From assembly GCA_964425075.1 (NCBI GenBank), contig CAYRKM010000001.1, positions 523,060 through 587,059 of the forward strand: 64,000 nt of DNA. The letters are read 5' to 3'. The DNA comes from an uncultured Gammaproteobacteria bacterium. Its GTDB lineage: Bacteria; Patescibacteriota; Microgenomatia; Levybacterales; GWA1-39-11. The position numbers were made by a program, and so were the translations under genes. Shown here one piece after another: positions 1 to 64,000 of the stretch (position 1 is its first letter; the number at the start of each line of letters is the position of its first letter). The notes beneath the pieces are model-generated. The model saw nothing but the letters and a program-made list of their open reading frames with translations, did no database searches and was not told where the DNA came from.

Positions 1-545
1 TCTTCCTTGGATAATTTTTTAATTTCATATTCATTTCCATCAGCCAAAATTACTTTTAATTCAGTTACAAAATTTTCTGTTTTTCCATATTGGAGAGTCA
101 TTTCCCCACCTGCATTATTTGCAACTATCCCACCAACTGTACAAAGTTTCCATGAAGAAGGGAAGGGTGGATATTTTAAATCATGTTTATCAAGTGCTTC
201 TGCTAAATATCTATAATAAAGCCCCGGTTCCACAACTGCATAGTCCTCCCCGATGTGCTTTATCTTATTTAGCTTGTCAGTTTGAATTAAAATTGATTGC
301 GTTAGGCTTCCCCCGCTCATGCACGTTCCACCTGCTCTTACTGCAACAGATAAATTAGGGAAATTGTTTTTGTTTTTTCTAACGAAATCCACGATTTCGC
401 AAATTTCCTTAGCATTTTTTGGAATCGCAATAACCATTGGTGTCATTTCGAAAACAGACGCGTCACGAGAATATTTTTTTCTTAACGAAATGTCATCCGT
501 TATTTCACACGTGGTAGATTGCTTTAGAGCAGTAAGTAGATCCAT
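1..545 (-). CDS. FAD-binding oxidoreductase (PCMH-type FAD-binding domain, GlcD/D-lactate dehydrogenase-like); 5' part only, runs off the left edge of the window
   Basis: Manual translation of the reverse strand from ATG at 543-545 gives MDLLTALKQ...VAVRAGGTCMSGGSLTQSILIQT...GGIVANNAGGE. The R-A-G-G-T-x-x-S-G-G motif and glycine-rich loops are typical of FAD-linked oxidases. Not in the ORF track because it is truncated. Confidence 0.65.
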   Translation of the reverse strand, partial: MDLLTALKQSTTCEITDDISLRKKYSRDASVFEMTPMVIAIPKNAKEICEIVDFVRKNKNNFPNLSVAVRAGGTCMSGGSLTQSILIQTDKLNKIKHIGEDYAVVEPGLYYRYLAEALDKHDLKYPPFPSSWKLCTVGGIVANNAGGEMTLQYGKTENFVTELKVILADGNEYEIKKLSKE

Positions 546-549
546 TGAA

Positions 550-1539
550 TTATTTGCGGGCTATGACTTTTTTGACAGCTTCTTTAATGGAAGTAGAATC
601 CATTTTGTATTTTGTCAAAAGCTCATTTATTTTTCCTGATTCTCCGAAAGTATTTTGCATTCCTACAAATTCCATTGGAGTAGGATGGTTTTTCGCTAAC
701 ACTTCAGCAATGGCGCTTCCCAAACCCCCATCAACCTGGTGGTCTTCAACGCTTACTATTGCACCTGTTTGCTTTGCTTGTTCTACTATTGTTTCAGCGT
801 CGATTGGTTTTACTGTATGGATATTTGTAACAAGTGTTTGTATTCCTTCCTTCTCTAATTCATAGGCTGCAACTAATGCATGATATAACATGTAACCAGT
901 GGCAAAAATTACAGCTTGCGGGGATTCACTTGTCCAAAAAGTTTGGGCTTTTCCAAATTCAAATGGAGTTTCTGTAGTAGTTAGAACGGGAGTGTTATCG
1001 CGAGTTAATCGAATATAAAATGGACCATAGTTTTGCCCAGAATAAACCGTTGCTTTCATGGCTTGAATTGAGTCACATGGAACAACTACCCTCATTTTTG
1101 GCCAGGAGCGAGTGATTGCAAGATCCTCAGTTGCTTGATGGGTTGCTCCATCAGGTCCAGTCATAAGTCCTGCATGATGTCCTGCAATTTTTACATCGGC
1201 ATTATTGTAGACAATTGTTGTTCTAATAGTCTCTAAATTTTTCCCAGGGGAAAAGGTGGCGTAGGAGGATATAAATGCTGTTTTGCCAGTTACTCCAAGT
1301 CCAGCAGCAACTGCAGCCATATTTTGTTCGGCAACTCCCATTTCAAAAAATCTATCAGGATATTTTTCAGCAAATTTATTAACTTTCGTACTTTCTGAAA
1401 GATCAGCGGTAAGAACTACGACATTTGGGTTTTCTTCTCCCAACACAACTAGTCCATCTCCGTATCCAGTGCGTGTTGCAATTTTCTCAACATCCTCTGA
1501 AAATATTTTGTCATTTAGTTTTAGATCTTTATTCAACAT
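550..1539 (-). CDS. Transketolase, C-terminal (pyrimidine-binding) subunit of a split transketolase
   Basis: 329-aa ORF with strong transketolase C-terminal section similarity (FEMGVAEQNMAAVAAGL..., ATHQATEDLAITR). ATG start at 1537-1539. Adjacent to the N-terminal subunit gene. Confidence 0.9.
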   Translation of the reverse strand: MLNKDLKLNDKIFSEDVEKIATRTGYGDGLVVLGEENPNVVVLTADLSESTKVNKFAEKYPDRFFEMGVAEQNMAAVAAGLGVTGKTAFISSYATFSPGKNLETIRTTIVYNNADVKIAGHHAGLMTGPDGATHQATEDLAITRSWPKMRVVVPCDSIQAMKATVYSGQNYGPFYIRLTRDNTPVLTTTETPFEFGKAQTFWTSESPQAVIFATGYMLYHALVAAYELEKEGIQTLVTNIHTVKPIDAETIVEQAKQTGAIVSVEDHQVDGGLGSAIAEVLAKNHPTPMEFVGMQNTFGESGKINELLTKYKMDSTSIKEAVKKVIARK

Positions 1540-1578
1540 ATTTTTAACTATTCCTATTCCTAATAACCAGCAACTGAT

Positions 1579-2442
1579 CTATTGGTGTTCGCTTTCTATT
1601 TTTCCCTGTAAAGTTCTAAGTTCTGATAATGCTTTTTTTGCTTCCTCTTGGTTTGGTGGTTTGCCATGCCAGGTGTAATCGTTTTCCATGAAGTCTACTC
1701 CAAGACCAGGGATAGTATGGGCGATAATTACGGTTGGTTTTTCATGAATTGCACGAGCCTCTCTTATGGCATTTACAAACATCTCAATATTGTTTCCATC
1801 AATTTCTAGAACCTTCCAATTAAATGATTCATATTTATATCCCAATGTTTCAAGTGGCATGACATTTTCTGTGGTTCCGTCAATTTGAATATTATTCCTG
1901 TCAATTACGACTGTTAAATTATCGAGCTTAAATTTCGCAGCTGACATTACTGCCTCCCAAGTGTTTCCTTCTTGATGTTCACCATCTGAAGTAAGGCAAT
2001 AAATGTGGTTTTTCTTTTTATCTAATTTTAGAGCCAATGCCATTCCAACAGCTTGAGAAAGTCCTTCTCCCAGGGGGCCTGACGTATTTTCAATTCCCGG
2101 AAGTGTTCCTCTGTGTGGATGACCTTGAAGACGGGAATTTATTTTTCGTAAAGTTTTAAGTTCTTCAACTGGGAAATATCCGGCCTTTGCCATGGTTGTG
2201 TAGAGTACTGGACAAATATGTCCATTTGAAAGAACAAGTCTGTCTCTCTCGCTCCAATCCGGATTTTTTGGATCATGATTTAAGACGTGAAAGTAAAGAG
2301 CCGTAAAAATATCTGCCATACCCAATGGGCCTGCAGAATGGCCACTTCCTGCCTCTAAAAGCGTTTGGATTATCAACTGTCTTATTTCAACAGCAATTTC
2401 CTTTAATTCTTGTTCTTTTTCTGGTGTTAGGTCTTCTATCAC
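1579..2442 (-). CDS. Transketolase, N-terminal (TPP-binding) subunit; GTG start
   Basis: 287-aa ORF with GHSAGPLGMADIFTALYF...SNGH...GPLGEGLS, typical of transketolase N-terminal sections. The first codon in the ORF track is GTG. Confidence 0.88.
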   Translation of the reverse strand: MIEDLTPEKEQELKEIAVEIRQLIIQTLLEAGSGHSAGPLGMADIFTALYFHVLNHDPKNPDWSERDRLVLSNGHICPVLYTTMAKAGYFPVEELKTLRKINSRLQGHPHRGTLPGIENTSGPLGEGLSQAVGMALALKLDKKKNHIYCLTSDGEHQEGNTWEAVMSAAKFKLDNLTVVIDRNNIQIDGTTENVMPLETLGYKYESFNWKVLEIDGNNIEMFVNAIREARAIHEKPTVIIAHTIPGLGVDFMENDYTWHGKPPNQEEAKKALSELRTLQGKIESEHQ

Positions 2443-2524
2443 AATCTAATCATAACTGTTTTAGCTCGCTAACTTCAAGTAAAATTGTTGTAATGATGAT
2501 AGTGTCATAGTAACCTTATTACAT

Positions 2525-5500
2525 ATGCCTGAAGGTGCAGATATTGATATACAACAACCTAATCAAGACAGACCTTTGACTCGACCAAAAGATGACACAT
2601 CGCAGGTTGAAGTATCAAAACCTGCTGAAGATTTAATAGAGAGAATTAAAGAGGGAATGAAGGGACCAAACCCAGACCCAAAGGCAGTATTGAAAGATAT
2701 TGCAGATTCAAAACAGGACCCCCAACAAGTTGATGAAGAGCTTGAAACTGATGACAGTGTTCTGCCGGATGAAATTCAGGTTGATGATCCAATTTCTCCA
2801 GAACACCTGGATTCTCAGGATGTGCCACAAGAAGCATTAGTAAGTGAAGGGGAAGTGATTGATCGCGAATTTCAAAAACTTAAAGAAGCAGTATTGACCA
2901 GAAAAGGCAATAGAGGAAGCGGGGAATCAAATGATGCGGAAGGTGAAGAAAAAACATCACTTCTTAAAAAAGTAAGAGAAAAACTAGCGCAGTTAGATCA
3001 AGGTTCTTCTCAAATGAGCGACAGAGAAATAAGGTCCTTAGCTAAGAAAGCCGGAGTAGATAACTTGGAAAGATTGAAATCTCTAACACAAATTTTCAAG
3101 ATCGATCGAAATCTGATCGTTGAAGAAGAACAGTTAAATGCTCTCAGAGAACTCGCAAATTCCGAAGTAGATCCTCTGCCAGTTTTTGAAGCTCTAAGTA
3201 CTGTTGGTTTAGAATTCCGACCTCGCATAGATAGCGAATCTGGAGGGGTAGAGTCTGTGCTGAGATTGCTTAAAGCCCCTCATTTAGACGAGGCTCTAGC
3301 CGTGCTTAATGGAATTAGTGATAGTGCTCCAGGGTATAGGATGTATAGATGGGACTCTAGTGGGCAGACTGAGTTAGAAAGCCTTCTGGCATTAGCAGAA
3401 TCTGATTATGTGCCTGAATATAGTGTGGATTTTTATGAAAAAGTTAGCACTGTATCCGCGGCAATTAGAAGAGATATTAAAATAGATGATTTGCCAAAAT
3501 TTGAACCTGTTTTTAATAATCCAGGAAAATTTAATTTTCTTCTGACAGCTTTGAATAATGGTTATGTTCCCGTTGGGGACGAAGTTTTCAAATCCCTTGA
3601 TGAGCTAGATAGCGCAGGACTAATCGAACCCCTAACCATTCTTCTGCAATCAAAAATTTCTGTTGGAGAAATTTTTGCTGGTACGGGAAATAGGGAAGGC
3701 GAGCAAACCCAAGCGGATGTTAATAGGAGTCTTTTAGAATTTGTGCATAACCCGAGTGTGCAAGACCTGCTATCTAATTCAGAAAAACAGGAATTTGCAA
3801 GAAGACTTAGTGAATTATCAAAAGGAAAAGAAATTGAAGTAGGACAAGTAGATGAGTTTTTTGATAAAAGAGAACAAATTGAAGGGCTTTATGACCTCAT
3901 ATTTAAAGGACGTGATATTGGTGATAGAGAGTATGTGTTTGACAAAGGACCATTTTCTACAATTGTTGACCTGTTTCAGAATAAAACTCGAGTTGAATTA
4001 TTTTTAGCTCCAGAATTTCAGGAATTTGTAAAAAATCTTGATTCGAGTCCTGATTTCAAACTTCAGCCAGGAGACTTTTTTCTGCAGCAGCATTTTAATG
4101 AGTACGATATGAGAATTTATGGAGATGATAGCTTGTTGCTGGGACTTTTCTATGCCCGAAACGTAATTGATTATTTAGGACAGGATTCTCTCGTGGATAT
4201 TATTCAAAACAGTAGGTCTCAGGCCAGCTCTGAGTTGCGTTTTGAAGCGAGGGAAAAAGTAAATAAATATGTCAAAATGATTGGATTTGATAGATATGTA
4301 ACTTTGCTAAAGGAAAATAGTATTTCAGTTCCTAATGATGCGGATGGAGAGCAGTGGTTAAGAAATGTGAAAAATATGCGCTTGTTGAAAGCAGATATTG
4401 TTGATGGTTTGTCTCCTGAAATGAAAAAAAGATGGATAGAGGCCGTGCTTAATATCCCCATAGAATTTCAAAATTACACAAGTGTTCCTTTCGATCGTGA
4501 ATCAGATCGTTTTGACGTTGACATTAAGACTTTCAATAAGATTATTGAATTGAGTAATATAATCTCCTCGAGTGATTTTTTCTCAACTTTGATTGAGAAA
4601 AGTAACGTTACCTTAAGTGTTGACTTGCTTCAAATTGATCCTGAAATCCTGAGGCAAATTCCAGCAAGATTTCAATGGTTAGATGATGGGGAAAATTCAG
4701 GTTTGGCGGCTTTCATTCTTAATAATTCGTTACTATTTATGCAAAGTGAAGAAGATTTGAGTTTTATAAATCAAGTGGTCGAATTGGCAGGGCAAAATTC
4801 TCTAAGCATTCTTACGGATTATAAAAAGTATATTGAGCAAGGAATTATTACTCCTGATGATAAATCCCTCTTCGTAGATTTCGCCCATATATTTGTAGAC
4901 CCTCAATCTTCACGAGACATTGCTTTGAGAAGAGGTTACAAAATGATGGGAGATTATTTGACTATCGATTCGTATAGGTTCTTAAGAGAGGTTGTGAATG
5001 GATCTGTTGATGATCAAGTGCTTCAAAGCCTTGGAATAACTCAAAAAGGAGAAGAAGGATTAGCTCAATTAGAGAGTATTATGCATGGATTTGTATTGGG
5101 GTTGGAAAGCGGTAATTCAGATCTTTCTCTACTTGACCATAAAATTTTTTCTGATTTCATTAAATCATATGTTAGATATGAGTCTTCGCAGTGGGGGGAC
5201 CATAGCTCTGACAACTTTAGCAGGATAATTCAAACGGCACAAAGATTAAAAGAAACACAGCCGGGAATTTTGGACTCAAGTTTACCATCAAGTGGAATAC
5301 AGGATATAGCCAAACTTGAGAGAACTCATACTAGTGAATCTACTTTTACGGAACCATTTATGTCCCGCTATGGAACACTAAGAGACAACATACAAAAGGC
5401 CCTTGATGCAATTAGCCAACCTAGAGCTTTTTCCAGTCTTGCAAGAAACATAAAGATACAAATAGACGAGCAGATTATTATGCTTGAATCAGATTTGGAA

Positions 5501-6400
5501 AAAAACAGAGACAAGTCTCAAGCCCAGGCACACATACAGAAGAGAATTGAGAGACTTAAAACAGTTGATCCAGGCGACCTGAAGTCGTTCCAAGCAAATT
5601 TCGCGGCTCTTGCGCAGGAAAAGGTATTTAGTGATCTTCTCATGCAATCGGTTTTTGCATATACACTCCAGAAATTCCCAGAACAGAGAGAAAGAATGGC
5701 ACGGGTTATAGGCAAAGAAACTCCTGATGTGGATAGTATTAGCGCGATTTTAGATTTCACCGAACACATGACTACAAAGGAAGCATGGAAATCTTATTTT
5801 ACGGATAAAAATGCGAAACGTGCTTTTCAAAGTATTCTTGATACAAAAGAAATCAACGACGGATTAACCCGACTCATGGAAGAAGGAAGTAAAACTAGAA
5901 ATTATACCCCTGTTGAATTTGTCCCCACAAGAGGAATTTTGATGGAATTTTCTGGTTATATCGCCGATGCATGTTGGGCATCTAGATACGAAAGCTCTGC
6001 CGAGCAGTTTCCTAATATAACGGCAGTAATAATGCAAGATGTATCAAAAGAGGTTCCCAAACTCTTAGGCTCATCTCTTCTCATAGAAACGACCTCAACA
6101 GATGGAGTTCCACTCCTGATTATTAGAGGATTAAATCCTCTTGAGTCATATATAAACCATGTAGATATTCCTGATTTTTATGGTAAATTTACAGACTATG
6201 TAAAACGTGTTGCTGAAAGCCAGGGAAGAAGGGCTGCAATAGTTATTGATAATCATTCAGGTGGATCATCAACAAATAGACCTCTTCTCTTCAGTTATTT
6301 AACAGAGAAAAAGAGGGAGTTATCGCCTATTGTAGTTCCTTCAGAAGACACTACATTTAATGGTTACAATATCTCCCAGAATACGTATTTGTTAAATTAA
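2525..6400 (+). CDS. Very large (1291 aa) hypothetical cytosolic protein with a strongly acidic, low-complexity N-terminal ~150 aa; no recognisable enzymatic domain
   Basis: Uninterrupted 3.9 kb ORF with ATG start. No signal peptide or TM segment. Predicted mostly alpha-helical. The C-terminal region has a D-A-C-W-A-S motif plus downstream His residues (weak papain-like suggestion only). Confidence 0.55.
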   Translation: MPEGADIDIQQPNQDRPLTRPKDDTSQVEVSKPAEDLIERIKEGMKGPNPDPKAVLKDIADSKQDPQQVDEELETDDSVLPDEIQVDDPISPEHLDSQDVPQEALVSEGEVIDREFQKLKEAVLTRKGNRGSGESNDAEGEEKTSLLKKVREKLAQLDQGSSQMSDREIRSLAKKAGVDNLERLKSLTQIFKIDRNLIVEEEQLNALRELANSEVDPLPVFEALSTVGLEFRPRIDSESGGVESVLRLLKAPHLDEALAVLNGISDSAPGYRMYRWDSSGQTELESLLALAESDYVPEYSVDFYEKVSTVSAAIRRDIKIDDLPKFEPVFNNPGKFNFLLTALNNGYVPVGDEVFKSLDELDSAGLIEPLTILLQSKISVGEIFAGTGNREGEQTQADVNRSLLEFVHNPSVQDLLSNSEKQEFARRLSELSKGKEIEVGQVDEFFDKREQIEGLYDLIFKGRDIGDREYVFDKGPFSTIVDLFQNKTRVELFLAPEFQEFVKNLDSSPDFKLQPGDFFLQQHFNEYDMRIYGDDSLLLGLFYARNVIDYLGQDSLVDIIQNSRSQASSELRFEAREKVNKYVKMIGFDRYVTLLKENSISVPNDADGEQWLRNVKNMRLLKADIVDGLSPEMKKRWIEAVLNIPIEFQNYTSVPFDRESDRFDVDIKTFNKIIELSNIISSSDFFSTLIEKSNVTLSVDLLQIDPEILRQIPARFQWLDDGENSGLAAFILNNSLLFMQSEEDLSFINQVVELAGQNSLSILTDYKKYIEQGIITPDDKSLFVDFAHIFVDPQSSRDIALRRGYKMMGDYLTIDSYRFLREVVNGSVDDQVLQSLGITQKGEEGLAQLESIMHGFVLGLESGNSDLSLLDHKIFSDFIKSYVRYESSQWGDHSSDNFSRIIQTAQRLKETQPGILDSSLPSSGIQDIAKLERTHTSESTFTEPFMSRYGTLRDNIQKALDAISQPRAFSSLARNIKIQIDEQIIMLESDLEKNRDKSQAQAHIQKRIERLKTVDPGDLKSFQANFAALAQEKVFSDLLMQSVFAYTLQKFPEQRERMARVIGKETPDVDSISAILDFTEHMTTKEAWKSYFTDKNAKRAFQSILDTKEINDGLTRLMEEGSKTRNYTPVEFVPTRGILMEFSGYIADACWASRYESSAEQFPNITAVIMQDVSKEVPKLLGSSLLIETTSTDGVPLLIIRGLNPLESYINHVDIPDFYGKFTDYVKRVAESQGRRAAIVIDNHSGGSSTNRPLLFSYLTEKKRELSPIVVPSEDTTFNGYNISQNTYLLN

Positions 6401-6557
6401 CAGAGTGTACTTTATTGCATTTTAATTTTTCAAAAGATTAGTGAATTAACAAGGCAGGAAAAAGTTTTTTTACAGAAAAAGGTATTTTCATATAGTTCTA
6501 AATATATGCCTGCTATGGATAGCGGAGGAGAAGATGTTAAGCATGAACTTATGATTC

Positions 6558-7823
6558 TTAATATTCGTAAACCAAAATTAAGTCGGCTACATTTGAAGGT
6601 AGGCGGTCGGTGATGATTGCGTCACCAGATTTCTCAAAAAACTCAAAGCTGTTATTGGATTTAAGAAATTCATCAGGATTTAGACTGTTTTCACTTGCAT
6701 GCTGAAGTGTAATTTTATCAGCTATTGCGCCAGCGTGTTCCGAATTATCCCAGCCATCTGAGTCAATTGAAACAAATATTTCATTATCACCAAGATTTGT
6801 AAGACTTCCCAAAGCTGCTTCCTGGTTTCTTCCCCCTTTTCCATTTCCATGGACAGTTACAGTTGTTTCTCCTCCGGCAAGAATGATGCCTGACTGATTT
6901 TCATTTTTCAGTTTTTCATAAGCCTTTATTGCCTCACTTTCAAACTTGTCGCTTACTATATTTGCAGACAATCCTTTCTCCTCGCATTTTGTCTTCATTG
7001 CGTTTAGTGCCGTAAGATTTGAGAGGACAATAATATTTTTTACCTTCTCAAAGTACTTGTCGTCACTTGGATTGTTGATAAACATATCGGCCGTTACATT
7101 CGGTATCTGAAATTTATGCACCAAAGCAAGCGCATCATCAATTGTGGTGCTGTCTTTTACGGTTGGGCCAGATGCAATGTAGGAAATGTCATTTCCTGGA
7201 ACATCTGAGTAAATAAGTGAAACAATAGTTGCGGGATACAGGATTTGTGCAAGCCCTCCACCCTTAACGTCTGATAAGTGTTGACGAATTTTGTTCATTT
7301 CAATTATTGTGGCACCCGACCTTAACAAAGCCTTCTCAATTTCAATTTTCTGCTCAATTGAAACACTGTGTGGATGCTCAAGCATAGCGCTTCCTCCGCC
7401 ACACACAACTACAAGAACCAAATCCTTTTCTGTCATTGTCGAAAATCTGTCCATCAGAGAAAAAGTAAAGTCTACATTTTGCTGTGATATAACCGGATGT
7501 GTACCTTCGGTGAATTTAATTGTTCCAAATTCTTCGCCCTTAGTATCAATTACATATCCCTCCGTCAGCCTATCTCCCAATAGATCCTCAAGAAGTTTAG
7601 AATTTCTTGCACTTCCTTTTCCAAAGCCAATAAGATATATATGTTCGTAAGTACTTAAATCGTAGGTTTGATCAAGAATAGATAAAATAGTCCCCTCAAG
7701 TTTTATAGTTTTGCTAAAATTTTCCTCAGGTTGAATTGAAGCAAGTCCAGTTTCAATTATTTCAAGAAGAGTAGCTCTTTCTGGTGTTACGGCAAGATTT
7801 TGTAGGTTTTTAATTAACCCCAT
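6558..7823 (-). CDS. Glycerate 2-kinase (MOFRL/DUF4147 family)
   Basis: 421 aa. VVCGGGSAMLE and ILAGGETTVTVHGNGKGGRNQEAAL motifs match the MOFRL-family glycerate kinase signature. ATG at 7821-7823. Confidence 0.75.
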   Translation of the reverse strand: MGLIKNLQNLAVTPERATLLEIIETGLASIQPEENFSKTIKLEGTILSILDQTYDLSTYEHIYLIGFGKGSARNSKLLEDLLGDRLTEGYVIDTKGEEFGTIKFTEGTHPVISQQNVDFTFSLMDRFSTMTEKDLVLVVVCGGGSAMLEHPHSVSIEQKIEIEKALLRSGATIIEMNKIRQHLSDVKGGGLAQILYPATIVSLIYSDVPGNDISYIASGPTVKDSTTIDDALALVHKFQIPNVTADMFINNPSDDKYFEKVKNIIVLSNLTALNAMKTKCEEKGLSANIVSDKFESEAIKAYEKLKNENQSGIILAGGETTVTVHGNGKGGRNQEAALGSLTNLGDNEIFVSIDSDGWDNSEHAGAIADKITLQHASENSLNPDEFLKSNNSFEFFEKSGDAIITDRLPSNVADLILVYEY

Positions 7824-7922
7824 ATATATTAAGTGTAGAGAATTTAAAGATTTATTGCCAGTTGAGACTTGTGCCTTCTTTTTTAGATTGACTTATAAAT
7901 TAGGTTTTGTAATGATTGAGTT

Positions 7923-8579
7923 ATGCAAGGGGAAAATCAAATTCAAGAGCCTATTGAAGCTCCACCTGATCCGAGTGAAACCGTAAATCCCTCAAAGAAA
8001 GAAAAATTTGATAAGTGGGTGCTTATAGGAATTCTTGCTATACCTGTGGGTTTGATGGTCATTTTTGGAGGGTTTTTTGCATATGGCTATTTCAATTCTT
8101 TTAAGACAAAGCCAAAACAAGCACAAGTTGTCCAAAGAGTCTCGCCTACTTTAAATCCTACTGCAACACCTACAGCAACTCTTACGCCTTCGCTTACGAA
8201 TGGACTAATAAAAGCAGTAATAACACCTACTAAATCAGCGACAACAGGGATGGTGACTGTTTATTTCTATCAGTGGAAAATGAATACAGGTTCCTCGCCA
8301 TGGACAAAAATTCCCATAACCGATAGTAATATTGGAGTACATGTCACCAAAGATGGTGTACAAACAAATTATGTCGGCAATCCACCTTCATGGACTTCTC
8401 CTCCTCTTGCGCCGGGAGACTATAATGTTTCTATGGATGAACCAACAAACCATCCACTAAGAGCAGATGGTTGTACTGGAAATGATGATTGTGCCGCCTC
8501 CTCCATTGGATGTAGTCGAAAGTTTCCTTTAAAAGCAGGTGAACATGTCATAATTTCTTGCTGGTATGACAACTATTAA
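7923..8579 (+). CDS. Hypothetical membrane-anchored protein: N-terminal TM helix, Thr/Pro-rich linker, Cys-containing C-terminal ectodomain
   Basis: 218 aa. The hydrophobic segment WVLIGILAIPVGLMVIFGGFFAYGYF is followed by a TLNPTATPTATLTPSL linker. Six Cys near the C-terminus. Confidence 0.45.
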   Translation: MQGENQIQEPIEAPPDPSETVNPSKKEKFDKWVLIGILAIPVGLMVIFGGFFAYGYFNSFKTKPKQAQVVQRVSPTLNPTATPTATLTPSLTNGLIKAVITPTKSATTGMVTVYFYQWKMNTGSSPWTKIPITDSNIGVHVTKDGVQTNYVGNPPSWTSPPLAPGDYNVSMDEPTNHPLRADGCTGNDDCAASSIGCSRKFPLKAGEHVIISCWYDNY

Positions 8580-8946
8580 AAAAAGCTCGGGATTTGAATT
8601 GATAAGGTTTAAGATTTATATCCTTTCATTGTTTCTTATTCCTGCCCTGTTTTTGTATAGAGGAGTATATGACTTTTATCACAAATCTGCTGTGTGGGGA
8701 AATTACCCATGCAGACATAATTGTGGCGACTCTAATCATATTGGCGGAGGCTTAAATGAGGGTATCTCTTACGTAGGAATTGCTATTTTACTTCTTATTC
8801 CATTGTTCGCTCTTTTAATTTTTGCAACTAATCGTAAACCAATTAAAATTAAATACATTCTTATCGACTATTATCTAGCATTAATTTCAATTGCTTTATT
8901 TTTCTTCCTGCAATACATCATTAGTTCTTCAATAAATCCATGGTAA
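8566..8946 (+). CDS. Small hypothetical polytopic membrane protein
   Basis: 126 aa with 3 predicted hydrophobic helices. Overlaps the upstream gene by 14 nt. No homology recognised. Confidence 0.35.
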   Translation: MTTIKKSSGFELIRFKIYILSLFLIPALFLYRGVYDFYHKSAVWGNYPCRHNCGDSNHIGGGLNEGISYVGIAILLLIPLFALLIFATNRKPIKIKYILIDYYLALISIALFFFLQYIISSSINPW

Positions 8947-9001
8947 AAGGGATTTCAAAAATGGGATTGATTATAATTAGGCGGTATGAAATTATATAGA
9001 T

Positions 9002-10039
9002 ATGATTGCCTCGTATAAAAAGAGAGCAAAATGGGGATTTATTATTTGGTTGGTTACTTTTTTAGTGCCAATTGCTTTGGTATTTTTCTTAATTTTACAA
9101 ATTATTCCACAAGCTGAGCAAGGACAACCTCTGTCTCTAGATTTCATTTCCAGTCCCGCCTTTAAGATCATTAGTCTTCTGTATTACATTGCAATTCCCG
9201 TATCTATATATGCCCTATATAACTATGCAAAAGCAAAAGGATACTCAGGGTTTTTTGCCCTGTTGGGAATTTTGGGTGCTTTGGGTTTTATTATCATGGC
9301 TTCATTAAAGGATAAAACAAATCCCGCTACAAAAAATAAAAGCAATAAATTAGTATTTTGGATTGTAGGTATTTCCCTTTTCTTTATAATAGCCGGTCAA
9401 GTTGCGAATTTTCTTATTGATAAAATTAACCCACTTGCTCAACTTAGTAAGGCAGAAGTTGTCAGATGTTCTCATGCATGCAACGAAAAAGGTGATAATT
9501 CGAATGCATGCATCGTGTCTTGTGTTAATACTCAAGTGAGTGATACCACCTGTACTACCCAATGCAAAGATTCCAATGATATAACCGTATGTCTTAAAGA
9601 TTGTTTTGCAAGTACAAATGCTGTATGGAAAGAATACGCAGACCCACAAGGAAAGTTCAAGATATTATTTCCATCAACTCCGGTTCAAAAAACGTCAAAG
9701 GATGGAAAATACGAAAGCGTTGCTCTTATCGGCACTGATAAAGAGTTTGCTTTCTCTTTAATTTATGAAGACGTCGATTTTTTACCTGATTCAACCACTC
9801 TTGAGAAGATCCCACCCTTACGAGCAGAGAAGGTAAAGGGGGAGGTTATAAGTTATCAATTAAGTACGTTCAATTCATACCCGTCAATTAACTTCAAAAT
9901 AAAAACAAAGGATTATTACTATCAATCAACAGCAGTTGTAGTAGGTGAGAGAATATACGTATTAGCAACTATAGGCAAAACAGTATCTTCAGTGAACTTT
10001 AATAAATTTTTAAATTCATTTCAAGTGATTCAGCCCTAA
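9002..10039 (+). CDS. Hypothetical polytopic membrane protein with a Cys-rich extracytoplasmic segment
   Basis: 345 aa. About 4 N-terminal TM helices, then CSHACNEKGDNSNACIVSCVNTQVSDTTCTTQCKDSNDITVCLKDCFAS (10 Cys in 48 aa), then a ~140 aa C-terminal domain. Confidence 0.45.
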   Translation: MIASYKKRAKWGFIIWLVTFLVPIALVFFLILQIIPQAEQGQPLSLDFISSPAFKIISLLYYIAIPVSIYALYNYAKAKGYSGFFALLGILGALGFIIMASLKDKTNPATKNKSNKLVFWIVGISLFFIIAGQVANFLIDKINPLAQLSKAEVVRCSHACNEKGDNSNACIVSCVNTQVSDTTCTTQCKDSNDITVCLKDCFASTNAVWKEYADPQGKFKILFPSTPVQKTSKDGKYESVALIGTDKEFAFSLIYEDVDFLPDSTTLEKIPPLRAEKVKGEVISYQLSTFNSYPSINFKIKTKDYYYQSTAVVVGERIYVLATIGKTVSSVNFNKFLNSFQVIQP

Positions 10040-10066
10040 TCCTCCCCCCCTTTTTTTTGCTATACG

Positions 10067-10095
10067 TTGAGAAATAACGCTCTGATTGGTATAAT
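10067..10095 (+). promoter_or_regulatory. Sigma70-type promoter for rny: TTGAGA-17 nt-TATAAT
   Basis: TTGAGA at 10067-10072, 17-nt spacer, TATAAT at 10090-10095. About 100 nt upstream of the rny ATG. Confidence 0.5.
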
Positions 10096-10202
10096 AGGGT
10101 TGCAAAGCGGTACAAAAGCGTTAAAGCATATGAATACCAAATATTCACATCTTACTTCACGCCACAGCCTAATTATTTAGGAATATACCCCTTTGTCCAA
10201 AT

Positions 10203-11360
10203 ATGGACTCAAAATTACAATACGTAAAAAAACTAGAAGAAATTTCGCATATTTCAGCTGAGGAAGCAAAAAGACTTTTGATTTCAGAAATGGAGAATGA
10301 CTCTAAGGCTGAAATTGCAAAAATTATTCGCGATAGTGAAACCGAAGCAAAAGCAATTGCACACAAAAAAGTTCAAGAGATACTAGCTGATGCTATAAAG
10401 CATGGCGCTTTAGATTTTCTCCCAGAATATACTCTCTCAGTTATAAAAATTGAAGATGAGGACATGAAGGGTAGGATTATTGGAAAAGAAGGACGAAATA
10501 TCCGAGCTTTCGAGAATGCTACTGGAGTTGACGTCGACCTTGAAGAGCGGGGAATTATACGGCTTTCAAGCTTTGACCCAGTTAGACGAGAGGTTGCAAG
10601 ACGCGCTTTGGAGCTTTTAATAAGGGATACTCGTATTCAACCTGTAAGGATTGAGGAAGTAGTAGAGCAACAGAAAAAGGAAGTAAATAAAATTCTTTTT
10701 GAAGAAGGAGAAAAGTTAGCTCACTCAGTTGACGCATACAACATTCACCCTGATCTTATTCAGATCCTTGGAAGATTTAAATTCAGAACGTCATTTGGGC
10801 AGAATCTAGTGGTGCATACACTTGAAGAGACAAAAATCGGTATGCAAATTGCGCATGAAATTGGTGCAAATGTTGAAACCGTAAAACTTGGATGTTTATT
10901 CCATGATATTGGTAAAGTTGTTAATGAAAAAGAGGGAAGTCATGTGGATCTTGGAGTGGAGCTTCTTAATAAATATAAAATCCCACGAGAAATTGTTAAT
11001 TGCGTAGCAGAACATCATGAAGATAAACCATTCTCGTCAATTGAGTCAATGATTGTGTCCACAGCGGATGCAATTTCAGGTGCTAGACCTGGTGCAAGGC
11101 ACGAAGACCTTCAAGACTACATGAAGCGACTTCGGGACATGGAAGAAATAGCCAAGAATTTTGATGGGGTTGAAGACGCTTATGCATTTGAAGCAGGACG
11201 AGAGTTAAGAGTAGTAATAAATCCAGGAAAGTTAGATGACGTTGAGGCTACAATTTTAGCAAGAAAAATAAAAGAAGAAGTTGATAGAAAGGTTATAGTT
11301 CCAGGAGTAGTGAGAGTAACAGTAATTCGTGAATTTAGAGTCTCCGAACCAAAAGAGTGA
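10203..11360 (+). CDS. rny: Ribonuclease Y (KH + HD domains), short form without the usual N-terminal TM anchor
   Basis: 385 aa. KH-domain motif GRIIGKEGRNIRAFE. HD-domain motifs LFHDIGK and AEHHED. Overall layout matches RNase Y. Confidence 0.8.
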   Translation: MDSKLQYVKKLEEISHISAEEAKRLLISEMENDSKAEIAKIIRDSETEAKAIAHKKVQEILADAIKHGALDFLPEYTLSVIKIEDEDMKGRIIGKEGRNIRAFENATGVDVDLEERGIIRLSSFDPVRREVARRALELLIRDTRIQPVRIEEVVEQQKKEVNKILFEEGEKLAHSVDAYNIHPDLIQILGRFKFRTSFGQNLVVHTLEETKIGMQIAHEIGANVETVKLGCLFHDIGKVVNEKEGSHVDLGVELLNKYKIPREIVNCVAEHHEDKPFSSIESMIVSTADAISGARPGARHEDLQDYMKRLRDMEEIAKNFDGVEDAYAFEAGRELRVVINPGKLDDVEATILARKIKEEVDRKVIVPGVVRVTVIREFRVSEPKE

Positions 11361-11398
11361 ATTTAGTTCTCTAAATTAATCAATCCCAAACAGATATA

Positions 11399-11427
11399 TT
11401 GACAAAGGTATGTAGAGTTTGTATTGT
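11399..11427 (+). promoter_or_regulatory. Sigma70-type promoter for hup: TTGACA-17 nt-TATTGT
   Basis: Consensus -35 at 11399-11404, 17-nt spacer, -10 TATTGT at 11422-11427. A GGGGGTGA Shine-Dalgarno lies 7 nt before the ATG. Confidence 0.5.
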
Positions 11428-11463
11428 TAAATCAAGCAAAGTTTCGAAAGGGGGTGATTTTTA

Positions 11464-11742
11464 ATGTCAGTAACAAAAAAAGAATTAATAGAATTAGTAG
11501 CAAAAAAAGGTAATCTTACCAATAAGGCTGCGAAGGAATCAGTGAAGGTTTTCCTAAATGGCATTAGAGATAGCCTTAAGAGAGGCGAAAAGGTTGTAAT
11601 TACAGGATTTGGTACATTTTCAGTAAGAAGTCGAAAGTCTAGAAAAGGAAGAAATCCTAAGACTGGTGAGGCTATAATAATCAGCGCAAGAAAAGCACCT
11701 GGATTTACACCTGGAAAGAGCCTCAAAAAAGCTATTAAGTGA
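11464..11742 (+). CDS. hup: DNA-binding protein HU
   Basis: 92 aa. MSVTKKELIELVAKK...GFGTFSVRSRKSRKGRNPKTGEAI matches the HU/IHF fold signature. Confidence 0.9.
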   Translation: MSVTKKELIELVAKKGNLTNKAAKESVKVFLNGIRDSLKRGEKVVITGFGTFSVRSRKSRKGRNPKTGEAIIISARKAPGFTPGKSLKKAIK

Positions 11743-11756
11743 TACAATACCCTACA

Positions 11757-12662
11757 ATGGATAAAATTATCTATGTTGTAGGTCCTACTGGGATTGGTAA
11801 AACAGCACTAGCATTTCGGCTTGCGAAAAAATTCAATGGAGAATTGGTTAATGCCGATTCCGTACAAATTTATAAGGGGTTAGATATTGTTTCTGGTAAG
11901 GATAACCCAAAAAATTCATCAACTCCTATTCATCTCTTGGATGTAGTATCTCCAACTGAGGCGTTCTCAGTTTCGCAATTTCAAAAACTAGGGGAAGATA
12001 TTATTAATCAAATTTTATCCAAAAACAAAACCCCAATTGTTGTTGGTGGCACAGGATTATATATAAAATCTCTTATTGATGGAATTCCAACAAAAGATAT
12101 TCCATATGATAGTAATCTTCGTTTAGCGCTTCAGGATTTGTCTATTGATAGGTTGCAAAGCAAACTTTCAAAGAAAAAACTGGAGCAAATGAATGAGTCG
12201 GACAGAAAAAATAAAAGGCGGCTAATTCGTGCAATAGAAATTGAAAAATCAGGTTTCAAAAAATTCATAACCACAATTCCTTTTCCTACAGCCCAACATC
12301 TTCAAATAGGACTAAAAACAGAAAGAGAGATTTTAAAAGAGAGAATTGATAAAAGGGTAGATGAAAGAGTGAAAAATGGAGCCTTGGAAGAGGCGGAAAA
12401 TTTGTTTAAAAACTACAGAAACCTTACCGAGCAGGTAAAAAATACTAATGGTTATAAGCAGTTGTTTATGTTTCTAAAAAACGAAATTTCACTGAACGAG
12501 GCAACAAAAAGATGGAAAATCTCAGAGCATAGATTAGCAAAAAACCAAATGACATGGTTTGAAAAAGATAAAAGAATAAATTGGTTTGACTCCGTTAGAA
12601 ATTCTAGAGAGAAGATTTACCGAGAGATTTCGTCTTTGATTAATGACAAAACACATTTATAA
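11757..12662 (+). CDS. miaA: tRNA dimethylallyltransferase
   Basis: The ORF track starts at GTG 11739 (overlapping the hup stop). The ATG at 11757 gives MDKIIYVVGPTGIGKTALAFRLA, the classic MiaA P-loop start. Also contains ADSVQIYKGLDIVSGK. Confidence 0.85.
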   Translation: MDKIIYVVGPTGIGKTALAFRLAKKFNGELVNADSVQIYKGLDIVSGKDNPKNSSTPIHLLDVVSPTEAFSVSQFQKLGEDIINQILSKNKTPIVVGGTGLYIKSLIDGIPTKDIPYDSNLRLALQDLSIDRLQSKLSKKKLEQMNESDRKNKRRLIRAIEIEKSGFKKFITTIPFPTAQHLQIGLKTEREILKERIDKRVDERVKNGALEEAENLFKNYRNLTEQVKNTNGYKQLFMFLKNEISLNEATKRWKISEHRLAKNQMTWFEKDKRINWFDSVRNSREKIYREISSLINDKTHL

Positions 12663-12735
12663 CGGGGTTTGATGTTAAAGATAAGTATTTTGAGGTTAGA
12701 ATAGAAGAAAAACTTAAGACTTAATTATTATAGGC

Positions 12736-12765
12736 TTGATTTTGTCCTCACAAAAGTAGTATAAT
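12736..12765 (+). promoter_or_regulatory. Promoter for RNase P RNA: TTGATT-18 nt-TATAAT
   Basis: -35 at 12736-12741 and -10 at 12760-12765. Predicted TSS ~12772 coincides with the start of the P1 helix of the RNase P RNA. Confidence 0.5.
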
Positions 12766-12771
12766 ACTTAA

Positions 12772-13154
12772 GACCTTAGGAAGAAGGGTCGTCGCCTCGG
12801 CCGTAGTTGGACGGGGAGGAAAGTCCAGACAGGTTTAATGCCAGGGATGGAACGTAAGTTCCGGCTAGAATAAACAAAGCTTTTTTAAGTTTTGTTTAAA
12901 ATAGCTAGTGTCTAATTCCTTCACCCACATATGGGAATTAGAACAGGTACAGAATTAACTGCACCTGAGAGCAACAGAGACGAGTGGGAGTGAAACGGGC
13001 AATCCTACCTGCTGCAACCTCCGATCGATATGGGAGCATTACCCGTGCCTCATAGGCACAGTATCGAAGTTTGAGGGCATCAGATAGATGACGATCAAAC
13101 ACCTGATAGTTTTCAGTGTTCAACAGAATCTGGCTCACTCTCTTCCTAGGGTCT
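12772..13154 (+). ncRNA. rnpB: RNase P RNA (bacterial type), with an AT-rich inserted helix
   Basis: GGAAAGTCC (12818-12826) corresponds to the universally conserved GGAAAGUCCGG element. GAGAGCAACAGAGACGAG resembles E. coli GUGCAACAGAGAGCAAAC. The 3' ACAGAATCTGGCTCA matches conserved ACAGAACCCGGCUUA. 5' TAGGAAGAAGGG pairs with 3' CTCTCTTCCTAGGG (P1 helix), followed by a T-run. Confidence 0.7.
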
Positions 13155-13265
13155 TTTTAAATTAAAGTTAACTTGGTTAAATGACTTACCTCAGGATATA
13201 GATTTTCACTTCGCGCACTCTCTTCATGTTGTGCTTTTTCAAAGCTAAGGGTCTTTTTAAATTAA
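13148..13265. repeat. 18-bp perfect direct repeat AGGGTCTTTTTAAATTAA (13148-13165 and 13248-13265), with CACTCTCTTC also duplicated (13136-13145, 13216-13225). Partial duplication of the rnpB 3' end/terminator region
   Basis: Exact 18-nt match with 100-bp spacing. The second copy covers the stop codon of the convergent helicase gene. Confidence 0.6.
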
Positions 13266-16180
13266 GATGCAACACTGCAAAGCATTCGATATTCACAGTT
13301 AGCGCAAAGGATATTTTTGTTGCATTTAAAGTCGCTTTCCTCAATTTTTTTAACTTTTGAAATTATTTTTTCTTCAATTTCGCTTAAATCTTTTTCAGTA
13401 ACTGTTCTAGATATTTTTTCTCCTGTCTCAATATAAAGCATGCTTAATTTTATTTTATTTAGTTTCTTGAAAAAGGGTTTATTAATTCTTGTAGCAGCCA
13501 GTCCATATAAACCAAGTTGAAATCGATAAGAGGTTTTTGTAGATGAATTTATTGCACCAGTTTTGTAATCAATTATTTCTATTGTTCCATCGGGAAGTTC
13601 ATCAACTCTATCCATTGTTCCCATAATTCTTAAATTATCTCCAAGATGAAATGAAAATTGCATTTCAATTTCCTTTGTATTTATTCTTTTATCAAATGTT
13701 TCTTTAAAATAGTTTATTAATATTTGTTCTGCTCGATTTTTTGCTTCTTTTTCATGACCCTTGCTCTGATATCCTTCTGAAATCCATTCTTTTGTAAGAA
13801 TTTCCAAAAGCATTTTTTGTGTTACATTTTCTTTTTTCAAGAGAAATTTATAAAATTCGCTTAATGTTTTATGAAGGGTAATTCCAAAACTTTGTGCAGA
13901 TGATGGGACAGTTGGAATTCCCAATATGTATCTTGCTTTATAATGAAGCGGACAAATGTCAAAAGCTTGTAGAGCAGAATAGGATATTGTTTTTACTTTA
14001 TAAACTTCTCTATCTTCATTTTTTTTCTCAATTCTTTTAAATTGTTCTGCGACATCAAGCAATGTGAGTTGCCTTTCTTTAATTTCAGTTGTTTCCTTTA
14101 AAGTAAAATCAGGTAGTGCTTCAAAAACAAATGGTGATAATTTCTTCTCACGTCGACCTTCACCATAGAACTTTGCACCAGTCATAAAAAGAATATCACG
14201 TGCTCGAGTCATTGCCACATAAAACAACCTTCGCTCTTCCTGAAGGTGAAAGTCTTCTGGTATGATAGTTACCTTCTCGCTTTTTTTTAAAGAAACACTA
14301 CTTTTTGTTTTGAGTAGTTGGGACGGAATCGGAATTTTTTCTTTTCTCTCTCTCCCCGGAAATCTATCATTTACAAGATTTACTAAAAAGACAATCGGAA
14401 ATTCTAATCCTTTACTCGAATGAATAGTCAGGATATTAACTGCGTTCATGTCACGAAAATCAATTTCAGAAACAATTGGGCTCTCTCCAAGTTGAGTCAT
14501 AAGATCTATCCAATCCACAACTGCGTACACATTTGAATTTTCAGCGGATATTTCAAATGATTTTAGGCGGTCAAAAAATTTAGCTATGTTTAAAGCTACT
14601 TTTTCTTCCTGTTGTGTTTTAAATTTTAAAAAATCCTGATACATTCCTGTATCTGTCAAAAAATAATAAAGAATTTGTCCAGCGCTATCTACTTTTACAC
14701 GCTCGATGTGTCTTAAAATTGTCTCATGAATGCTTCTTATTTTTGTTCGGGAAAGATCTGAAATGTATGAATCATCTAAATGATTAAGAGTTTCAAAAAG
14801 CGTAAGGTTTTTCTTTTTAGACAAGGAAAGCAAATAATTTAAATCTCTTTGATTAATATCAAAATAATTCATAGAAAGAACACGAAAAAGTGAAATGGAA
14901 TCAGTAAGATCTGCCAAAACTTTTAGGTATGCTATTAAATCTTTTATCTCGTCTTGGTGAAAAAGTTGTCCGGGTCCTAGGAATTGATATGGGATTTTTT
15001 GACGTTGTAGATATTGAGATATTGGATGCGCATGGTTATTTGCTCGTACCAAGATTGCTATATCACGGTAGGTGTATTTGCCACTCTTAACAAGTTCAGT
15101 TATTTTTAATGCAATTTGCTCTGCTTCTTCATCAAGTCGGTTTTCAAAGACCACTTCGATTGGTTTTCCCTTTACGTTTCTTTCTGATGTTAATTTTTTT
15201 GAGATGTTTTCAGTAATTTCCAAGCGATTAGGATTATTATTTTGAATAAGAGTATATGCTGCGTCAAGAATCGTTTGAGTGGAACGGTAGTTTTTTGTAA
15301 GACTTATAATTTTTGCTCCAGGAAAATTATCCCTAAATTGCAAAATGTTTGAAAGCGCTGCTCCTCTCCATCTGTAAATTGCTTGATCATCATCTGCAAC
15401 AACTGTGATGTTTTTCTTTTTTCCAGAAAGCATTATTGCTAATTCATTCTGTGCATAATTTGTATCCTGAAATTCATCCACCAATATAAACTTAAATTTA
15501 TCTTGATATTTTTTTAGAATATTCTCTCTTTTTCTAAAAAGTCTTAGGGTATTTGCGATAAGGTCACCAAAATCCATAACTCCCTCCTTAATTTTTATTT
15601 CCTCAAATTGCTGGTATGCACGAGAGAGTTCTAGCACCTGTTCTTTTGTTAAAGCCTCTCCATTAGCTTGGGTTGCGCCTTTTATATTTTTTGCATATTT
15701 TACGTATTCCTCAGGAGTAATATCTTCATCTTTAAGACGTGAGAAATGTTGCAACATTGCCTCAATAAACTTTACGGGATTTCCTAGCGGTCTATAATAA
15801 TTAAGATTCATTTCAAAAAGATGTTTTCTAAAAAGCATAACGCTTTCTCCATCTCCAACAAGTTTGTATCCTGGATTAAGCCCGATATTTAATGCTTCTT
15901 GACGAAGCAATATATCGCAAAAAGAGTGAAAGGTTGAAATCCACATTTGCGTATATCCATATGGCATCATTTTATCCGTTCTTTCCTCCATTTCTTTTGC
16001 AGCCTTTTCTGTAAAAGTTAATGCCAAAATCTCATCTGGCACCACTTTTTCTTTAGCAATAAGATGCTGGATTCTCTGAGTGATAACTGTAGTTTTTCCT
16101 GTTCCTGCGCCCGCAACAATTAATAGGGGGCCCGTTCCAAATTCTACTGCTGCTTTCTGTTTGGGATTTAGCTTGAGCAT
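13262..16180 (-). CDS. ATP-dependent DNA helicase of the UvrD/PcrA family, fused to a C-terminal RecB-family PD-(D/E)XK nuclease domain with a Cys4 cluster (AddA-like helicase-nuclease)
   Basis: 972 aa. N-terminal LLIVAGAGTGKTTVITQRI (UvrD Walker A). C-terminal ...GTMDRVDELPDGTIEIIDYKTG (RecB nuclease D-Y-K motif) followed by C-x3-C-x2-C-x5-C (CNKNILCANCEYRMLC). Confidence 0.8.
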   Translation of the reverse strand: MLKLNPKQKAAVEFGTGPLLIVAGAGTGKTTVITQRIQHLIAKEKVVPDEILALTFTEKAAKEMEERTDKMMPYGYTQMWISTFHSFCDILLRQEALNIGLNPGYKLVGDGESVMLFRKHLFEMNLNYYRPLGNPVKFIEAMLQHFSRLKDEDITPEEYVKYAKNIKGATQANGEALTKEQVLELSRAYQQFEEIKIKEGVMDFGDLIANTLRLFRKRENILKKYQDKFKFILVDEFQDTNYAQNELAIMLSGKKKNITVVADDDQAIYRWRGAALSNILQFRDNFPGAKIISLTKNYRSTQTILDAAYTLIQNNNPNRLEITENISKKLTSERNVKGKPIEVVFENRLDEEAEQIALKITELVKSGKYTYRDIAILVRANNHAHPISQYLQRQKIPYQFLGPGQLFHQDEIKDLIAYLKVLADLTDSISLFRVLSMNYFDINQRDLNYLLSLSKKKNLTLFETLNHLDDSYISDLSRTKIRSIHETILRHIERVKVDSAGQILYYFLTDTGMYQDFLKFKTQQEEKVALNIAKFFDRLKSFEISAENSNVYAVVDWIDLMTQLGESPIVSEIDFRDMNAVNILTIHSSKGLEFPIVFLVNLVNDRFPGRERKEKIPIPSQLLKTKSSVSLKKSEKVTIIPEDFHLQEERRLFYVAMTRARDILFMTGAKFYGEGRREKKLSPFVFEALPDFTLKETTEIKERQLTLLDVAEQFKRIEKKNEDREVYKVKTISYSALQAFDICPLHYKARYILGIPTVPSSAQSFGITLHKTLSEFYKFLLKKENVTQKMLLEILTKEWISEGYQSKGHEKEAKNRAEQILINYFKETFDKRINTKEIEMQFSFHLGDNLRIMGTMDRVDELPDGTIEIIDYKTGAINSSTKTSYRFQLGLYGLAATRINKPFFKKLNKIKLSMLYIETGEKISRTVTEKDLSEIEEKIISKVKKIEESDFKCNKNILCANCEYRMLCSVAS

Positions 16181-16248
16181 AAAGTCGCCATCATTGTATC
16201 ATATATGAAGCCTTGTAAAGAGAAGGTTATTTTTGTTTAATACATAGT

Positions 16249-16989
16249 ATGTCAGACAACGAAACTCCATTTTTTCTTCCTTTCGTAAAAAAGGAGAAAT
16301 TAACCAAAGACACTTATACATTCTTTTTCAAACGTACAGGGGAGGAGCGGGATTTTGTGCCGGGTCAATATTATGAAATGAAGCTTGATATTAAAAATCC
16401 AGATGAAAGAGGGGATGCGCATGTTTTTACAATTAGTTCAAGCCCAACGGATAAAGAATTTATTACAATAACAACAAGAATTATTAAAAGTACTTTTAAG
16501 TTAAGACTCAACGAATTAAAGCCTGGGGAAAAAGTACAATTTAACGGTCCATGGGACGACCTAAACTTCGATGAAAAAGACACATCTCCTCACGTGTTCT
16601 TTGCAGGTGGAATTGGGGTAACTCCGTACCACTCTATTGTAAAGTATGCTCTTGATAAGAGCCTTAAAACGCCTATGATATTGTTTGCATCTTGGAAGAA
16701 TAGAGGTGAAATGATATTTGATGAATTTTTCAGAGATGCTAATAATCACCTTGAAAATTTTTCATATGTTCCAACTTTAACTGAAGAAACAAATATAAAT
16801 TCAGGAGAGTGGGACGGGGAGTTGGGTAGAATCGATAGCGAGATGATAAGAAAATATGTGTACGATGTTGCTGGGAGTAAATATTTTTTTACTGGCCCAC
16901 AAATTATGGTAAATGCGCTAAAACAAGTGGTTATTGAAATGGGAGTTTCAAAAGACAGAATTATTGCTGAAGAATTTGAGGGATATTGA
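16249..16989 (+). CDS. FNR-like FAD/NAD(P)-binding oxidoreductase (ferredoxin reductase-type, PyrK-like)
   Basis: 246 aa. HVFTISSSP (RxYS-like FAD motif). FFAGGIGVTPYHSIV (NAD-binding GGxGxxP). C-terminal FFTGPQIMV. Confidence 0.7.
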   Translation: MSDNETPFFLPFVKKEKLTKDTYTFFFKRTGEERDFVPGQYYEMKLDIKNPDERGDAHVFTISSSPTDKEFITITTRIIKSTFKLRLNELKPGEKVQFNGPWDDLNFDEKDTSPHVFFAGGIGVTPYHSIVKYALDKSLKTPMILFASWKNRGEMIFDEFFRDANNHLENFSYVPTLTEETNINSGEWDGELGRIDSEMIRKYVYDVAGSKYFFTGPQIMVNALKQVVIEMGVSKDRIIAEEFEGY

Positions 16990-17040
16990 TTATAAATCAA
17001 TTGTCGTAGTCCTATGCAAGGTGAATTTTAGCTCTTCCTT

Positions 17041-17385
17041 ATGAAAAATAGTACGTACTTTCTTATTAGGGATATTTTATCATGTTTTCCCACTACGGTC
17101 GAAAGGAATCTAACTAGTGTTCTAAATGCTCATCATGTATTTAAAAAATCTACTCGACAAATATTTGTTGAGGAAGTTAAAAGTAGGAGGCCAGCTTACC
17201 GCATATTGTGTGGTGCATTAATAATGCAAAACACCTTTTTACGACAATATCCTCAAATCGCTTTTTATGAAGTTTCGGATATTATTCCTGAGCTTAAATA
17301 CTGCTTCTTTAAAGATAAAAGAAAAACGATAAAACGCTTAAGTGCAGAAACGATATTAAGATTATTTGTCACATTATATTTTTAA
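17041..17385 (+). CDS. Hypothetical small protein (114 aa) in an AT-rich stretch; possibly degenerate
   Basis: ATG start. No similarity recognised. Very AT-rich. Confidence 0.25.
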   Translation: MKNSTYFLIRDILSCFPTTVERNLTSVLNAHHVFKKSTRQIFVEEVKSRRPAYRILCGALIMQNTFLRQYPQIAFYEVSDIIPELKYCFFKDKRKTIKRLSAETILRLFVTLYF

Positions 17386-17391
17386 ACATTT

Positions 17392-17595
17392 ATGTTACCG
17401 CATGGTAACAGGACTAAAGAGTACGTAATTATTTTTAAGAAAAATTTTTCTAGGGAAGAGTTTGTAAATGTTCTTAGGAGCGAAAAGTTTTATATACCGA
17501 TACGTTTTATATTTGAGAGACAAGGCTTAGATATTGGATGTAATAAAGAAGCCGAGAAAAAAATAAATAAAATAATCAACAAATTTTACAACTAA
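17392..17595 (+). CDS. Hypothetical small protein (67 aa)
   Basis: ATG start. An inverted repeat lies at its 5' end. No similarity recognised. Confidence 0.2.
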   Translation: MLPHGNRTKEYVIIFKKNFSREEFVNVLRSEKFYIPIRFIFERQGLDIGCNKEAEKKINKIINKFYN

Positions 17596-18552
17596 CTAAT
17601 CCACAAGTTTCTTAATTTCCTTTTCCTCTAGTTCTCCCAAAGTGTTTGTGTTATCAATTTGTTGTCCGAGTTTGGTAAAACTTGAAGAAACAGTAGTTGC
17701 CATATTATATGAATTTGTAATATGGCGTTGTAATGTTTCAAAATTTGTATTTACTCTTTCGTATTCTTCTTTAATGCCTCGAAGATTAGATAGGATTTTG
17801 TGTGCTTGTTGGGAAATTTTTTGCCCCTCAAACCCTATGAGAATAGAACGAAGGAATGCATAAAAAGACATGGGACTTACAGCAAGAACTCTTTTCTTAG
17901 TCGCATATTCATAAAGAGTTTGGCCATTTATTATTTCGTAATAAACTGATTCCGAGGGTATATACATCAGGGCAAAGTCAATTGTTCCCTCGTTTGTTAA
18001 TATGTATTTTGAAGAAATTGCATCAATATGTCTCTTTACATCATTCGTAAATTCCCGTTCAAACAGTTTCTTTTCTTTAGGGTCCTCAGTTGAATTCATT
18101 TTTTTAAAATTTTCCATTGGGAATTTACTGTCAATTGGGATAATGCCGGCCTCAGTGATGATAGCAGCATCAACTACATTTCCGGTTTTGAATTTATATT
18201 GAAGTCTAAAGGTGCTCTTGGGCAAAAATTGTCCAAGTAGTTCTTTAAGAACCTGTTCTCCTAAGTTACCTCTTAATTTTGGACTATTTAAAAATTCTTG
18301 GAGGTCTTTCATGTTACGTCCGATTTCACTCATCTCTCCAAGAGATTTTTGAACTGATGCGAAAGCTTGCGCAGCGTTGTTGAGCCTTGAATTCATTTCA
18401 GCAGAATTACTGTCAAGTCTTTTGTCCATAGACTTAAGCCACTCTACAACGGTATTGTCGGAGGAAGGGGTCTGTTTGCGGTTTATAAAGTAGATAACAA
18501 TTCCAAATCCAAGGATTAGAATTGTTGATATTACGAGCAGGTCAATATTCAT
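17596..18552 (-). CDS. rmuC: DNA recombination protein RmuC
   Basis: 318 aa. N-terminal TM helix, coiled-coil, then the DAAIITEAGIIPIDSKFPMENF motif characteristic of RmuC. Confidence 0.8.
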   Translation of the reverse strand: MNIDLLVISTILILGFGIVIYFINRKQTPSSDNTVVEWLKSMDKRLDSNSAEMNSRLNNAAQAFASVQKSLGEMSEIGRNMKDLQEFLNSPKLRGNLGEQVLKELLGQFLPKSTFRLQYKFKTGNVVDAAIITEAGIIPIDSKFPMENFKKMNSTEDPKEKKLFEREFTNDVKRHIDAISSKYILTNEGTIDFALMYIPSESVYYEIINGQTLYEYATKKRVLAVSPMSFYAFLRSILIGFEGQKISQQAHKILSNLRGIKEEYERVNTNFETLQRHITNSYNMATTVSSSFTKLGQQIDNTNTLGELEEKEIKKLVD

Positions 18553-18583
18553 GTGGAATACATTTTATCACAAGTAAGATGAG

Positions 18584-19132
18584 TTATTGAGGATTCATCT
18601 CGAGAGCTTCATATAAAACAATTCCTAAGGAAACCATTACGTTTAGTGATTTATTTATACCCATCTGAGGAAGTTCCACTATACTGTCACACTTTGATAA
18701 AACTTCCTCTGATATACCATCTGACTCGTGCCCCACGACCAAAGCAATCGGAAGCGAATAATCAGCTTTTGTATATTCTATACTTCTTTTATCAAGCTCT
18801 ACTCCTATGATTTTAATATTCTTAATATTTTTCTTAAGTTTTTTAATCGCGTCAGTCGTTTTCTTGCAATATTCCCACTCAACCCATTGCCAGGTTCCGA
18901 CGGAGGCCTTTTTTATTTTGTGGTTTGGGGGAGTTTCTGTACCGCCACATAAAAATATTTTTCTTGCACCCACAGCATCAGCAAGTCTAAATATAGCACC
19001 GGTATTATACGTATCCAACACGTTGTCAAGAACTATATAAATTTCTTGTCTGGAAGATTTTACTTTTTCAAGTTGTTCTTCGGTCGGTATTATAACGCGC
19101 AACTCATCAGCGCTTAACTTTGTGATGTCCAT
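18584..19132 (-). CDS. TrmH/SpoU-family RNA 2'-O-methyltransferase
   Basis: SpoU-family motifs IVLDNVLDTYNTGAIFRLADAVGA and ALVVGHESDGIS. The ORF track extends to 19240 over the topA 3' end. ATG at 19130-19132 (MDITKL...) removes the overlap. Confidence 0.8.
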   Translation of the reverse strand: MDITKLSADELRVIIPTEEQLEKVKSSRQEIYIVLDNVLDTYNTGAIFRLADAVGARKIFLCGGTETPPNHKIKKASVGTWQWVEWEYCKKTTDAIKKLKKNIKNIKIIGVELDKRSIEYTKADYSLPIALVVGHESDGISEEVLSKCDSIVELPQMGINKSLNVMVSLGIVLYEALEMNPQ

Positions 19133-19133
19133 A

Positions 19134-21188
19134 TTAATTAGTTGCAGTTTCTGCAGGAGGCGTTTCGGGTTCTTTCCCCACGGCCTTGAGTAAATCTTCT
19201 TTTTTCCAGACTGCAAAATCACATTTTGGATAATTACCACATCCGAAAAAAGTTCTTCCTTTTCGCGTTCTTTTTACTACAACTTTTCCTCCATCTTTTG
19301 GACATGGATATTCTGTTTCTTCTCTCAAACTTTCTTTGTAATCACAAGTCGGAAAATTCTCACAAGACAAGAATTTACCAAATCTAGACTGTCTGATAAT
19401 AAGTCTTCCATTATCCTTTGGGCACATCTTGTCAGAATATTCTGGAACAATTTCAATTTTTTCAGCACCTTCTGCCTTTATTAAATCTTCTTCAAAGGGT
19501 TTATAAAATTCCTTTAGCATTGGCACCCATTCTAATTTTCCTTCTGCAATCTCGTCTAGTTTGCCTTCCATTGCCGCCGTGAATGGAATATCATCAATAT
19601 CACCAAAATTTTTCACTAAAAATTCACTTACAGAAATTCCAATTTCAGTAGGAATAAGTTTGCCTTCAGTTTTCTCTACATAGAATCTGTCATAAAGAGT
19701 GGAGATAATGGGAGCATATGTGGAAGGTCTTCCTATTCCATGTTTTTCAAGCGAGGAGATAAGGGATGCTTCATTGTATCGTGGTGGGGGAGCACTCTGA
19801 TGCTCAGTTGCTCTGCCTTCTTTGTAATCTAAAATTTCACCAACTTTTATTTCGGGTAAAATCTGATCCCCGTCGTCTTTTATTGCATATAGTTTTAAAA
19901 ATCCAGGAAATTTCAAAATTCTCCCATTTGCGCCAAATGTAAATATTTTTCCTTTCTCAATTTCTCCTTCGACTCTAGTGGAAGCAAATATTGCGTCATT
20001 CATTTGAGTTGCAACAGCACGTCTAAAGACAAGATCATATACATTTGCAAAATCTTTTCCTAATTTTTCCTCAACTATGCTTTTTTTAATAGTGAGATCT
20101 GTTGGTCGTATTGCTTCATGAGCTTCTTGCGCGGATTTTGAAGATGTTTTATAGACTCTAGTGTCTGAGGATAAATATTCTTTTCCAAATTCTTTTTCAA
20201 TATATCCCCGTGCGTCTTTCAGAAAAACATTTGAAAGATTGAATGAATCAGTTCTGTGATACGTAATATAACCCTCTTCATAAAGTCTTTGCGCAAGACT
20301 CATCGTGCGCTTCCCAGTGTATGAGAATCTTCTAATAGCTGCTTGTTGTAAAGTAGATGTTGTAAACGGTGGATACGGGGAACGTTTGGTTTCTTTCGAC
20401 TCGACACTCGTAATTGTAAGTCCAACCTTTTCAATTGCCTTAATAATATCTTCTGCCTCCTCTTTAGATAAGGAAGTTGAAGCGTATTTATATGTCCCAT
20501 CATAGAGTTCTACTGTTGTTGAACTTTGAATTTTTTCACCATTAATTTTTGATAACTCAAATTCAATTGGCGTTGCATCTCCCTTCTTTGTAACAACTAT
20601 AAAAATTCTATAAAATGTCTTACTTTCAAATTTTCCAATTTCTTTTTCTCTTTCTACAATAAGACGAAGTGCAACAGATTGAACTCGACCAGCTGATAAA
20701 TGACGTTTTACTTTTTTCCAAAGTAGAGGAGACAATTTGTATCCAACGACTCTATCCAAAACTCTACGTGCAGTTTGGGCATTTACCAGATCTTGGTCAA
20801 TGTTTCTGGTGTGAGTCATTGCTTCATCAATTGCTCCTTGTGTAATTTCATGAAAAACAATCCGAGAAAATTTTACATCTTTTTTTGCTTTGTCTTTTAG
20901 AATTTCATGAAGATGAAAAGCAATAGCTTCTCCTTCTCGGTCAGGGTCTGTTGCAAGGATAATATGGCTAGTTCCCTTGACTGTTTCTTTAAGTAATTTT
21001 ACCGTTTTTAATTTGTCTCTTGGGATAATATATTGTGGTTCAAAATTTTTTTCTATTTCAACTCCAAGCTTACTTTTTGGAAGATCACGAATATGACCCA
21101 TTGAAGCCACGACATCATATTTCCCTTTCAGGAATTTTGTAAGTGTTTTAGCTTTCGTGGGAGATTCCACCAAAATTACATCTTTCAT
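19134..21188 (-). CDS. topA: DNA topoisomerase I with C-terminal zinc-ribbon repeats
   Basis: The ORF-track start at 21224 is TTG. ATG at 21186-21188 gives MKDVILVESPTKAKTL (canonical TopA start). Toprim and catalytic Tyr region are present. C-terminus has C-x-n-C zinc ribbons (CPKDGGK...CGNYPKC). Confidence 0.93.
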   Translation of the reverse strand: MKDVILVESPTKAKTLTKFLKGKYDVVASMGHIRDLPKSKLGVEIEKNFEPQYIIPRDKLKTVKLLKETVKGTSHIILATDPDREGEAIAFHLHEILKDKAKKDVKFSRIVFHEITQGAIDEAMTHTRNIDQDLVNAQTARRVLDRVVGYKLSPLLWKKVKRHLSAGRVQSVALRLIVEREKEIGKFESKTFYRIFIVVTKKGDATPIEFELSKINGEKIQSSTTVELYDGTYKYASTSLSKEEAEDIIKAIEKVGLTITSVESKETKRSPYPPFTTSTLQQAAIRRFSYTGKRTMSLAQRLYEEGYITYHRTDSFNLSNVFLKDARGYIEKEFGKEYLSSDTRVYKTSSKSAQEAHEAIRPTDLTIKKSIVEEKLGKDFANVYDLVFRRAVATQMNDAIFASTRVEGEIEKGKIFTFGANGRILKFPGFLKLYAIKDDGDQILPEIKVGEILDYKEGRATEHQSAPPPRYNEASLISSLEKHGIGRPSTYAPIISTLYDRFYVEKTEGKLIPTEIGISVSEFLVKNFGDIDDIPFTAAMEGKLDEIAEGKLEWVPMLKEFYKPFEEDLIKAEGAEKIEIVPEYSDKMCPKDNGRLIIRQSRFGKFLSCENFPTCDYKESLREETEYPCPKDGGKVVVKRTRKGRTFFGCGNYPKCDFAVWKKEDLLKAVGKEPETPPAETATN

Positions 21189-21282
21189 ACCTTTTTCTTC
21201 ACAAGGTTCCCATTCGCTCTTCAAGAAAACCCCACGCCTTTTAAGGCTGGGGATGAATTGAAGTAAGAAAACATCTTCCTTA

Positions 21283-21310
21283 GGGAAAACTTCGGCTTTT
21301 AAGCCGAAGA
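21283..21310 (-). terminator. Rho-independent terminator downstream of tsaD (minus strand)
   Basis: CTTCGGCT/AGCCGAAG perfect 8-bp stem (21290-21309), nested in AACATCTTC...GAAGATGTT arms. On the minus strand it is followed by TTTT. Confidence 0.55.
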
Positions 21311-21455
21311 AGATGTTATTATATCACTACCTATATATAGTGCAAACAAAATTCAGTATAGCATAGTACTGGGAGTGCTGATTATCAAAGGCGTTATTCA
21401 AAATAAAAACAAAGCTTTAATTTTTCCTAAGAAAAAGAAGAGAAACTTGCTTTTC

Positions 21456-22499
21456 TTACTGAAAGTAGAGCTCAGGGTTTGCAGTTACGTCTCTCCAGTT
21501 TTTTTCTTCAGGATTTATTAAGGCACATGCGCCAATCATTGCTGCGTTGTCCGTTGAATATTCTTTTTCAGGAAACAACACGGGAATATCTGTTTGGGAT
21601 TCAAGTTTTTCCCGTAATGTTTGGTTTGCACTAACCCCTCCGCCGACAAGAATAGACTTTGCATTATATTTTTCTGCTGCTTTTAGAGTTTTCTTTACTA
21701 ATACATCAATTATTGCTTTCTGGGTTGCGTAGCAAATTTCGTTTTTTATACTGTCGGTTATTTTTTCACTTTCAACAAATCTCATTACCTCTGTCTTAAG
21801 ACCCGAGAAAGAGAAATCAAAATTATCCTCATGAATGATGGGACTTTTGAAATGAATATCAGTTTTTCTAACCGTTTTTGCTCTTTTTTCAATCTCGGGT
21901 CCTGCGGGATAACTTAAATTAAGAAGGCGGCCAACTTTATCAATTGCCTCACCCGCAGCATCATCTCGTGTTCCACCAAGCCATTTATAATCAGTAATGG
22001 AATTAAATAGCAAAAGATCAGTATGTCCGCCCGATACGATAAGTCCGATAAAAGGAAACAGAACCTCATTTGTCTTCCTATTTATATAGTTAGCAAATAT
22101 ATGTGCAAGCAAATGATTCACTGGAAGCAGGGGTTTGTTTAAAACAAAAGACAGTGTCTTGGCGGTTTCCACACCAACAAGTAGAGAGCCAATAAGCCCT
22201 GGGCCAGAAGTTACAGCAATTGCATCAATATTATTTTTCAAAATATCAAGTGCCTTTCTAATATCTGTTTGTTTGTCTGTTAATTCTATTGACTCACTTT
22301 TAAGAAGCGCTTCAATAATAACTGGCATAATATATGTAACTTGAGCGCGCGCAGCATTTTCAGGAATGATTCCACCAGTTGTAGCATGGGTAGCAAGGGA
22401 AGTTGCAGTGACATTTGAAATGACCTTTATTAATTCTTTTTTTTCAATAACAGCGGCTCCAGTTTCGTCACAAGAAGTTTCAAGGGCAAGAATTTTCAT
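21456..22499 (-). CDS. tsaD: tRNA N6-adenosine threonylcarbamoyltransferase
   Basis: 347 aa. MKILALETSCDETGAAVI start. HxxAH-like LAHIFANY. GPGLIGSLLVG. Kae1/TsaD family. Confidence 0.9.
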   Translation of the reverse strand: MKILALETSCDETGAAVIEKKELIKVISNVTATSLATHATTGGIIPENAARAQVTYIMPVIIEALLKSESIELTDKQTDIRKALDILKNNIDAIAVTSGPGLIGSLLVGVETAKTLSFVLNKPLLPVNHLLAHIFANYINRKTNEVLFPFIGLIVSGGHTDLLLFNSITDYKWLGGTRDDAAGEAIDKVGRLLNLSYPAGPEIEKRAKTVRKTDIHFKSPIIHEDNFDFSFSGLKTEVMRFVESEKITDSIKNEICYATQKAIIDVLVKKTLKAAEKYNAKSILVGGGVSANQTLREKLESQTDIPVLFPEKEYSTDNAAMIGACALINPEEKNWRDVTANPELYFQ

Positions 22500-22508
22500 A
22501 AAGAAGCA

Positions 22509-22976
22509 TTAGCGGTTGATAGTAATTGTGTCACCAATTTTAAATCCATTTTTATCGGCCAAACCGCCATTAATTTCTAATACATAATTTGCAGGAGTTC
22601 TTGAGGTGTAGGTTGGAAGGACAGTATTCTCTTTGCCTTCTTGAGCCGGGACATTTTTATATATATCTACGATTTTATTATCGTCTATAAAAATAATATC
22701 TAATGGGAATTTGACGTCCTTCATCCAAAATGAATATTTATCTTTTCTTTCAAAAATAAAAAGCATTCCTCTTTTCTCATCTAAGTCATTTCTTTTTGAA
22801 AGGCCTTTTTGTCTTTCATTATCATTATCTGCGATTTCAACATTAAATTTTTGATTACTAATTTCAACTGTTGAAGAACCGACATTGGGGAAGAAGGGGA
22901 CACCTCTAAATTTGGCAACAGCAAGAATTATTACCAAAAGAATAAGAGCGCCATAAGCAATAAATACTTTTTTCAT
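22509..22976 (-). CDS. DUF192-domain protein with N-terminal membrane anchor
   Basis: 155 aa. FWMKDVKFPLDIIFID...PANYVLEINGG matches the DUF192 fold signature. Confidence 0.65.
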   Translation of the reverse strand: MKKVFIAYGALILLVIILAVAKFRGVPFFPNVGSSTVEISNQKFNVEIADNDNERQKGLSKRNDLDEKRGMLFIFERKDKYSFWMKDVKFPLDIIFIDDNKIVDIYKNVPAQEGKENTVLPTYTSRTPANYVLEINGGLADKNGFKIGDTITINR

Positions 22977-23434
22977 ATTTTTTTCTGTTTAATTAAAGAA
23001 CTTGTAGAGTAGCGAGTGTCTCTTTTCATGACACTTACAACTTTTCCATTAACCCCACTTGCTTGATCCTTTTTCACCTCAATTAAGGGGTCATTCTCAG
23101 TCACTGCAATTATAGCAGGACGGATAGATTTTACAAGGTTGTAGTAGTATGTATCTGATTCTGGATTATTGAGCAAAACTACATAGTCAACAGCAGATTC
23201 TGAAATTAAATTGTTTGCCCTTAATGCTTGGCTGTTTACTGGATGTCCCTTGCCTTTAAGTTTGTGGATGTTTTCATCACTTTCCAGAAGAAGAATTAAG
23301 GTGTCTCCTTGTTCCCTTGAGCGTTTGATAAATTCAAAATGGCCTGGATGTAAAATATCAAAACAGCCGCCTATAAGCACTCGTTTGCCTTTTTCTATTT
23401 TAAAAGTCTCGTTATCGTGTATTATTTTTCCCAT
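22973..23434 (-). CDS. Cytidylyltransferase-like nucleotidyltransferase (TagD / RfaE domain II-like)
   Basis: The ORF-track start at 23443 is TTG. ATG at 23432-23434 gives MGKIIHD. GGCFDILHPGHFEFIKRSREQGDTLILLLESD matches the (T/H)xGH nucleotidyltransferase motif. Confidence 0.7.
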   Translation of the reverse strand: MGKIIHDNETFKIEKGKRVLIGGCFDILHPGHFEFIKRSREQGDTLILLLESDENIHKLKGKGHPVNSQALRANNLISESAVDYVVLLNNPESDTYYYNLVKSIRPAIIAVTENDPLIEVKKDQASGVNGKVVSVMKRDTRYSTSSLIKQKKI

Positions 23435-23481
23435 ATCATTCAAAACCCGAAATTATGCTCAAATTCTGATAAAATATATAT

Positions 23482-24741
23482 GTGGGCATTATATCAAGTT
23501 TAAAGCGTGCATTCTATTTTCCTGTTGCGTCGTATTTTAAGTTCTTTGCTGCAATAAAGCTTCTTTTATGGCGGCCAAGAATAATATTAATAACAGGTTC
23601 GAGTGGTAAAACCACAACAATGCATTTCATAAAGTCTCAACTGGGGGATAAAGCGCGTTATTCCGATAAAGCCAATAGTGCATTTGGAATACCATTCGAT
23701 ATCCTGGGTCTTTCAAGAAAAACGCTTCTTCCATCCGAATGGCCTCTTTTATTTTTAAAAGCCCCGTTAAATGCTTTTAAAAAACCATTTGATGAAAAAC
23801 TGTATATCGTAGAGGCTGATTGCGATAGATTAGGAGAAGGAGAATTTTTGGCCGAATTGCTGCGTCCTGAGGTTACGATTTGGTTAAGTCTATCACGCTC
23901 TCACAGTGTTAACTTCGAGAATGGAAAAGGAGAAATTGAGGAAGTAATAGCAAAGGAATTTGGACAATTCATAAAAAAAACAACTGGTCTTATAATTATA
24001 AATTCAGATAATAAATATATTATTAAGAATTCGACTGGGCCGATTAAAAGAGAAGATGTATCGATAAAAAATCTGACAGAGTACGAAGTTGGGAAAAAAT
24101 CTACAAAGTTTGAAATTAATGGAAGAGGATATTTAGTGCCTTTTCTTTTGCCTGAGGAGGCAGCTTATTCCATCCAGGTCTTAGATTACTTGATGAATTA
24201 TTTGCAAATTGAATTGGATACTTCTTTTCCGAATTTTTATCTGCCACCGGGACGTAGTTCTGTCTTTAACGGTATTAAACAAACTACTATTATTGACAGT
24301 TCTTATAACGCTAGTCTTGAGAGTGTGACAGCGATGCTTAATCTTTTTGAGAAATACAATGCAGTCAAGAAATGGGTAGTCCTAGGAGATATGTTGGAGC
24401 AGGGTGAATATGAAAAGGAAGAACATGAAAAACTTGCTGATATCTTACAAAAAAATAAGTATGAAAAAATAATTCTTGTAGGACCACGTGTTTCAAAATT
24501 TACCTACCCAAAATTAATAGAAGATACTAAAAACACTGGGGATATTGTACACTTTGATTTGCCAACTGACGCTTTGACTTATATAGAAGCAAATATTAAT
24601 GGTGGTGAGACAATTCTCTTTAAGGGTGCTAGATTCTTAGAGGGAATAATAGAAAAATTGTTAATAGACAAAAAAGATATAAGCAAACTCTGTAGAAGAG
24701 AAAAAGTTTGGCAAGATAGGAGAAAAAAATGGGGACTTTAA
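23482..24741 (+). CDS. Mur-ligase-family protein lacking the usual N-terminal domain (P-loop at residue ~40; FolC/MurT/CapB-like architecture); GTG start
   Basis: 419 aa. ILITGSSGKTTTMHFI is the Mur ligase central-domain P-loop. First gene of a cell-wall-associated cluster. Confidence 0.6.
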   Translation: MGIISSLKRAFYFPVASYFKFFAAIKLLLWRPRIILITGSSGKTTTMHFIKSQLGDKARYSDKANSAFGIPFDILGLSRKTLLPSEWPLLFLKAPLNAFKKPFDEKLYIVEADCDRLGEGEFLAELLRPEVTIWLSLSRSHSVNFENGKGEIEEVIAKEFGQFIKKTTGLIIINSDNKYIIKNSTGPIKREDVSIKNLTEYEVGKKSTKFEINGRGYLVPFLLPEEAAYSIQVLDYLMNYLQIELDTSFPNFYLPPGRSSVFNGIKQTTIIDSSYNASLESVTAMLNLFEKYNAVKKWVVLGDMLEQGEYEKEEHEKLADILQKNKYEKIILVGPRVSKFTYPKLIEDTKNTGDIVHFDLPTDALTYIEANINGGETILFKGARFLEGIIEKLLIDKKDISKLCRREKVWQDRRKKWGL

Positions 24742-25415
24742 AGATATTTATTCTTCATGGATGGACATATGACATTGAAAAATGGGATGGATTCGTATCT
24801 CTGCTTAAGAAAGATTATCATGTGGAATTACTTAAAATTCCTGGTTTAACAGCCAAGCTTGAATCAGCTTATACTATTGAGGACTATGTTGAATGGTTAA
24901 AGAATGAGATAGCAAGGGAAGAAAAGGTTGTATTGATAGGACATTCCAATGGTGGAAGACTTGCAAGTTTTTTTGCTTCTCTTCATCCTGAGAAAGTGTC
25001 TCACCTGATTTTGATTGATAGTGCTGGAATTTACCACAAGGATATAGGCATAACCTTGAAACGATTGGTTTTTAAAAACATAGCAAAGTTTGGAAAGAAA
25101 ATTAGTAAATCAAAAATTTTAGAGAAATTGCTTTATAAAGCGGCTCGCGAAAAAGATTACATGAAGGCTTCCCCAATACTTAAAAAAACCATGGAAAACC
25201 TGATTAAATCAGATGTAACGCCTCATCTTCCAAATATCAAATCAAAAACTCTAATTATTTGGGGAAGAAATGATAAAGCAACTCCTCTTTCTGATGGGCT
25301 CAGAATGCATGAATTAATCCCAAATTCCAAGCTTGAAATAATTGAAGCGCGGCATTCTCCTCAATTTACAAATCCTATAGAAATAACAAAACTAATTACG
25401 TCATTTTTATCATGA
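24729..25415 (+). CDS. Alpha/beta-fold hydrolase
   Basis: 228 aa. LIGHSNGG nucleophile elbow (G-H-S-x-G). Overlaps its neighbours, indicating an operon. Confidence 0.75.
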   Translation: MGTLKIFILHGWTYDIEKWDGFVSLLKKDYHVELLKIPGLTAKLESAYTIEDYVEWLKNEIAREEKVVLIGHSNGGRLASFFASLHPEKVSHLILIDSAGIYHKDIGITLKRLVFKNIAKFGKKISKSKILEKLLYKAAREKDYMKASPILKKTMENLIKSDVTPHLPNIKSKTLIIWGRNDKATPLSDGLRMHELIPNSKLEIIEARHSPQFTNPIEITKLITSFLS

Positions 25416-26587
25416 ATATTTTTAATTCGTTAGGATCCAATTACACATTCAAAGAAGCACTTAAAATTTTGTTTATCCCCAACTTGCCTGATTATAAAAC
25501 GAACCTTGTAAAAACTTTAGAAGAAAAATATAGCGGGAAAGCACATCTTACTTATAAAGGGAGAGAGGCATTATCTCTAGCGCTTTCTCTTATTGATACA
25601 AGAAGGAAGAAAGTGGCAATAACTGGCTTTACTTGTTATGCAGTATATGAACCAATTGAAAGAGCGGGATTTAATGCAGTTCTAATTGATATCGATAAAG
25701 AAACTTTAAATTTTTCTCCAGAATCGCTTGAAAATTTGGCAAAGAGAGAAAATTTAGCCGCAGTTGTTATACAAAACACATTGGGTTTTCCTTGTGATAT
25801 TTCAAAAATTCAAAAAATCTGTAAAGAATATAAAATCATTCTCATTGAAGACCTTGCACATTCTGTAGGAGCAGTTTATGAAAACGGTAAAGAAGCAGGG
25901 ACAGTGGGGGATATCGTTGTTCTGTCTTTTAGCCAAGACAAAATGATTGATGCGGTTTCTGGTGGAGCAATCATTATACGGAATAAAGATTTGATAAAAG
26001 ATATGTTTATCAAAAAAAATCAAACAGAAAAGCTACGTGATAGAATATACCCCTTTCTATCTGTTTCGATAAGAATTCTTTATCCGTATTTGATTGGTAA
26101 GGTATTTCATTTTATTTTAAAAAAACTCAATGTTTTGTCTGCCCCAATGGATGGATATGTAATCCCAACAACACCTCTTTTATGGCAATGTCATCTTGCA
26201 CAAATTGAGTTTGATAGTTTAAACAAAAATATAGCACACAGGCGATTGATAGCTAATATTTACTTTAAAAATATTAGTGAGTCGTTACTTAATATAAATT
26301 TGAAGAAAAAAAATAATTCATCATATTTACGATTTCCAATATTTGTAAAAAACAGAAAAGGCTTGATTGAATTTCTTAAGAAAGAAGGAATATACGTCTC
26401 TGATATTTGGTATGATGCGCCAATTGCACCTCATAGATTTTTGTCGCAAACTGGTTATGGAGGAGAGTGTCCTAACGCCGAAATGATTTCACAAACAATT
26501 CTTAATTTGCCAACTCACAAAAATGTCTCAAAAGCCGAAGCGGAAAAACTGTCAGAAATTATCAACCAATGGGAAAAATTGCAGTAG
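25412..26587 (+). CDS. DegT/DnrJ/EryC1/StrS-family PLP-dependent aminotransferase
   Basis: 391 aa. DLAHSVGAVYENGKEAGTVGDIVVLSFSQDKMIDAVSGGAII matches the DegT family, with the Lys in SFSQDK. Confidence 0.8.
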   Translation: MNIFNSLGSNYTFKEALKILFIPNLPDYKTNLVKTLEEKYSGKAHLTYKGREALSLALSLIDTRRKKVAITGFTCYAVYEPIERAGFNAVLIDIDKETLNFSPESLENLAKRENLAAVVIQNTLGFPCDISKIQKICKEYKIILIEDLAHSVGAVYENGKEAGTVGDIVVLSFSQDKMIDAVSGGAIIIRNKDLIKDMFIKKNQTEKLRDRIYPFLSVSIRILYPYLIGKVFHFILKKLNVLSAPMDGYVIPTTPLLWQCHLAQIEFDSLNKNIAHRRLIANIYFKNISESLLNINLKKKNNSSYLRFPIFVKNRKGLIEFLKKEGIYVSDIWYDAPIAPHRFLSQTGYGGECPNAEMISQTILNLPTHKNVSKAEAEKLSEIINQWEKLQ

Positions 26588-27597
26588 TACAAATTATAAA
26601 TAAAAATGATTGGGAAGAGTTTCTTCTTAGAAATGAAGAGGCAAATTTTCTTCAATCTTGGTATTGGGGAGAATTTCACGAATCACTTGGAAAGAAAATA
26701 TACCGCTCAGGTTTTTATGAAGACAATCTATTAATCGGGGTCATGCTTTCCGTTATAGAACCGGCAAAAAGAGGAAAATACCTTACGGTTCCAGGTGGTC
26801 CAATAATAAATTGGAATAAAAAAAACATAGAATCTTGTTTTGTTGAAGAGGTTAGAAGAATTGCAAAGCACGAAAAATGCATTTTTGTAAGGGTTAGGCC
26901 TCAACTTTTGGAAACCGAGGATTCACTACATAAGTTTGGCAAGTTAGGATTTGTTCATGCCCCAACCCACTTACATGCTCAGCTTACATCCCAACTTGAT
27001 ATAACAAAATCTGAGGAGGAGTTATTGATAAATATGAGAAAGGCAACTCGATATGAAGTAAAAAAAGCTGAGAAAATTGGAGTTAGGGTAACTTCTTCAA
27101 CAGATACAAATTTATTAAAGGAATTTTTTGATCTTCAAATAGAAACGTCAAAAAGGCAAGGTTTTGTTCCTTTCTCTTACAATTTCTTAAAAAATCAGTT
27201 TGAAATATTTGCTAGAAACAATTTGGCACTTCTTTATAGGGCAGAGTTTGAAAAAAAAGTTTTGGCCGAAGCATTTATAATTTTTTACAACAATGAAGCG
27301 GTATATCACTATGGAGCAAGTACCGATGAAGGAAGAAAGTATCCTGGGGCATATCTTATCCAATGGGAGGCAATAAAAGAAGCAAAAAGGAGAAACATCA
27401 AACGATATAATTTTTGGGGGGTTTCACCAGTTGGAAATGAAAATCATAGATTTGCTGGACTGTCCTTGTTTAAGAGGGGATTTGGTGGGGAGGATGTCAA
27501 TTATTTAAGAGCGCATGACCTTATCATTAATAAGCCGAGATATCTTTTAAATTCTATGATTGAAACGATGCGCGAGAAAATGCGACGACTGAAATAA
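26569..27597 (+). CDS. FemAB-family peptidyltransferase (peptidoglycan cross-bridge formation)
   Basis: 342 aa. FLQSWYWGEF N-terminal motif and size/organisation are characteristic of FemA/FemB/FemX (PF02388). Confidence 0.7.
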   Translation: MGKIAVVQIINKNDWEEFLLRNEEANFLQSWYWGEFHESLGKKIYRSGFYEDNLLIGVMLSVIEPAKRGKYLTVPGGPIINWNKKNIESCFVEEVRRIAKHEKCIFVRVRPQLLETEDSLHKFGKLGFVHAPTHLHAQLTSQLDITKSEEELLINMRKATRYEVKKAEKIGVRVTSSTDTNLLKEFFDLQIETSKRQGFVPFSYNFLKNQFEIFARNNLALLYRAEFEKKVLAEAFIIFYNNEAVYHYGASTDEGRKYPGAYLIQWEAIKEAKRRNIKRYNFWGVSPVGNENHRFAGLSLFKRGFGGEDVNYLRAHDLIINKPRYLLNSMIETMREKMRRLK

Positions 27598-29025
27598 TCA
27601 TCCTTCCTTAGTTCCTCGCAAAAATACGGCTCTCCAGGGAGTGTAACGAGAAGTGTATTTTTCATTAATAATAATCTCTCCATTTTTTTTGACGATTCGA
27701 TTAAAAACTACTGTTGCGCCGCTTGCTGCATAATCAATTTGTTTCTCAACGCCTTTTGGAAGAGTTGGATCATCCTGATATAGTGGTTCTGGTGCAGGAG
27801 CGACACCAGTTACTACCGGTGTGCTTAGGGTTACTTCTCGTCCGTCCTTTTTGCCGTATAGAATAAAAGTTAAACTTACCTCAGTTGGATCTACATACGA
27901 TTGGATCAAGATATGGCTACCGGTATCATTTTTAAATTTTAAGTCAACAGTAGGTACATATACTGTAGCATCCAATCCAGGCGGGGAATATTGTTCATAA
28001 TATCCAACTCTATATGCGTGAGCATGACGTTCTGTAATAGGAAGCCCACTATCTAAGAGTGCTCTAAAAAGAGTTGATGAGACTTGGCATACGCCTCCAC
28101 CATCACCAAGAACAGTTTTTCCACTCTGTATGACGTACGCCTCCTTATATCCTGTGTATTTTGAAACATCACCCAAGTATTTTACAAATGAAAATTCTTC
28201 TTCAGGCTTTACTAATATTCCATTAAGACGAGATGCTGCAAGGGCGACATTGTGAATCCTGTTTGGGATAGAATGTTGGTAGTAGGATTTACCAAACCCT
28301 ATTTGCTCTACTATTCCAAATTCATTGACTTCTTCAGTTGTTACTTTAGGTTTTAAGGTTATTGTGGGAATTTCATATGTATATGACTGAATTTTTTCTT
28401 TTTTTATAATTTCAGGAACGCGTTCTAAAATATATTCTTTTGCCTTTGCAATATTTATTGTTTTTCCATCAGTGGATTGTTTGAAAGTTGTAACTCTGTT
28501 GTTCTCAATCGTAAACAATGCGTCAACTGGTTCGACATAAGCCTTTTCCTCAATTGGCTTAAGAGTCTCAGCTAATTTCGTATCATTAAAAGTAAAGGAT
28601 GAATTAAGAGTTATGCCATTAAGATAGGCATTCATTATGATAAAGAAATTAGCGAATATATTTGATGATTTCCCCAAATGCGTAGCCTGTTGGGCAATAA
28701 GCTCCGAATTATATCCAATATCGAGTTGTTGGGCAGATATGGTTGAGATTTGATCTTCATGGGTAAGAGTAAAATTACTATCCTTTATAGAATTGCTCTT
28801 ATCATCAAAAATTTTTATGATTTCCTCATTTGTTTTTTCCCCAACGTAAATATTATCGATATAAATACCGGGGATTGCCTTTGTTTTATATATATTCTGA
28901 AAAATGATAATAAAAAGAGAAAAAATTGTAAGTCCAGCAATTGAAAATCCTACAATGAACCAAAATGGAGCTTTGGCACGATGGCGAACTTTACTAGAAG
29001 TTTCTTTAATAAGTTTTGTGTTCAT
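27598..29025 (-). CDS. VanW-family protein, membrane-anchored
   Basis: 475 aa. N-terminal TM. DGGGVCQVSSTLFRALLDSGLPITERHAHAYRVGYY is the conserved VanW core. Confidence 0.8.
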   Translation of the reverse strand: MNTKLIKETSSKVRHRAKAPFWFIVGFSIAGLTIFSLFIIIFQNIYKTKAIPGIYIDNIYVGEKTNEEIIKIFDDKSNSIKDSNFTLTHEDQISTISAQQLDIGYNSELIAQQATHLGKSSNIFANFFIIMNAYLNGITLNSSFTFNDTKLAETLKPIEEKAYVEPVDALFTIENNRVTTFKQSTDGKTINIAKAKEYILERVPEIIKKEKIQSYTYEIPTITLKPKVTTEEVNEFGIVEQIGFGKSYYQHSIPNRIHNVALAASRLNGILVKPEEEFSFVKYLGDVSKYTGYKEAYVIQSGKTVLGDGGGVCQVSSTLFRALLDSGLPITERHAHAYRVGYYEQYSPPGLDATVYVPTVDLKFKNDTGSHILIQSYVDPTEVSLTFILYGKKDGREVTLSTPVVTGVAPAPEPLYQDDPTLPKGVEKQIDYAASGATVVFNRIVKKNGEIIINEKYTSRYTPWRAVFLRGTKEG

Positions 29026-29214
29026 ATGCTAAGTTTGGCTTGAAATAGTTCACCTCAAAATCCGAATGACTCGTAGCATTTTTTAGGTGTTATTACTATA
29101 CTGTATGTATAGATAAAATTGGCAATTTTTGAACATTTTTTATATGTTTAATGCCCTTAGAATGAATTTCTATGTTTTGCATGCAATATTTATTATACTC
29201 AAATTTTAAGTAAT

Positions 29215-30660
29215 ATGGACCCTAGTATATCTCAACCACAACCTGTACCTCAAGCGGAAAACACACAATCTCCCCCTGCGCCTCCCCCTCAACCACCAAC
29301 CGCTCCAAGTCCAATTGATCCATATTATGGAGACGAGAGCCCTAATAGAATTAAAAAATTACTAATTATTGCAGGTATTGCTGTTGGAGTTATTGTTTTA
29401 ATAATAATAATTCTTTTTGCAGTATCAAAAATAGGTGGGGGAAAGGATTCCGAAAATGTAAGTTTAACATATTGGGGGGTTTGGGAAGATGCTTCAGTAA
29501 TTCAACCAATTATTGATGATTATGAGCGTCAGCATCCCAATGTAAAAATAAATTATCAAAAACAAGATATTAAAAGTTTGGGCGACTATACAAAAAGACT
29601 TACAGCACGAATTGAAAAAGGGGATGGGCCTGACATTGTGCGCTATCATAGCAGCTGGGTCCCACAATTGAAATCATACCTTCTTCCGTTTCCAAAGAAT
29701 ATTGTTGAGAGTACAAAGTTAGAAACTGACTACTATAAAACTGTCCAGCGTGACATGAAATCAAGCGGGGCATATTACGGTATACCATTGGGAATTGATA
29801 CACTTTCGCTTTTTGTAAATACTACACTTTTAAAACAGATTGGTTCACCCCCACCTACTACCATGGATGATCTTGCATCGGTTGCTCGACAACTGACGGT
29901 TCCAGAGGATGGAAAAATAAGAACTTCTGGAGTTGCATTGGGAACATTTGATAACATTGCGCATGCTCCAGATATTATTTCGATGTTTATATTGCAAGAT
30001 GGTGGAGATTGGAGAAGGCCTGCAGGGTCTGCTAGAATTAGCACCGAACGTTCTCTAGAATTCTATACATATTTTTCTTCAGATAAAATTGATTCAAAAA
30101 CCTGGGACGACACTTTAGATAACTCAAAACTTGCATTCGCAAAAGGAAATCTGGGGTTATATTTTGGCTATTCCTGGGACATTTTTGAAATAAAGGCAAT
30201 TAATCCAGACCTTCAATTTAAAGTTGTAAAAGTTCCAAATGTTGCTGGAGGTCGCAAGAATACCGTTGCAAGTTATTGGGTTGAGGGAGTTAGTGCAAAA
30301 TCAAAAAGTCCAAAAGAATCGTTTGCATTTTTAGAATACCTTTCGAAACCAGAGACAATGCAAAAGCTATATGAACTTCAAACTAGGACTCGTTTGTTTG
30401 GTATCTTATACCCAAGACGCTCAATGGCCCCGCTCTTATCTTCAAATGAATTAATAAGTCCTTTTATAAGTCAAGCTGATGATGCTCAATCAACAGGTTT
30501 TTCTTCAGACACATATGATGGTGAGACTGGCATAAATACATTACTTAATGTATATTTAGGAAATGCAATTCGCTCAATTAACAACAGTACTTCTATTCAA
30601 TCGGCTGTTGATACGTTAGGAGAAGGAGTGAGGCAAGTTCTTGATCGTTATGGAGAATAA
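29215..30660 (+). CDS. ABC transporter substrate-binding protein (family 1, sugar-type), TM-anchored with a Pro-rich N-terminal tail; no cognate permease/ATPase adjacent
   Basis: 481 aa. N-terminus PQPVPQAENTQSPPAPPPQPPTAPSP, then TM. SBP-like YWGVWED...VKINYQ. Confidence 0.6.
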   Translation: MDPSISQPQPVPQAENTQSPPAPPPQPPTAPSPIDPYYGDESPNRIKKLLIIAGIAVGVIVLIIIILFAVSKIGGGKDSENVSLTYWGVWEDASVIQPIIDDYERQHPNVKINYQKQDIKSLGDYTKRLTARIEKGDGPDIVRYHSSWVPQLKSYLLPFPKNIVESTKLETDYYKTVQRDMKSSGAYYGIPLGIDTLSLFVNTTLLKQIGSPPPTTMDDLASVARQLTVPEDGKIRTSGVALGTFDNIAHAPDIISMFILQDGGDWRRPAGSARISTERSLEFYTYFSSDKIDSKTWDDTLDNSKLAFAKGNLGLYFGYSWDIFEIKAINPDLQFKVVKVPNVAGGRKNTVASYWVEGVSAKSKSPKESFAFLEYLSKPETMQKLYELQTRTRLFGILYPRRSMAPLLSSNELISPFISQADDAQSTGFSSDTYDGETGINTLLNVYLGNAIRSINNSTSIQSAVDTLGEGVRQVLDRYGE

Positions 30661-31597
30661 TTTACAGGAAAGCATTATAAATGCACTTACCTATTTTGAT
30701 ATTTTTGATTATCCCCTTACTTTAGTAGAGCTAAAAAAATATTGCGACACAAAAATTTCAATAAGCGACGACGAGTTTCTTGATATTTTAGATTCTATTT
30801 ACCTTGTTCAAGAGTCTCAAGGTTTTTATCATCTATTGGGACGAGAGAAAATTGTTGAAAAGAGACTTGTTAGAAGCGAGTTGAGTATTCAGAAAATGGC
30901 AAAAGCAAAAATAGCTGTAAAGATATTGTCAAAAATTCCGTTCATAAAGCTAATAGGTGTGAGTGGAAGCTTGTCAATGAATAATTCTCAAGACGATGAT
31001 GACATAGATCTGTTTTTTATTACACAGAGGAATTCGTTATGGATTGCTCGTTTATTGGTTTCAATGGTCTTATTGGGGGTTGGGCAAAAAAGAAAGAAGA
31101 AAGAGAAGTATGGTAAAAATAAAATTTGCCCAAATATGTTTTTGAGTGAAGACTCAATGTATTTTTCAAAAAAATCTCAAAATCTTTATATAGCTCATGA
31201 AGTTCTTCAACTTAAAGTTTTGTTTGATAAGAATAATACTCATCAAAAATTCTTAAATAAAAATAAGTGGATTGAGGGGATTTTGCCTAATGGTTATCAC
31301 CCCACTTTTGTAAGGAGCAAAAAAGGTTCATTTGTAGAAAAATTTACCAAAGCTTTAATACCAGTTAATCTGGTATTTTATTTAATGCAGAAATTTTATA
31401 TGTCACCACACCTTACTATTGAAAGAGTTAATAGGAAATCTGCTTTTTTTCATCCTGTTGATAAAGGTAAGATAATTCTTGATCTTTTTGCACTTAAATC
31501 TAAAATAAATATTGATCGGTATTTTTCAAATCAATGGCTTGGACCGGACGAGGCAAAATTTTACTTTGATGATAAGAAAATGAGGATTTTGAACTAA
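30650..31597 (+). CDS. Hypothetical protein with a Pol-beta-type nucleotidyltransferase motif
   Basis: The ORF-track start at 30641 is TTG; the ATG is at 30650. LIGVSGSLSMNNSQDDDDIDLFFI fits the hG[GS]...D-x-D NTase signature. The remainder is uncharacterised. Confidence 0.4.
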   Translation: MENNLQESIINALTYFDIFDYPLTLVELKKYCDTKISISDDEFLDILDSIYLVQESQGFYHLLGREKIVEKRLVRSELSIQKMAKAKIAVKILSKIPFIKLIGVSGSLSMNNSQDDDDIDLFFITQRNSLWIARLLVSMVLLGVGQKRKKKEKYGKNKICPNMFLSEDSMYFSKKSQNLYIAHEVLQLKVLFDKNNTHQKFLNKNKWIEGILPNGYHPTFVRSKKGSFVEKFTKALIPVNLVFYLMQKFYMSPHLTIERVNRKSAFFHPVDKGKIILDLFALKSKINIDRYFSNQWLGPDEAKFYFDDKKMRILN

Positions 31598-31609
31598 AAC
31601 TCCAGGATA

Positions 31610-31638
31610 TTGACATGGTTTTCCGTTTACTGTATAGT
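31610..31638 (+). promoter_or_regulatory. Near-consensus sigma70 promoter for greA: TTGACA-17 nt-TATAGT
   Basis: -35 at 31610-31615 and -10 at 31633-31638. This leaves a ~78-nt leader containing a CCCTC...GAGGG hairpin and a T9 run. Confidence 0.55.
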
Positions 31639-31722
31639 ACCTGCATAAAGCTTTACATTTCCCTCAACCGACTTTGCGAGGGATTATTGTAAGCAATTTT
31701 TTTTTAAGAAAACAATCCGAAT

Positions 31723-32199
31723 ATGGACAACAAGAAAAAAATATTTGTCACCAAACAAGGTCTTGAGGAGCTTAAAAATGAGCTAAAAGACCTTGAAAAA
31801 GTAAAGAGACCTCAGGTCCTAGAGAGGGTTTCGGCAGCCCGTGCTATGGGAGATCTTTCTGAAAATTCAGAATATACGGCAGCTCGGGAGGAATTGTCTT
31901 TGATGGATGGTAGGATTGAGGAGCTTCAGGAAATTCTCAAAAAAGCAGAGATTATTGCTGAAAAAGGAGCATCAAAAGGTAATTCAAAAGTTCAGCTCGG
32001 GTCAAGTGTGACAGTTAAGATTAATGGCAAACAAGAGGTTTTCAACCTCGTTGGTGAATGGGAAGCAGATCCACATGAGAAAAAAATCTCTCATGAGTCC
32101 CCCCTTGGCCAGGCTTTATTAGGGAAAGCAGTAGGAGAGAAAGTTGACGTTGATGCACCAGCAGGTAAGATAACTTATCACATCGTAGCAATCGGCTAA
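31723..32199 (+). CDS. greA: Transcription elongation factor GreA
   Basis: 158 aa. The N-terminal coiled-coil LSENSEYTAAREELSLMDGRIEELQE and C-terminal FKBP-like domain are classic GreA. Confidence 0.9.
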   Translation: MDNKKKIFVTKQGLEELKNELKDLEKVKRPQVLERVSAARAMGDLSENSEYTAAREELSLMDGRIEELQEILKKAEIIAEKGASKGNSKVQLGSSVTVKINGKQEVFNLVGEWEADPHEKKISHESPLGQALLGKAVGEKVDVDAPAGKITYHIVAIG

Positions 32200-32220
32200 A
32201 AAAGCCTTTTTCTACGATGA

Positions 32221-32244
32221 CCCCGATTAAATCGGGGTTTTTTT
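32221..32244 (+). terminator. Rho-independent terminator after greA
   Basis: CCCCGAT-TAA-ATCGGGG perfect 7-bp stem followed by TTTTTTT. Confidence 0.6.
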
Positions 32245-32271
32245 GTATTTAGAGCTTAATGACCGTATAAT
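32243..32271 (+). promoter_or_regulatory. Promoter for lysK, TTGTAT-17 nt-TATAAT, with the -10 only 6 nt upstream of the ATG (predicted leaderless transcript)
   Basis: -35 at 32243-32248, -10 at 32266-32271, ATG at 32278. No Shine-Dalgarno is possible. Confidence 0.5.
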
Positions 32272-32277
32272 TACATT

Positions 32278-33771
32278 ATGTTTTGGGCTGATAAAATTTT
32301 AGAAAACCGTGAAGGTAAAGAATGGATTAACGATGCCTGGACCCCCTCCGGAATTGTTCATATGGGTTCAGTTAAAGGTCCTGTAATCCATGATGCTTTG
32401 TTTAAAATTTGTAAAGAAAAAGGAAGAGAGAGCAAATTTACATTTGGATTTGATGATCTAGACCCAATCGATGGTTTACCTGAATCATTACAGGAAAAAC
32501 TAGGGGAATATATGGGTATTCCCATCTGCAACGCTCCTTCCCCTGATGGAAAAGGCACATTTGGACAATATTTTGCCAAAATGTTCGAGGAAATATTTGA
32601 AAAATTAGGAATTGAAGCTGAGATTTATCTTGCTTCTGATTACTATAAAAAAGGAAAGTACGATGAAGCAATTAGGTTTGTTTTGGATAATGCAGATAAA
32701 GTAAGAAAAGTGTATTCAGAGATGTACCACAAGGAAATTGCAAATGATTGGTTCCCATTGCAAATTATTTGTCCTAATTGTGGAAAGTTAGGAACTACAA
32801 GGGTAACTTCTTGGGATGGTAAAGAGGTGGAGTATGAGTGTTCTCCTACGCTTGTTAAGTGGGCTCAGGGGTGTGACAGTAGCGGAAAAATTTCCCCATT
32901 TGGTGGTAATGGCAAAATGCCTTTTAAGGTTGAATGGGCTGCGAAGTGGTGGACATTTGGGGTAACAATTGAAGGCGCTGGAAAAGACCACGCCTCAGCA
33001 GGTGGTACATATGATGTGGCAAGAAAAATAATAAAAGATGTTTTTGGTAAAGAGCCTCCGTTGCGACTTCCTTATGAGTTTTTTCTTTACGATGGTAAAA
33101 AAATGTCATCTTCAAAAGGATTGGGACTTACTGCACACGAATTATTAGAAGTTATATCACCACAAATGTTTAGGTTTCTGATGCTTAAAACAGAACCAAA
33201 CAGTACTGTTGAATTCAACCCATTTGGTACGCAAATTATCCCAAAGCTATATGAGGATTACTTCAGAGCTGCAGAAGAGCATAAGAGTGGATTAGGAAGT
33301 GATTTGGCACGTAGTTTTGAGCTTTCACAAGTTGGAAAAACTATTTATCCTCCAAAGTTTAGGTTTTTAACACTTTCTCAGTGGGTGCAGATGCCAAATA
33401 TGGATGGTGAGATTGAAAAAGAAGGACTATCTGAATGGGCACAATATGCGAAAGTTTGGATTGAAAAATATGCACCTGAAAACGACAAGTTTCTTATCCA
33501 AAAAGAACTACCTGACTTATCGGGTTTAAGTAATGAGCAAAAGGAATACTTAGCATCCCTCGTTTCACTGTTTGAAACTGAGCTTACAGGCGAAGAGCTT
33601 CAGGCAGCCGTGTATGAAAAATCAAAAGAAAAAGGGATAAGTTCAATGGACGCTTTTAAAGCTATTTATGCAGCATTTTTGGGCAAAGATCATGGGCCAA
33701 AAGCAGCATGGCTACTTCAAAGTTTGGATAGAGATTTTGTAAAGGAGAGACTTCAAGAAGCCTCAAAATAA
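32278..33771 (+). CDS. lysK: Lysine--tRNA ligase, class I (archaeal-type LysRS)
   Basis: 497 aa. PSGIVHMGSVKG (HIGH-like) and KMSSSKG (KMSKS) class I motifs. FWADKILEN... start typical of LysK. Confidence 0.85.
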   Translation: MFWADKILENREGKEWINDAWTPSGIVHMGSVKGPVIHDALFKICKEKGRESKFTFGFDDLDPIDGLPESLQEKLGEYMGIPICNAPSPDGKGTFGQYFAKMFEEIFEKLGIEAEIYLASDYYKKGKYDEAIRFVLDNADKVRKVYSEMYHKEIANDWFPLQIICPNCGKLGTTRVTSWDGKEVEYECSPTLVKWAQGCDSSGKISPFGGNGKMPFKVEWAAKWWTFGVTIEGAGKDHASAGGTYDVARKIIKDVFGKEPPLRLPYEFFLYDGKKMSSSKGLGLTAHELLEVISPQMFRFLMLKTEPNSTVEFNPFGTQIIPKLYEDYFRAAEEHKSGLGSDLARSFELSQVGKTIYPPKFRFLTLSQWVQMPNMDGEIEKEGLSEWAQYAKVWIEKYAPENDKFLIQKELPDLSGLSNEQKEYLASLVSLFETELTGEELQAAVYEKSKEKGISSMDAFKAIYAAFLGKDHGPKAAWLLQSLDRDFVKERLQEASK

Positions 33772-34317
33772 ATGGAACCACTTAATTTTGTAACCGGAAA
33801 TAAAAATAAAGCAAGGGAAGCCCAAACAATACTTCAAATTCCAATCAATATCGTTGATTTAGAGCTTGATGAGGTGCAGAGCATGGATTTGGAGTATGTT
33901 GCAAGGAAAAAGGCAGAAGAGGCATTTAAAATCGTTGGAAAGCCTATCATGGTTGATGATGTGGGTGTGTTTATAGACGCGTGGAATTCTTTCCCTGGTC
34001 CTTTTGCAAAATATGTCTACGAATATATCGGAAACCAAAAACTCTTAACGCTTCTGAAAGGTGAAGAGAATAGGGCGGTTAGTGTTGTAGCAATTATTGC
34101 GTATTACGACGGAGAGAATATGCACCTTTTTAAAGGAGAAATGAAGGGTACCATATCAACTGAAGAACGTGGTGGTCAGGGATGGGGATATGATCCAATT
34201 GTGATACCTGAGGGAGAAGAAAAGACCCTTGCAGAACTTGGTATTGAGCATAAAAATCATCACTCACATCGTGCATTAGCGCTTAAAAAATTCAGAAAAT
34301 TCTTGGAATCCAAGTAA
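33772..34317 (+). CDS. rdgB: Non-canonical purine NTP pyrophosphatase (RdgB/HAM1 ITPase)
   Basis: 181 aa. FVTGNKNKAREAQ N-terminal signature and WGYDPIV. Start overlaps the lysK stop (TAAATG). Confidence 0.85.
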   Translation: MEPLNFVTGNKNKAREAQTILQIPINIVDLELDEVQSMDLEYVARKKAEEAFKIVGKPIMVDDVGVFIDAWNSFPGPFAKYVYEYIGNQKLLTLLKGEENRAVSVVAIIAYYDGENMHLFKGEMKGTISTEERGGQGWGYDPIVIPEGEEKTLAELGIEHKNHHSHRALALKKFRKFLESK

Positions 34318-34323
34318 ATAACC

Positions 34324-34350
34324 ACAAAAAAACAGCGTCTCCGCTGTTTT
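34324..34350. terminator. Bidirectional rho-independent terminator between rdgB (+) and the pilin gene (-)
   Basis: AACAGCG-TCTC-CGCTGTT stem-loop flanked by A7 upstream and T4 downstream. Confidence 0.5.
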
Positions 34351-34368
34351 AAATAAATCCTATTTTTG

Positions 34369-34830
34369 TTATCGAGTGACTGAAATTACTTGAGATAATT
34401 CTGCGTCTGGTGCACTTACTGTGACGCGGCTGTTGGTTGTTGAGCGTACAATCTCGTATTGTGTGTCATAGTCTGTGCAGTCTGTGAATGCACCTGTTTG
34501 AGGGTCAACAGGTAGTTGTGCAATGTAGGTAGGAACAAGAGCTGAACAGATATCTACGCCTGCGTTGGAAATATTTCCTGCTCCAGCAGTTGTATCTGGG
34601 ATACCTAGAGCTGATAGATCTCCGTTATTATCAACAGAATATTGTCCAACTGCATTAAGAATAGCATTTACATCAGAACTTCTTTGAGTATTATTTGCTT
34701 GTGAGAATTGTCGTGCTGGATTAATTGCAATAAGAGTAATAGCAAGAAGAACTGCGAGGATCCCAATAACAACCAAAAGTTCGATGAGCGTAAATCCTTT
34801 TTGGTTTTTTATTCTGAATAACTTCTTCAT
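34369..34830 (-). CDS. Type IV major pilin (prepilin with N-terminal cleavage/methylation domain)
   Basis: 153 aa. KGFTLIELLVVIGILAVLLAI is the class III signal peptide and N-methylation motif. Confidence 0.85.
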   Translation of the reverse strand: MKKLFRIKNQKGFTLIELLVVIGILAVLLAITLIAINPARQFSQANNTQRSSDVNAILNAVGQYSVDNNGDLSALGIPDTTAGAGNISNAGVDICSALVPTYIAQLPVDPQTGAFTDCTDYDTQYEIVRSTTNSRVTVSAPDAELSQVISVTR

Positions 34831-34915
34831 GGGCAGATATTTAATCTATATTCATCATATCTATAATAATTTATTCTTGTCAATAGGGTATTTTGAAGCT
34901 AACTATATCAAAATA

Positions 34916-35977
34916 CTATCGTGAAAGAGTAATCACGACATGGAATTGACTAACTGGAGAGGTTTGGGTGGTTACATTGGTATCTATTGCTTTAAGCACC
35001 TCCAGTATGTTTTGTTGTATGCTGCTTGATACTGTCGGATCAAAAACTACTATTGTTTTGCTTCCCAATGTTACGTTTTTCGTATCCAATTCGATATTTT
35101 GAAAATTAAGTTCGCTTAGGGATGTTTGAAGTTTTCCAAATCTTTGTAGATCGCTTGTTCTAACTTGAATTTTGGTTTCGGTAGGTAGGGTTATAGATTT
35201 TGCAATTGGGGCAGTAGGACTCACTGACGCGACTTGTACTGGCTTGGCTGGAGTTGGTTTTTGAGCTATATTTTTTGAGTTAGCTGAATTTGTAACTGTA
35301 TAAACCACAATAAGAACGCCAACAAGGGCTACAAATACTGCAGAAAGAATTATTGTCCTTTTGTTTTTTGGATTCTTTAAAAAAGGCATATCTTCCGTGT
35401 TTTTTTGTTCTGGTTCAGAAATAGTGGTAGCTTTTTCTTCGGAAATGAAGCTGTATTCTTTTATCTGCTCAGTTTTTTTAAGAGCTTCTTCAGCAACTTG
35501 CCTTGTAAAACCGTTAGTAACATCTATGCCCTGAAGAATGAAATATGAAATAGATGCATAAGAAAGCATGTTTCCATTTTTTTGAAAACCCTCAACTATG
35601 CAGTCAATAAGCGCAGAATTGGTTGCAAAAACCATCATACTTTCTTTGGACTTAATTTCTTTTACAATCGTATATTCGAAGGGAACACTTGAGATAAATG
35701 TTTTTATAACATCAACTTGTTTATCAAGAGGAATGTTTTTTATTTCCTTTCCAAATATCAAATCATCATAAATTAACATCGTAAATGTTACTCCAGTTAT
35801 GTTATTTGTCTGGGAAAAAAGTGCGAGTTGGTTGATGAGTTCTTGATTATTAACTACATCCATATCCTGCACTATAGTGGGGGGGAATGCATAATGGATG
35901 ATATCTCCAATTTCAGGAAGATATAGATCAATGCTGTTTTTGGTTAAAAAAATCAAACCAGTTTTCTTTGTTGCCAT
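34916..35977 (-). CDS. Bitopic membrane protein of the pilus locus: ~190-aa cytoplasmic N-domain, one TM, periplasmic C-domain (PilN/PilO-like role?)
   Basis: 353 aa. TM RTIILSAVFVALVGVLIVVYTV at the mid-point. No confident homology. Confidence 0.35.
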   Translation of the reverse strand: MATKKTGLIFLTKNSIDLYLPEIGDIIHYAFPPTIVQDMDVVNNQELINQLALFSQTNNITGVTFTMLIYDDLIFGKEIKNIPLDKQVDVIKTFISSVPFEYTIVKEIKSKESMMVFATNSALIDCIVEGFQKNGNMLSYASISYFILQGIDVTNGFTRQVAEEALKKTEQIKEYSFISEEKATTISEPEQKNTEDMPFLKNPKNKRTIILSAVFVALVGVLIVVYTVTNSANSKNIAQKPTPAKPVQVASVSPTAPIAKSITLPTETKIQVRTSDLQRFGKLQTSLSELNFQNIELDTKNVTLGSKTIVVFDPTVSSSIQQNILEVLKAIDTNVTTQTSPVSQFHVVITLSR

Positions 35978-35986
35978 ATAAATAGT

Positions 35987-36376
35987 TTAGTAAATTTCCC
36001 CCATCGATGTAACTGTTAGTATTTCGTCGGTATATGTAGCTTGCGCTTCTACAGTTCTTATTGAGTCACCTACTGTTGATGTTGAATTTATAGTATAGAT
36101 TCCTGCGTTGTTTGTCACACTTACTACTACTTCTCCTTCAGGAAGGTCAAGAGTTTCCCCAGCATAATTTGGATTTCTAAGTATTTGCATCAGAGCATTT
36201 TCAATTCCACTTTCAGCAATATAATAGCTTTGGGTGCTTTCTGAGAAACGAGTTACATTCAATAAATTATTAAATAAAACAATCACTGCAGCAGTAGTTA
36301 CTATTGTAGAGATAGCCACAAAGAAAAGAAGTGTTATAAGTGCGTGTCCTTTTGATTTGTTTGTGTGTATTTTCAT
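35987..36376 (-). CDS. Pseudopilin/minor pilin-like protein
   Basis: 129 aa with N-terminal hydrophobic prepilin-like helix (GHALITLLFFVAISTIV). Confidence 0.45.
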   Translation of the reverse strand: MKIHTNKSKGHALITLLFFVAISTIVTTAAVIVLFNNLLNVTRFSESTQSYYIAESGIENALMQILRNPNYAGETLDLPEGEVVVSVTNNAGIYTINSTSTVGDSIRTVEAQATYTDEILTVTSMGEIY

Positions 36377-36867
36377 CGTGTTGCAACTGCGGTATGAACA
36401 TGTATTTGCTCAGGTTGTCCTCTTAATTTTGCTTGGCTATCAAGATTAAAGTCTATTACTATACTGTGATTTCCTCCAGTATTTCCTATGCGAAGAAATG
36501 AAATATTCAAAAAAGCACTTCCAGTACTATTGAGCTGATGTGTACCGCTATTATTTGATAGTTCTAAATTTCCTGAATTAAGTGAATAGGTGTAAGTTTC
36601 TCCCCCAATATCAAGTTGTAGGCTTGAGGTTTGCATTCCAGTCTCAGATGGTACGACAATATCATCTGCTCTATGGATATCATATGTCAATCTCTCAACA
36701 ATAAATCGTGAATCTTGTTGAATTATTGATGTTGTATCTGATTCGACTTGAACATCAAGAACAGACGTAAAAATGCTTGTGGTTACATACATAAAAATGC
36801 TAAATACGGCAACGTAAACGATAAGTTCCATAAGCGCGAACCCTCTTTTGTTAGAATAATTTTTCAT
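36373..36867 (-). CDS. Minor pilin with prepilin-type N-terminal domain
   Basis: 164 aa. KRGFALMELIVYVAVFSIFMYV prepilin motif. Confidence 0.6.
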   Translation of the reverse strand: MKNYSNKRGFALMELIVYVAVFSIFMYVTTSIFTSVLDVQVESDTTSIIQQDSRFIVERLTYDIHRADDIVVPSETGMQTSSLQLDIGGETYTYSLNSGNLELSNNSGTHQLNSTGSAFLNISFLRIGNTGGNHSIVIDFNLDSQAKLRGQPEQIHVHTAVATR

Positions 36868-38840
36868 AGTGAATAATTGACGGTTACATCATGTAATATT
36901 GGTGAAATCAAAATATCTGATGTTGAAAAAATTGCTTTATATTTAAAACATTGGCTTGGATTTATGTAATTTCCATTTGAAATATAGGGAATTATTCCTG
37001 AAATTGACGTTTCGTTACCTGTAAAGTAGGTGCCAGACGTTCCATCTGGACCAACAAATGAATAATTTGCGCCACTACAGCTACCACTAACTGCATTTGC
37101 TACTGCGACTTGCATTTGGATATTGGTATCGTCAGGTTTGGTTACTGTTGCGCTAAATCTATTGAACGCACTTGAAAGAAGGGCATCATATGGGGCAGAG
37201 GTGAAGGTTCCATTTACTGAAAATTGCCCCCCCGGTCCACCTTCAATGATTTTTAACTCTGCAGTTGCGTCTCCTGTAACAATATAAGAATAGGCATCTC
37301 CATCTGCCTCAAGGACAGAGGACACACCTTTTACTCCCGTATCTATTTGAAGGCCCCCACACCTTGATGGACTTGCCTCATTTGAAATATCAATAACCTG
37401 ATATTCTTCTCCACCAGTTCCTACTAGAATTGCTTTATTTCCGGGAACAACGGAAATTCCCAATGGACTCATTCCATTTGCTTCATAGCTCCCAACAATC
37501 GGTCTGTTTCCGGTTTTTGTAGAAGTATTTATAATAAAGAATTCTCTTTTTGACGCATCAGCACTAGTTGCAAGATAGGCACGAGTTCCAGTTGAATTCA
37601 CATGAACTTCCTTTCCTCCAGCACTATTTACATCGGCAGTTCCCACCTCTCTTAAGTCATCGGGATTACTTACATCAACTATTGAAAGTTCCTTAAAAGA
37701 ATTTCCATCAACAGCAATGTACGCATAATTTCCGCTCACCCACATTTTTTTTGCGGTACCAAAAATTGTGATAAGTAAGCTATCTCTTATTGGTCGACTT
37801 CCCGTTTTACTTGAAAGGTCAAAGGCATACAGAACATTTCCGGTAGTAAGATACCCAACGTTACCAACTACAAATATTCCATTTCCTGACTGGTTAAAAG
37901 GAGGGTTCATATATCCCGCTTCAGAATATGGATTGGTTGATAAATCAACAATAACTCCTTCTTTAGAGTTAGTATCAGTCGCAAGATAAGCATAATTTGC
38001 ATCTCCAAATACAGCATTTGTTTTATAGCTGTTAAATGTTCCACTTACAGTTGCTGCTGGCGGATCTGTATTGGCAACAGTGACATTTGCAAAAGAAACA
38101 CCAGAAGCATTATCTCCAGTTCCTGCAAAAACCCTACCTTCAATAGCGCTCACTGCATTAGCAACACCGCTTTTTGGAAGGTCAAGTGCTGTAATAGATA
38201 GATTTGGGTCACACCAATTTCCTCCTCCTCCAGCGCCAAGAATAATTTCACCATCATCAACAATACTGCTTCCATTTGTTGATGTGACAACCGTTGAAGA
38301 TTGTGTACCAGCATTAAAATGGGTTTGGGTAGTGTGTTCGTATGCAGCATTTTCGTGTCTAGTAATATAACTGGTGCTAGTAACCGATGAAGGATATGGA
38401 TTTTCCCAAGAAAGTGTGACAAGAACCTTTTTTGTAGAAGGGTCCAATATTTCTGATCCTCCAGGATTTTGAACAATAGTACCGCTAGAATTTCTGTATA
38501 CATTTTGAATGTCAATTGTTCGCGTATACTGGCTATCAAGTAGTTCGCTTCCAGAAGTAAGTGCCCAAGTATTTCCAGATATTGTAGGGTGATAAGTTCC
38601 ATTTGTTGAAACATTGCTCCAATTTTCCTTGATTACTCTTATTGCCTCTTCCCCCTCTCGAAGGTAACCAACTGCTTTTAAGCGTTGAACTGCTTGGTCA
38701 CGTCCATCGCGGGATGCTACGAGACTTGTTAGGAGTGGAGGAAGAATAACAGCCGCAAGTCCAATAGCCAGCAAAAGTTCAACCAAAGACTGGCCGCGCT
38801 GAGATAAGATATTTTTTTTGAATCTATTCAATAGCCCCAT
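36864..38840 (-). CDS. Large (658 aa) prepilin-type protein: pseudopilin N-terminus fused to a big beta-rich, probably repeat/propeller-like, domain; candidate pilus tip adhesin
   Basis: N-terminal RGQSLVELLLAIGLAAVILPPLL prepilin motif. The remainder is Gly/Thr/Ser/Asn-rich with recurrent hydrophobic-x-hydrophobic beta-strand patterns. Confidence 0.5.
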   Translation of the reverse strand: MGLLNRFKKNILSQRGQSLVELLLAIGLAAVILPPLLTSLVASRDGRDQAVQRLKAVGYLREGEEAIRVIKENWSNVSTNGTYHPTISGNTWALTSGSELLDSQYTRTIDIQNVYRNSSGTIVQNPGGSEILDPSTKKVLVTLSWENPYPSSVTSTSYITRHENAAYEHTTQTHFNAGTQSSTVVTSTNGSSIVDDGEIILGAGGGGNWCDPNLSITALDLPKSGVANAVSAIEGRVFAGTGDNASGVSFANVTVANTDPPAATVSGTFNSYKTNAVFGDANYAYLATDTNSKEGVIVDLSTNPYSEAGYMNPPFNQSGNGIFVVGNVGYLTTGNVLYAFDLSSKTGSRPIRDSLLITIFGTAKKMWVSGNYAYIAVDGNSFKELSIVDVSNPDDLREVGTADVNSAGGKEVHVNSTGTRAYLATSADASKREFFIINTSTKTGNRPIVGSYEANGMSPLGISVVPGNKAILVGTGGEEYQVIDISNEASPSRCGGLQIDTGVKGVSSVLEADGDAYSYIVTGDATAELKIIEGGPGGQFSVNGTFTSAPYDALLSSAFNRFSATVTKPDDTNIQMQVAVANAVSGSCSGANYSFVGPDGTSGTYFTGNETSISGIIPYISNGNYINPSQCFKYKAIFSTSDILISPILHDVTVNYSL

Positions 38841-39324
38841 ATGGATTTATTTCAAGAGTTATTGAATCTCCCTCGAAATTATTGATAGTCAAACTATTTT
38901 GTCCATTTATAAAGTTAAGTACTTCACCGCTTCCTCGCGTAAATACCACTTGAGTACTTGGTAAAGTCACATTTGAAAAACTAAAATTTTCAGGCAATTC
39001 AATTTCTGCATTTGCCGGATCATTTGGATTGTAGGAAGATCCTTTGAAAAGGGTATAGCTATTTGTTTCAAAATGTACTCCATATTCTCCAGGGGAAGAA
39101 GTGTTTTGAGCGCTTAAGGACATTGATTTTGTTTGTTGTGATTTTAAATCTGAAACAAGAATTTTATACACACTCTGAACAGTTTTTGTTTGATGAATTT
39201 TTAGTAAATTCATGGAGATTATTCCCAGAAGGGTTGAGGCTATCGCCATTGTAATTACGATTTCCACAAATGTGAAACCACGAGAAGCAAGGGTAATTTC
39301 TTTAAGGGCAGGTAAGTATTTCAT
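38824..39324 (-). CDS. Pseudopilin (GspH/FimT-like) with prepilin N-terminal domain
   Basis: 166 aa. SRGFTFVEIVITMAIASTLLGI prepilin motif. Confidence 0.6.
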   Translation of the reverse strand: MKYLPALKEITLASRGFTFVEIVITMAIASTLLGIISMNLLKIHQTKTVQSVYKILVSDLKSQQTKSMSLSAQNTSSPGEYGVHFETNSYTLFKGSSYNPNDPANAEIELPENFSFSNVTLPSTQVVFTRGSGEVLNFINGQNSLTINNFEGDSITLEINPYGAIE

Positions 39325-40392
39325 TTAACGCGCTCCGACTTGTCCGATTATGCCGTAGATTGGTGCGATTATTGCAAGCATCATTCCCCCCACCAAAATA
39401 CCAACAACAACTAACATGATAGGTTCTAGCATCTGAGTTACTGTTTTTAACGTTTTTGAGACTTGATAGTCTAAAAATTCTGATGCATCTTGAAGTGAGT
39501 GCTCAAGATTTCCACTTTTTTCGCCAGCTTCAATAATCTTTATCATAAGTGGTGGAAATATTTCTTTTCTATCTTTAAGACCTTGAGAAAAAGTTTTCCC
39601 AGAAGTTATTGTTTCTCTTGCATGAGCTATTGCTTCAGCAATTTTCTTTTGTATCACAATTTCCTCCGCAAGTTCTAGAGCAGAAGTAACTGTGATGCCT
39701 GCGTTAAGAAGAAGATATAGACTATGACTAAGCTGTGTTAGGTCAATTTGTTTTGCCAATGTTGAGAAAGGTGGAATACCAGTTACAAAATGAATAAATT
39801 CCCTCTTACGTGTTTTATATAGATATACAATTCCAGCGGCGAATAACAATACACCTAACCAAAATGGTAAAGCATTTTTTAACATAAAATTAGATACACC
39901 AATTAAAATTTGTGTAGGGAGTGGAAGGTCAGCATTAAGTCTTGAGAATACCTCAGAAATTCTTGGTATAACAAACAATAGCATCATTAGAAGAACAGCC
40001 GTAAAAACTATAAATATTAAGATTGGGTAAATTAATGCAGAACGGATTCTATCCCTGAATTCAATTGATTTTTTAATATTTTCTTTTAAATCAACTAACG
40101 CAACGTCCAGTGTGCCTGCTTCCTCAGACGCTTTAATTATATTTACAGTAACCTTGTCAAATATTCTTGGAAATTTTTCCAACGCTGAATTTAATTGCTT
40201 TCCCTGCGAAACATCGGCCATTATGGATTCCAGCATCTTTTTCTGATTCCCTTTTGAATATTCAAGAAGCGAAGAAATAGTTTCAAGAAGAGGAATGCCA
40301 GCAGAAAACATTGTTGCAAGACTACTTATAAATCCGAGTTTCTCATCATCTGAGATTGAAATATTGGATGAATTTGGATTATGTTTGCTCAT
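39325..40392 (-). CDS. pilC: Type IV pilus inner-membrane platform protein PilC (GspF family)
   Basis: 355 aa. GspF/T2SSF domain features and 3 TM helices. Its start ATG overlaps the pilB stop. Confidence 0.85.
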   Translation of the reverse strand: MSKHNPNSSNISISDDEKLGFISSLATMFSAGIPLLETISSLLEYSKGNQKKMLESIMADVSQGKQLNSALEKFPRIFDKVTVNIIKASEEAGTLDVALVDLKENIKKSIEFRDRIRSALIYPILIFIVFTAVLLMMLLFVIPRISEVFSRLNADLPLPTQILIGVSNFMLKNALPFWLGVLLFAAGIVYLYKTRKREFIHFVTGIPPFSTLAKQIDLTQLSHSLYLLLNAGITVTSALELAEEIVIQKKIAEAIAHARETITSGKTFSQGLKDRKEIFPPLMIKIIEAGEKSGNLEHSLQDASEFLDYQVSKTLKTVTQMLEPIMLVVVGILVGGMMLAIIAPIYGIIGQVGAR

Positions 40393-42089
40393 TAGATTTC
40401 AACTTTCGTAACACGAAGAACCTCTTCGATAGTCGTCATTCCGTTTTTAGCTTTTTCAAGTCCATCATCAAGCATTGTTGTCATTCCCTCACTGATGGCT
40501 GCCTGTGCGATAACATCAGAGTCATTCTTCTTCGTAATAAGGTCTCTTATGGTTTTTGTAACCTCAAGAACTTCAAAAATACCAACTCTTCCGGTGTAAC
40601 CAGTTGCATGGCAGATTTTGCATCCATTTCCCTTAAAAGTATTTATCTCAGTAACATTTCCAAAATGTTTTTGAAGCATAGCGGTTGGAAGGTTTTTGCT
40701 CAAATCGCTCATTAGAAACTTTAGGGGTACTTTGCATGAATCACAAATCCTTCTTACAAGTCTTTGTGCAACTATTACATTAACTGTTGAGGCAACAAGG
40801 AATGGTTCAATTTCCATATCAATAAAACGAGGAAGTGCTGTAGCTGCATCATTTGTGTGAAGGGTTGAGAGAACTAAATGACCAGTAAGCGCAGCATTAA
40901 CTGCAATTTCTGCGGTTTCTGTATCTCTAATTTCTCCAACGAAGACAATATTTGGATCTTGTCTTAGAATAGAACGAAGACCACTCGCAAAGGTTAATTT
41001 TGTTTTTACATTTACCTGAATTTGGTTCACGCCCTTAATTCGATACTCAACTGGATCTTCGATTGTTGTAATGTTTTTCTCTCTGGTGTTAAGAATTTTC
41101 AAAATGGCATAAATTGACGTGGTTTTTCCAGAACCTGTAGGACCCGTTGAAAGTATCATTCCATAACTTTTATTAAAAGCGGTTGTTACTTTTTTCAGAT
41201 CAACTTCATTCATCCCAAGGTCAAGAAGCGAAAACTTTCTAAAATGGGAAGCGAGAAGTCTTAGGACTGCCTTTTCTCCTTCAACAATGGGGACGATAGA
41301 CACACGAATATCAAGATCTTCTTCTTCATATTTCATTCTCATCTTTCCGTCTTGTGGTGCATAATGCTCGTCAGTTCTAAGACTTGAAAGCACTTTTATT
41401 CTATTGATGACTTCAGAATGATAATGTTTGGGTAAAAATAAAATATCATGAAGAATTCCATCAAGCCTAAATCTTACAAGAGAGCGGTTTTCCTCAGGCT
41501 CTATGTGAACATCCGAAGCTTTATCGTGGTATGCATATTCAATAATTGCGTCAACTATTTTTGCAACCGGGGTTTCTTTAAGAAATTTATTTGTTTTAAC
41601 CTCACCTGTTTCATTTACTAGTCCGCTTAATGCAGTTTGTGGATCTTTTTTGTAAACCTGAAGTGCGTTATCAATATCTCTTTCAGTTGCGTAATATTTA
41701 TAAATTTTCTCTCCTGTTTTTTTGGAGATGAATTCGGGAATATCCGTTATGTTAGGATCAGACATCGCAAGCTTTACCCCATCCTGATCCCTCGCAAAAG
41801 CGATAATTTTGTGTGTCCTTGCTACTTTTTCAGGCACTAGTCGGAATACTGTTTCGGGAATATTAATCTTTGAAAGCGCAATAAATGGAAATTTATAATA
41901 GTCAGCAAGCAAAACTCCAATCACCTCATCAGACACTAAATTCTTCTCTATAACAGAATCAAGAAGTGTCGAGTCGGAATTTTTTGCATAAACTTCAACA
42001 GAAGCCAAGTCTTGCTGAGAAATTACATTGGCAGACAAAAGAATTTTTTTAAGATCGCTGTCTGGAATAGTCATTACTTCATCATACAC
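40392..42089 (-). CDS. pilB: Type IV pilus assembly ATPase PilB (GspE family)
   Basis: Walker A LSTGPTGSGKTTS, Asp and His boxes, and C-terminal CxxC zinc motif (CDSC...CKIC). The ORF-track start is GTG. An alternative ATG lies at 42072-42074. Confidence 0.9.
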   Translation of the reverse strand: MYDEVMTIPDSDLKKILLSANVISQQDLASVEVYAKNSDSTLLDSVIEKNLVSDEVIGVLLADYYKFPFIALSKINIPETVFRLVPEKVARTHKIIAFARDQDGVKLAMSDPNITDIPEFISKKTGEKIYKYYATERDIDNALQVYKKDPQTALSGLVNETGEVKTNKFLKETPVAKIVDAIIEYAYHDKASDVHIEPEENRSLVRFRLDGILHDILFLPKHYHSEVINRIKVLSSLRTDEHYAPQDGKMRMKYEEEDLDIRVSIVPIVEGEKAVLRLLASHFRKFSLLDLGMNEVDLKKVTTAFNKSYGMILSTGPTGSGKTTSIYAILKILNTREKNITTIEDPVEYRIKGVNQIQVNVKTKLTFASGLRSILRQDPNIVFVGEIRDTETAEIAVNAALTGHLVLSTLHTNDAATALPRFIDMEIEPFLVASTVNVIVAQRLVRRICDSCKVPLKFLMSDLSKNLPTAMLQKHFGNVTEINTFKGNGCKICHATGYTGRVGIFEVLEVTKTIRDLITKKNDSDVIAQAAISEGMTTMLDDGLEKAKNGMTTIEEVLRVTKVEI

Positions 42090-42124
42090 TTTTTATAAAA
42101 AACCATTCAAGCTTGCAGCACAAA

Positions 42125-42153
42125 TTGTGGAAGGTTCGGTTCGTTGGTATAAT
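42125..42153 (+). promoter_or_regulatory. Promoter for serS, TTGTGG-17 nt-TATAAT, ending 6 nt before ATG 42160 (predicted leaderless)
   Basis: -35 at 42125-42130 and -10 at 42148-42153. ATGs at 42154 and 42160. Lies inside the 5' end of pilB on the opposite strand. Confidence 0.45.
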
Positions 42154-42159
42154 ATGCCT

Positions 42160-43395
42160 ATGATTGATCTAAACTATCTTCGAGAAAATCCTGACAAAGT
42201 AAGAGAAGGAGCACTGAGTAAGGGGGTTCAAGTAGATACAACTACTATTCTTGAACTTGATACTCATTTCCGACAACTTACAACGGAGGTTCAGAGCCTA
42301 CAAGCACAGAGAAATGTTGCTGCAAAGGAACGTGACGTTGAAAAAGGAAAAGAGATAAAGGCAAAGCTTGATGGCTTAGAGGATGAATTAGCCCAAGTCC
42401 AAGACAGCCTGCAAGAGCTTCTTCTTCAAATTCCAGCAATTCCAAAGAAGGACGTTAAAATAGGTAAAAATGAGAGTGAAAATGAAGTAGTCAGAACTGA
42501 GGGAAAAATTCCTGAATTTGCATTTAAAGCAAAGGATCATTTAGAGCTTGGTCAACTTTTGGATATTATAGATGTTGATAGAGCAGCAAAGGTAAGTGGA
42601 GCTCGTTTTGCATATCTTAAAAATGAAGGAGCAATGCTTGAATTTGCCCTTATTCAATATGCTTTTCATAAATTAATTGAAAAAGGATTTACCCCGATTA
42701 TTCCACCCTCAATAATAAATAAAGACATTATGCGCGCAATGGGTTATATGGAAAAGGGTGGGGATGAGGACATGTTTCAATTAACTGACGACGGAAAAAT
42801 TCTTGTCGGTACAGCTGAACAAAGCATAGTTCCCATGCATAAGGACGAAGTGCTTGATAGTAAAAGATTTCCTTTAAGATATGTAGGGTTTTCTTCCTCT
42901 TTTAGACGTGAGGCTGGAAGCTACGGAAAAGACACCCGAGGAATCCTTCGAGTTCATCAATTTGATAAGGTAGAAATGGTTTCTTTTGTTGCAAAAGACG
43001 CTGATGATGAGGAGCATTCATACCTTCTTTCTGTGGAGGAAGAATTATTTAACGACCTAATGATTCCCTACCAAGTTATAAGAATGTGTACTGGGGATTT
43101 GGGTTTTCCAGTTTCAAGAAAATTTGATATAGAAGCTTGGATTCCAACTCAAGGAAAATATCGTGAAGTTACATCAACTTCAACAACCACAGACTTTCAA
43201 GCTAGGAGACTAAATATTAAATATAGAGACGGAGATGAAAAGGACTATGCAAATATTCTAAACGGAACGGCTTTTGCGATTGGACGCACAATTGTTGCAA
43301 TTATTGAAAATAATCAGCAAGAAGATGGAAGTGTCATAGTTCCTGAGGTGTTAAGAAAATATACTGGTTTTGACAAGATAACCCCAAAGAGTTAA
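42160..43395 (+). CDS. serS: Serine--tRNA ligase
   Basis: The ORF-track start at 42028 is TTG and overlaps pilB. ATG at 42160 gives MIDLNYLRENPDKV (canonical SerS start). Class II motifs are present (FRREAGS, GTAFAIGR). Confidence 0.9.
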   Translation: MIDLNYLRENPDKVREGALSKGVQVDTTTILELDTHFRQLTTEVQSLQAQRNVAAKERDVEKGKEIKAKLDGLEDELAQVQDSLQELLLQIPAIPKKDVKIGKNESENEVVRTEGKIPEFAFKAKDHLELGQLLDIIDVDRAAKVSGARFAYLKNEGAMLEFALIQYAFHKLIEKGFTPIIPPSIINKDIMRAMGYMEKGGDEDMFQLTDDGKILVGTAEQSIVPMHKDEVLDSKRFPLRYVGFSSSFRREAGSYGKDTRGILRVHQFDKVEMVSFVAKDADDEEHSYLLSVEEELFNDLMIPYQVIRMCTGDLGFPVSRKFDIEAWIPTQGKYREVTSTSTTTDFQARRLNIKYRDGDEKDYANILNGTAFAIGRTIVAIIENNQQEDGSVIVPEVLRKYTGFDKITPKS

Positions 43396-43480
43396 TATTC
43401 TTCTTTGTCAGATTAATAGATTAAGTGACAAATTTATGTTAAAATAATACGCTAAAGTTAAGTTCAATTCATTTATTCCC

Positions 43481-46192
43481 ATGCTTAATTTCATCACCAA
43501 AATATTTGACTCAAACGACAAAGAAGTTCAACGATTAGCTCCATTAGTTGAAGAAATAAATCTTCTTGAGGCAAAATTTCAAAAACTCAAAGACGCAGAT
43601 TTTCCTAAAAAAACCCAAGAGCTTAAAGATAGAGCAAAATCGGGCCAAAATATTTATCTTCTTCTTCCTGAAGCATTTGCATTGGTAAGAGAGGCTGCTA
43701 AAAGAACAATTGGACAGCGGCATTATGATGTGCAGTTGATATCAGGAATTGCACTTGCACAAGGGAAAGTCTCAGAGCAGAAAACAGGTGAGGGAAAAAC
43801 TTTATCCGCAACTCCTGCTTTGTATTTACATGCGCTTACTGGAAAATCTGTGCATCTAGTAACTGTAAATGATTATCTTGCACGAAGGGACGCTGGATGG
43901 ATGGGAGATGTATTTTCTTTCCTGGGCTTAAGTACTGCAGTAATTATTAATGATGCTTCCTATATATATGACAAAGAACATAACGAGCCAAATGTTGTTG
44001 ATTACCGATTGGTTCATCTCAAGCCAGTTTCTCGAAAAGAAGCATATCAGGCAGATATTTTATATGGTATTAATTCTGAATTTGGGTTTGATTATCTTCG
44101 TGACAATATGGCTCGCTCCAAAGAGGAGTTAGTACAGAGAGAGCATTATTATGCAATTATTGATGAGGTAGATTCTGTACTTATTGATGAAGCCCGCACG
44201 CCTCATATTATCTCAGCACCTGATGCAACCCCTTCTACAAAATATTATGAATACGCTGGTCTTATCGAGAAGCTTACTGCAATTGACTACAAAATTGATG
44301 AAAAAAGAAGAATCGCGCATCTTACGGACCACGGGATTGGAAAAATTGAGTCGATGTTTGGAGTAAAGGATATTTATGAAAAAGATTATGATACGGTTTA
44401 TCACATCGAGGCAGCTCTTAAGGCAAAACTTTTATATCAGAAAAATAAAGATTATATAGTACGTGACGGGCAGGTAATTTTGGTTGATGAATTTACGGGT
44501 AGGCTTCTTGAAGGGCGTCGACTTTCAGAAGGTTTACATCAGGCAATTGAAGCAAAGGAAGGGGTTTCAATTCAGCAGGAGTCAAAGACATTAGCAACTG
44601 TTTCTTTACAGAATTATTTTAGAAAATATGAAAAGCTTGCGGGTATGACGGGAACTGCAGCTACTGAGGCAGAAGAGTTTCATAAAATATATAAATTAGA
44701 TGTTATCGATATTCCCCCAAACAAAGAAGTTATAAGAGAGGATGATACCGATCAAATTTATAAAACCCAAAGAGCAAAACTAACTGCAACAGTCAACGAA
44801 ATTGAGGAGGCTTATAAAAAAGGTCAACCGGTTTTGGTTGGTACCACATCAATTGAGCACAATGAATTGGTTTCAGAATATCTTAAACGCCGAAAGATTC
44901 CTCACGAAGTTTTAAATGCTAAAAACCATATGCGCGAAGCTTTAATTATTAAAGATGCGGGTAAGCTTGGGGCTGTGACTGTTGCAACCAATATGGCCGG
45001 ACGTGGAGTTGATATTATTCTAGGAGGTCAACCACCCTCTGAATTTGAAACACAATATCAGGGAAAAGCAGGCCAGAAACAATTTGGAAAAGAGATGGTT
45101 GCTTGGCAAAAAGAGCATGATGAGGTAGTAAAGCGCGGCGGATTATTGGTAATAGGCACTGAAAAGCACGAGTCGCGAAGAATTGATAACCAGCTCAGAG
45201 GTCGTTCTGGGAGACAGGGAGATCCTGGAAGGTCTGTTTTTATTATTTCTCTAGAGGATGATTTGATGAGAATTTTTGGAGGAGATCAGATTGCAGGTCT
45301 CATGACTCGATTTAATTTTCCTGAGGATCAGCCTTTGACACATGGATTGGTAACGCGAGTTATAACCCAAGCTCAAGTAAAGGTTGAGGGATTTAATTTT
45401 GAAGGGAGAAAATATACGGTTGAATATGACGACGTTTTAAATAGACAAAGAGAAGTAGTTTATGGAATGAGACGAGAGCTTTTGTTAAGTGATGAGGACC
45501 ACGAAAGTTTTGTGTTGGAGAGAGTTGATAGAGCAGTTGACGCTATAGTTGACTCAAGTTTTGATTTTGCCGAGATTGAGGAGCCCGATAAAAATATCAT
45601 TCAAGAATTTGTAAATATTGTTCCATTCGATGAGCATTCACAGAAACATTTGATAGAGCAACTCACAAATTTAAGCGAGAGAGCCGAAAAGAAAGAATTT
45701 TTGAGAAAGATCGCACATGATTTATTTGAAAAAAGGAAAAAAGAGTTTGGTATGGAAGTAATGAACCAGTTGATAAAAGCAGTTGGGCTTCAGGTAATTG
45801 ATAATTTATGGATGGACCATTTGACTGCTATGGAGGATTTACGAATTGGTATGAGGCTTCAGGCATTCTCGCAAAAAGATCCACTTGTTGAATATAAGAA
45901 CCAGGCTTTCTCTTTGTTTGAAAAATTATTAAGCGCAGTAGATGATGGTGTTGTAACTAGAATTTATAAAGTACAAATGGTTACCCAAGCTCCTCCAATC
46001 GATGAGGGCGCAAATGTCACAACCAATCAACCCGAATCAGAAGTTGGAGAAGTAAAAAAAACTGTTAAGAAGTCAAAAAATACCTCTGGTGTTTCAAGCG
46101 GTGAGGAAAAGAAAAAGCTGGGTCGTAATGACCCCTGCTGGTGTGGGAGTGGAAAAAAATGGAAAAAATGTCATTGGCCAAATACTGCTTAA
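43481..46192 (+). CDS. secA: Preprotein translocase ATPase SecA
   Basis: 903 aa. MLNFITKIF start, DEAD-like motor, and C-terminal zinc-binding CWCGSGKKWKKCH. Confidence 0.95.
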   Translation: MLNFITKIFDSNDKEVQRLAPLVEEINLLEAKFQKLKDADFPKKTQELKDRAKSGQNIYLLLPEAFALVREAAKRTIGQRHYDVQLISGIALAQGKVSEQKTGEGKTLSATPALYLHALTGKSVHLVTVNDYLARRDAGWMGDVFSFLGLSTAVIINDASYIYDKEHNEPNVVDYRLVHLKPVSRKEAYQADILYGINSEFGFDYLRDNMARSKEELVQREHYYAIIDEVDSVLIDEARTPHIISAPDATPSTKYYEYAGLIEKLTAIDYKIDEKRRIAHLTDHGIGKIESMFGVKDIYEKDYDTVYHIEAALKAKLLYQKNKDYIVRDGQVILVDEFTGRLLEGRRLSEGLHQAIEAKEGVSIQQESKTLATVSLQNYFRKYEKLAGMTGTAATEAEEFHKIYKLDVIDIPPNKEVIREDDTDQIYKTQRAKLTATVNEIEEAYKKGQPVLVGTTSIEHNELVSEYLKRRKIPHEVLNAKNHMREALIIKDAGKLGAVTVATNMAGRGVDIILGGQPPSEFETQYQGKAGQKQFGKEMVAWQKEHDEVVKRGGLLVIGTEKHESRRIDNQLRGRSGRQGDPGRSVFIISLEDDLMRIFGGDQIAGLMTRFNFPEDQPLTHGLVTRVITQAQVKVEGFNFEGRKYTVEYDDVLNRQREVVYGMRRELLLSDEDHESFVLERVDRAVDAIVDSSFDFAEIEEPDKNIIQEFVNIVPFDEHSQKHLIEQLTNLSERAEKKEFLRKIAHDLFEKRKKEFGMEVMNQLIKAVGLQVIDNLWMDHLTAMEDLRIGMRLQAFSQKDPLVEYKNQAFSLFEKLLSAVDDGVVTRIYKVQMVTQAPPIDEGANVTTNQPESEVGEVKKTVKKSKNTSGVSSGEEKKKLGRNDPCWCGSGKKWKKCHWPNTA

Positions 46193-46202
46193 ATATTTGA
46201 AA

Positions 46203-47114
46203 CTAGTTTTCTTTGAATGGACTTGTTTCAAATGGGGTAAAATCAACGGCGCCTTGGACATTATCTGAAGGATCTAGATCGCCCCACCAGTTATTTTCAG
46301 CATTTACAACAGACGGCCACCCGTTGGACACTTTTATAGGAGTATCGCTGTTGAAATTATTTTCGTTAATTATACTTGTGCCGTTCGGGGCTATAAGTGC
46401 AATTTGTGTACCCGTCGTGTTAAAGACATTTCTCTGAATTAAACCATCAGGTAAGCCAGCGTCAAGAGTGATTCCCGTATCTGAACGTTCATTTGGGCTG
46501 ACTGTACCCATAAATGTATTGTAAAGAAAGTCAACCTTTCCAGAAGACCCTCCTGACTCTCGAACAACATGGGGAGAGTTAGTTCCTTCGAGTACATTAT
46601 TTTGTACTAATGTGTTTTGAGACCCATCTAATTGCAACGCCATCCCTCCTTTTCCGGCTCTTATCCAGTTGTATTGTATAGTTGCGTCGTATGTAGATTC
46701 ATTAACATCTATTTGTACTGTGCTTTCTCCTATCCCATTAACAAAAAATCCTTCAAATACCACATTTTTAGCTGTGATGTATACGGTACCAGGCCAAGCT
46801 GAAGTCTGCCCATTAATAATTGTTTTCTTAGCACCTTTTCCGGAAAGACGAATTGATTTATTTATCAAGACATCTTCATTATAAGTTCCTTTATTGACAC
46901 AAATTGTATCTCCATTACTTGCAGAATTTATAGCTTCTTGAATTGTAGAGTATTGCTTTGGCACATTAATATCACAATTAGGTCTTCTAGGGGGCTCATA
47001 TTCTCTCAGTTTTGCGCCAATTATCATCCGTTTGGCAGCAAACACTGGTAATGGTAAGGTAGAGAATAAAAATAAAAACAGGAGCAATGTACTTATGAGG
47101 GATTTAATTTTCAT
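46203..47114 (-). CDS. Secreted right-handed parallel beta-helix repeat protein (pectate-lyase-fold)
   Basis: The ORF-track start at 47156 is TTG. ATG at 47112-47114 gives signal peptide MKIKSLISTLLLFLFLFSTLPLPVFA. NGDTICVNKGTYNEDVLINKSIRLSG and NNV/NTF repeats are typical of PbH1 beta-helix proteins. Confidence 0.55.
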   Translation of the reverse strand: MKIKSLISTLLLFLFLFSTLPLPVFAAKRMIIGAKLREYEPPRRPNCDINVPKQYSTIQEAINSASNGDTICVNKGTYNEDVLINKSIRLSGKGAKKTIINGQTSAWPGTVYITAKNVVFEGFFVNGIGESTVQIDVNESTYDATIQYNWIRAGKGGMALQLDGSQNTLVQNNVLEGTNSPHVVRESGGSSGKVDFLYNTFMGTVSPNERSDTGITLDAGLPDGLIQRNVFNTTGTQIALIAPNGTSIINENNFNSDTPIKVSNGWPSVVNAENNWWGDLDPSDNVQGAVDFTPFETSPFKEN

Positions 47115-47339
47115 TAATTGTTTATAACATATATTGCAAAAAAGATTAAACTGCAATTTTAATTGTTTCTTTGATAATATCCTTTCTAATTTAAATGGAT
47201 AAGAACAGGGTTGTGTGCTAGCCTATTTGACTAGCAGTTTCCACCAGAGTTGAACGGAGAAAAAATGTCACTGGCCAAACCTCTCTTAAAATTTTTGTCC
47301 GTAGTGTTATTCGGATTTCGTATTTGGTAGTATTAAAGT

Positions 47340-48185
47340 ATGCCTCCAAATCATTTTCAGACTTTAAAGGAAAAACTTCAAGCACGGCACGAAGATATTA
47401 AAGGTAGGCTTGTTGATAAACACAAAGATGCTTTTGACTGGTTATCTTCAAATACCAAGCAACTTGCTGCAGGCACAATGGGAAGTCTTCTTTTGCTTAC
47501 ATCCCAGAATGCACCCCTAATATCCGACGGTAATGACAAAGTTCACACCGAGCAATTCCTGAAGGTTCCGGAGGGGCTGTTTGCTGTTTCAGAACTTGGG
47601 CAGTATCTTCCCGAAACGGTTGGTGTTATTTCCAAAAATCAAGAAGACAGAATTGCAGGGATACTTACGAATTATTATGGTGTTAATGTAAAACCCGATA
47701 TCAATGGATTAAGGCTCAAGCATACATATGGTTATATTGGAGCAGAGCAAAATCTGATGCGATATCCTGGAGACCAGGTTGAAAATATGGCCCCAGGAAG
47801 AGGTGCTTGGGGATATTTTGCGCCTTCAAAAGAAGAATTAACTCAAAAGGATATAGATAGAGAAAGATATTATATTGCCGTCCAAACTTTTCTTGCACCA
47901 GATTACACCACAAGGTTGTCTGAGTATAGAGATTTTTTCAAGTTTCGAAAAATGCTTGTTGTAAATCCCAATACTGGAAAGGCTATGGTTGTTGTTATTG
48001 GGGATGCAGGTCCTGCGGTTTGGACCGGAAAACATTTGGGTGGCTCACCAGAGGTTATGAAATATCTTGAAAGAGTCGACGGAAAGGCAAAAGGTCCCGT
48101 GTTATACTTTTTTATAGATGATCCTGAAGATAAAATTCCTTTAGGGCCCATTGAGCCAAAAGAGAAATTATTAGCAAATAATTAA
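47340..48185 (+). CDS. Hypothetical protein with a C-terminal RlpA-like double-psi beta-barrel (DPBB/3D-like) motif
   Basis: 281 aa. MLVVNPNTGKAMVVVIGDAGPAVWTGKHLGGSPEVMKYL resembles the RlpA core V.V.N..NG.SV.VR.NDRGP...GR.IDLS.AA...LG. Confidence 0.4.
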   Translation: MPPNHFQTLKEKLQARHEDIKGRLVDKHKDAFDWLSSNTKQLAAGTMGSLLLLTSQNAPLISDGNDKVHTEQFLKVPEGLFAVSELGQYLPETVGVISKNQEDRIAGILTNYYGVNVKPDINGLRLKHTYGYIGAEQNLMRYPGDQVENMAPGRGAWGYFAPSKEELTQKDIDRERYYIAVQTFLAPDYTTRLSEYRDFFKFRKMLVVNPNTGKAMVVVIGDAGPAVWTGKHLGGSPEVMKYLERVDGKAKGPVLYFFIDDPEDKIPLGPIEPKEKLLANN

Positions 48186-48213
48186 GTCAAGCTTGTTCAT
48201 TTTAAAACAAAAT

Positions 48214-48540
48214 ATGTCAAAACATTTTTTTAGCCATCTTATCGAAATCGATACTCTACATTTGGAGTTGGATTCGCTAGAAATGGAAGAGAGTGAGAAA
48301 ACTGAAGTAAGGGATTTAATAGAAAAAAATATTTATCACACGGTCCTTGATGCAGTTTTGTCTGAATTAACAGAAGAGGATAAAAAGATATTTTTATCTC
48401 ATCTTGCAGAGGATGATCATGAGAAAACTTGGAAGCTATTAAATAAAAAAGTAGAGAATATCGAGGAAAAAATAAAACAAGCAGCAGAAGATGTAAAAAA
48501 AGAATTACATCAGGATATCAAATCTACAAAAACTTCATAA
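48214..48540 (+). CDS. Hypothetical acidic helical protein (108 aa)
   Basis: The ORF-track start at 48193 is TTG; the ATG is at 48214. No homology recognised. Confidence 0.3.
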   Translation: MSKHFFSHLIEIDTLHLELDSLEMEESEKTEVRDLIEKNIYHTVLDAVLSELTEEDKKIFLSHLAEDDHEKTWKLLNKKVENIEEKIKQAAEDVKKELHQDIKSTKTS

Positions 48541-48544
48541 AGCT

Positions 48545-49756
48545 TTAGCGACCAGTAAAAAGAATGGCATTTGGAATATTTCTTCCTGGACCCACTTTAT
48601 AACCCCCACTCCATAAAGCAGTTGAGCCACCACTATCAAGATTGAGAGCATCAGATAATCCAAGAGTTTTTAATACATAAGCAACTTCTGCAACTGTTGC
48701 ATTATGAACAACTCCTATATAAACCTTTCCTCCTCCAGTACCCACAAAACTTCTTGACCCACGGCTTCCTTTTTTAGGATCCCCGTCACCTCCAAAAGCT
48801 ATATTGCCACCTGACAAAAGTAGGGGTTGATTGGCAATTACTCCGTCTACTCCAGTGTCTCGACCCCATCCAGAAGAATTTCCGATAAATCTTGCGTATC
48901 CACTCCCAAAAATTGCAACAGGAACAGAACTGTAGACATTGTTATCGGAATTAAAGTAATGTTTGTTTTTATTCATAAGTAATGTGTCATAGGAATTTGT
49001 TTTGCCAGCGCAAGATGGGTAAGAGGCTGGGCAAAAGTATGAACCATTGATTCCAGCAAAAGCTCCATTTCTTGCAACATAATCACCAAGAGAGAGAACT
49101 GGACAATTATCATGACAATCAGAATCCGAGGCCGTATCAACTATAACTCTTGTTGAGGATAGATCTGAGCTTACAATATCCACCAAAAATTCTCCAACCT
49201 CTGTACTTACTTTTTGTCGACTAAAGCCTTTAGAAGGAGCAGTATTGCTTGCTGTAACATTTGCAGGAATTGCAAAAGTACTTGCTATTTTGGCATTTTC
49301 ATCATCAAGCTGTTTGTTAAGAGTTTTCAAAGTGGAAGATGCGGAAGCATAATTTTTGTCAGCTAAATAGGAAAGCGTTTGGGCAAGAAGTTTATCAAGC
49401 GAATCGGTATTTTTACTTTTTGTTTTAAGTTCAAGAAGGGATTCGTAGGACTTAACAGTTTCGTTATAATTTTTTTGAATATTCTCTATTTCTTCTTGAA
49501 GAGTGTCGTTCCTTTTTACTTGGTCTTCATTTTTAAGTTTATCAAGCTCTACCTGAACGGAAGTTAACTTTTGGGTTAATAGAGTTTCTTTTTTCGATAA
49601 ATCTTTTATTTTAGTAATTTGGTATTGATACAAAATTAAGCCGCTTATTATAAGAAAAGCAATTGTGACACCAAGGGCCGGTAATATAAAGCTTTTAGGG
49701 ATGAATTTAAAATGAAGTTTTGATGGAAGCATAGTATCTACTATATAATATATCAT
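48545..49756 (-). CDS. Membrane-anchored coiled-coil protein with a C-terminal phosphodiester glycosidase (NAGPA/DUF2233) domain
   Basis: 403 aa. N-terminal TM, ~150-aa coiled-coil. C-terminal GINGSYF...NLDSGGSTAL matches the NAGPA-family signature. Confidence 0.5.
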   Translation of the reverse strand: MIYYIVDTMLPSKLHFKFIPKSFILPALGVTIAFLIISGLILYQYQITKIKDLSKKETLLTQKLTSVQVELDKLKNEDQVKRNDTLQEEIENIQKNYNETVKSYESLLELKTKSKNTDSLDKLLAQTLSYLADKNYASASSTLKTLNKQLDDENAKIASTFAIPANVTASNTAPSKGFSRQKVSTEVGEFLVDIVSSDLSSTRVIVDTASDSDCHDNCPVLSLGDYVARNGAFAGINGSYFCPASYPSCAGKTNSYDTLLMNKNKHYFNSDNNVYSSVPVAIFGSGYARFIGNSSGWGRDTGVDGVIANQPLLLSGGNIAFGGDGDPKKGSRGSRSFVGTGGGKVYIGVVHNATVAEVAYVLKTLGLSDALNLDSGGSTALWSGGYKVGPGRNIPNAILFTGR

Positions 49757-49760
49757 TCAT

Positions 49761-50324
49761 ATGAAAAGTTCCGCGAAAGAAAAGCTACTTCAAAAGATAG
49801 CTCAAGAAATTGAGAATTGTAAAGAATGTAAAGTTGGTAAAAGTGGGAAAGCGGTTCCCGGAGAAGGGAATTTTGATGCTGATATTCTTTTTGTGGGGGA
49901 GGCGCCGGGACGAAACGAAGCAGAGCAGGGACGGCCGTTTATTGGAAGATCGGGAAAGCTTCTAAGACGTTTGATAAATGAAGCGGGTTTGAGTGAGGAG
50001 GAGGTTTTTATAACCAGCCCGGTTAAGTATTTGCCTGATTATATAACTCCAACCCCAAGTGACATCGCCCATGGAAAAACACATTTTGACAAGCAAGTAG
50101 AGATAATAGATCCAAAAATTATAGTTTTGCTTGGTCGCGTTGCCTCTTTGGCGGTTTTAAATAAAAATATATTAGTCGCAAAAGAGCATGGCACAATCAT
50201 TGAAGAAAACGGGAAAAAATATTTTATAACTGTCCATCCCGCCGCAGCTTTAAGGTTTGTTAAAATGAAAAATACTTTACTTGAAGATTTTGAAAAACTC
50301 AAAAAACTACTTGCGGCCAGTTAA
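49761..50324 (+). CDS. Uracil-DNA glycosylase, family 4
   Basis: 187 aa. GEAPGRNEAEQGRPFIGRSGKLL is the family-4 UDG signature. Preceded by cysteines of the Fe-S cluster. Confidence 0.85.
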   Translation: MKSSAKEKLLQKIAQEIENCKECKVGKSGKAVPGEGNFDADILFVGEAPGRNEAEQGRPFIGRSGKLLRRLINEAGLSEEEVFITSPVKYLPDYITPTPSDIAHGKTHFDKQVEIIDPKIIVLLGRVASLAVLNKNILVAKEHGTIIEENGKKYFITVHPAAALRFVKMKNTLLEDFEKLKKLLAAS

Positions 50325-50786
50325 TTTTTTGTTATTTTTTACAAATTTCCAATAACCAACAAAAAGAGCAACTGCAAGACCAACTGTTACAACAAAAAAC
50401 CTGAACATTTCATCAGTGCTTACAAATCCTCGAATGATTGCATAAACCAATGTAAAGAGTCCTCCAAGCAAAATTCCATCTGATAAGATTAGTATTTTCT
50501 CAAGCAATACGAGGCTAATAACAACAAATAATACAGCAGATATTGTTGCAAGGATGGAAACATTTCTGTTGTAAGGTTCAAGCCTTTTTTGATATTCTCT
50601 TGAGCTTATCTCAAATTCGCGTTGTTTTGCAGCATCTGATGCGGATAATGTCCCGTCTGCCTTAAAGGAAGTCATGATGGGATAGTCAGGAGCTTTGGGT
50701 TCTTTATAAAACGCAGCAATTCCAACACCTATAAATACTGCAAGAAGTGCGCCCAAAAAGAAAGAATAGATATATCGAATTACCAT
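50307..50786 (-). CDS. Hypothetical membrane protein (3-4 TM)
   Basis: 159 aa, hydrophobic helices. No homology recognised. Confidence 0.4.
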   Translation of the reverse strand: MVIRYIYSFFLGALLAVFIGVGIAAFYKEPKAPDYPIMTSFKADGTLSASDAAKQREFEISSREYQKRLEPYNRNVSILATISAVLFVVISLVLLEKILILSDGILLGGLFTLVYAIIRGFVSTDEMFRFFVVTVGLAVALFVGYWKFVKNNKKLTGRK

Positions 50787-51119
50787 TTAATGATCTTTAT
50801 TATAACGATGCTCTATCTTTTTAAGTTTATCATTTAGGGCACGTTCTATGTCTACTCGAGCAACAGCTGCAAGTTGCATAGTTGTGATTATGACATCTGC
50901 AAATTCTTCATAAAAATTTCTTTTATCAAATTTGTCGAGCTTGCTTTTTCTTTGAAGTTTTAAAACTGAAAGAATATCGTTACAGAGTTCTCCAACTTCC
51001 TCATTTAGCTTTATTGTTTTTGTCAAAATTTCCTTTTCCTCTTGCGAATAGAGCTTGTAGTGAGGTTTGGCTCGTTGGTTTAGCGTATTAATCCTTGTTT
51101 GAAGCGACTTTATATCCAT
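50787..51119 (-). CDS. MazG-like nucleotide pyrophosphohydrolase domain protein
   Basis: 110 aa. LNEEVGELCNDIL and EEFADVIITTMQLA match the paired EExxE/EExxD MazG motifs. Confidence 0.55.
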   Translation of the reverse strand: MDIKSLQTRINTLNQRAKPHYKLYSQEEKEILTKTIKLNEEVGELCNDILSVLKLQRKSKLDKFDKRNFYEEFADVIITTMQLAAVARVDIERALNDKLKKIEHRYNKDH

Positions 51120-51183
51120 ATAGTAAGTATACTCCTTTTTTAAAAGAGCAACTACTTTTTGACTAATGGTGTAATATTAAGAT

Positions 51184-51576
51184 ATGACACGACTAACCCT
51201 AAAAAGAGACGAAAAAGAGGAAATTCAGGAAGCAGAAGTTGTTACTCGATGGAGTGCTCCAAAGATTTTGATAGCAGTAGGAGTAATTGCTTTGGTTGGA
51301 ATGTTTGGGGTGTATTTTTGGGATAATTTAAAATCAAACGATGAAAATGTCCTGGGGGTAAAAGAAAGGGCTAAAAATAAAGCTCAAATTGAGATTCCCT
51401 CAAAAGAGAAAGTCTCCGAAATTCTAGAGCAAGCTCGTGAAAGCATTTCAAATATTGACACAGAGAATTTAGTTGACTCACAGCCACAGATAAAAAAGGC
51501 AATCGAGGATTTAGAGAAATTAACGACCACAGATACAAATGCAAAAAAAGTAGTATGTGATGCTGTTTGTAAATGA
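51184..51576 (+). CDS. Hypothetical single-pass membrane protein
   Basis: 130 aa. TM ILIAVGVIALVGMFGVYFW. Confidence 0.35.
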   Translation: MTRLTLKRDEKEEIQEAEVVTRWSAPKILIAVGVIALVGMFGVYFWDNLKSNDENVLGVKERAKNKAQIEIPSKEKVSEILEQARESISNIDTENLVDSQPQIKKAIEDLEKLTTTDTNAKKVVCDAVCK

Positions 51577-52835
51577 AGAAATTAAAGAAAATATTAAAAA
51601 CCCTAGGTCCAGGTTTTATTACCGGTGCGTCTGATGATGATCCATCGGGAATTGCAACATATTCCCAAACCGGTGCTCAATTTGGATATCAACAGTTATG
51701 GACTGCGCCTTTTTCATTTCCATTCATGACTGTAATTCAGGAAATGTGTGGTCGAATAGGAATGGTGACAGGAAAAGGAATATCTGGCGTTATTAAGAAA
51801 CATTATTCTCCTACGATTTTATATTTTGCAGTTTTAATTCTTTTTATCGCAAACACTGTAAATATAGGTGCAAATTTAGGTGCAATGGCGTCATCCGCAC
51901 AACTTCTCGTGGGTTTACCTTTTTACGCTTGTCTTCTTATCATGGTTGTGATTTCCCTGTTGCTTCAAATTTTCGTGTCCTACTCAACATATTCAAAGGT
52001 CCTTAAATACCTTACATTGTCCCTTCTTGCATACATAATTACTGTTTTTGTAGTTAAGCAAAACTGGACCGCTATTGCACTATCAACTCTTTTACCCTCA
52101 TTTTCATTTAACAAAGCATATATAACCAATATCGTTGCTATTCTTGGAACAACAATTTCTCCCTATTTGTTTTTCTGGCAAGCTGATGAGGAGGTAGAGG
52201 AAGAGATAGAAGAAAACAAACTTCACTCAATGGGACATGGATTACCAACAATTAACATAAGAAGCATAAGAAGGATGAGGAAAGACACTATTGTTGGGAT
52301 GTTCTTATCTAACCTAGTAATGTTTTTCATAATTGCAACCACCGCCTCTACTCTTAATGCTAATGGAATAACAGAAGTAGCTACAGCAACAGACGCCGCA
52401 AAAGCATTACAGCCTCTGGCTGGACAATTTGCTTTTATTCTCTTTGCCGCAGGGATAATCGGGAGCGGTTTTTTGGCAGTACCAATTCTTGCTGGTTCTG
52501 CTTCATATGCTCTTGCTGAAGCAGTGGGTTGGAGGGAAGGATTGTATCTTAAGTTTTCAAAAGCACACGGATTTTATGCTGTTATTGCTCTTGCAACAAT
52601 ACTTGGGATTGTTGTTAATTTTACGCCGATAAAACCGTTTCAAATGCTTTATTACACAGCAATTTTAAATGGAATGGTTGCGCCATTTTTAATGGTGATG
52701 ATACTTCTTATTTGTAACAATAAAAAAATTATGGGAAATTACACAAATTCTCTTTTTTCAAACATAATGGGAATTATTATAACTGCCGTTATGAGTATCT
52801 CTTCTATTTTCCTCCTCGTTTCATTTTTCCTCTAA
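51573..52835 (+). CDS. mntH: NRAMP-family divalent metal (Mn2+/Fe2+) transporter
   Basis: 420 aa. GPGFITGASDDDPSGIATYSQTGAQFGYQQLW is the NRAMP consensus (DPGN-like motif). About 11 TM helices. Confidence 0.85.
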   Translation: MKKLKKILKTLGPGFITGASDDDPSGIATYSQTGAQFGYQQLWTAPFSFPFMTVIQEMCGRIGMVTGKGISGVIKKHYSPTILYFAVLILFIANTVNIGANLGAMASSAQLLVGLPFYACLLIMVVISLLLQIFVSYSTYSKVLKYLTLSLLAYIITVFVVKQNWTAIALSTLLPSFSFNKAYITNIVAILGTTISPYLFFWQADEEVEEEIEENKLHSMGHGLPTINIRSIRRMRKDTIVGMFLSNLVMFFIIATTASTLNANGITEVATATDAAKALQPLAGQFAFILFAAGIIGSGFLAVPILAGSASYALAEAVGWREGLYLKFSKAHGFYAVIALATILGIVVNFTPIKPFQMLYYTAILNGMVAPFLMVMILLICNNKKIMGNYTNSLFSNIMGIIITAVMSISSIFLLVSFFL

Positions 52836-52853
52836 ACTCAATATAATAGGCAC

Positions 52854-53861
52854 ATGGAAGAGTTAAAAAAACGTGCTGAGATAGTTCTTGCAAAAATTAA
52901 TATTGAAGAAAAACGTCGTAGATTTAAGGAAATCGAAGCCCTCTCAATGGGGCCAGATTTTTGGAAAGATTCGGTAAGCGCTACAAAACTAATGCAGGAA
53001 TTTGGATTACTCCAAAAGGAAATTGAGAGTTTTGAAAAAATCGAAAATTTACTTAAAGAAGGTAAATATAAAGATCTTGAAGAGCCATTATCCAATATAG
53101 AGCTTTATTTATATCTCTCAGGAAGATTTGATAAGGCAAATGCTTTTCTTACAATTCACGCCGGTCAAGGTGGAGTTGACGCGATGGATTGGGCTCAAAT
53201 GTTGTCCCGAATGTATCAAAGATATTTTGAGAGAAAAGGATACAAATACGAAGTAATGGATGAAACAAAAGGCGAGGAGGCTGGAATTAAGAACATTAAT
53301 TTTCTTGTTGAAGGAGAATTTGCATATGGATATTTAAAAAATGAAACAGGAACACACCGCATGGTAAGACTCTCACCATTTAATGCAAACAACCTTCGTC
53401 AAACCTCATTTGCTTTAGTTGAAGTTCTTCCTCAAACAGATGAAGATTTTGGAACTGTTATAAATGAAGACGATCTGGAGTGGGATTTTTATAGAGCCTC
53501 GTCCCACGGTGGACAAAATGTTCAAAAGGTGTCAAGTGCCGTACGGCTTACTCACAAACCAACAGGAATTGTTGTGACTTCCCAAACTGAAAGATACCAA
53601 AACCAAAATAGGGAATATGCTCTAAAACTTTTGAAAGCAAAATTATTGGTTCTTGATGAAAAAAAGAGAAAAGATGAAGAGGCAAAAATGAAAGGTGAGT
53701 ATAAACCAGCTTCCTGGGGCAATCAGATAAGAAATTATGTTTTGCATCCATACCAAATGGTAAAAGACGTGAGAACGCAGGTTGAGACAAGTAATGTTGA
53801 TGCGGTTTTGGATGGGGAGATAGATATCTTTATTGACGCAGAACTAAAGGAATTATCTTAA
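52854..53861 (+). CDS. prfB: Peptide chain release factor 2, encoded as a continuous ORF without the programmed +1 frameshift
   Basis: 335 aa. SPF tripeptide (SPFNANNLRQTSFA) and GGQ (SSHGGQNVQKVSSAVRLTH). An in-frame TAA sits 18 nt upstream. No CTTTGAC shift site. Confidence 0.85.
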   Translation: MEELKKRAEIVLAKINIEEKRRRFKEIEALSMGPDFWKDSVSATKLMQEFGLLQKEIESFEKIENLLKEGKYKDLEEPLSNIELYLYLSGRFDKANAFLTIHAGQGGVDAMDWAQMLSRMYQRYFERKGYKYEVMDETKGEEAGIKNINFLVEGEFAYGYLKNETGTHRMVRLSPFNANNLRQTSFALVEVLPQTDEDFGTVINEDDLEWDFYRASSHGGQNVQKVSSAVRLTHKPTGIVVTSQTERYQNQNREYALKLLKAKLLVLDEKKRKDEEAKMKGEYKPASWGNQIRNYVLHPYQMVKDVRTQVETSNVDAVLDGEIDIFIDAELKELS

Positions 53862-54527
53862 TTCTATTTGTTCTATTTCGCTAAACTGCAATGAAGGATA
53901 GAGGGTTTCATTGCGAAGAGTAATTTTATTCAGCTTCATTTCTACCTTCTCATTGTGAATTTTAATATAGTCTAGTACTGCTTGTGGGTTTTTGAGTTTT
54001 CTTTTATAACGCGCAACTGTTGTGTGAATAATGTGTACTTTTTTTATTGTTTCTTTTGGAAAAGGCAATTCTGAAAATAGATTATTTCTCAAAGTTTCAA
54101 CTTCATCATTTTCGTCGTAACCGCACCATATTATCCCACCCGTAGTAGCTATTAGTTCAGAGAAGGTTAGATTTATTGACGGATAGTGCCTATTTAGCCT
54201 CTGAAATTTTTCCAAGAAGTTTTCTTTTATTTCTTCCCACGCCTTTTCGTTTCCCTGAGGATAATCCTGCAAACAGTCAACCACCTGATTAATAGTTAGG
54301 TGCTGAGATGATGGGGGTGGGCAATTGAGATTGCCAGGTTCAAATACTTGAAGATCATTTTGGTATTTTGAAAGCATTGTTTTTACTTTTTCATCCAAAA
54401 CTCCATAGAGAAGCATTCCCCAAATTGGCTGATTCCACATGGTGTCCACAAGTAGTTCATTATTTCGAAAGGATTCTAGATTTGATAACTTGATTGATTG
54501 GTGCTTAAGTCTTAAACGTGTATTCAT
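53853..54527 (-). CDS. Putative 2H phosphoesterase superfamily protein (LigT/ThpR-like)
   Basis: 224 aa with two H-x-T-x motifs about 95 residues apart (SQHLTINQ and IIHTTVARY). This is the hallmark of the 2H fold. Confidence 0.4.
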   Translation of the reverse strand: MNTRLRLKHQSIKLSNLESFRNNELLVDTMWNQPIWGMLLYGVLDEKVKTMLSKYQNDLQVFEPGNLNCPPPSSQHLTINQVVDCLQDYPQGNEKAWEEIKENFLEKFQRLNRHYPSINLTFSELIATTGGIIWCGYDENDEVETLRNNLFSELPFPKETIKKVHIIHTTVARYKRKLKNPQAVLDYIKIHNEKVEMKLNKITLRNETLYPSLQFSEIEQIELR

Positions 54528-54609
54528 TAAAAGATTATAGCAAACAAGTTGGAATCCAGGCTTTGTAAGACTTGATTAGGCTCTTAAAATATGCTTAACT
54601 AGAGAAACC

Positions 54610-55092
54610 ATGGAAGAACAACAAGCTTCAAATAACAACTTAATCCACGATATGAGTGGGTCTAAGAAAAGAGTTTCTACAGGTGCTTCCTCAGCTGGCA
54701 AATCCTTACTTGTGGTTATAGTTATTATGGTAATTTTAGGTCTTGGAACAGGATATATTGCCGCAAATGTTGCAGGTGGTGCCAAAAAAGGTCCAACTTC
54801 AATTGGGGAGGACTTGAGCAGTGGAGAAATTAAAAAAGGAGCAACTGTAGGAGTTGATGATCCGAAAGAATTTCCCGACACAGCAGAAGGAGACCTAAAG
54901 GAAGGTGGAATTGATGGAGAGGGAGAATATCATCTTGAACGACCCGGAGGAGAATCTCAAAATGTTTATCTAACGTCATCAATAGTTGACCTTTCTCAGT
55001 TTGTAGGTAAAAAGGTAAGAGTGCAGGGGGCAACATTTTCTGCTGAAAAAGCTGGGTGGTTAATGGACGTGGGCAAACTTGAAGTGCTCTAG
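54610..55092 (+). CDS. Hypothetical membrane-anchored protein upstream of ftsE
   Basis: 160 aa. TM SLLVVIVIMVILGLGTGYIAANVAG. Gly/Glu-rich ectodomain. Confidence 0.4.
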   Translation: MEEQQASNNNLIHDMSGSKKRVSTGASSAGKSLLVVIVIMVILGLGTGYIAANVAGGAKKGPTSIGEDLSSGEIKKGATVGVDDPKEFPDTAEGDLKEGGIDGEGEYHLERPGGESQNVYLTSSIVDLSQFVGKKVRVQGATFSAEKAGWLMDVGKLEVL

Positions 55093-55129
55093 GCTATAAG
55101 AATTCATTTGCAGTATTACATGGTTTTAA

Positions 55130-55927
55130 ATGATAAGATTTCAGGACGTATCAAAGCAATACTATTCTAATCTTGCCCTTGATAGGGTATCTTTTGATAT
55201 AGAAAAGGGCGACTTCGTTTTCCTCGTGGGGCCTACTGGTTCTGGAAAAACCACAATCTTCCGACTCATTATTAGAGATTTACTTCCAACTGAGGGCGTT
55301 ATAACAATTGGAGAAATTGATGTAGCGAAATTACCTCAAAACAAAGTTAGGCAATTAAGGCGAAATGTCGGCGTAGTATTTCAAGACCTAAAGCTCTTAA
55401 ATGATAGAACTGTTGGAGAAAACGTAATGCTTCCGCTTCAATTTTCTGGAGTATCAGAGAAAGATGCAAAGGAAAAAGCAAGAGAAGTACTCATCAACGT
55501 GGGTCTTGAAGAAGCATTTGATAAATTTCCAATGCAGCTTTCGGGTGGTGAGCGTCAAAGAGTAGCTATAGCCCGTGCTTTAGTGTTTGACCCTGAAGTG
55601 ATAATTGCTGACGAGCCTACAGGAAATCTTGATATGCAAACATCCCTTCAAATCCTTGACCTTCTTGATAGTATTAACAAAAAAGGGACAACTATATTTA
55701 TGGCAACTCATAATGATAGGATTATTGATTCTTCAAAAAAGAGAATACTTGTGGTCGAAAAGGGTAGGATAAAGGAAGATCGGAAAAAAGCTCATGATGC
55801 AAAAAAACATGATGAAGAGATAAAGCACGAGGCAAAACCTAAAGAGGAAAAGTTAGACGAGAAACACCACGAGAATAATGAAGAGACTGAAAAAAAGATA
55901 AAGCTTGAAAGTCTGGCATCAAAATAA
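55130..55927 (+). CDS. ftsE: Cell-division ABC ATPase FtsE with a ~45-aa Lys/Glu/His-rich C-terminal extension
   Basis: 265 aa. Walker A GPTGSGKTT, LSGGERQRVAIARAL signature, Walker B IIADEPT. Confidence 0.85.
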   Translation: MIRFQDVSKQYYSNLALDRVSFDIEKGDFVFLVGPTGSGKTTIFRLIIRDLLPTEGVITIGEIDVAKLPQNKVRQLRRNVGVVFQDLKLLNDRTVGENVMLPLQFSGVSEKDAKEKAREVLINVGLEEAFDKFPMQLSGGERQRVAIARALVFDPEVIIADEPTGNLDMQTSLQILDLLDSINKKGTTIFMATHNDRIIDSSKKRILVVEKGRIKEDRKKAHDAKKHDEEIKHEAKPKEEKLDEKHHENNEETEKKIKLESLASK

Positions 55928-56008
55928 GTAGAAAGTAGGAGGTAGTAAGCAGAAAGGAAAAGAATTAAGGACTAAGAATTAAGACCTGTGAATTGAGGAT
56001 TATAGATT

Positions 56009-56036
56009 AACTGAAAACTGATAACTGTAAACTGAG
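56009..56036 (+). repeat. Four tandem heptamer repeats AACTGAA-AACTGAT-AACTGTA-AACTGAG, 10 nt upstream of the ftsX ATG; AAGAATTAAG also occurs twice (55960, 55974)
   Basis: Exact 7-nt periodicity of an AACTG core across 28 nt in the ftsE-ftsX intergenic region. Confidence 0.6.
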
Positions 56037-56046
56037 AATTAATTAT

Positions 56047-56913
56047 ATGCACATACAAACAGTCGCAAAATATATAAGACGCTCACCTTACCAGTCAATT
56101 GCTGCATCGTTAATAATGTCTTTGACCTTTTTAACAATTTCTGTTTTTTCAATTTTGACAATTATTTCTATTCGTGTAATTGATTATTTTGAATCACGTC
56201 CTCAGCTTTCTGTTTTTTTTGCAGATACTGCTGAAAGGAGCGATATCGAAGCTGTACGTCAACAACTTGAGGCAACTGGAAAAACTGAGAGTATCAAATT
56301 TGTGTCAAAAGAAGAGGCGTTAGCAATTTACAAAGAGCAAAACAAAGAAGACCCCTTGCTTTTGGATTTGGTAACTGCTGATATATTACCAGCCTCACTT
56401 GATGTACAAGCAAAAGACGCAACAGAACTATCGACTCTTGCGCAAATTGCTCGTGGCTCACAGATGGTTGATGAAGTAGTTTTTCAGAAAGACATAGTTG
56501 ATACGTTGGTTAGATTTACGAATGGACTGCGACAAATTGGAATAGTGATAATTGGTGTCTTAGTTCTTGTTTCGGTTTTTGTGATACTTACAATTATTGG
56601 TATTAAAATTACGGTAAGACGTGAAGAAATTGAAATAATGAAGCTAATTGGTGCGTCAAATTGGTTTATCAGGACGCCATTTGTCCTTGAGGGAATATTT
56701 TATGGGGCCATTGGTGCAATTATTGGCTGGAGTGTTACGTATGGAGTTTTGCATTTCTATGCAACTCCAAAGATAAATTCATTTTTTGGCAATGTGCCTG
56801 TTCTGCCAATAGAGCCTATTCTTATGCTTGAAGTAGCAGGAGTTCTTTTCCTATCTGCAATTCTTCTGGGTGCATTTTCAAGTTTCCTGGCAGTTCTTCG
56901 TTACCTAAAGTAA
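56047..56913 (+). CDS. ftsX: Cell-division permease FtsX
   Basis: 288 aa. N-terminal TM, large extracytoplasmic domain, three C-terminal TM helices. Follows ftsE. Confidence 0.85.
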   Translation: MHIQTVAKYIRRSPYQSIAASLIMSLTFLTISVFSILTIISIRVIDYFESRPQLSVFFADTAERSDIEAVRQQLEATGKTESIKFVSKEEALAIYKEQNKEDPLLLDLVTADILPASLDVQAKDATELSTLAQIARGSQMVDEVVFQKDIVDTLVRFTNGLRQIGIVIIGVLVLVSVFVILTIIGIKITVRREEIEIMKLIGASNWFIRTPFVLEGIFYGAIGAIIGWSVTYGVLHFYATPKINSFFGNVPVLPIEPILMLEVAGVLFLSAILLGAFSSFLAVLRYLK

Positions 56914-56950
56914 TTGGAAAGTATGAATTATTGGCTTTATCCATAGTATT

Positions 56951-58180
56951 ATGAATATCATGCGTCACGCTTTATTAAAAGTATTTGTGATTGTAGTTTT
57001 GTGCTTTGTTTTTGCTTTGGGTAATTCTGCTTTTAGCCAAACCGCAACTCCTACTCCTACCCCAACTCCATCAACGGAAGCAAAAGAGAACGAGCTTGAA
57101 GGAAAGATAAAAGAATTGCAAGGTAAAATCAACGAACTTCAGGGTGAGGCAAAATCATTATCATCGCAAATAAAAATAGTTGATAGTCAGGTTTCACTTA
57201 CTGAACTTAAAATTGAAGCAGCACAAGAGAAAATAAAGAATATAAAAGAAGATATTTCCATAACGAAAGATAAGATTTCTGGACTAGAAGTTGATATAGA
57301 TAAAACTACACAGGCTTTGATGGGTAGGATTTCTGCAGTATATGAGGTGGGAAGTGTTGATCCTTGGCAAGTACTTTTAACTGCTAATAATTTAGACAAT
57401 TTTTTTACGCGCTTAAAATATCTAAAAATAGTCCAGCTTTATGATAAGAAAAATGTATTTGCAGCAGAGCAGGCAAAGGTAAATTACGAAAACCAGCAGA
57501 ATATATTGGTTGAAAAACAGCAAGAAGAGGAAGCTCTCAATGATGAGCTGGAAGCCTTTAATTCACAGCTTGAGAAGGAAAAACAAGAAAAACAAAAGCT
57601 CCTTGATGTTACAAAAAATTCAGAAAAAGAATACCAGAGACAGCTTGCCGCAGCCCTACGAGAGTTACAACAAATTCAAAAAGCGGCAATTGTTTTGGCT
57701 GCAACTGAACCAAAAGATGTGACTCGGGGAGAGCCAATTGGGCTAATGGGAAGTACTGGATTTTCAAGTGGCCCTCATTTGCATTTTGGGCTTTATAATA
57801 TCTCCTCTCTTTCTTCCTACAATTATTATTCAAATCACGAAAATCCTCTCAATGCCTTAGAGCCACAGTCTGTGAATTGGATATCGGGGTGTAGTGGTGA
57901 TCCTTCTGGTCAGACCACAAGTGGAAGCGGAGGTTTTGCGTGGCCAATGTCGACAAGCAGTCTGAGGATAACCCAGAATTATGGACTTACATGTTACGCA
58001 TGGATGTATAAGGGTAACCCCCATCCAGCATTGGATATTGTAAACAATTCAAATATTGTAGTCACCGCAGCGGAAGCAGGTCATGCTTATTTTTGTAAAA
58101 ATTGTACGGGCGACGGGGCAAATGGAGTATTCATTTTTCACTCAAATGGTAAGATGACATTGTATTGGCATTTGCAGTAA
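56951..58180 (+). CDS. Secreted coiled-coil M23 (LytM-type) metallopeptidase, EnvC/PcsB-like partner of FtsEX; the M23 domain segments appear in permuted order
   Basis: 409 aa. Signal peptide, TATPTPTPTPS linker, long coiled-coil, GEPIGLMGSTGFSSGPHLHFGLY (M23 C-terminal H-x-H segment). Then FAWPM...NPHPALDIV (HxxxD) ...GDGANGVFIFHSNGKMTLYWHLQ (M23 N-terminal half) at the very C-terminus. Confidence 0.8.
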   Translation: MNIMRHALLKVFVIVVLCFVFALGNSAFSQTATPTPTPTPSTEAKENELEGKIKELQGKINELQGEAKSLSSQIKIVDSQVSLTELKIEAAQEKIKNIKEDISITKDKISGLEVDIDKTTQALMGRISAVYEVGSVDPWQVLLTANNLDNFFTRLKYLKIVQLYDKKNVFAAEQAKVNYENQQNILVEKQQEEEALNDELEAFNSQLEKEKQEKQKLLDVTKNSEKEYQRQLAAALRELQQIQKAAIVLAATEPKDVTRGEPIGLMGSTGFSSGPHLHFGLYNISSLSSYNYYSNHENPLNALEPQSVNWISGCSGDPSGQTTSGSGGFAWPMSTSSLRITQNYGLTCYAWMYKGNPHPALDIVNNSNIVVTAAEAGHAYFCKNCTGDGANGVFIFHSNGKMTLYWHLQ

Positions 58181-58466
58181 AAAATTCCCCAATAATATCT
58201 CATAGTTTGATATCTCTTTCGTATTTTAGTATAATTCCACTTTGCAATTAGAATAAATTCAAGCACAAATGCTGCTTGGTGGAGTTCTTATTGCATCATG
58301 ATGTACCGTATGGTACGTCAGCACTTTGAAATATTGCGGAGATTCATGAAAAAAAACACAGTAGGTGCCGCTTTGAATATTAAACTTAGTATTTGAAGTG
58401 GCATCTATTGTAGGGTGAGTTGGGGCAGACGTCTCGACCACCTTGATTTCCTGGGAGGAAAAGCAC

Positions 58467-58790
58467 ATGTCAGCATCAAATAGGGAGCCATCGATTCGGT
58501 CGTTCCGCGACCTGCTGGTTTCGAGCTGGACAGAGGACAAGTTCGCGTTCGTGATCTACGTGATCTTCTTCTTGGGTCCCGTGGTCACCTTCGCCGGGTC
58601 TCTGGCCTGGTCATGGGTCGGGTATGTGGCGATCCTATGGCTACTAGGTGTAGTCTGGATTTGTGCCACTGCAGTTTACATAGCGCTCGGAGATAACGAG
58701 GAACAAGTCAACCGCAAGTCAGGGGTAAGTTGGTTGCAGGTCGGGTTTGTTGCGATCATCCTGATCGCGATGCTCTACGCCATCAAGTAG
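58467..58790 (+). CDS. Island ORF 1: small 3-TM membrane protein
   Basis: The ORF-track start at 58443 is TTG. ATG at 58467 is preceded by GGGAGGA. Three hydrophobic helices. GC-rich codon usage. Confidence 0.4.
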   Translation: MSASNREPSIRSFRDLLVSSWTEDKFAFVIYVIFFLGPVVTFAGSLAWSWVGYVAILWLLGVVWICATAVYIALGDNEEQVNRKSGVSWLQVGFVAIILIAMLYAIK

Positions 58791-58881
58791 AGTTCCGGGC
58801 AACCGGAACTTGCCAATCAACCCAGTTCGTGGGTCAAGTCTGACTTGACTCACCATTCGCCGAAAGTCAGAAGGGAGCGCC

Positions 58882-59286
58882 ATGTCTGCGCTTGTTGGTT
58901 TCATTCTTCCCTTGTGGGTCGTGCTGAGCATGCTCGGCACGACGCTCGGACTTACACCCGAGCAGACACAGGACAAGAACGTACACATCTCATCTGCCGA
59001 GGGGAAGCCTTACACAGGTTTTTCCTGCGACTGGGAGCTCTTCCCTGACGGCGGCGCGGGCTGGTTTGACGACCAGTGCGGCGGATTGCCGCCTCGGACC
59101 GTCGTGATCTACTGGCGCAACGTTGACCCGGCCGTCTACGGGGATGACTACATCCGCTACGTGCTTCGCCACGAGGTGGAGCACCTGCTTCGCGGACGCG
59201 ACGGTCCATCTGGGGACCTCAACAACGAAACTGCGGCGAAAGCTGCAGGCTGCGCTGCATCACCAGGCTGGTGGTGCGATTGGTGA
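58882..59286 (+). CDS. Island ORF 2: small secreted/anchored protein with an HExxH motif (putative minimal zinc-metallopeptidase-like)
   Basis: 134 aa. N-terminal hydrophobic segment LVGFILPLWVVLSMLGTTLG. YIRYVLRHEVEHLLRG contains H-E-x-x-H. Five Cys. Preceded by a GAAGGGAG SD and a 17-bp palindrome GTCAAGTCTGACTTGAC. Confidence 0.45.
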   Translation: MSALVGFILPLWVVLSMLGTTLGLTPEQTQDKNVHISSAEGKPYTGFSCDWELFPDGGAGWFDDQCGGLPPRTVVIYWRNVDPAVYGDDYIRYVLRHEVEHLLRGRDGPSGDLNNETAAKAAGCAASPGWWCDW

Positions 59287-59353
59287 ACAAACAAGCCAGT
59301 GAGTTGGGGTAGGCGCCCCGATCACCATTCAGCTAGGACTAAGGAGGAACGAG

Positions 59354-59590
59354 ATGGTCTTAACCGAAATGGGTGGAGGCTTTGATGAAAGGCCAAGGAC
59401 GGAGCATGACTCTGATGACGGCGCATCAAGCGACGAGCAGATTCGCGGAGTGGTGATCTACTCCCGAAGCAAGAGGACGTTCATCTTTCGGTCGTCAGGC
59501 CAGCCTGACATCGAAGGACGACGCGGCATCTGGTTCAATGATGATGGTGTGGGGAGGTTCCCCAACGACTTCCCGACCCGTCGATGGTAG
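59354..59590 (+). CDS. Island ORF 3: small hypothetical protein (78 aa)
   Basis: Perfect AAGGAGG SD 6 nt upstream. Acidic and Gly-rich. No homology recognised. Confidence 0.35.
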   Translation: MVLTEMGGGFDERPRTEHDSDDGASSDEQIRGVVIYSRSKRTFIFRSSGQPDIEGRRGIWFNDDGVGRFPNDFPTRRW

Positions 59591-59629
59591 ACTGATCTCC
59601 GCTCCCCGCTCGCGCGGGGCAAAGTGCAT

Positions 59630-59674
59630 GGGGCCTCCTACGCGTTACAACGCTACGGAGGCCCTCGTGCTTTT
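59630..59674 (+). terminator. GC-rich stem-loop (GGGCCTCC...GGAGGCCC) followed by a T-run at the right edge of the island
   Basis: 8-bp perfect stem (59631-59638 / 59657-59664) with a nested CGCGTT/AACGC sub-stem, then TCGTGCTTTT. Confidence 0.4.
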
Positions 59675-59735
59675 AATGACGATATAGTTTGACTTCTTGA
59701 AAATCTCCAGTATCTTTAGTTTAATTATCTAACTT

Positions 59736-59981
59736 ATGACATTGACTAAATCGGACCTTGTCGAAATCACGAAGATAGTAGCTCCTTTAGCTCAAGACAT
59801 ACAGGATGTTAAGAAAGATGTCCAAAATGTAAAAAAAGATGTTTTGGATATAAAAAAAAGGGTTAGGAAGATCGAAAAAAATGTAGATTTGTTGGCTCGT
59901 GTTTCCGATGCAACTGATGTACGGCTTGAAAAAAGAGTGAAGAGAATTGAAAAACACCTCGATTTACCCGCTGATAACTGA
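59736..59981 (+). CDS. Small coiled-coil protein (81 aa) with DVKKDVQNVKKDVLDIKKRV heptad-like repeats
   Basis: ATG start. Low-GC like the host genome. No homology recognised. Confidence 0.35.
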   Translation: MTLTKSDLVEITKIVAPLAQDIQDVKKDVQNVKKDVLDIKKRVRKIEKNVDLLARVSDATDVRLEKRVKRIEKHLDLPADN

Positions 59982-60058
59982 ACTTCATTTTATAAGTTTA
60001 AATTTAGACTTTTTATATCTTGCAAAACGAACAATGAATATGTTTAAGATTAAGAAAC

Positions 60059-60910
60059 TTGAGAAAAAGTTTTGGATTCATTCTTTTATCTATTCTTTTT
60101 CTAGCCTGGACTGGAAGAGTCTATGCTGCGTCAGTTACCTATCTTGAATCTCCCCAAGACTCAGCGTTTACATCAGTGGACGAACTTACATTTCAAATTA
60201 AACTTAGCATCAACGTTTCAAACAACACAAATTATTATCTCAGGGGAGTTTTTTACAAAAAGGACACTAGTAATTATTGTGGCTTCACGTGGAATGGTAG
60301 CGCTTTTTTTAGTGGACCTTATTCCACAAATGAGGGTTGGAAACAATTTCCAAAAGTAACAATTCAGGAAAATAATTGGGAAGGAGAGATAAGGGTAAAA
60401 ATTGATAATAACGATAATGGTTGTAGTGAAAGTGGAGAGTATGGGTTCAAACTTCAGCGTTTTACTGAAAGTGGTTCTGCGACATTTGATACGCAGGATG
60501 AGAAGCTTTTTACTTTCATAATTCCTACACCTACTCCAACTCTATCCCCCACATCAACACCAACGCCGACTTCAAAACCCACAAAATCACCAACCCCTGT
60601 TAAATCTGGGCCAACTGCAACTCCATCAAAATCACCCACATCAACTTCCACAAAATCACTCACTCCTACCTTTTCATCCAATATTTCCCCTACACCAACT
60701 ACTTCTTCTTTCGGAAAGAAGAGCACGGTTTTAGGTTTGAATAACACTCAAGATGAGATACCCACTCCAACAATTACGATAAAAGAGGACGAGAAAAGTT
60801 CTTCTTCAGGCAAGATTATTGTTGTTGCTGGTGGAGTTCTTCTTGCCTTGTCCAGTGGCGCATTGATGTATAAAAAATACAAAAAAGAAAAAGACGAGGA
60901 GCTTTTTTAA
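60059..60910 (+). CDS. Secreted surface protein: signal peptide, ~130-aa N-domain, long Pro/Thr/Ser-rich linker, C-terminal TM anchor with KKYKKEKDEELF tail; TTG start
   Basis: Signal peptide KSFGFILLSILFLAWTGRVYA-AS. PT-rich PTPTPTLSPTSTPTPTSKPTKSPTPV.... C-terminal IIVVAGGVLLALSSGALMY. Confidence 0.5.
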   Translation: MRKSFGFILLSILFLAWTGRVYAASVTYLESPQDSAFTSVDELTFQIKLSINVSNNTNYYLRGVFYKKDTSNYCGFTWNGSAFFSGPYSTNEGWKQFPKVTIQENNWEGEIRVKIDNNDNGCSESGEYGFKLQRFTESGSATFDTQDEKLFTFIIPTPTPTLSPTSTPTPTSKPTKSPTPVKSGPTATPSKSPTSTSTKSLTPTFSSNISPTPTTSSFGKKSTVLGLNNTQDEIPTPTITIKEDEKSSSSGKIIVVAGGVLLALSSGALMYKKYKKEKDEELF

Positions 60911-60941
60911 TGTATTCGTACTAAAATACATATATAGATAA

Positions 60942-61367
60942 ATGAAAATACATACATTAAGTGAGGAAGAAACAATAAAGGTCGGTGAGGAATTTGGTGG
61001 TGATCTTAAGGGTGGGGATATAGTATTGTTGGCAGGTAATTTGGGGGCAGGTAAAACAACTTTTATAAAGGGAGTTGCAAGGGCTCTTAATGTGCCAACT
61101 CGTGTTATTTCTCCAACTTTTGTTATTTCAAGAACACACAAAGCAGATCACAACGCAATCAAGCAAATGTATCATTTAGATTTGTATCGCTTACAAAGCG
61201 AGAGAGAGGTAAAGGACATTGATATAAAAAGCATGGTTGATAATGAATCAGTTATATTGATAGAGTGGCCGGAACTATCATATTCCTCCCTAACCCCTCC
61301 TTATTACAAAGTAGAAATAGAATATGAGGGAGACGGACGAAAAATAGCAATTCATTATGCCCAGTGA
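60942..61367 (+). CDS. tsaE: tRNA threonylcarbamoyladenosine biosynthesis ATPase TsaE (YjeE)
   Basis: 141 aa. LLAGNLGAGKTTFIKGVARAL and SPTFVI motifs. Confidence 0.85.
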   Translation: MKIHTLSEEETIKVGEEFGGDLKGGDIVLLAGNLGAGKTTFIKGVARALNVPTRVISPTFVISRTHKADHNAIKQMYHLDLYRLQSEREVKDIDIKSMVDNESVILIEWPELSYSSLTPPYYKVEIEYEGDGRKIAIHYAQ

Positions 61368-61944
61368 AGAGTCCGTTAAAATCTTAAAAGAGGGTGGGGT
61401 TGTTATATTCCCGACTGATACTGCTGTAGGAATAGGCTGTAGGATAAATGACGAAAAAGCAATAGAAAGAATTTACGAAATACGTCACAGGCCACCAGAA
61501 AAACCACTATTAATTCTAGTTAGCTCTTTTGAAATGGCGGAAGAATACGCTCTTCCACTTTCTGAAAAAATAAAAAAGATTTTGCATAAATATTGGCCAG
61601 GAGGGGTAACTTTTATTTTGCCTGCTAATTCTCAGAAGGTTTTGCCTATTGTTCGTGCTGGTAAGTCAACTATTGCAATCCGATTTCCTCAACACAAAGA
61701 GATTGTTGAAATAATAAAAAAAGTTGGAGTACCAATTGTTGCACCATCCGCAAATTTTTCTGGTGAGAGAACACCGCTAACAATTGAAGAAGTTGATGAA
61801 AATCTTAAAAAAAAGGTTGACTTTGTACTAACTGGTATGTGTACAATGAAAGGCGTTTCGACAATTGTTGATTTAACAACTAATCCCTATCAAATCGTAA
61901 GAGAAGGTGTCGTAACGATAGATGATGAAGACATTGTTTCTTGA
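61357..61944 (+). CDS. tsaC: L-threonylcarbamoyladenylate synthase (YrdC/Sua5 domain)
   Basis: 195 aa. GGVVIFPTDTAVGIGC, YrdC fold. Overlaps tsaE by 11 nt. Confidence 0.85.
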   Translation: MPSEESVKILKEGGVVIFPTDTAVGIGCRINDEKAIERIYEIRHRPPEKPLLILVSSFEMAEEYALPLSEKIKKILHKYWPGGVTFILPANSQKVLPIVRAGKSTIAIRFPQHKEIVEIIKKVGVPIVAPSANFSGERTPLTIEEVDENLKKKVDFVLTGMCTMKGVSTIVDLTTNPYQIVREGVVTIDDEDIVS

Positions 61945-62239
61945 CACTTCTGACAGTAGCAATATAAATGCAAAACTTGAGATTGATGGGAATGTTTTTG
62001 AGGAGATAAGCACAGCAAAAACCAAACGCCCTGAATCAATTCTTATTTTGGTAGAAAAACTTCTTAAAAAGGCAAACCTAAATTTTTCAGAAATAGATAC
62101 AATAAAAGTAAAAAGAGGCCCCGGTTCTTATACTGGACTTAAAGTAGGAACAAGTATTGCAAATGCTCTTTCGTTTGCATTGCAAAAACAAGTCAACGAC
62201 AAAGACTTAGGTGATTTTGAAGAACCACAATATACTTAA
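61922..62239 (+). CDS. tsaB: Truncated TsaB (YeaZ)-like protein (105 aa, N-terminal half only)
   Basis: LFLDTSDSSNINAKLEIDGNV (TsaB-like N-terminal strand) and GPGSYTGLKVGTSIANALSFAL (TsaB/Kae1 GPGSFTGxRIG motif). Lacks the C-terminal ~120 aa of canonical TsaB. Confidence 0.6.
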   Translation: MMKTLFLDTSDSSNINAKLEIDGNVFEEISTAKTKRPESILILVEKLLKKANLNFSEIDTIKVKRGPGSYTGLKVGTSIANALSFALQKQVNDKDLGDFEEPQYT

Positions 62240-62241
62240 AT

Positions 62242-63189
62242 ATGTTTTCTTATTTACGTCATCTTTTAGTACCTCATCAAAGAAATAATCATAGAGCAAA
62301 AATTCTTCATAACTCCTCTCTTTTTTTTCTAAGCATTTTATTTCTTTTTTCTACAACACTTACTATTCTTGTAAATTCATATCATCCTGAAGTTTTGGGT
62401 GTTTCATATTCAATTTCGGATTCTGAATTACTCAATTTAGTAAATTATGAAAGAGGCCAAAGAGGACTTTCAGCGTTATCATTAAATGGTCAACTATCTC
62501 AAGCAGCTGCAGGGAAAGCATCTCACATGTTCTCTAATAATTATTGGGCACACTTTGCACCGGATGGTACCTCGCCGTGGGGATTTATAAAAGGGGCAGG
62601 ATATAATTATTTGTACGCAGGAGAAAATTTGGCAAAAGGTTTTACGAATTCATCTGATGTTGTTAATGCGTGGATGAATTCACCGACTCATCGTGAAAAT
62701 CTTTTGTCTCCTCAATTTAAAGACGTTGGATTCTCTATTTCTTCAGGAACACTTCAAGGAGAGGAAACCGTGTTAATTGTTCAAATGTTTGGCGCAACAA
62801 CAAATACCGCATTTGCACCACCACAAAGTGTTGAAGCACCAACGGTTCCTGCGCAGGTAAATTCGGTTCCGCAAATAACTATTATCCCCACACCCACTCC
62901 TTTTCCAACGCTTCCAGTTCAGGGAATTGTAGTTGCACAGAACATAACCCCAAAGGGATACATCGAGCCAAGTAGTTACAAATTTAACCCAATTATTGAC
63001 GCAATCTTTGGAACAAAAGTTATTACATTTGGAATATTAGTCTTGATATTAATTGCACTTATAACAGACTTTATGGTAGTCGAGAAAAATAGAATTCCAA
63101 GAATTGTTGGGAACAATATTGATCATATTTTACTTATTTCACTATTTCTTGTATTTATTTTGATATCACGATTAGGTACAGTTATTTAA
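62242..63189 (+). CDS. CAP/SCP/PR1-domain protein (YkwD-like) with Pro/Thr linker and C-terminal TM anchor
   Basis: 315 aa. N-terminal TM, GKASHMFSNNYWAHF...GENLAKGF...WMNSPTHRENLL (CAP motifs). Confidence 0.75.
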   Translation: MFSYLRHLLVPHQRNNHRAKILHNSSLFFLSILFLFSTTLTILVNSYHPEVLGVSYSISDSELLNLVNYERGQRGLSALSLNGQLSQAAAGKASHMFSNNYWAHFAPDGTSPWGFIKGAGYNYLYAGENLAKGFTNSSDVVNAWMNSPTHRENLLSPQFKDVGFSISSGTLQGEETVLIVQMFGATTNTAFAPPQSVEAPTVPAQVNSVPQITIIPTPTPFPTLPVQGIVVAQNITPKGYIEPSSYKFNPIIDAIFGTKVITFGILVLILIALITDFMVVEKNRIPRIVGNNIDHILLISLFLVFILISRLGTVI

Positions 63190-63190
63190 T

Positions 63191-63454
63191 ATGAAAAAAC
63201 ATCCTTCGCACGTTCTTTTTTATATGCTTGAAATAGTAATTATTGTGGGAACTTTTGCAATGATTTTAACAATGGGGTTTTCTATTTGGACGGAATTAAT
63301 CTTTCTTATCAGTATGCTTACCTCATACACTATTCTTGGTATTTTACATCATAGGGTTCATCATGATATAAAAGGAAAGGTTGTGTTAGAATATATTTTA
63401 GTGAGCATATTGATACTCACTTTATATTTGTTTTTAAATATTACTAGAATATGA
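63191..63454 (+). CDS. Small hypothetical membrane protein (2-3 TM)
   Basis: 87 aa, hydrophobic. The stop overlaps the rmlA start (ATGA). Confidence 0.35.
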   Translation: MKKHPSHVLFYMLEIVIIVGTFAMILTMGFSIWTELIFLISMLTSYTILGILHHRVHHDIKGKVVLEYILVSILILTLYLFLNITRI

Positions 63455-64000
63455 AAGGAATGATTTTAGCCGGTGGGCTTGCAACACGTTTAAGACCCCT
63501 GACACTAGTCACCAACAAACATCTTCTTCCTGTTTACAACAAACCAATGATTTATTATCCAATTGAAGCAATGCAAAAGGCTGGGATTGATGAGGTATTG
63601 CTTACAACGTCGCCCGGGCATGCTGGTCAATTTGCGAATCTTCTTGAGTCAGGCAAAGAGTTTGAAATGAGAATTTACTATGGTGTTCAGGATAATCCTA
63701 AAGGAGGGATTGCAGATGCTATTATGCTTGCAAAAGACTTTGCGAAGGGAGACAAGTTGTTAGTAATACTTGGAGACAATATTTTTAATTTTGATATCAA
63801 GTCGGCAGTTGATAAATTTTCTCAAAAAGAACAGGGAGCAATGGTTTTTGGGGTTAGTATGCCAACAGAGTCTAGACAATATGGTGTCATAGAGACTGAT
63901 CATGAAGGTCGAGTGATATCTATTGAAGAAAAGCCAGAGCATCCAAAATCCGACATAGCCCAAACCGGAATTTACATGTATGACGAAAGAGTTTTTTCTT
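63451..64000 (+). CDS. rmlA: Glucose-1-phosphate thymidylyltransferase (RmlA), 5' portion; continues beyond the window
   Basis: Manual translation from ATG 63451: MKGMILAGGLATRLRPLTLVTNKHLLPVYNKPMIYYPIEAM...ILGDNIF matches the RmlA N-terminus (GGxGTRL, sugar-nucleotide binding). Confidence 0.85.
   Translation, partial: MKGMILAGGLATRLRPLTLVTNKHLLPVYNKPMIYYPIEAMQKAGIDEVLLTTSPGHAGQFANLLESGKEFEMRIYYGVQDNPKGGIADAIMLAKDFAKGDKLLVILGDNIFNFDIKSAVDKFSQKEQGAMVFGVSMPTESRQYGVIETDHEGRVISIEEKPEHPKSDIAQTGIYMYDERVFS

Follow-up and report, generated by a model that had tools for sequence, protein, structure and literature searches.

A putative FtsEX-partner peptidase of Microgenomates and WWE3 carries a circularly permuted M23 domain

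Introduction

Few cell-wall enzymes and regulators have been studied as much as those with M23/LytM domains, including lysostaphin, LytM, EnvC, NlpD and ShyA, and the canonical linear order of motifs in these domains is HxxxD, then Y.HL, then HxH. The window analysed here (the whole stretch of 64,000 nucleotides) holds a gene behind ftsE and ftsX for which a preliminary description, made from the letters alone, had proposed the two halves of an M23 domain in the opposite order. This raises the question of whether the swap is a real variant or a scrambled gene, whether its two parts could form one working active site, and whether the product would act under FtsEX. To our knowledge, cell division is almost unstudied in Microgenomates and WWE3, which have not yet been grown alone.

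Results

Gene, operon and protein layout

The operon and the parts of the encoded protein are laid out as follows, in window coordinates.

55130..55927, + strand: ftsE (ABC ATPase), opening the ftsE-ftsX-peptidase unit; Pfam ABC_tran, E 2.3e-35
56047..56913, + strand: ftsX (permease with extracellular domain); Pfam FtsX_ECD, E 1.8e-17 (aa 53-144), and FtsX, E 3.6e-15
56951..58180, + strand: permuted-M23 coiled-coil peptidase gene, an open reading frame of 409 aa plus stop
56951..57073, + strand: hydrophobic signal/anchor helix (aa 2-24) and Pro/Thr-rich spacer (aa ~30-41), from the sequence MNIMRHALLKVFVIVVLCFVFALGNSAFSQTATPTPTPTPS
57074..57694, + strand: coiled-coil hairpin (AF2), helices aa 42-133 and 148-248 linked by a short helix at 138-144
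57599..57697, + strand: Ala-rich end of the second coiled-coil helix, aa 217-249, TKNSEKEYQRQLAAALRELQQIQKAA, delimited by conservation
57707..57859, + strand: C-terminal-type M23 segment, placed first, aa 253-303 (Pfam, 3slu_A and ShyA matches)
57860..57934, + strand: connector, aa 304-328, running from the canonical C-terminal end to the N-terminal one (AF2 strands)
57935..58177, + strand: N-terminal-type M23 segment, placed last, aa 329-409 (3slu_A and ShyA matches)

The peptidase reading frame, the last gene of the ftsE-ftsX operon, falls exactly where the preliminary description had put it, and the order of its motifs is also as described there. These motifs lie at aa 257-282 (VTRGEPIGLMGSTGFSSGPHLHFGLY), 329-345, 356-364 and 385-409. 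The C-terminal-type segment, whose HxH-leading strand is joined to the last coiled-coil helix by ~6 residues, contains the V..G..IG..G.TG.S.GPHLHF strands (H276 at 57776-57778, H278 at 57782-57784) and then the '..NP..L' end of the canonical domain. The N-terminal-type segment contains WP..., Y353, H358xxxD362 (58022-58036), CxxC at 382-385, GDGxNG, H397 and the final strand MTLYWH407LQ (H407 at 58169-58171). AF2 predicted a helix at aa 2-24 and disorder at aa 26-41 (pLDDT <50), and the N-terminal hydrophobic helix suggests that the peptidase is exported. A promoter and terminator scan of the operon gave no informative signal beyond a strong promoter-like site directly 3' of the peptidase gene, and a compositionally foreign island (GC 0.52-0.68) starts ~220 bp past the stop codon.

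The M23 halves stand in swapped order

Within the 409-aa protein a single HxH (H276/H278) precedes a single HxxxD (H358/D362), and the chain terminates 2 residues past the third catalytic His, H407, so that the canonical linear order is absent. It had been claimed that nothing upstream could supply a first HxxxD and that the protein stops where an M23 domain would normally continue, and both points hold, as the sole His before residue 276 is H6 in the signal peptide and the only HxxxD is that at 358-362. A read-through or frameshift extension that would give a normal C-terminal half was also ruled out, since no M23-like remnant was present 3' of the stop codon in any frame. The gap described between the two segments does exist, but its length of ~60 residues was off, with 47 residues from the HLHF strand to FAWP and 76 to HxxxD.

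Pfam PF01551 matched the peptidase with 47.9 bits (E 1.5e-12; curated gathering cut-off 28.7 bits) in two stretches of reversed order, as anticipated, the first of which, aa 253-283, corresponds to profile positions 59-89 of 96. Using phmmer against the PDB chain 3slu_A, aa 317-408 paired with chain residues 206-295 and aa 256-280 with residues 304-328, and the order is therefore reversed. A family profile, which makes either M23 piece significant alone, matched 28 M23 PDB chains (E down to 6e-13); against ShyA (6ue4_A), profile positions 94-171 corresponded to residues 238-315 (i-E 5.5e-4) and positions 11-41 to residues 320-350 (i-E 3.8e-4), and matches to TagE were reversed as well. Because the two pieces abut in canonical domains (295/304 in 3slu_A, 315/320 in ShyA), these reversed matches to solved M23 enzymes, together with the split Pfam stretches, bear out a circular permutation, in which the halves of one contiguous domain are swapped, a connector bridges the old termini and a former loop supplies the new ones.

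The connector is 25 aa long here and is predicted to form a beta-hairpin (AF2 strands 306-310 and 320-324, pLDDT >90) with conserved W310 and C314, both invariant among close homologues, before a Gly/Ser-rich loop. Across the family the spacing from HxH to HxxxD ranges from 46 to 94 aa, the lower end of which means that the connector can nearly vanish, and in the member P0197 it is ~4 residues (NPRNYLGGALSWPLP), so the canonical M23 termini must sit close together.

The swap is conserved across genomes

A homologue search returned 627 matches, and the 120 listed, from NCBI, JGI, ENA and Logan, cover 87-100% of the query at ~390-450 aa. All 90 of the 90 homologues aligned have the same permuted order and end in LYWH[LM][QR]. 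The swapped domain is encoded colinearly in 117 GTDB species representatives, including the complete WWE3 genome CP006914, in a scan whose patterns catch close relatives only and on which the phylogenetic limits of the family rest.

These counts bear on whether a misassembly or rearrangement scrambled a truly canonical M23 gene, a concern raised by the metagenome-type genome from which the window comes and by the foreign island ~220 bp after the stop codon, which could hint at a chimeric join. However, order and C-terminus are identical in the 90 aligned homologues, in the 117 species-representative genomes (a complete chromosome among them) and in 75 separate clusters at 50% identity. An independent assembly matches the window at 100% identity over 2261 bp, through the gene and into the adjoining island, the island also occurs in a related genome (L082), and the downstream sequence holds no M23 remnant. 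We therefore give an artefact of this kind next to no credence. With the swap kept in >100 candidate-phyla-radiation species, the M23 domain with its halves in swapped order is a real variant of a well-known enzyme and no assembly error.

A large family with probably a single origin

We classed the best 150 50%-identity cluster representatives with separate profiles for each M23 piece, which gave 75 permuted, 55 canonical and 10 tandem M23-M23 proteins. With a single exception, the 75 permuted representatives have 0-6 residues between the end of the N piece and the C-terminus. Permuted members have diverged from one another as much as canonical ones have (0.61 against 0.58), and when the domains were re-ordered and compared in a neighbour-joining tree, 73 of 74 permuted units fell into one pure clade. 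Judged by these numbers, the permuted-M23 family is both large and old. Two members, P0161 (1118 aa) and P0177 (307 aa), carry the permuted domain at the end of unrelated architectures, and the domain also occurs without the coiled coil. The only informative names among the distant clusters were a Woesebacteria entry (UniRef A0A1F7XA07) and one 'Patescibacteria group' entry.

Most likely, the permuted form arose once, from a canonical coiled-coil M23 FtsEX partner in a Microgenomates/WWE3 ancestor within the Patescibacteria. Tandem M23-M23 proteins would be the starting point for the usual duplication-then-truncation route to permutation. Among the classified representatives we found no convincing intermediate with an FtsEX-type coiled coil; as candidates for permuted or C-N-C forms, P0175 and P0217 were rejected because their sequences read N-C-N-C, and P0201 because it is a truncated fragment of the tandem type. 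Some tandem M23-M23 proteins carry BlaR1-like or other N-terminal regions. As canonical, tandem and permuted forms are all in databases, duplication and trimming can be tested on a real family.

Cyanophage internal virion proteins may share the C-then-N arrangement. A tblastn search of phage genomes with the permuted domain returned only the GxTGxSTGPHLH segment, in three records, and an hhalign comparison between the family and the C-terminus of P60 gp33 fell short of significance (E 0.037), so the phage link stays a lead.

Predicted structure and a probable single zinc site

A domain-only AF2 model, built from an alignment of 34 homologue fragments, reached pLDDT 88.8 and pTM 0.87 and has the canonical M23 strands in re-ordered sequence; in the full-length AF2 model the same domain has pLDDT 86-98. 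Foldseek of the AlphaFold domain model against the PDB gave no canonical M23 match. From the two models we infer that the two segments reconstitute one M23 zinc site in three dimensions.

The site could instead be built across two chains by a domain swap, for example between copies paired by FtsX dimers, since beta-domains that are permuted or split can swap, FtsX is dimeric and the PcsB crystals contained an inhibited dimer (PMC11627006). We hold this to be very improbable, given that the AF2 monomer is confident for both pieces with a structured connector, that members with a ~4-residue connector retain all motifs, that EnvC binds FtsX 1:2 as a monomer (PMC7668044) and that the domain also terminates the unrelated architectures of P0161 (1118 aa) and P0177 (307 aa).

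Catalytic residues are retained

All zinc-ligand motifs claimed for the protein are present (H358-P-A-L-D362 and H276-L-H278) and, like H407, near-invariant among 140 permuted sequences, with H276 kept in 139, H278 in 140, H358 in 139, D362 in 140, H407 in 138 and Y353 in 133 of the 140. Under the motif definition and residue roles reviewed in PMC9662197, HxxxD provides two zinc ligands. H276-L-H278 fits an HxH whose second His is a zinc ligand and whose first serves water activation, Y353, 5 residues before H358, takes the place of the oxyanion Tyr (LytM Y204), and H407 in the Y.HL strand that of the additional catalytic His (LytM H260). The permutation puts H407 129 residues past HxH, whereas the usual position is ~30 before it.

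The loss of zinc and catalytic residues seen in degenerate LytM factors of the EnvC/NlpD type is absent here, and with these residues all present and near-invariant the protein was not filed as an EnvC-type activator. We rejected an EnvC-like inactive factor on the retention in 138-140 of 140 sequences, from which the permuted protein is probably an active endopeptidase, unlike EnvC.

It might alternatively be a decayed leftover of a tandem M23-M23 protein without one working site, serving as an EnvC-like non-catalytic regulator or through pieces that act separately. Such tandem proteins do exist (10 of the best 150 representatives), EnvC, the best-known FtsEX partner of similar fold, is non-catalytic (PMC7668044), and Foldseek failed to recognise an M23 domain in the AlphaFold model. 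Against this, the five catalytic and zinc residues kept in 138-140 of 140 sequences, with the oxyanion Tyr in 133, are hard to explain unless they act jointly, whereas EnvC-type factors have lost such residues; AF2 also builds one compact domain (pTM 0.87), and the chain always ends exactly past the third-His strand, a fixed end that indicates constraint and not decay. Decay of this kind thus has little probability in our judgement.

Coiled coil and gene order point to FtsEX

Among 80 related loci, with protein identities of 35-66%, the order ftsE-ftsX-peptidase recurs in 66, ftsX lies directly 5' of the peptidase gene in 70, and ~10% of loci have no ftsEX beside it. Together with the Pfam matches of ftsE and ftsX upstream and the EnvC and PcsB structural matches, this upholds the earlier assignment to the EnvC/PcsB position of an ftsEX operon. 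AF2 helices 42-133 and 148-248 form the coiled-coil hairpin of ~200 residues expected before the effector domain. Top Foldseek PDB matches of the full-length model were FtsEX-EnvC (8tzl_E), EnvC (6tpi_A), RipC (8idc_E), RipA (6ewy) and PcsB (4cgk), and NCBIfam EnvC matched partially (aa 48-248, E 7e-7). A coiled-coil profile aligned colinearly, from one end to the other, with 38 of 42 canonical coiled-coil M23 proteins (E down to 2e-22), so the permuted and canonical proteins have homologous coiled-coil modules.

The end of the coiled coil is the most constrained, as block 221-240 has a mean conservation of 0.83 versus 0.47-0.71 in the remaining coiled coil, and positions L218, T221, E225, Y228, E238, A245 and L249 are invariant within aa 217-249. 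This Ala-rich helix is a candidate regulatory element resembling the 'restraining arm' of the EnvC model, an arrangement predicted to extend to PcsB, CwlO and RipC (PMC7668044, PMC11627006).

A genuine permuted M23 hydrolase might nonetheless work without FtsEX control, its neighbourhood being coincidental or merely co-transcriptional, and the ~10% of loci without adjoining ftsEX and the occurrence of the permuted domain without a coiled coil would fit this. But the gene order persists in 66 of 80 loci at identities of 35-66%, the coiled coil is homologous with the one in canonical coiled-coil M23 proteins, and structurally it comes closest to FtsEX-bound EnvC and RipC, which makes independence from FtsEX improbable.

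Discussion

We consider it likely that the gene encodes an exported endopeptidase in which an FtsX-docking coiled coil of the EnvC/PcsB type carries a catalytically intact, circularly permuted M23 domain. The antiparallel coiled coil would dock on the FtsX extracellular domains. The chain would enter the M23 domain at the strand that normally follows 'Y.HL', pass through the HxH strand to the normal C-terminus, cross the ~25-residue connector to the normal N-terminus and Tyr/HxxxD, and stop 2 residues past the third catalytic His. One ordinary M23 site would result, with zinc on H358, D362 and H278, water activated by H276 and H407, and Y353 as the oxyanion residue.

The working mode would presumably be like that of PcsB, RipC or CwlO in single-membrane bacteria, in that FtsE binds ATP, FtsX moves and the movement is transmitted along the coiled coil. 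An autoinhibitory contact, most likely made by the Ala-rich helix aa 217-249 just before the domain, would then be released, and the freed peptidase would cut septal peptidoglycan cross-links at division.

The preliminary description had suggested that the topology change may relate to FtsEX-controlled activation, and it is plausible that it serves this. A stronger form, which strikes us as rather unlikely, is that the permutation is non-neutral: as both chain ends have moved to the active-site region, the catalytic fold itself could contain a mechanical switch whose active-site strands respond directly when FtsEX moves the coiled coil, in contrast to EnvC, where a separate helix is removed from the groove. 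If true, this would be a new mode of coupling FtsEX to a hydrolase and would account for the replacement of the canonical form by the permuted one throughout a Patescibacteria branch.

A full-text literature search that included the 2022 family review found no description of a permuted M23 domain, which agrees with the earlier remark that this is no recognised subfamily, and the domain is apparently undescribed so far. The permuted M23 protein would be the standard FtsEX partner across Microgenomates and WWE3 and no single-genome curiosity. For annotation, PF01551-type models catch fragments only, in weak, split matches, so that domain boundaries are misdrawn and the proteins carry the labels 'hypothetical' or generic M23. 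For mechanism, the family offers a natural experiment on which attachment of coiled coil to catalytic domain FtsEX control needs, and likewise on where the M23 fold tolerates new termini, knowledge of use in engineering lysostaphin-type enzybiotics.

Among known systems, EnvC of E. coli and V. cholerae (6TPI, 8TZL) is the best structural match of the full-length model and shares the ftsEX-adjacent gene, the N-terminal signal, a length of ~400 aa, the long antiparallel coiled-coil hairpin with a short turn helix, and a conserved helix before a C-terminal M23-fold domain. Its LytM domain, however, is canonical in order and has lost the catalytic residues, and EnvC only activates the amidases AmiA and AmiB (PMC7668044), whereas the protein described here is permuted and keeps every catalytic residue, and is therefore expected to cut peptidoglycan itself.

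PcsB, RipC and CwlO are FtsEX-controlled hydrolases of bacteria without an outer membrane. PcsB (S. pneumoniae, 4CGK), RipC (M. tuberculosis, 8IDC) and CwlO (B. subtilis) follow the plan proposed for our protein, an FtsX-binding coiled coil and a C-terminal hydrolase, but their catalytic domains are CHAP or NlpC/P60 cysteine peptidases and not an M23 metallopeptidase. In that type, an active hydrolase is autoinhibited until FtsE binds ATP (PMC11627006).

Canonical coiled-coil M23 proteins (such as P0266, P0239 and P0223) have a homologous coiled coil (E down to 2e-22), and they and canonical M23B enzymes (LytM, lysostaphin, ShyA 6UE4, NMB0315 3SLU and TagE 5J1L) have the motifs Y...HxxxD, G.GN.V.I.H..G..T.Y.HL and G..IG..G.TG.STGPHLHF in common with our protein. 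Both run from N-piece to C-piece, whereas here C-piece, connector and N-piece follow one another and the chain ends at the Y.HL strand. The tandem M23-M23 proteins (P0159, P0163, P0175, P0217 and others) contain a C-piece/N-piece junction internally, across which the permuted profile therefore matches, but their first and last halves are complete, they lack an FtsEX-type coiled coil and they fall outside the permuted clade. Lastly, the permuted NlpC/P60 families (YaeF/poxvirus G6R and LRAT-like; Anantharaman and Aravind 2003, as cited in PMC6403190) have a papain-like cysteine peptidase fold and chemistry that differ from M23, yet, so far as that citation describes them, they are a precedent within a peptidoglycan-hydrolase superfamily for whole subfamilies with catalytic residues swapped in sequence.

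Permuted order of the M23 domain in an ftsE-ftsX-peptidase unit

The peptidase ORF spans 56951-58180 exactly, encodes 409 aa and lies third in a tight same-strand unit with intergenic gaps of 119 and 37 nt:

55130-55927, + strand: ftsE, first gene of the unit (Pfam ABC_tran, E 2.3e-35)
56047-56913, + strand: ftsX, second gene (FtsX_ECD, E 1.8e-17; FtsX, E 3.6e-15)
56951-58180, + strand: permuted M23 peptidase gene, third gene of the unit

These Pfam matches and the shared strand agree with the EnvC/PcsB position assigned to the peptidase in the preliminary description, and the motif strings quoted there were all found (aa 257-282, 329-345, 356-364 and 385-409). The protein has only one HxH (H276/H278) and only one HxxxD (H358/D362); N-terminal to residue 276 the sole histidine is H6 of the signal peptide, so that, as had been claimed, no first HxxxD precedes the PHLHF segment. 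A search of all frames 3' of the stop codon revealed nothing resembling a missing M23 half.

Profile and structure-database comparisons revealed the two halves of an M23 domain in reversed order. Pfam PF01551 scored 47.9 bits (E 1.5e-12; gathering score 28.7), split over two stretches as the preliminary description had anticipated, with the protein's first stretch (aa 253-283) matching the late profile positions 59-89 of 96, and other permuted family members showed an equal split. Against the Neisseria M23 enzyme 3slu_A, aa 317-408 aligned to chain residues 206-295 and aa 256-280 to residues 304-328, two pieces that are neighbours in a normal M23 domain and whose order is swapped in the peptidase. 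A profile of 80 family members matched 28 M23 chains in the PDB (E down to 6e-13), and in ShyA (6ue4_A) each piece was significant by itself: the canonical N-terminal half (N-piece; profile 94-171 to residues 238-315, i-E 5.5e-4) and the canonical C-terminal half (C-piece; profile 11-41 to residues 320-350, i-E 3.8e-4). The reversed matches to 3slu_A and ShyA, together with the split PF01551 matches, establish that the LytM domain is circularly permuted. Permutation has moved the chain break to the short loop that separates the 'Y.HL' and 'V..G..IG' strands, and the old M23 termini are bridged by aa 304-328, the connector. By motifs and score the peptidase is an M23 protein, whereas its order is not the canonical one.

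Two features flank the unit. Immediately 5' of ftsE, the same strand encodes a membrane-anchored protein of 160 aa that Pfam does not match (54610-55092); the related contigs L082 and L083 carry a 163-aa gene at the equal position before ftsE with 77% nucleotide identity, and the gene could be part of the same transcription unit. Just past the peptidase stop lies a near-consensus sigma-70-like promoter (58207-58235; TTGATA, 17 nt spacer, TATAAT; 11/12 matches), which fits an end of the ftsEX-peptidase unit at this point.

Exclusion of a rearrangement artefact, and local assembly

A misassembly or local rearrangement could in principle produce such an order. Our homologue search covered 5.8 billion proteins and gave 627 matches, of which the 120 listed were ~390-450 aa long with 50-88% identity over 87-100% of the query; their sources were NCBI, JGI, ENA and Logan, and those with a name were Levybacteria or Patescibacteria. 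Aligning orthologues, as had been proposed, gave the permuted order and the equal C-terminal end LYWH[LM][QR] in 90/90 homologues. With one genome scanned per GTDB species, the 170-aa domain gave a single colinear match in 117 species, including Levybacteria, WWE3, Gottesmanbacteria, Pacebacteria and the 'Microgenomates group', with the complete WWE3 genome CP006914 among them, and an independent Logan assembly was 100% identical to window positions 56570-58830. The aligned homologues, the colinear domains and the identical assembly exclude an artefact.

In one MAG copy (L055:4001-4541), the homologue matches the query in one segment only to residue 303 and the domain match spans 31 extra nt, which suggests an insertion or frameshift. 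Many MAG records with the Patescibacteria-type operon (L002-L004, L006, L008, L010-L012, L015, L017, L029, L031 and others; TPA 'binchicken'/co-assembly sets) give the organism as an 'uncultured Gammaproteobacteria', 'Pseudomonadales' or 'Candidatus Saccharibacteria' bacterium, names that look like placeholders or mislabels.

A 1.3-kb high-GC island (58,400-59,680; GC 0.52-0.68 versus ~0.36 over the rest of the window) starts sharply ~220 bp past the peptidase gene, contains a 28-nt direct repeat (58415 and 59299, 82% identity) and holds three ORFs:

58443-58790, + strand: membrane-like
58882-59286, + strand: 134 aa, contains HEVEH, ends GWWCDW, no Pfam match
59354-59590, + strand: third island ORF

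Because an independent identical assembly (L081) also carries the island, and the 134-aa ORF has a homologue in a related genome (L082, 6031-6435; 78.7% nucleotide identity), the island is real and not a chimera.

Family size and origin

The permuted-domain profile was searched against 1.84 billion 50%-identity representatives and the best 150 were re-scored with separate piece profiles, which revealed 75 permuted (C-piece then N-piece), 55 canonical (N-piece then C-piece), 10 tandem (N-C-N-C) and 10 fragmentary or odd cases. With a single exception, the 75 permuted proteins had an N-piece that ended 0-6 residues from the C-terminus. With the pieces re-ordered into one frame, a neighbour-joining tree without support values, of sequences picked by similarity to the permuted profile, grouped 73/74 permuted units in a single pure clade. 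Canonical sequences are no more divergent (0.58) than the members of this clade (0.61), and these two observations point to a single old origin as read from the sequences.

The spacing from HxH to HxxxD varies from 46 to 94 residues across the family. In representative P0197 only four residues separate the canonical end 'NPRNYL' from the canonical start 'SWPLP', a join that would otherwise be impossible, so the normal M23 termini must lie near each other. Since the permuted domain also occurs without the coiled coil, at the end of P0161 (1118 aa) and in P0177 (307 aa, membrane-anchored), it acts as an autonomous module. Tandem M23-M23 proteins, fairly common among the sequences nearest the permuted profile (P0159, P0163, P0164, P0170, P0175, P0186, P0206, P0217, P0228, P0233), would be a natural point of departure for a permutation that arose by duplication; in P0175 and P0217 the tandem follows BlaR1/M56-like membrane regions.

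Predicted structure and catalytic residues

A full-length AlphaFold model built on a 90-sequence alignment (mean pLDDT 81; catalytic part 86-98) starts with a hydrophobic helix, continues through a Pro/Thr spacer predicted to be disordered and two long helices (42-133 and 148-248), and ends in the beta domain; the turn between the long helices is predicted to hold a short helix, as in EnvC. Foldseek against the PDB ranked the V. cholerae FtsEX-EnvC complex (8tzl_E) first, followed by the RipA N-domain, EnvC-FtsX (6tpi_A) and FtsEX-RipC (8idc_E), with PcsB (4cgk) lower. A domain-only model (aa 240-409; pLDDT 88.8, pTM 0.87) has strands 16-18, 23-28 and 37-43 in the C-type piece and 99-103, 121-126, 131-133, 138-143, 152-157 and 163-169 in the N-type piece, which correspond one-to-one with those implied by the canonical motifs, plus an extra hairpin in the connector. 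We infer the three-dimensional fold only from these models.

LytM and lysostaphin have described zinc ligands, two water-activating histidines and an oxyanion tyrosine (PMC9662197), the counterparts of which are H278 and D362 (each kept in 140/140 permuted sequences), H276 and H358 (each 139/140), H407 (138/140) and Y353 (133/140). These residues, lost from LytM factors of the EnvC type (PMC7668044), are kept here, so we expect a working endopeptidase. The chain ends exactly two residues past H407 (58169-58180) in nearly every member, and such a strictly fixed end suggests that the free C-terminus is functionally constrained.

Four family-specific cysteines lie in the connector hairpin (C314, 57890-57892), past the first N-type strand (C348, 57992-57994) and in a CxxC before GDGxNG (C382, 58094-58096; C385, 58103-58105). 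All four occur in 86/140 permuted sequences, other subgroups having one or none, and they could either tie the connector to the core through two disulfides or make up a second metal site.

Foldseek of the permuted-domain model against viral models gave high-probability matches only to three cyanophage virion proteins (172-197 columns, E 4e-3 to 3.5e-2, TM ~0.47), which span the whole domain and include the internal virion proteins BFVD H6WFX6 and A0A510E7V3. In one of the three, Synechococcus phage P60 gp33 (1000 aa; L084:25327-25776), the C-terminus reads ...GYGSTGPHLDV...SFGVDFATPDG...RYAFVHGTVPNA-stop, with the C-then-N order of permuted M23, altered metal ligands and the chain end RYAFVHG; profile comparison of the permuted family with this C-terminus was not significant. 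The matches are consistent with a permuted M23-like topology of the model, and as a lead only, the virion protein may carry a second, phage-borne domain of this kind.

Link to FtsEX and proposed mechanism

Among 80 related loci, the order ftsE-ftsX-gene was found in 66, with protein identity down to 35-40%, and four more were truncated within ftsX or shortly before it. Seven loci with sufficient upstream sequence (~10%) carried the gene without adjoining ftsEX (L015 (3326-4510), L009, L014, L016, L017, L022, L064) and could represent relocated genes or second copies; in L015 the neighbours are a GT87 glycosyltransferase, Wzy_C-type envelope genes and an ATP synthase subunit.

The coiled-coil profile (aa 40-250) aligned end to end with 38/42 representatives of canonical coiled-coil M23 proteins (best E 2e-22; common motifs nR..a.Y..G, F..R and T...E..YQ..La), which argues that the peptidase keeps the usual scaffold of an FtsEX partner and differs only by its rearranged catalytic domain. 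Within the first 250 residues the Ala-rich end of the second helix is best conserved (mean conservation 0.83 for aa 221-240 versus 0.47-0.71 elsewhere; L218, T221, E225, Y228, E238, A245 and L249 invariant), and its position matches the EnvC restraining arm and the PcsB Ala-rich helix (PMC7668044; PMC11627006). On the reading we favour from that correspondence, ATP bound by FtsE would move the FtsX extracellular domains, the coiled coil would pass this movement on, the conserved helix would let go of the peptidase, and the freed enzyme would cleave septal cross-links. Because of the permutation, the helix is joined through ~6 residues straight to the strand leading to HxH, which, with the chain stopping just past H407, puts both chain ends beside the active site; a more direct mechanical switch is an idea, not a result, that this arrangement raises.

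Comparison with known systems

Full-text searches, with incomplete coverage (e.g. of structure classifications), returned nothing relevant on permuted M23, LytM or EnvC, the word 'permut*' is absent from a 2022 M23 review, and nothing was found on FtsEX partners in Patescibacteria. The statement that permuted M23 domains are not a recognised subfamily therefore holds for the literature searched, that review included. Among NlpC/P60 hydrolases, permuted subfamilies are already on record (PMC6403190). The permuted M23 form is robust and widespread within one major uncultivated lineage, and bears on cell-wall enzymology, FtsEX mechanism and protein evolution. Judged by its residues, the peptidase would carry the chemistry of LytM and lysostaphin; its modelled scaffold resembles that of EnvC, and it is expected to be a direct FtsEX-controlled hydrolase like PcsB, RipC and CwlO.

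Follow-up and report, generated by a model that had tools for sequence, protein, structure and literature searches.

Phage morons are autonomous promoter-gene-terminator units of deviant composition, and the attC sites of integron cassettes are 57–141 nt long with R''/R' core sequences of the form RYYYAAC...GTTRRRY. Genomic islands and the horizontal transfer of genes have been documented as common among the Patescibacteria (Gios et al., 2025, mSystems, PMC12455944). The locus described here, which is part of a stretch of 64,000 nucleotides that was analysed as a whole (the window), is like the genomic islands of Patescibacteria/CPR (PMC12455944) in that its composition is deviant, its distribution among relatives is patchy with an empty site, homologues of one of its genes (ORF2) occur in distant bacteria, and it lies between core genes within a streamlined genome. 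However, it is a very small unit (1.5 kb, of which 1.26 kb are cargo) with no mobility signatures such as an integrase, a tRNA or a significant repeat boundary; it is seen at one locus in relatives diverged at the species level, and its GC content still exceeds that of the genome by about 20 points; and it has a conserved structured leader and retains Shine-Dalgarno (SD) sequences in a host that is otherwise without them.

Like a phage moron, the unit is self-contained, with a promoter and a terminator belonging to it, and differs in composition from the DNA around it, and one ORF2 homologue is found in a phage-like element (with primase/helicase, RusA, methylase and HNH genes), where it adjoins the HNH gene. 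Unlike a moron, the unit lies outside any prophage, with no phage genes within ±5 kb; ORF1–3 gave no PHROG match, no phage link emerged from the phage database, IMG/VR or BFVD, and nucleotide searches of phage and plasmid collections with the island and its leader gave no match. Integron cassette arrays and CALINs are similar in having small, co-oriented and mostly orphan ORFs of variable content between imperfect palindromes, but the hairpins of the island are only 28–35 nt and no integrase is present; an attC reading was rejected, as neither strand of the island contains a GTTRRRY or RYYYAAC core site.

The genes neighbouring the island encode a prfA-like protein, ftsE, ftsX, an M23 peptidase, tsaE, tsaC and a CAP-domain protein. 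The ftsE-ftsX pair is located upstream of the coiled-coil + M23 gene, which has orthologues in the relatives L010–L012, L018 and L019, and the 81-aa coiled-coil (cc) gene is followed by a PT-rich surface protein, tsaE and tsaC. An earlier interpretation based on the letters of this DNA (the sequence-only reading) had noted that no integrase or transposase is present, and none was found within ±5 kb of the island; the island region also contains no tRNA gene and no Rfam match. A 9-bp repeat, ATAGTTTGA, has copies at 58202-58210 and within 59684-59735. This flanking repeat is not significant (163/2000 shuffles), no terminal inverted repeats were found around the island, and the spacers on its left and right resemble each other and the spacer of L018 only marginally; transposon-like ends were rejected.

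Positions 58420-59680 have a GC content of 57.5% and the remainder of the window one of 36.1% (z = 11.2 relative to every other segment of 1260 bp, among which the maximum is 41%), and by composition the island is unique in the 64 kb. The change points of GC content, at 58412 and 59670, delimit the 1.26-kb GC-rich cargo. The earlier description of an island of ~60% GC was thus right as to its GC-richness but slightly high in its figure (local values are 53–65%), and it overlooked that the AT-rich 230 bp to the left of the island form part of the same unit. The island genes have GC3 values of 0.63–0.71, as against 0.29–0.33 in the flanking genes, and in ORF1, ORF2 and ORF3 alike GC3 > GC1 > GC2, which fits genuine high-GC coding sequence. 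It had been correctly observed that all three plus-strand ORFs are led by SD sequences, which are placed 4–8 nt 5' of the ATG, and that native genes mostly lack them: among 53 native genes called by a crude procedure, 49 were without an SD-like motif, and many native genes have TATAAT a few nt 5' of the ATG. An SD is found at 7/7 island ORF starts across the window and its relatives L021 and L022, whereas the host genes are without it. Our literature search on SD-less translation in Patescibacteria found nothing.

On balance, the explanation we favour, and consider somewhat probable, is that the island is an old horizontally acquired high-GC operon that has become domesticated, with a conserved leader, and forms one transcription unit of about 58200-59680 (Table 1). 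The cargo would have come from a high-GC bacterium, or from a phage-like element of such a bacterium, and would have entered the spacer between the ftsEX-M23 and cc/p283/tsaE modules in the forebear of a small group of AT-rich bacteria with small genomes, which are Patescibacteria-like to judge from gene content and genome size, thereafter being kept as a working operon. Its transcript would start at the host-type sigma-70 promoter; the first ~225 nt would fold into stacked, conserved hairpins, the final one overlapping the ORF1 SD; translation of the ORFs would be initiated in an SD-dependent manner, an unusual mode for a largely SD-less/leaderless genome; and the conserved intrinsic terminator would stop the transcript ahead of the native cc gene. 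ORF2 would be the selected core product and ORF1, a fast-evolving 3-TM protein, its likely membrane partner, whereas ORF3 may be a later lineage-specific add-on that came with a copy of the 28-nt hairpin preceding ORF1.

Table 1. Features of the island and its native flanks, with positions in the window.
Feature	Position	Strand	Remarks
Native left flank, coiled-coil + M23 peptidase gene	56951..58180	+	Pfam Peptidase_M23, E 1.5e-12
Sigma-70-type promoter, TTGATA-17-TATAAT	58207..58235	+	Directed into the unit; 11/12 consensus matches
AT-rich structured leader RNA	58242..58466	+	~225 nt, stacked hairpins; conserved in L021, L022
Leader helix H1	58243-58295
Leader helix H2	58299-58320
Invariant leader block, GCACTTTGAAATATTGCGGA	58321..58340	+	Identical in L021, 1 mismatch in L022
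Leader helix H4, main leader helix	58358..58411	+	25-bp stem, six G.U pairs
Leader helix H5	58412-58444
D1 hairpin, copy 1	58415..58442	+	Exact left edge of GC-rich DNA; 5' of ORF1 SD
Leader helix H6	58447-58461
ORF1	58467..58790	+	107 aa, 3 TM segments; SD GGGAGGA
GCAA-tetraloop hairpin	58791..58810	+	Directly 3' of ORF1 stop codon
12+12-nt palindrome	58829..58853	+	5' of ORF2
ORF2 5'UTR with SD, CCATTCGCCGAAAG...AGGGAG	58853..58881	+
ORF2	58882..59286	+	134 aa, HEVEH motif, 4 Cys; SD AGGGAG; conserved core gene of the cassette
D1 hairpin, copy 2	59299..59326	+	5' of ORF3 SD
ORF3	59354..59590	+	78 aa, orphan; perfect AAGGAGG SD; window lineage only
Terminator region	59604..59676	+	Small hairpin 59604-59619, 16-bp hairpin 59631-59664, T-rich tail
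Native spacer + promoter of downstream cc gene	59684..59735	+	Aligns with L018 empty-site spacer and L021/L022 right flanks
Native right flank, 81-aa coiled-coil (cc) gene	59736..59981	+	Orthologous to L018 cc113, L021 cc101

Of central importance for the age of the island are the contigs L021 and L022 from other studies, in which the cassette lies within the AT-rich DNA of host relatives. In L021 the order is ORF1-like, ORF2, terminator, cc, p293 and tsaE, which proves that the locus is the same; in L022 it is promoter, leader, ORF83, ORF2 and terminator, and the gene upstream is unlike M23. The leader, the ORF2 5'UTR, a collinear spacer upstream of ORF2 and the terminator are common to all three loci, and the 14-mer of the 5'UTR is identical in them (14/14) and present in no high-GC locus. 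The dS values for ORF2 (0.95–2.3) are similar to those for host genes (1.3–1.8), and this similarity, together with the same island and flanks in relatives (a finding that the sequence-only reading itself had named as speaking against a recent origin), gives no support to a recent acquisition. Among the AT-flanked copies, ORF2 has a dN/dS of 0.08–0.2 and is under purifying selection. The suggestion of a decayed mobile element is not supported: the ORFs are intact, ORF2 retains every family-invariant residue, and its dN/dS is about 0.1–0.2. A marked rise in GC content within a streamlined genome of the symbiont type need not denote a recent transfer or an artefact. Under purifying selection, this unit has persisted through speciation together with an RNA of its own that is putatively regulatory and with SD signals that host genes lack. 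The cassette is a natural test case for the expression, and the rate of amelioration, of foreign genes in Patescibacteria-like genomes. Current views are not overturned by it, since these bacteria are already well documented as recipients of horizontal transfer.

The empty sites found in L018/L019 (with a 58-bp spacer) and in three remoter relatives (L010–L012) count in favour of the domesticated-operon explanation, but several observations count against it. L018 is as distant as the carriers of the cassette, yet lacks the whole unit cleanly, which calls for a precise loss there or for a gain at a later time. In a neighbor-joining (NJ) tree of ORF2, which is star-like with weak deep nodes (29–43%), the window copy groups with copies from high-GC loci (87% bootstrap) and not with L021/L022; it also has three exclusive residues in common with these high-GC copies. 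Additionally, GC3 is 0.66–0.71 in all three AT-flanked ORF2 copies, and the values expected on relaxation to the host level of 0.29 are 0.36–0.53 (two-state model with NG86 dS, which probably overstates the decay) or 0.52–0.65 (same-site-class). At sites conserved in four copies from high-GC loci the window ORF2 has no excess of GC-to-AT changes (5 vs 4), a private-change comparison that is too insensitive to date the insertion. The dissimilarity of the L022 upstream gene to M23, and a leader structure derived from the only three leader sequences, likewise count against this explanation.

The promoter has a counterpart in L022 (TTGCAT-17-TATAAT), and the leader that follows it is the top GC-corrected structure outlier of the whole window (z -6.3), with a minimum free energy of -89.5 kcal/mol (z -8.8) on the plus strand as compared to -52.6 kcal/mol (z -2.8) on the minus strand. 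Its homologues have z values of -7.5 in L022 (72% identity) and -3.2 in L021. In the leader alignment, which consists of three sequences and is itself the source of the structure, 84.7% of the cells are paired versus 33–47% with partners slid, 15 pairs have double changes, and 0/500 shuffles reach the pairing of the leader. The main helix accounts for 26 pairs in the alignment (87% of cells paired, 3 pairs with compensatory double changes) and is strand-specific because of its G.U pairs. The palindrome at 58299-58320 recognised in the sequence-only reading has a folding z of -3.0. Neither the rest of the window nor the other loci contain the invariant block GCACTTTGAAATATTGCGGA, which also has no match in IMG/VR. 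Comparison with Rfam 15 (4227 families) gave no match at E<=1 for window positions 58100-59800, L021 or L022, and the same search mode did recover the divergent RNase P RNA, which lies in another part of the window; the leader also has no phage or plasmid match. As with known cis-regulatory 5' leaders (riboswitches, RNA thermometers and SD-sequestering leaders), this is a long, conserved and strand-specific multi-hairpin 5'UTR, extending from the promoter to the first SD and lying ahead of the first start codon, whose helices covary with compensatory changes; it differs from them in matching none of the Rfam families and in being represented by three examples only. As the last leader hairpin overlaps the ORF1 SD, the leader is likely to act as a gate for translation or for the stability of the transcript, and we regard it as a candidate for a new structured leader RNA motif with a putative regulatory role.

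At the other end of the unit, the terminator-like stem recognised earlier corresponds to a double hairpin within 59591-59690 (-44 kcal/mol, z -4.3), in which the stem at 59631-59664 is followed by a T-rich tail, in the manner of the GC-rich stem and U-tract of intrinsic terminators. The terminator hairpin is retained 3' of ORF2 in L022 (85% identity) and also in L021, where the terminator directly follows ORF2 and ORF3 is absent, as it is in L022. The tails are clean T-tracts in L021 and L022 (TTTTGCTT and TTTTTCTTT), and TCGTGCTTTT in the window; a consensus scanner missed the window terminator because its tail is interrupted.

The protein encoded by ORF2 consists of a zincin domain of ~110 residues behind a hydrophobic N-terminal segment. 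Its fold is that of a zincin (a mixed beta-sheet, a backing helix and an active-site helix) and is closest to the minigluzincins; these proteins (selecase 4qhf, proabylysin 4jiu and projannalysin 4jix) and the SprT/Wss1/Spartan zincins are the closest known systems. ORF2 differs from both in having no sequence-level relationship with them, and in its N-terminal hydrophobic segment, four invariant Cys residues and an invariant RGxDG directly after HExxH. Across 21 sequences of the ORF2 family, H97-E98-x-x-H101 is invariant and is located on a predicted helix (88–104), and the invariant residues D107, D112 and E116 are candidates, from the sequence, for the third zinc ligand. ORF2 has no Pfam match, a PDB profile search returned nothing at E<=10, and among viruses neither tblastn against phages nor a profile search of IMG/VR gave a match, with nothing significant in BFVD by fold. 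The ORF2 family is an undescribed family of minimal (~110-residue) zincin-fold HExxH proteins, and the product of ORF2 is most probably a zinc metallopeptidase that is either exported or associated with the membrane.

The sequence-only reading also proposed a foreign, high-GC origin, and this is borne out by the ORF2 relatives outside the AT-rich clade, all of which are in contigs of 60–69% GC and have a GC3 (0.66–0.82) like that of their surroundings. The closest of these high-GC relatives is 78% identical in protein sequence and has no flanking DNA in common. The earlier reading had suggested an actinobacterial host as a possible donor; among the relatives that bear a name, a MAG labelled Dehalococcoidia is the nearest, and it comes from run SRR27751815 of a landfill study, the only study to which a literature search by run accession led. 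No sampled high-GC locus or lineage has the common flanks or UTR that would identify a donor, no near-identical ORF2 donor was found among 5.8 G proteins, and the pairing of a membrane protein with ORF2 was not found in the high-GC loci. This family, which is present in high-GC bacteria, a phage-like element and the AT-rich clade, is a reusable lead, as are the leader motif and the cassette as a test case.

In contrast to ORF2, ORF1 and ORF3 are near-orphans, with no natively composed homologues in distant taxa. The sole homologue of ORF1 is the 96-aa 3-TM ORF at the collinear position in L021 (E 1e-5, 27% identity), and in the database of 5.8 G proteins ORF1 matches only itself; its best Pfam hit, T4SS_pilin (E 0.009), has 16.5 bits against a curated cut-off of 26.6, and no family match was obtained at that level. 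ORF3 likewise matches only itself, in that database as well as among 1.84 G representatives searched exhaustively with HMMER, and its single-sequence AF2 model is uninformative (pLDDT 48). Paralogy of ORF2 and ORF3, which have a 13-nt repeat and a VVIY motif in common, was rejected (BLASTP E 23). No match of ORF1–3, ORF83 or the ORF1-like protein to Pfam, PHROGs, NCBIfam or PADLOC exceeded the threshold. The D1 hairpin is a 28-nt direct repeat whose two copies agree at 23/28 positions (the maximum in 100 shuffles was 21), and copy 1 folds with -19.5 kcal/mol (z -3.7). The GCAA-loop hairpin reported earlier (-15.2 kcal/mol, z -4.3) is part of a module that occurs in L021 and L022 too (GGGCAACCGGAAC in the window, GGGTAACCGGAAC in L022), and the palindrome upstream of ORF2, also reported, has a z of -2.9.

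Among the other explanations, the one that survives best, although we think it rather unlikely, is a turnover of cassettes in a resident slot, in which a host promoter-leader and a terminator would enclose hairpin-headed GC-rich ORF cassettes that are gained, swapped or refreshed from high-GC donors, or by exchange among related AT-rich bacteria through recombination in the conserved flanks. Such turnover would explain the unameliorated GC content and the variable content: ORF1 and the ORF1-like gene have diverged as noted above, ORF83 is found in L022 only and ORF3 in the window only. It is also in keeping with the same 28-nt hairpin preceding ORF1 and ORF3, with a leader-to-cargo junction at one position in all three loci, with a leader that is host-like in composition and a cargo that is not, with a GC3 that equals or exceeds the highest value to be expected after a long residence, and with the non-monophyly of the AT-flanked ORF2 copies in the NJ tree, the deep nodes of which are, however, weak. 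Against this, ORF2 with its identical 14-nt 5'UTR and collinear upstream spacer is present in 3/3 loci and in no high-GC locus, from which a single origin of the ORF2 part is indicated; further, there is no recombinase nearby, attC-type core sites are absent, and the search of 5.8 G proteins yielded no near-identical donor. A bolder proposal, and a decidedly improbable one in our estimation, is that this ultra-small, largely SD-less clade possesses a dedicated expression slot, made up of a promoter of the host, a leader RNA of a new class and a terminator, for captured or exchanged foreign GC-rich cassettes, each with a short hairpin and its own SD and kept GC-rich with no adjacent recombinase. 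If true, this would be a novel type of integron-like platform for cassettes, whose leader RNA would gate the SD-dependent translation of foreign genes.

It is similarly doubtful that the island is a toxin/immunity or bacteriocin-like module, in which ORF2 would be a secreted metallopeptidase toxin and ORF1 and/or ORF3 its immunity or export partners, maintained through addiction or interbacterial competition. The hydrophobic N-terminus, four conserved Cys and HExxH zincin fold of ORF2, the small partner ORFs adjoining it, its stand-alone occurrence in varied contexts and in the phage-like element, and its patchy distribution are all consistent with such a module. However, no match was obtained in PADLOC, Pfam or NCBIfam, no conserved partner gene is found beside ORF2 in high-GC genomes, and ORF3 is absent from L021 and L022. 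In addition, the N-terminal segment is confidently modelled by AF2 (mean pLDDT 94–95 at residues 11–30, with a strand at 6–10 and a helix at 11–18), and hence may not be a cleavable signal.

The recent acquisition suggested in the sequence-only reading, as a single event in the window lineage from a high-GC donor such as the physical host of an episymbiont, would account for the strong compositional contrast and sharp boundaries, for SD-led ORFs within an SD-poor genome, for the lack of an amelioration signal in ORF2 at the sites conserved in the four high-GC-locus copies, and for the lineage-specific ORF3 and D1 hairpin copies; the type IV pilus genes of the host could serve in DNA uptake. 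This possibility is nevertheless largely refuted by the homologous unit in the diverged L021 (at the same locus) and L022, with an ORF2 dS of 0.95–2.3, and it is also at odds with the 78% identity and unrelated flanks of the closest high-GC relative. We consider it very improbable for the unit, but it may hold for ORF3 alone.

Lastly, that an assembly or binning chimera has fused high-GC DNA to an AT-rich genome, as the earlier reading had also envisaged from the abrupt switch in composition, is for practical purposes refuted: although the Logan contigs L001, L002 and L003 (runs SRR14271372 and SRR14271365), obtained by a different assembler, break within the island (L001 begins at 58479 and L002 stops at 58830), these three independent contigs from two runs cover both junctions with 0 mismatches, and the same AT/GC junction architecture is present in L021 and L022, from two unrelated studies, at ~25% sequence divergence.

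A sliding GC profile and change-point analysis placed the edges of the GC-rich block at 58412 and 59670. The sequence-only reading had described it as a compositionally foreign island, and the interval which it delimited contains 57.5% GC compared with 36.1% in the remaining window (z = 11.2 against all other 1260-bp windows, which reach 41% at most). The three plus-strand ORFs reported there are present; in each of them GC3 > GC1 > GC2, and the GC periodicity changes phase at the ORF boundaries. The contrast drawn in translation signals also holds, as all three ORFs are preceded by Shine-Dalgarno (SD) motifs (GGGAGGA, AGGGAG and AAGGAGG, 4–8 nt from the ATG), whereas an SD-like motif is missing in 49 of the 53 native, crudely called genes of the window, and a scan independent of start-codon calls gave the same result. 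In many native genes a TATAAT-like box ends 5–10 nt upstream of the ATG (SD-less examples start at 32278, 49761, 50786(-), 51184, 52854 and 54527(-)), which suggests that leaderless mRNAs are widespread in this organism. The host is tentatively assigned to Patescibacteria on the size of its contig (835 kb), its GC content of 36% and the presence of a type IV pilus ATPase, a divergent RNase P RNA and a class I LysRS.

Features of the GC-rich island, its leader, neighboring genes and related loci (window coordinates unless a contig is named)
Feature	Position	Strand	Description
Promoter	58207-58235		near-consensus, TTGATA-17-TATAAT
Leader hairpins H1, H2			sequences differ between species
Leader invariant block			GCACTTTGAAATWTTGCGGA
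Leader long helix	58358-58411		25 bp, six G.U pairs
Leader GNRA-looped hairpin			3' arm overlaps ORF1 SD
ORF1	58467-58790	+	107 aa, three hydrophobic segments
ORF2	58882-59286	+	134 aa, HEVEH, four Cys
ORF3	59354-59590	+	78 aa
Coiled-coil gene	59736-59981	+	81 aa
Coiled-coil gene	L018:1337-1678		113 aa
Coiled-coil gene	L021:1195-1500		101 aa
Surface protein	60059-60910	+	
Surface protein	L018:1861-2655		
Surface protein	L021:1580-2461		
Surface protein	L010:2976-3785		
Surface protein	L012:11177-12103		
RNase P RNA (RF00010)	12776-13153	+	divergent bacterial, full-length model match
Pilus/secretion gene group	36864-42074	-	
LVIVD-repeat protein	36864-38840	-	near pilus ATPase
Type IV pilus / type II secretion ATPase	40392-42074	-	T2SSE + MshEN
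Repeat 'gene'	L007:11336-11683	-	115 aa
Gly/Val/Asp-repeat ORF	L008:8616-9137	-	

We lean, by a small measure, towards regarding the island as an operon of high-GC origin that was acquired horizontally long ago and has become domesticated at a locus of core genes. Its transcription would start at a promoter of the host type, run through the conserved structured leader and be ended by a conserved terminator, the ORFs would be initiated in an SD-dependent manner, and the selected product would be the minimal zincin-like protein encoded by ORF2. Patescibacteria commonly carry genomic islets obtained by horizontal transfer (PMC12455944), so the phenomenon is already known in kind; its two genuinely undescribed components are the leader RNA and the family to which ORF2 belongs.

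The distribution of the island was examined in related genomes. In three remote relatives (L010-L012; M23 identity 49–57%) ftsX, M23, the Pro/Thr-rich surface protein, tsaE and tsaC are collinear and no insert is present. Their records, which are GTDB-representative MAGs, bear the title 'uncultured Gammaproteobacteria bacterium', apparently a placeholder or mislabel. A closer relative from a different study (L018/L019; 72–76% nucleotide identity) carries M23, a 58-bp spacer, a coiled-coil gene orthologous to that of the window, the surface protein and tsaE, and this locus is a clean empty site. Two ORF2 homologues were found in AT-rich DNA of further relatives, L021 (SRR22387838) and L022 (SRR21621035). 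In L021, a collinear 96-aa ORF with three transmembrane segments, a distant homologue of ORF1 (E 1e-5), precedes ORF2 (77% amino acid identity); beyond the terminator hairpin lie the coiled-coil gene, a 293-aa surface protein (73% identical to that of the window in its conserved N-terminal part) and tsaE (69.5%). In L022 a promoter is followed by a homologue of the AT-rich left spacer of the window (72% over 238 nt), by a GC-rich, unrelated ORF of 83 aa, by ORF2 (74%) and by the terminator hairpin (85%), after which comes spacer DNA resembling the promoter regions of the window's coiled-coil and surface-protein (p283) genes. The window, L021 and L022 have in common the leader, the terminator and an identical 14-nt 5'UTR of ORF2, CCATTCGCCGAAAG, followed by the SD; the promoter is common to the window and L022 only, the L021 contig starting within the leader. 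Neither the promoter, the leader, this 5'UTR nor the terminator was found in any high-GC locus examined. Upstream of the cassette, L022 has a gene (L022:1-171) that ends with ...GGTHFVVIKSGSGGNYIMNDPYIPNGHDISF..., unlike the M23 C-terminus at that position in the window, and that has no Pfam match; either its hydrolase domain was swapped or it is a different gene.

The promoter is conserved in L022, and the AT-rich left flank is a part of the unit, forming a structured RNA leader. The 225 nt after the promoter fold with an MFE of -89.5 kcal/mol on the ORF strand (z -8.8; 0/200 shuffles as good) compared with -52.6 kcal/mol (z -2.8) on the opposite strand, and the leaders of L022 and L021 gave z-scores of -7.5 and -3.2, respectively. 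In a GC-corrected scan of the whole window the leader was the strongest outlier (z -6.3); beyond the island unit, the RNase P RNA ranked highest among the plus-strand outliers (z -3.6) and serves as a positive control. The latter RNA (60.8 bits, E 5e-18) lies below the gathering score of 100 and was missed by a gathering-threshold scan. In the three-species leader alignment 84.7% of cells are paired versus 33–47% with slid partners, and 15 pairs show double-sided changes versus 3–5 when slid and 6.7 ± 1.9 when shuffled (0/500), the structure having been derived from the same three sequences, the only ones that exist. The leader matched no Rfam family even at E<=1 and nothing in phage, plasmid or IMG/VR collections.

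All of the GC hairpins reported by the sequence-only reading, including the terminator-like stem, fold significantly better than shuffled sequence, and a GC-rich hairpin is present in every intergenic gap of the island. A 28-nt hairpin-forming repeat (D1) lies upstream of ORF1, precisely where the GC-rich DNA begins on the left, and recurs before ORF3; the copies match at 23/28 positions (shuffle maximum 21) and their mismatches keep pairing. As the terminator directly follows ORF2 in L021 and L022, ORF3 and its D1 copy are an addition specific to the window lineage. Another hairpin module (GGGCAACCGGAAC plus a CCAAT-like sequence) lies in the ORF1-ORF2 gap in the window and between the leader and first ORF in L022, with a looser likeness at the latter place in L021; these different positions show modular rearrangement.

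In the ORF2 family alignment a hydrophobic N-terminus, four Cys and the block R-H-E-x-E-H-L-x-R-G-x-D-G are invariant, and D112 and E116 are conserved downstream. An AlphaFold2 model from this alignment was confident (mean pLDDT 82.6, pTM 0.78). ORF2 has no sequence-level match in Pfam, NCBIfam, PHROGs, PADLOC or PDB, and Foldseek searches of PDB and BFVD returned no significant hit. Hence, ORF2 belongs to a family, so far undescribed, of minimal HExxH proteins with a zincin fold, whose peptidase activity, third metal ligand and location we infer.

About 20 ORF2 homologues, none of them named, were found among 5.8 billion proteins. Consistent with the earlier suggestion of a high-GC donor, all contexts that could be retrieved from beyond the host clade have a uniformly high GC content: a 46-kb contig of a Dehalococcoidia-labelled landfill MAG (L004; 68.6%), a 429-kb contig (L007; 64.5%), L020 and L023-L025 (61–67%) and a 10-kb element (L008; 62.8%). 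The last of these is phage-like, since by PHROGs and Pfam matches it encodes two methylases, a primase/helicase and a RusA-like resolvase, and its ORF2 homologue is immediately followed by an HNH gene. The GC3 of ORF2 in high-GC genomes (0.66–0.82) is the local composition there. ORF2 is the only part of the unit shared with these loci; neither the window's flanking DNA nor its ORF2 5'UTR is shared by any high-GC locus sampled. The cargo is thus likely to be of high-GC origin, from a donor outside the sampled lineages. ORF1 and ORF3 gave self-matches only in a word-indexed search of the 5.8 billion proteins, as did ORF3 when 1.84 billion representatives were searched exhaustively with HMMER. 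In L007, the repeat 'gene' called some 0.9 kb downstream from the homologue of ORF2 consists of perfect tandem repeats (VGVVVGVVVGVPVTTT...) and probably reflects a repeat array at the DNA level instead of a protein; an ORF with similar repeats lies near the homologue in L008.

An alternative that we keep in play, because of the retained GC and the tree shape, is that a conserved slot of promoter, leader and terminator has had its cargo exchanged or refreshed. The GC3 of ORF2 is 0.66–0.71 in all three AT-rich hosts versus 0.29 for host genes, at or above the upper bound expected after the host split (0.36–0.53 by a two-state model on NG86 dS; 0.52–0.65 when the same site class is used for divergence and composition), which is a mild puzzle and not decisive. 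Additionally, the ORF2 NJ tree was star-like and grouped the window copy with high-GC copies (87% bootstrap). Against this placement, the UTR, leader and terminator shared by the AT-flanked loci argue for a single origin of their cassettes. The recent acquisition proposed earlier fares less well, as the island is present in the diverged relatives L021 and L022 and dS among the AT-flanked ORF2 copies is 0.95–2.3, which on that proposal's own terms argues against it. Between the same genomes dS is 1.3–1.8 for tsaE and the surface-protein gene, and the window, L018 and L021 lie at roughly equal distances from one another. The cassette appears to be old; it is kept under purifying selection (dN/dS of 0.08–0.2 among the AT-flanked ORF2 copies) and is patchily distributed. 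Lastly, the island is not an assembly artefact or chimera, as Logan contigs assembled independently from two runs and located via exact proteins of the region cover the left (L002, SRR14271365, window 56570-58830) and right junctions (L003, SRR14271365, 58914-60915; L001, SRR14271372, 58479-62065) with zero mismatches.

The island is flanked on the left by a release-factor gene, ftsE, ftsX and M23, and on the right by the coiled-coil gene, the Pro/Thr-rich anchored surface protein, tsaE, tsaC and a CAP-domain protein. No tRNA, Rfam match or mobility gene was found nearby, in agreement with the integrase and transposase noted earlier as absent; the island contains no attC core sites, terminal inverted repeats were not found at its ends and no flanking target duplication was significant. 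The coiled-coil gene adjoining the insertion site is fast-evolving, of variable length, only 31–41% identical among relatives and apparently missing in L022. The surface-protein gene, which has no Pfam family, is invariably located between M23 and tsaE. Its product, a conserved secreted protein, has a signal at the N-terminus, then a globular domain and a long Pro/Thr-rich linker (GC skew -0.77 at 60500-60700), and ends in a C-terminal transmembrane anchor with a KKYKKEK tail. The pilus/secretion gene group elsewhere in the window is possibly a DNA-uptake or attachment apparatus, relevant to the entry of foreign DNA.
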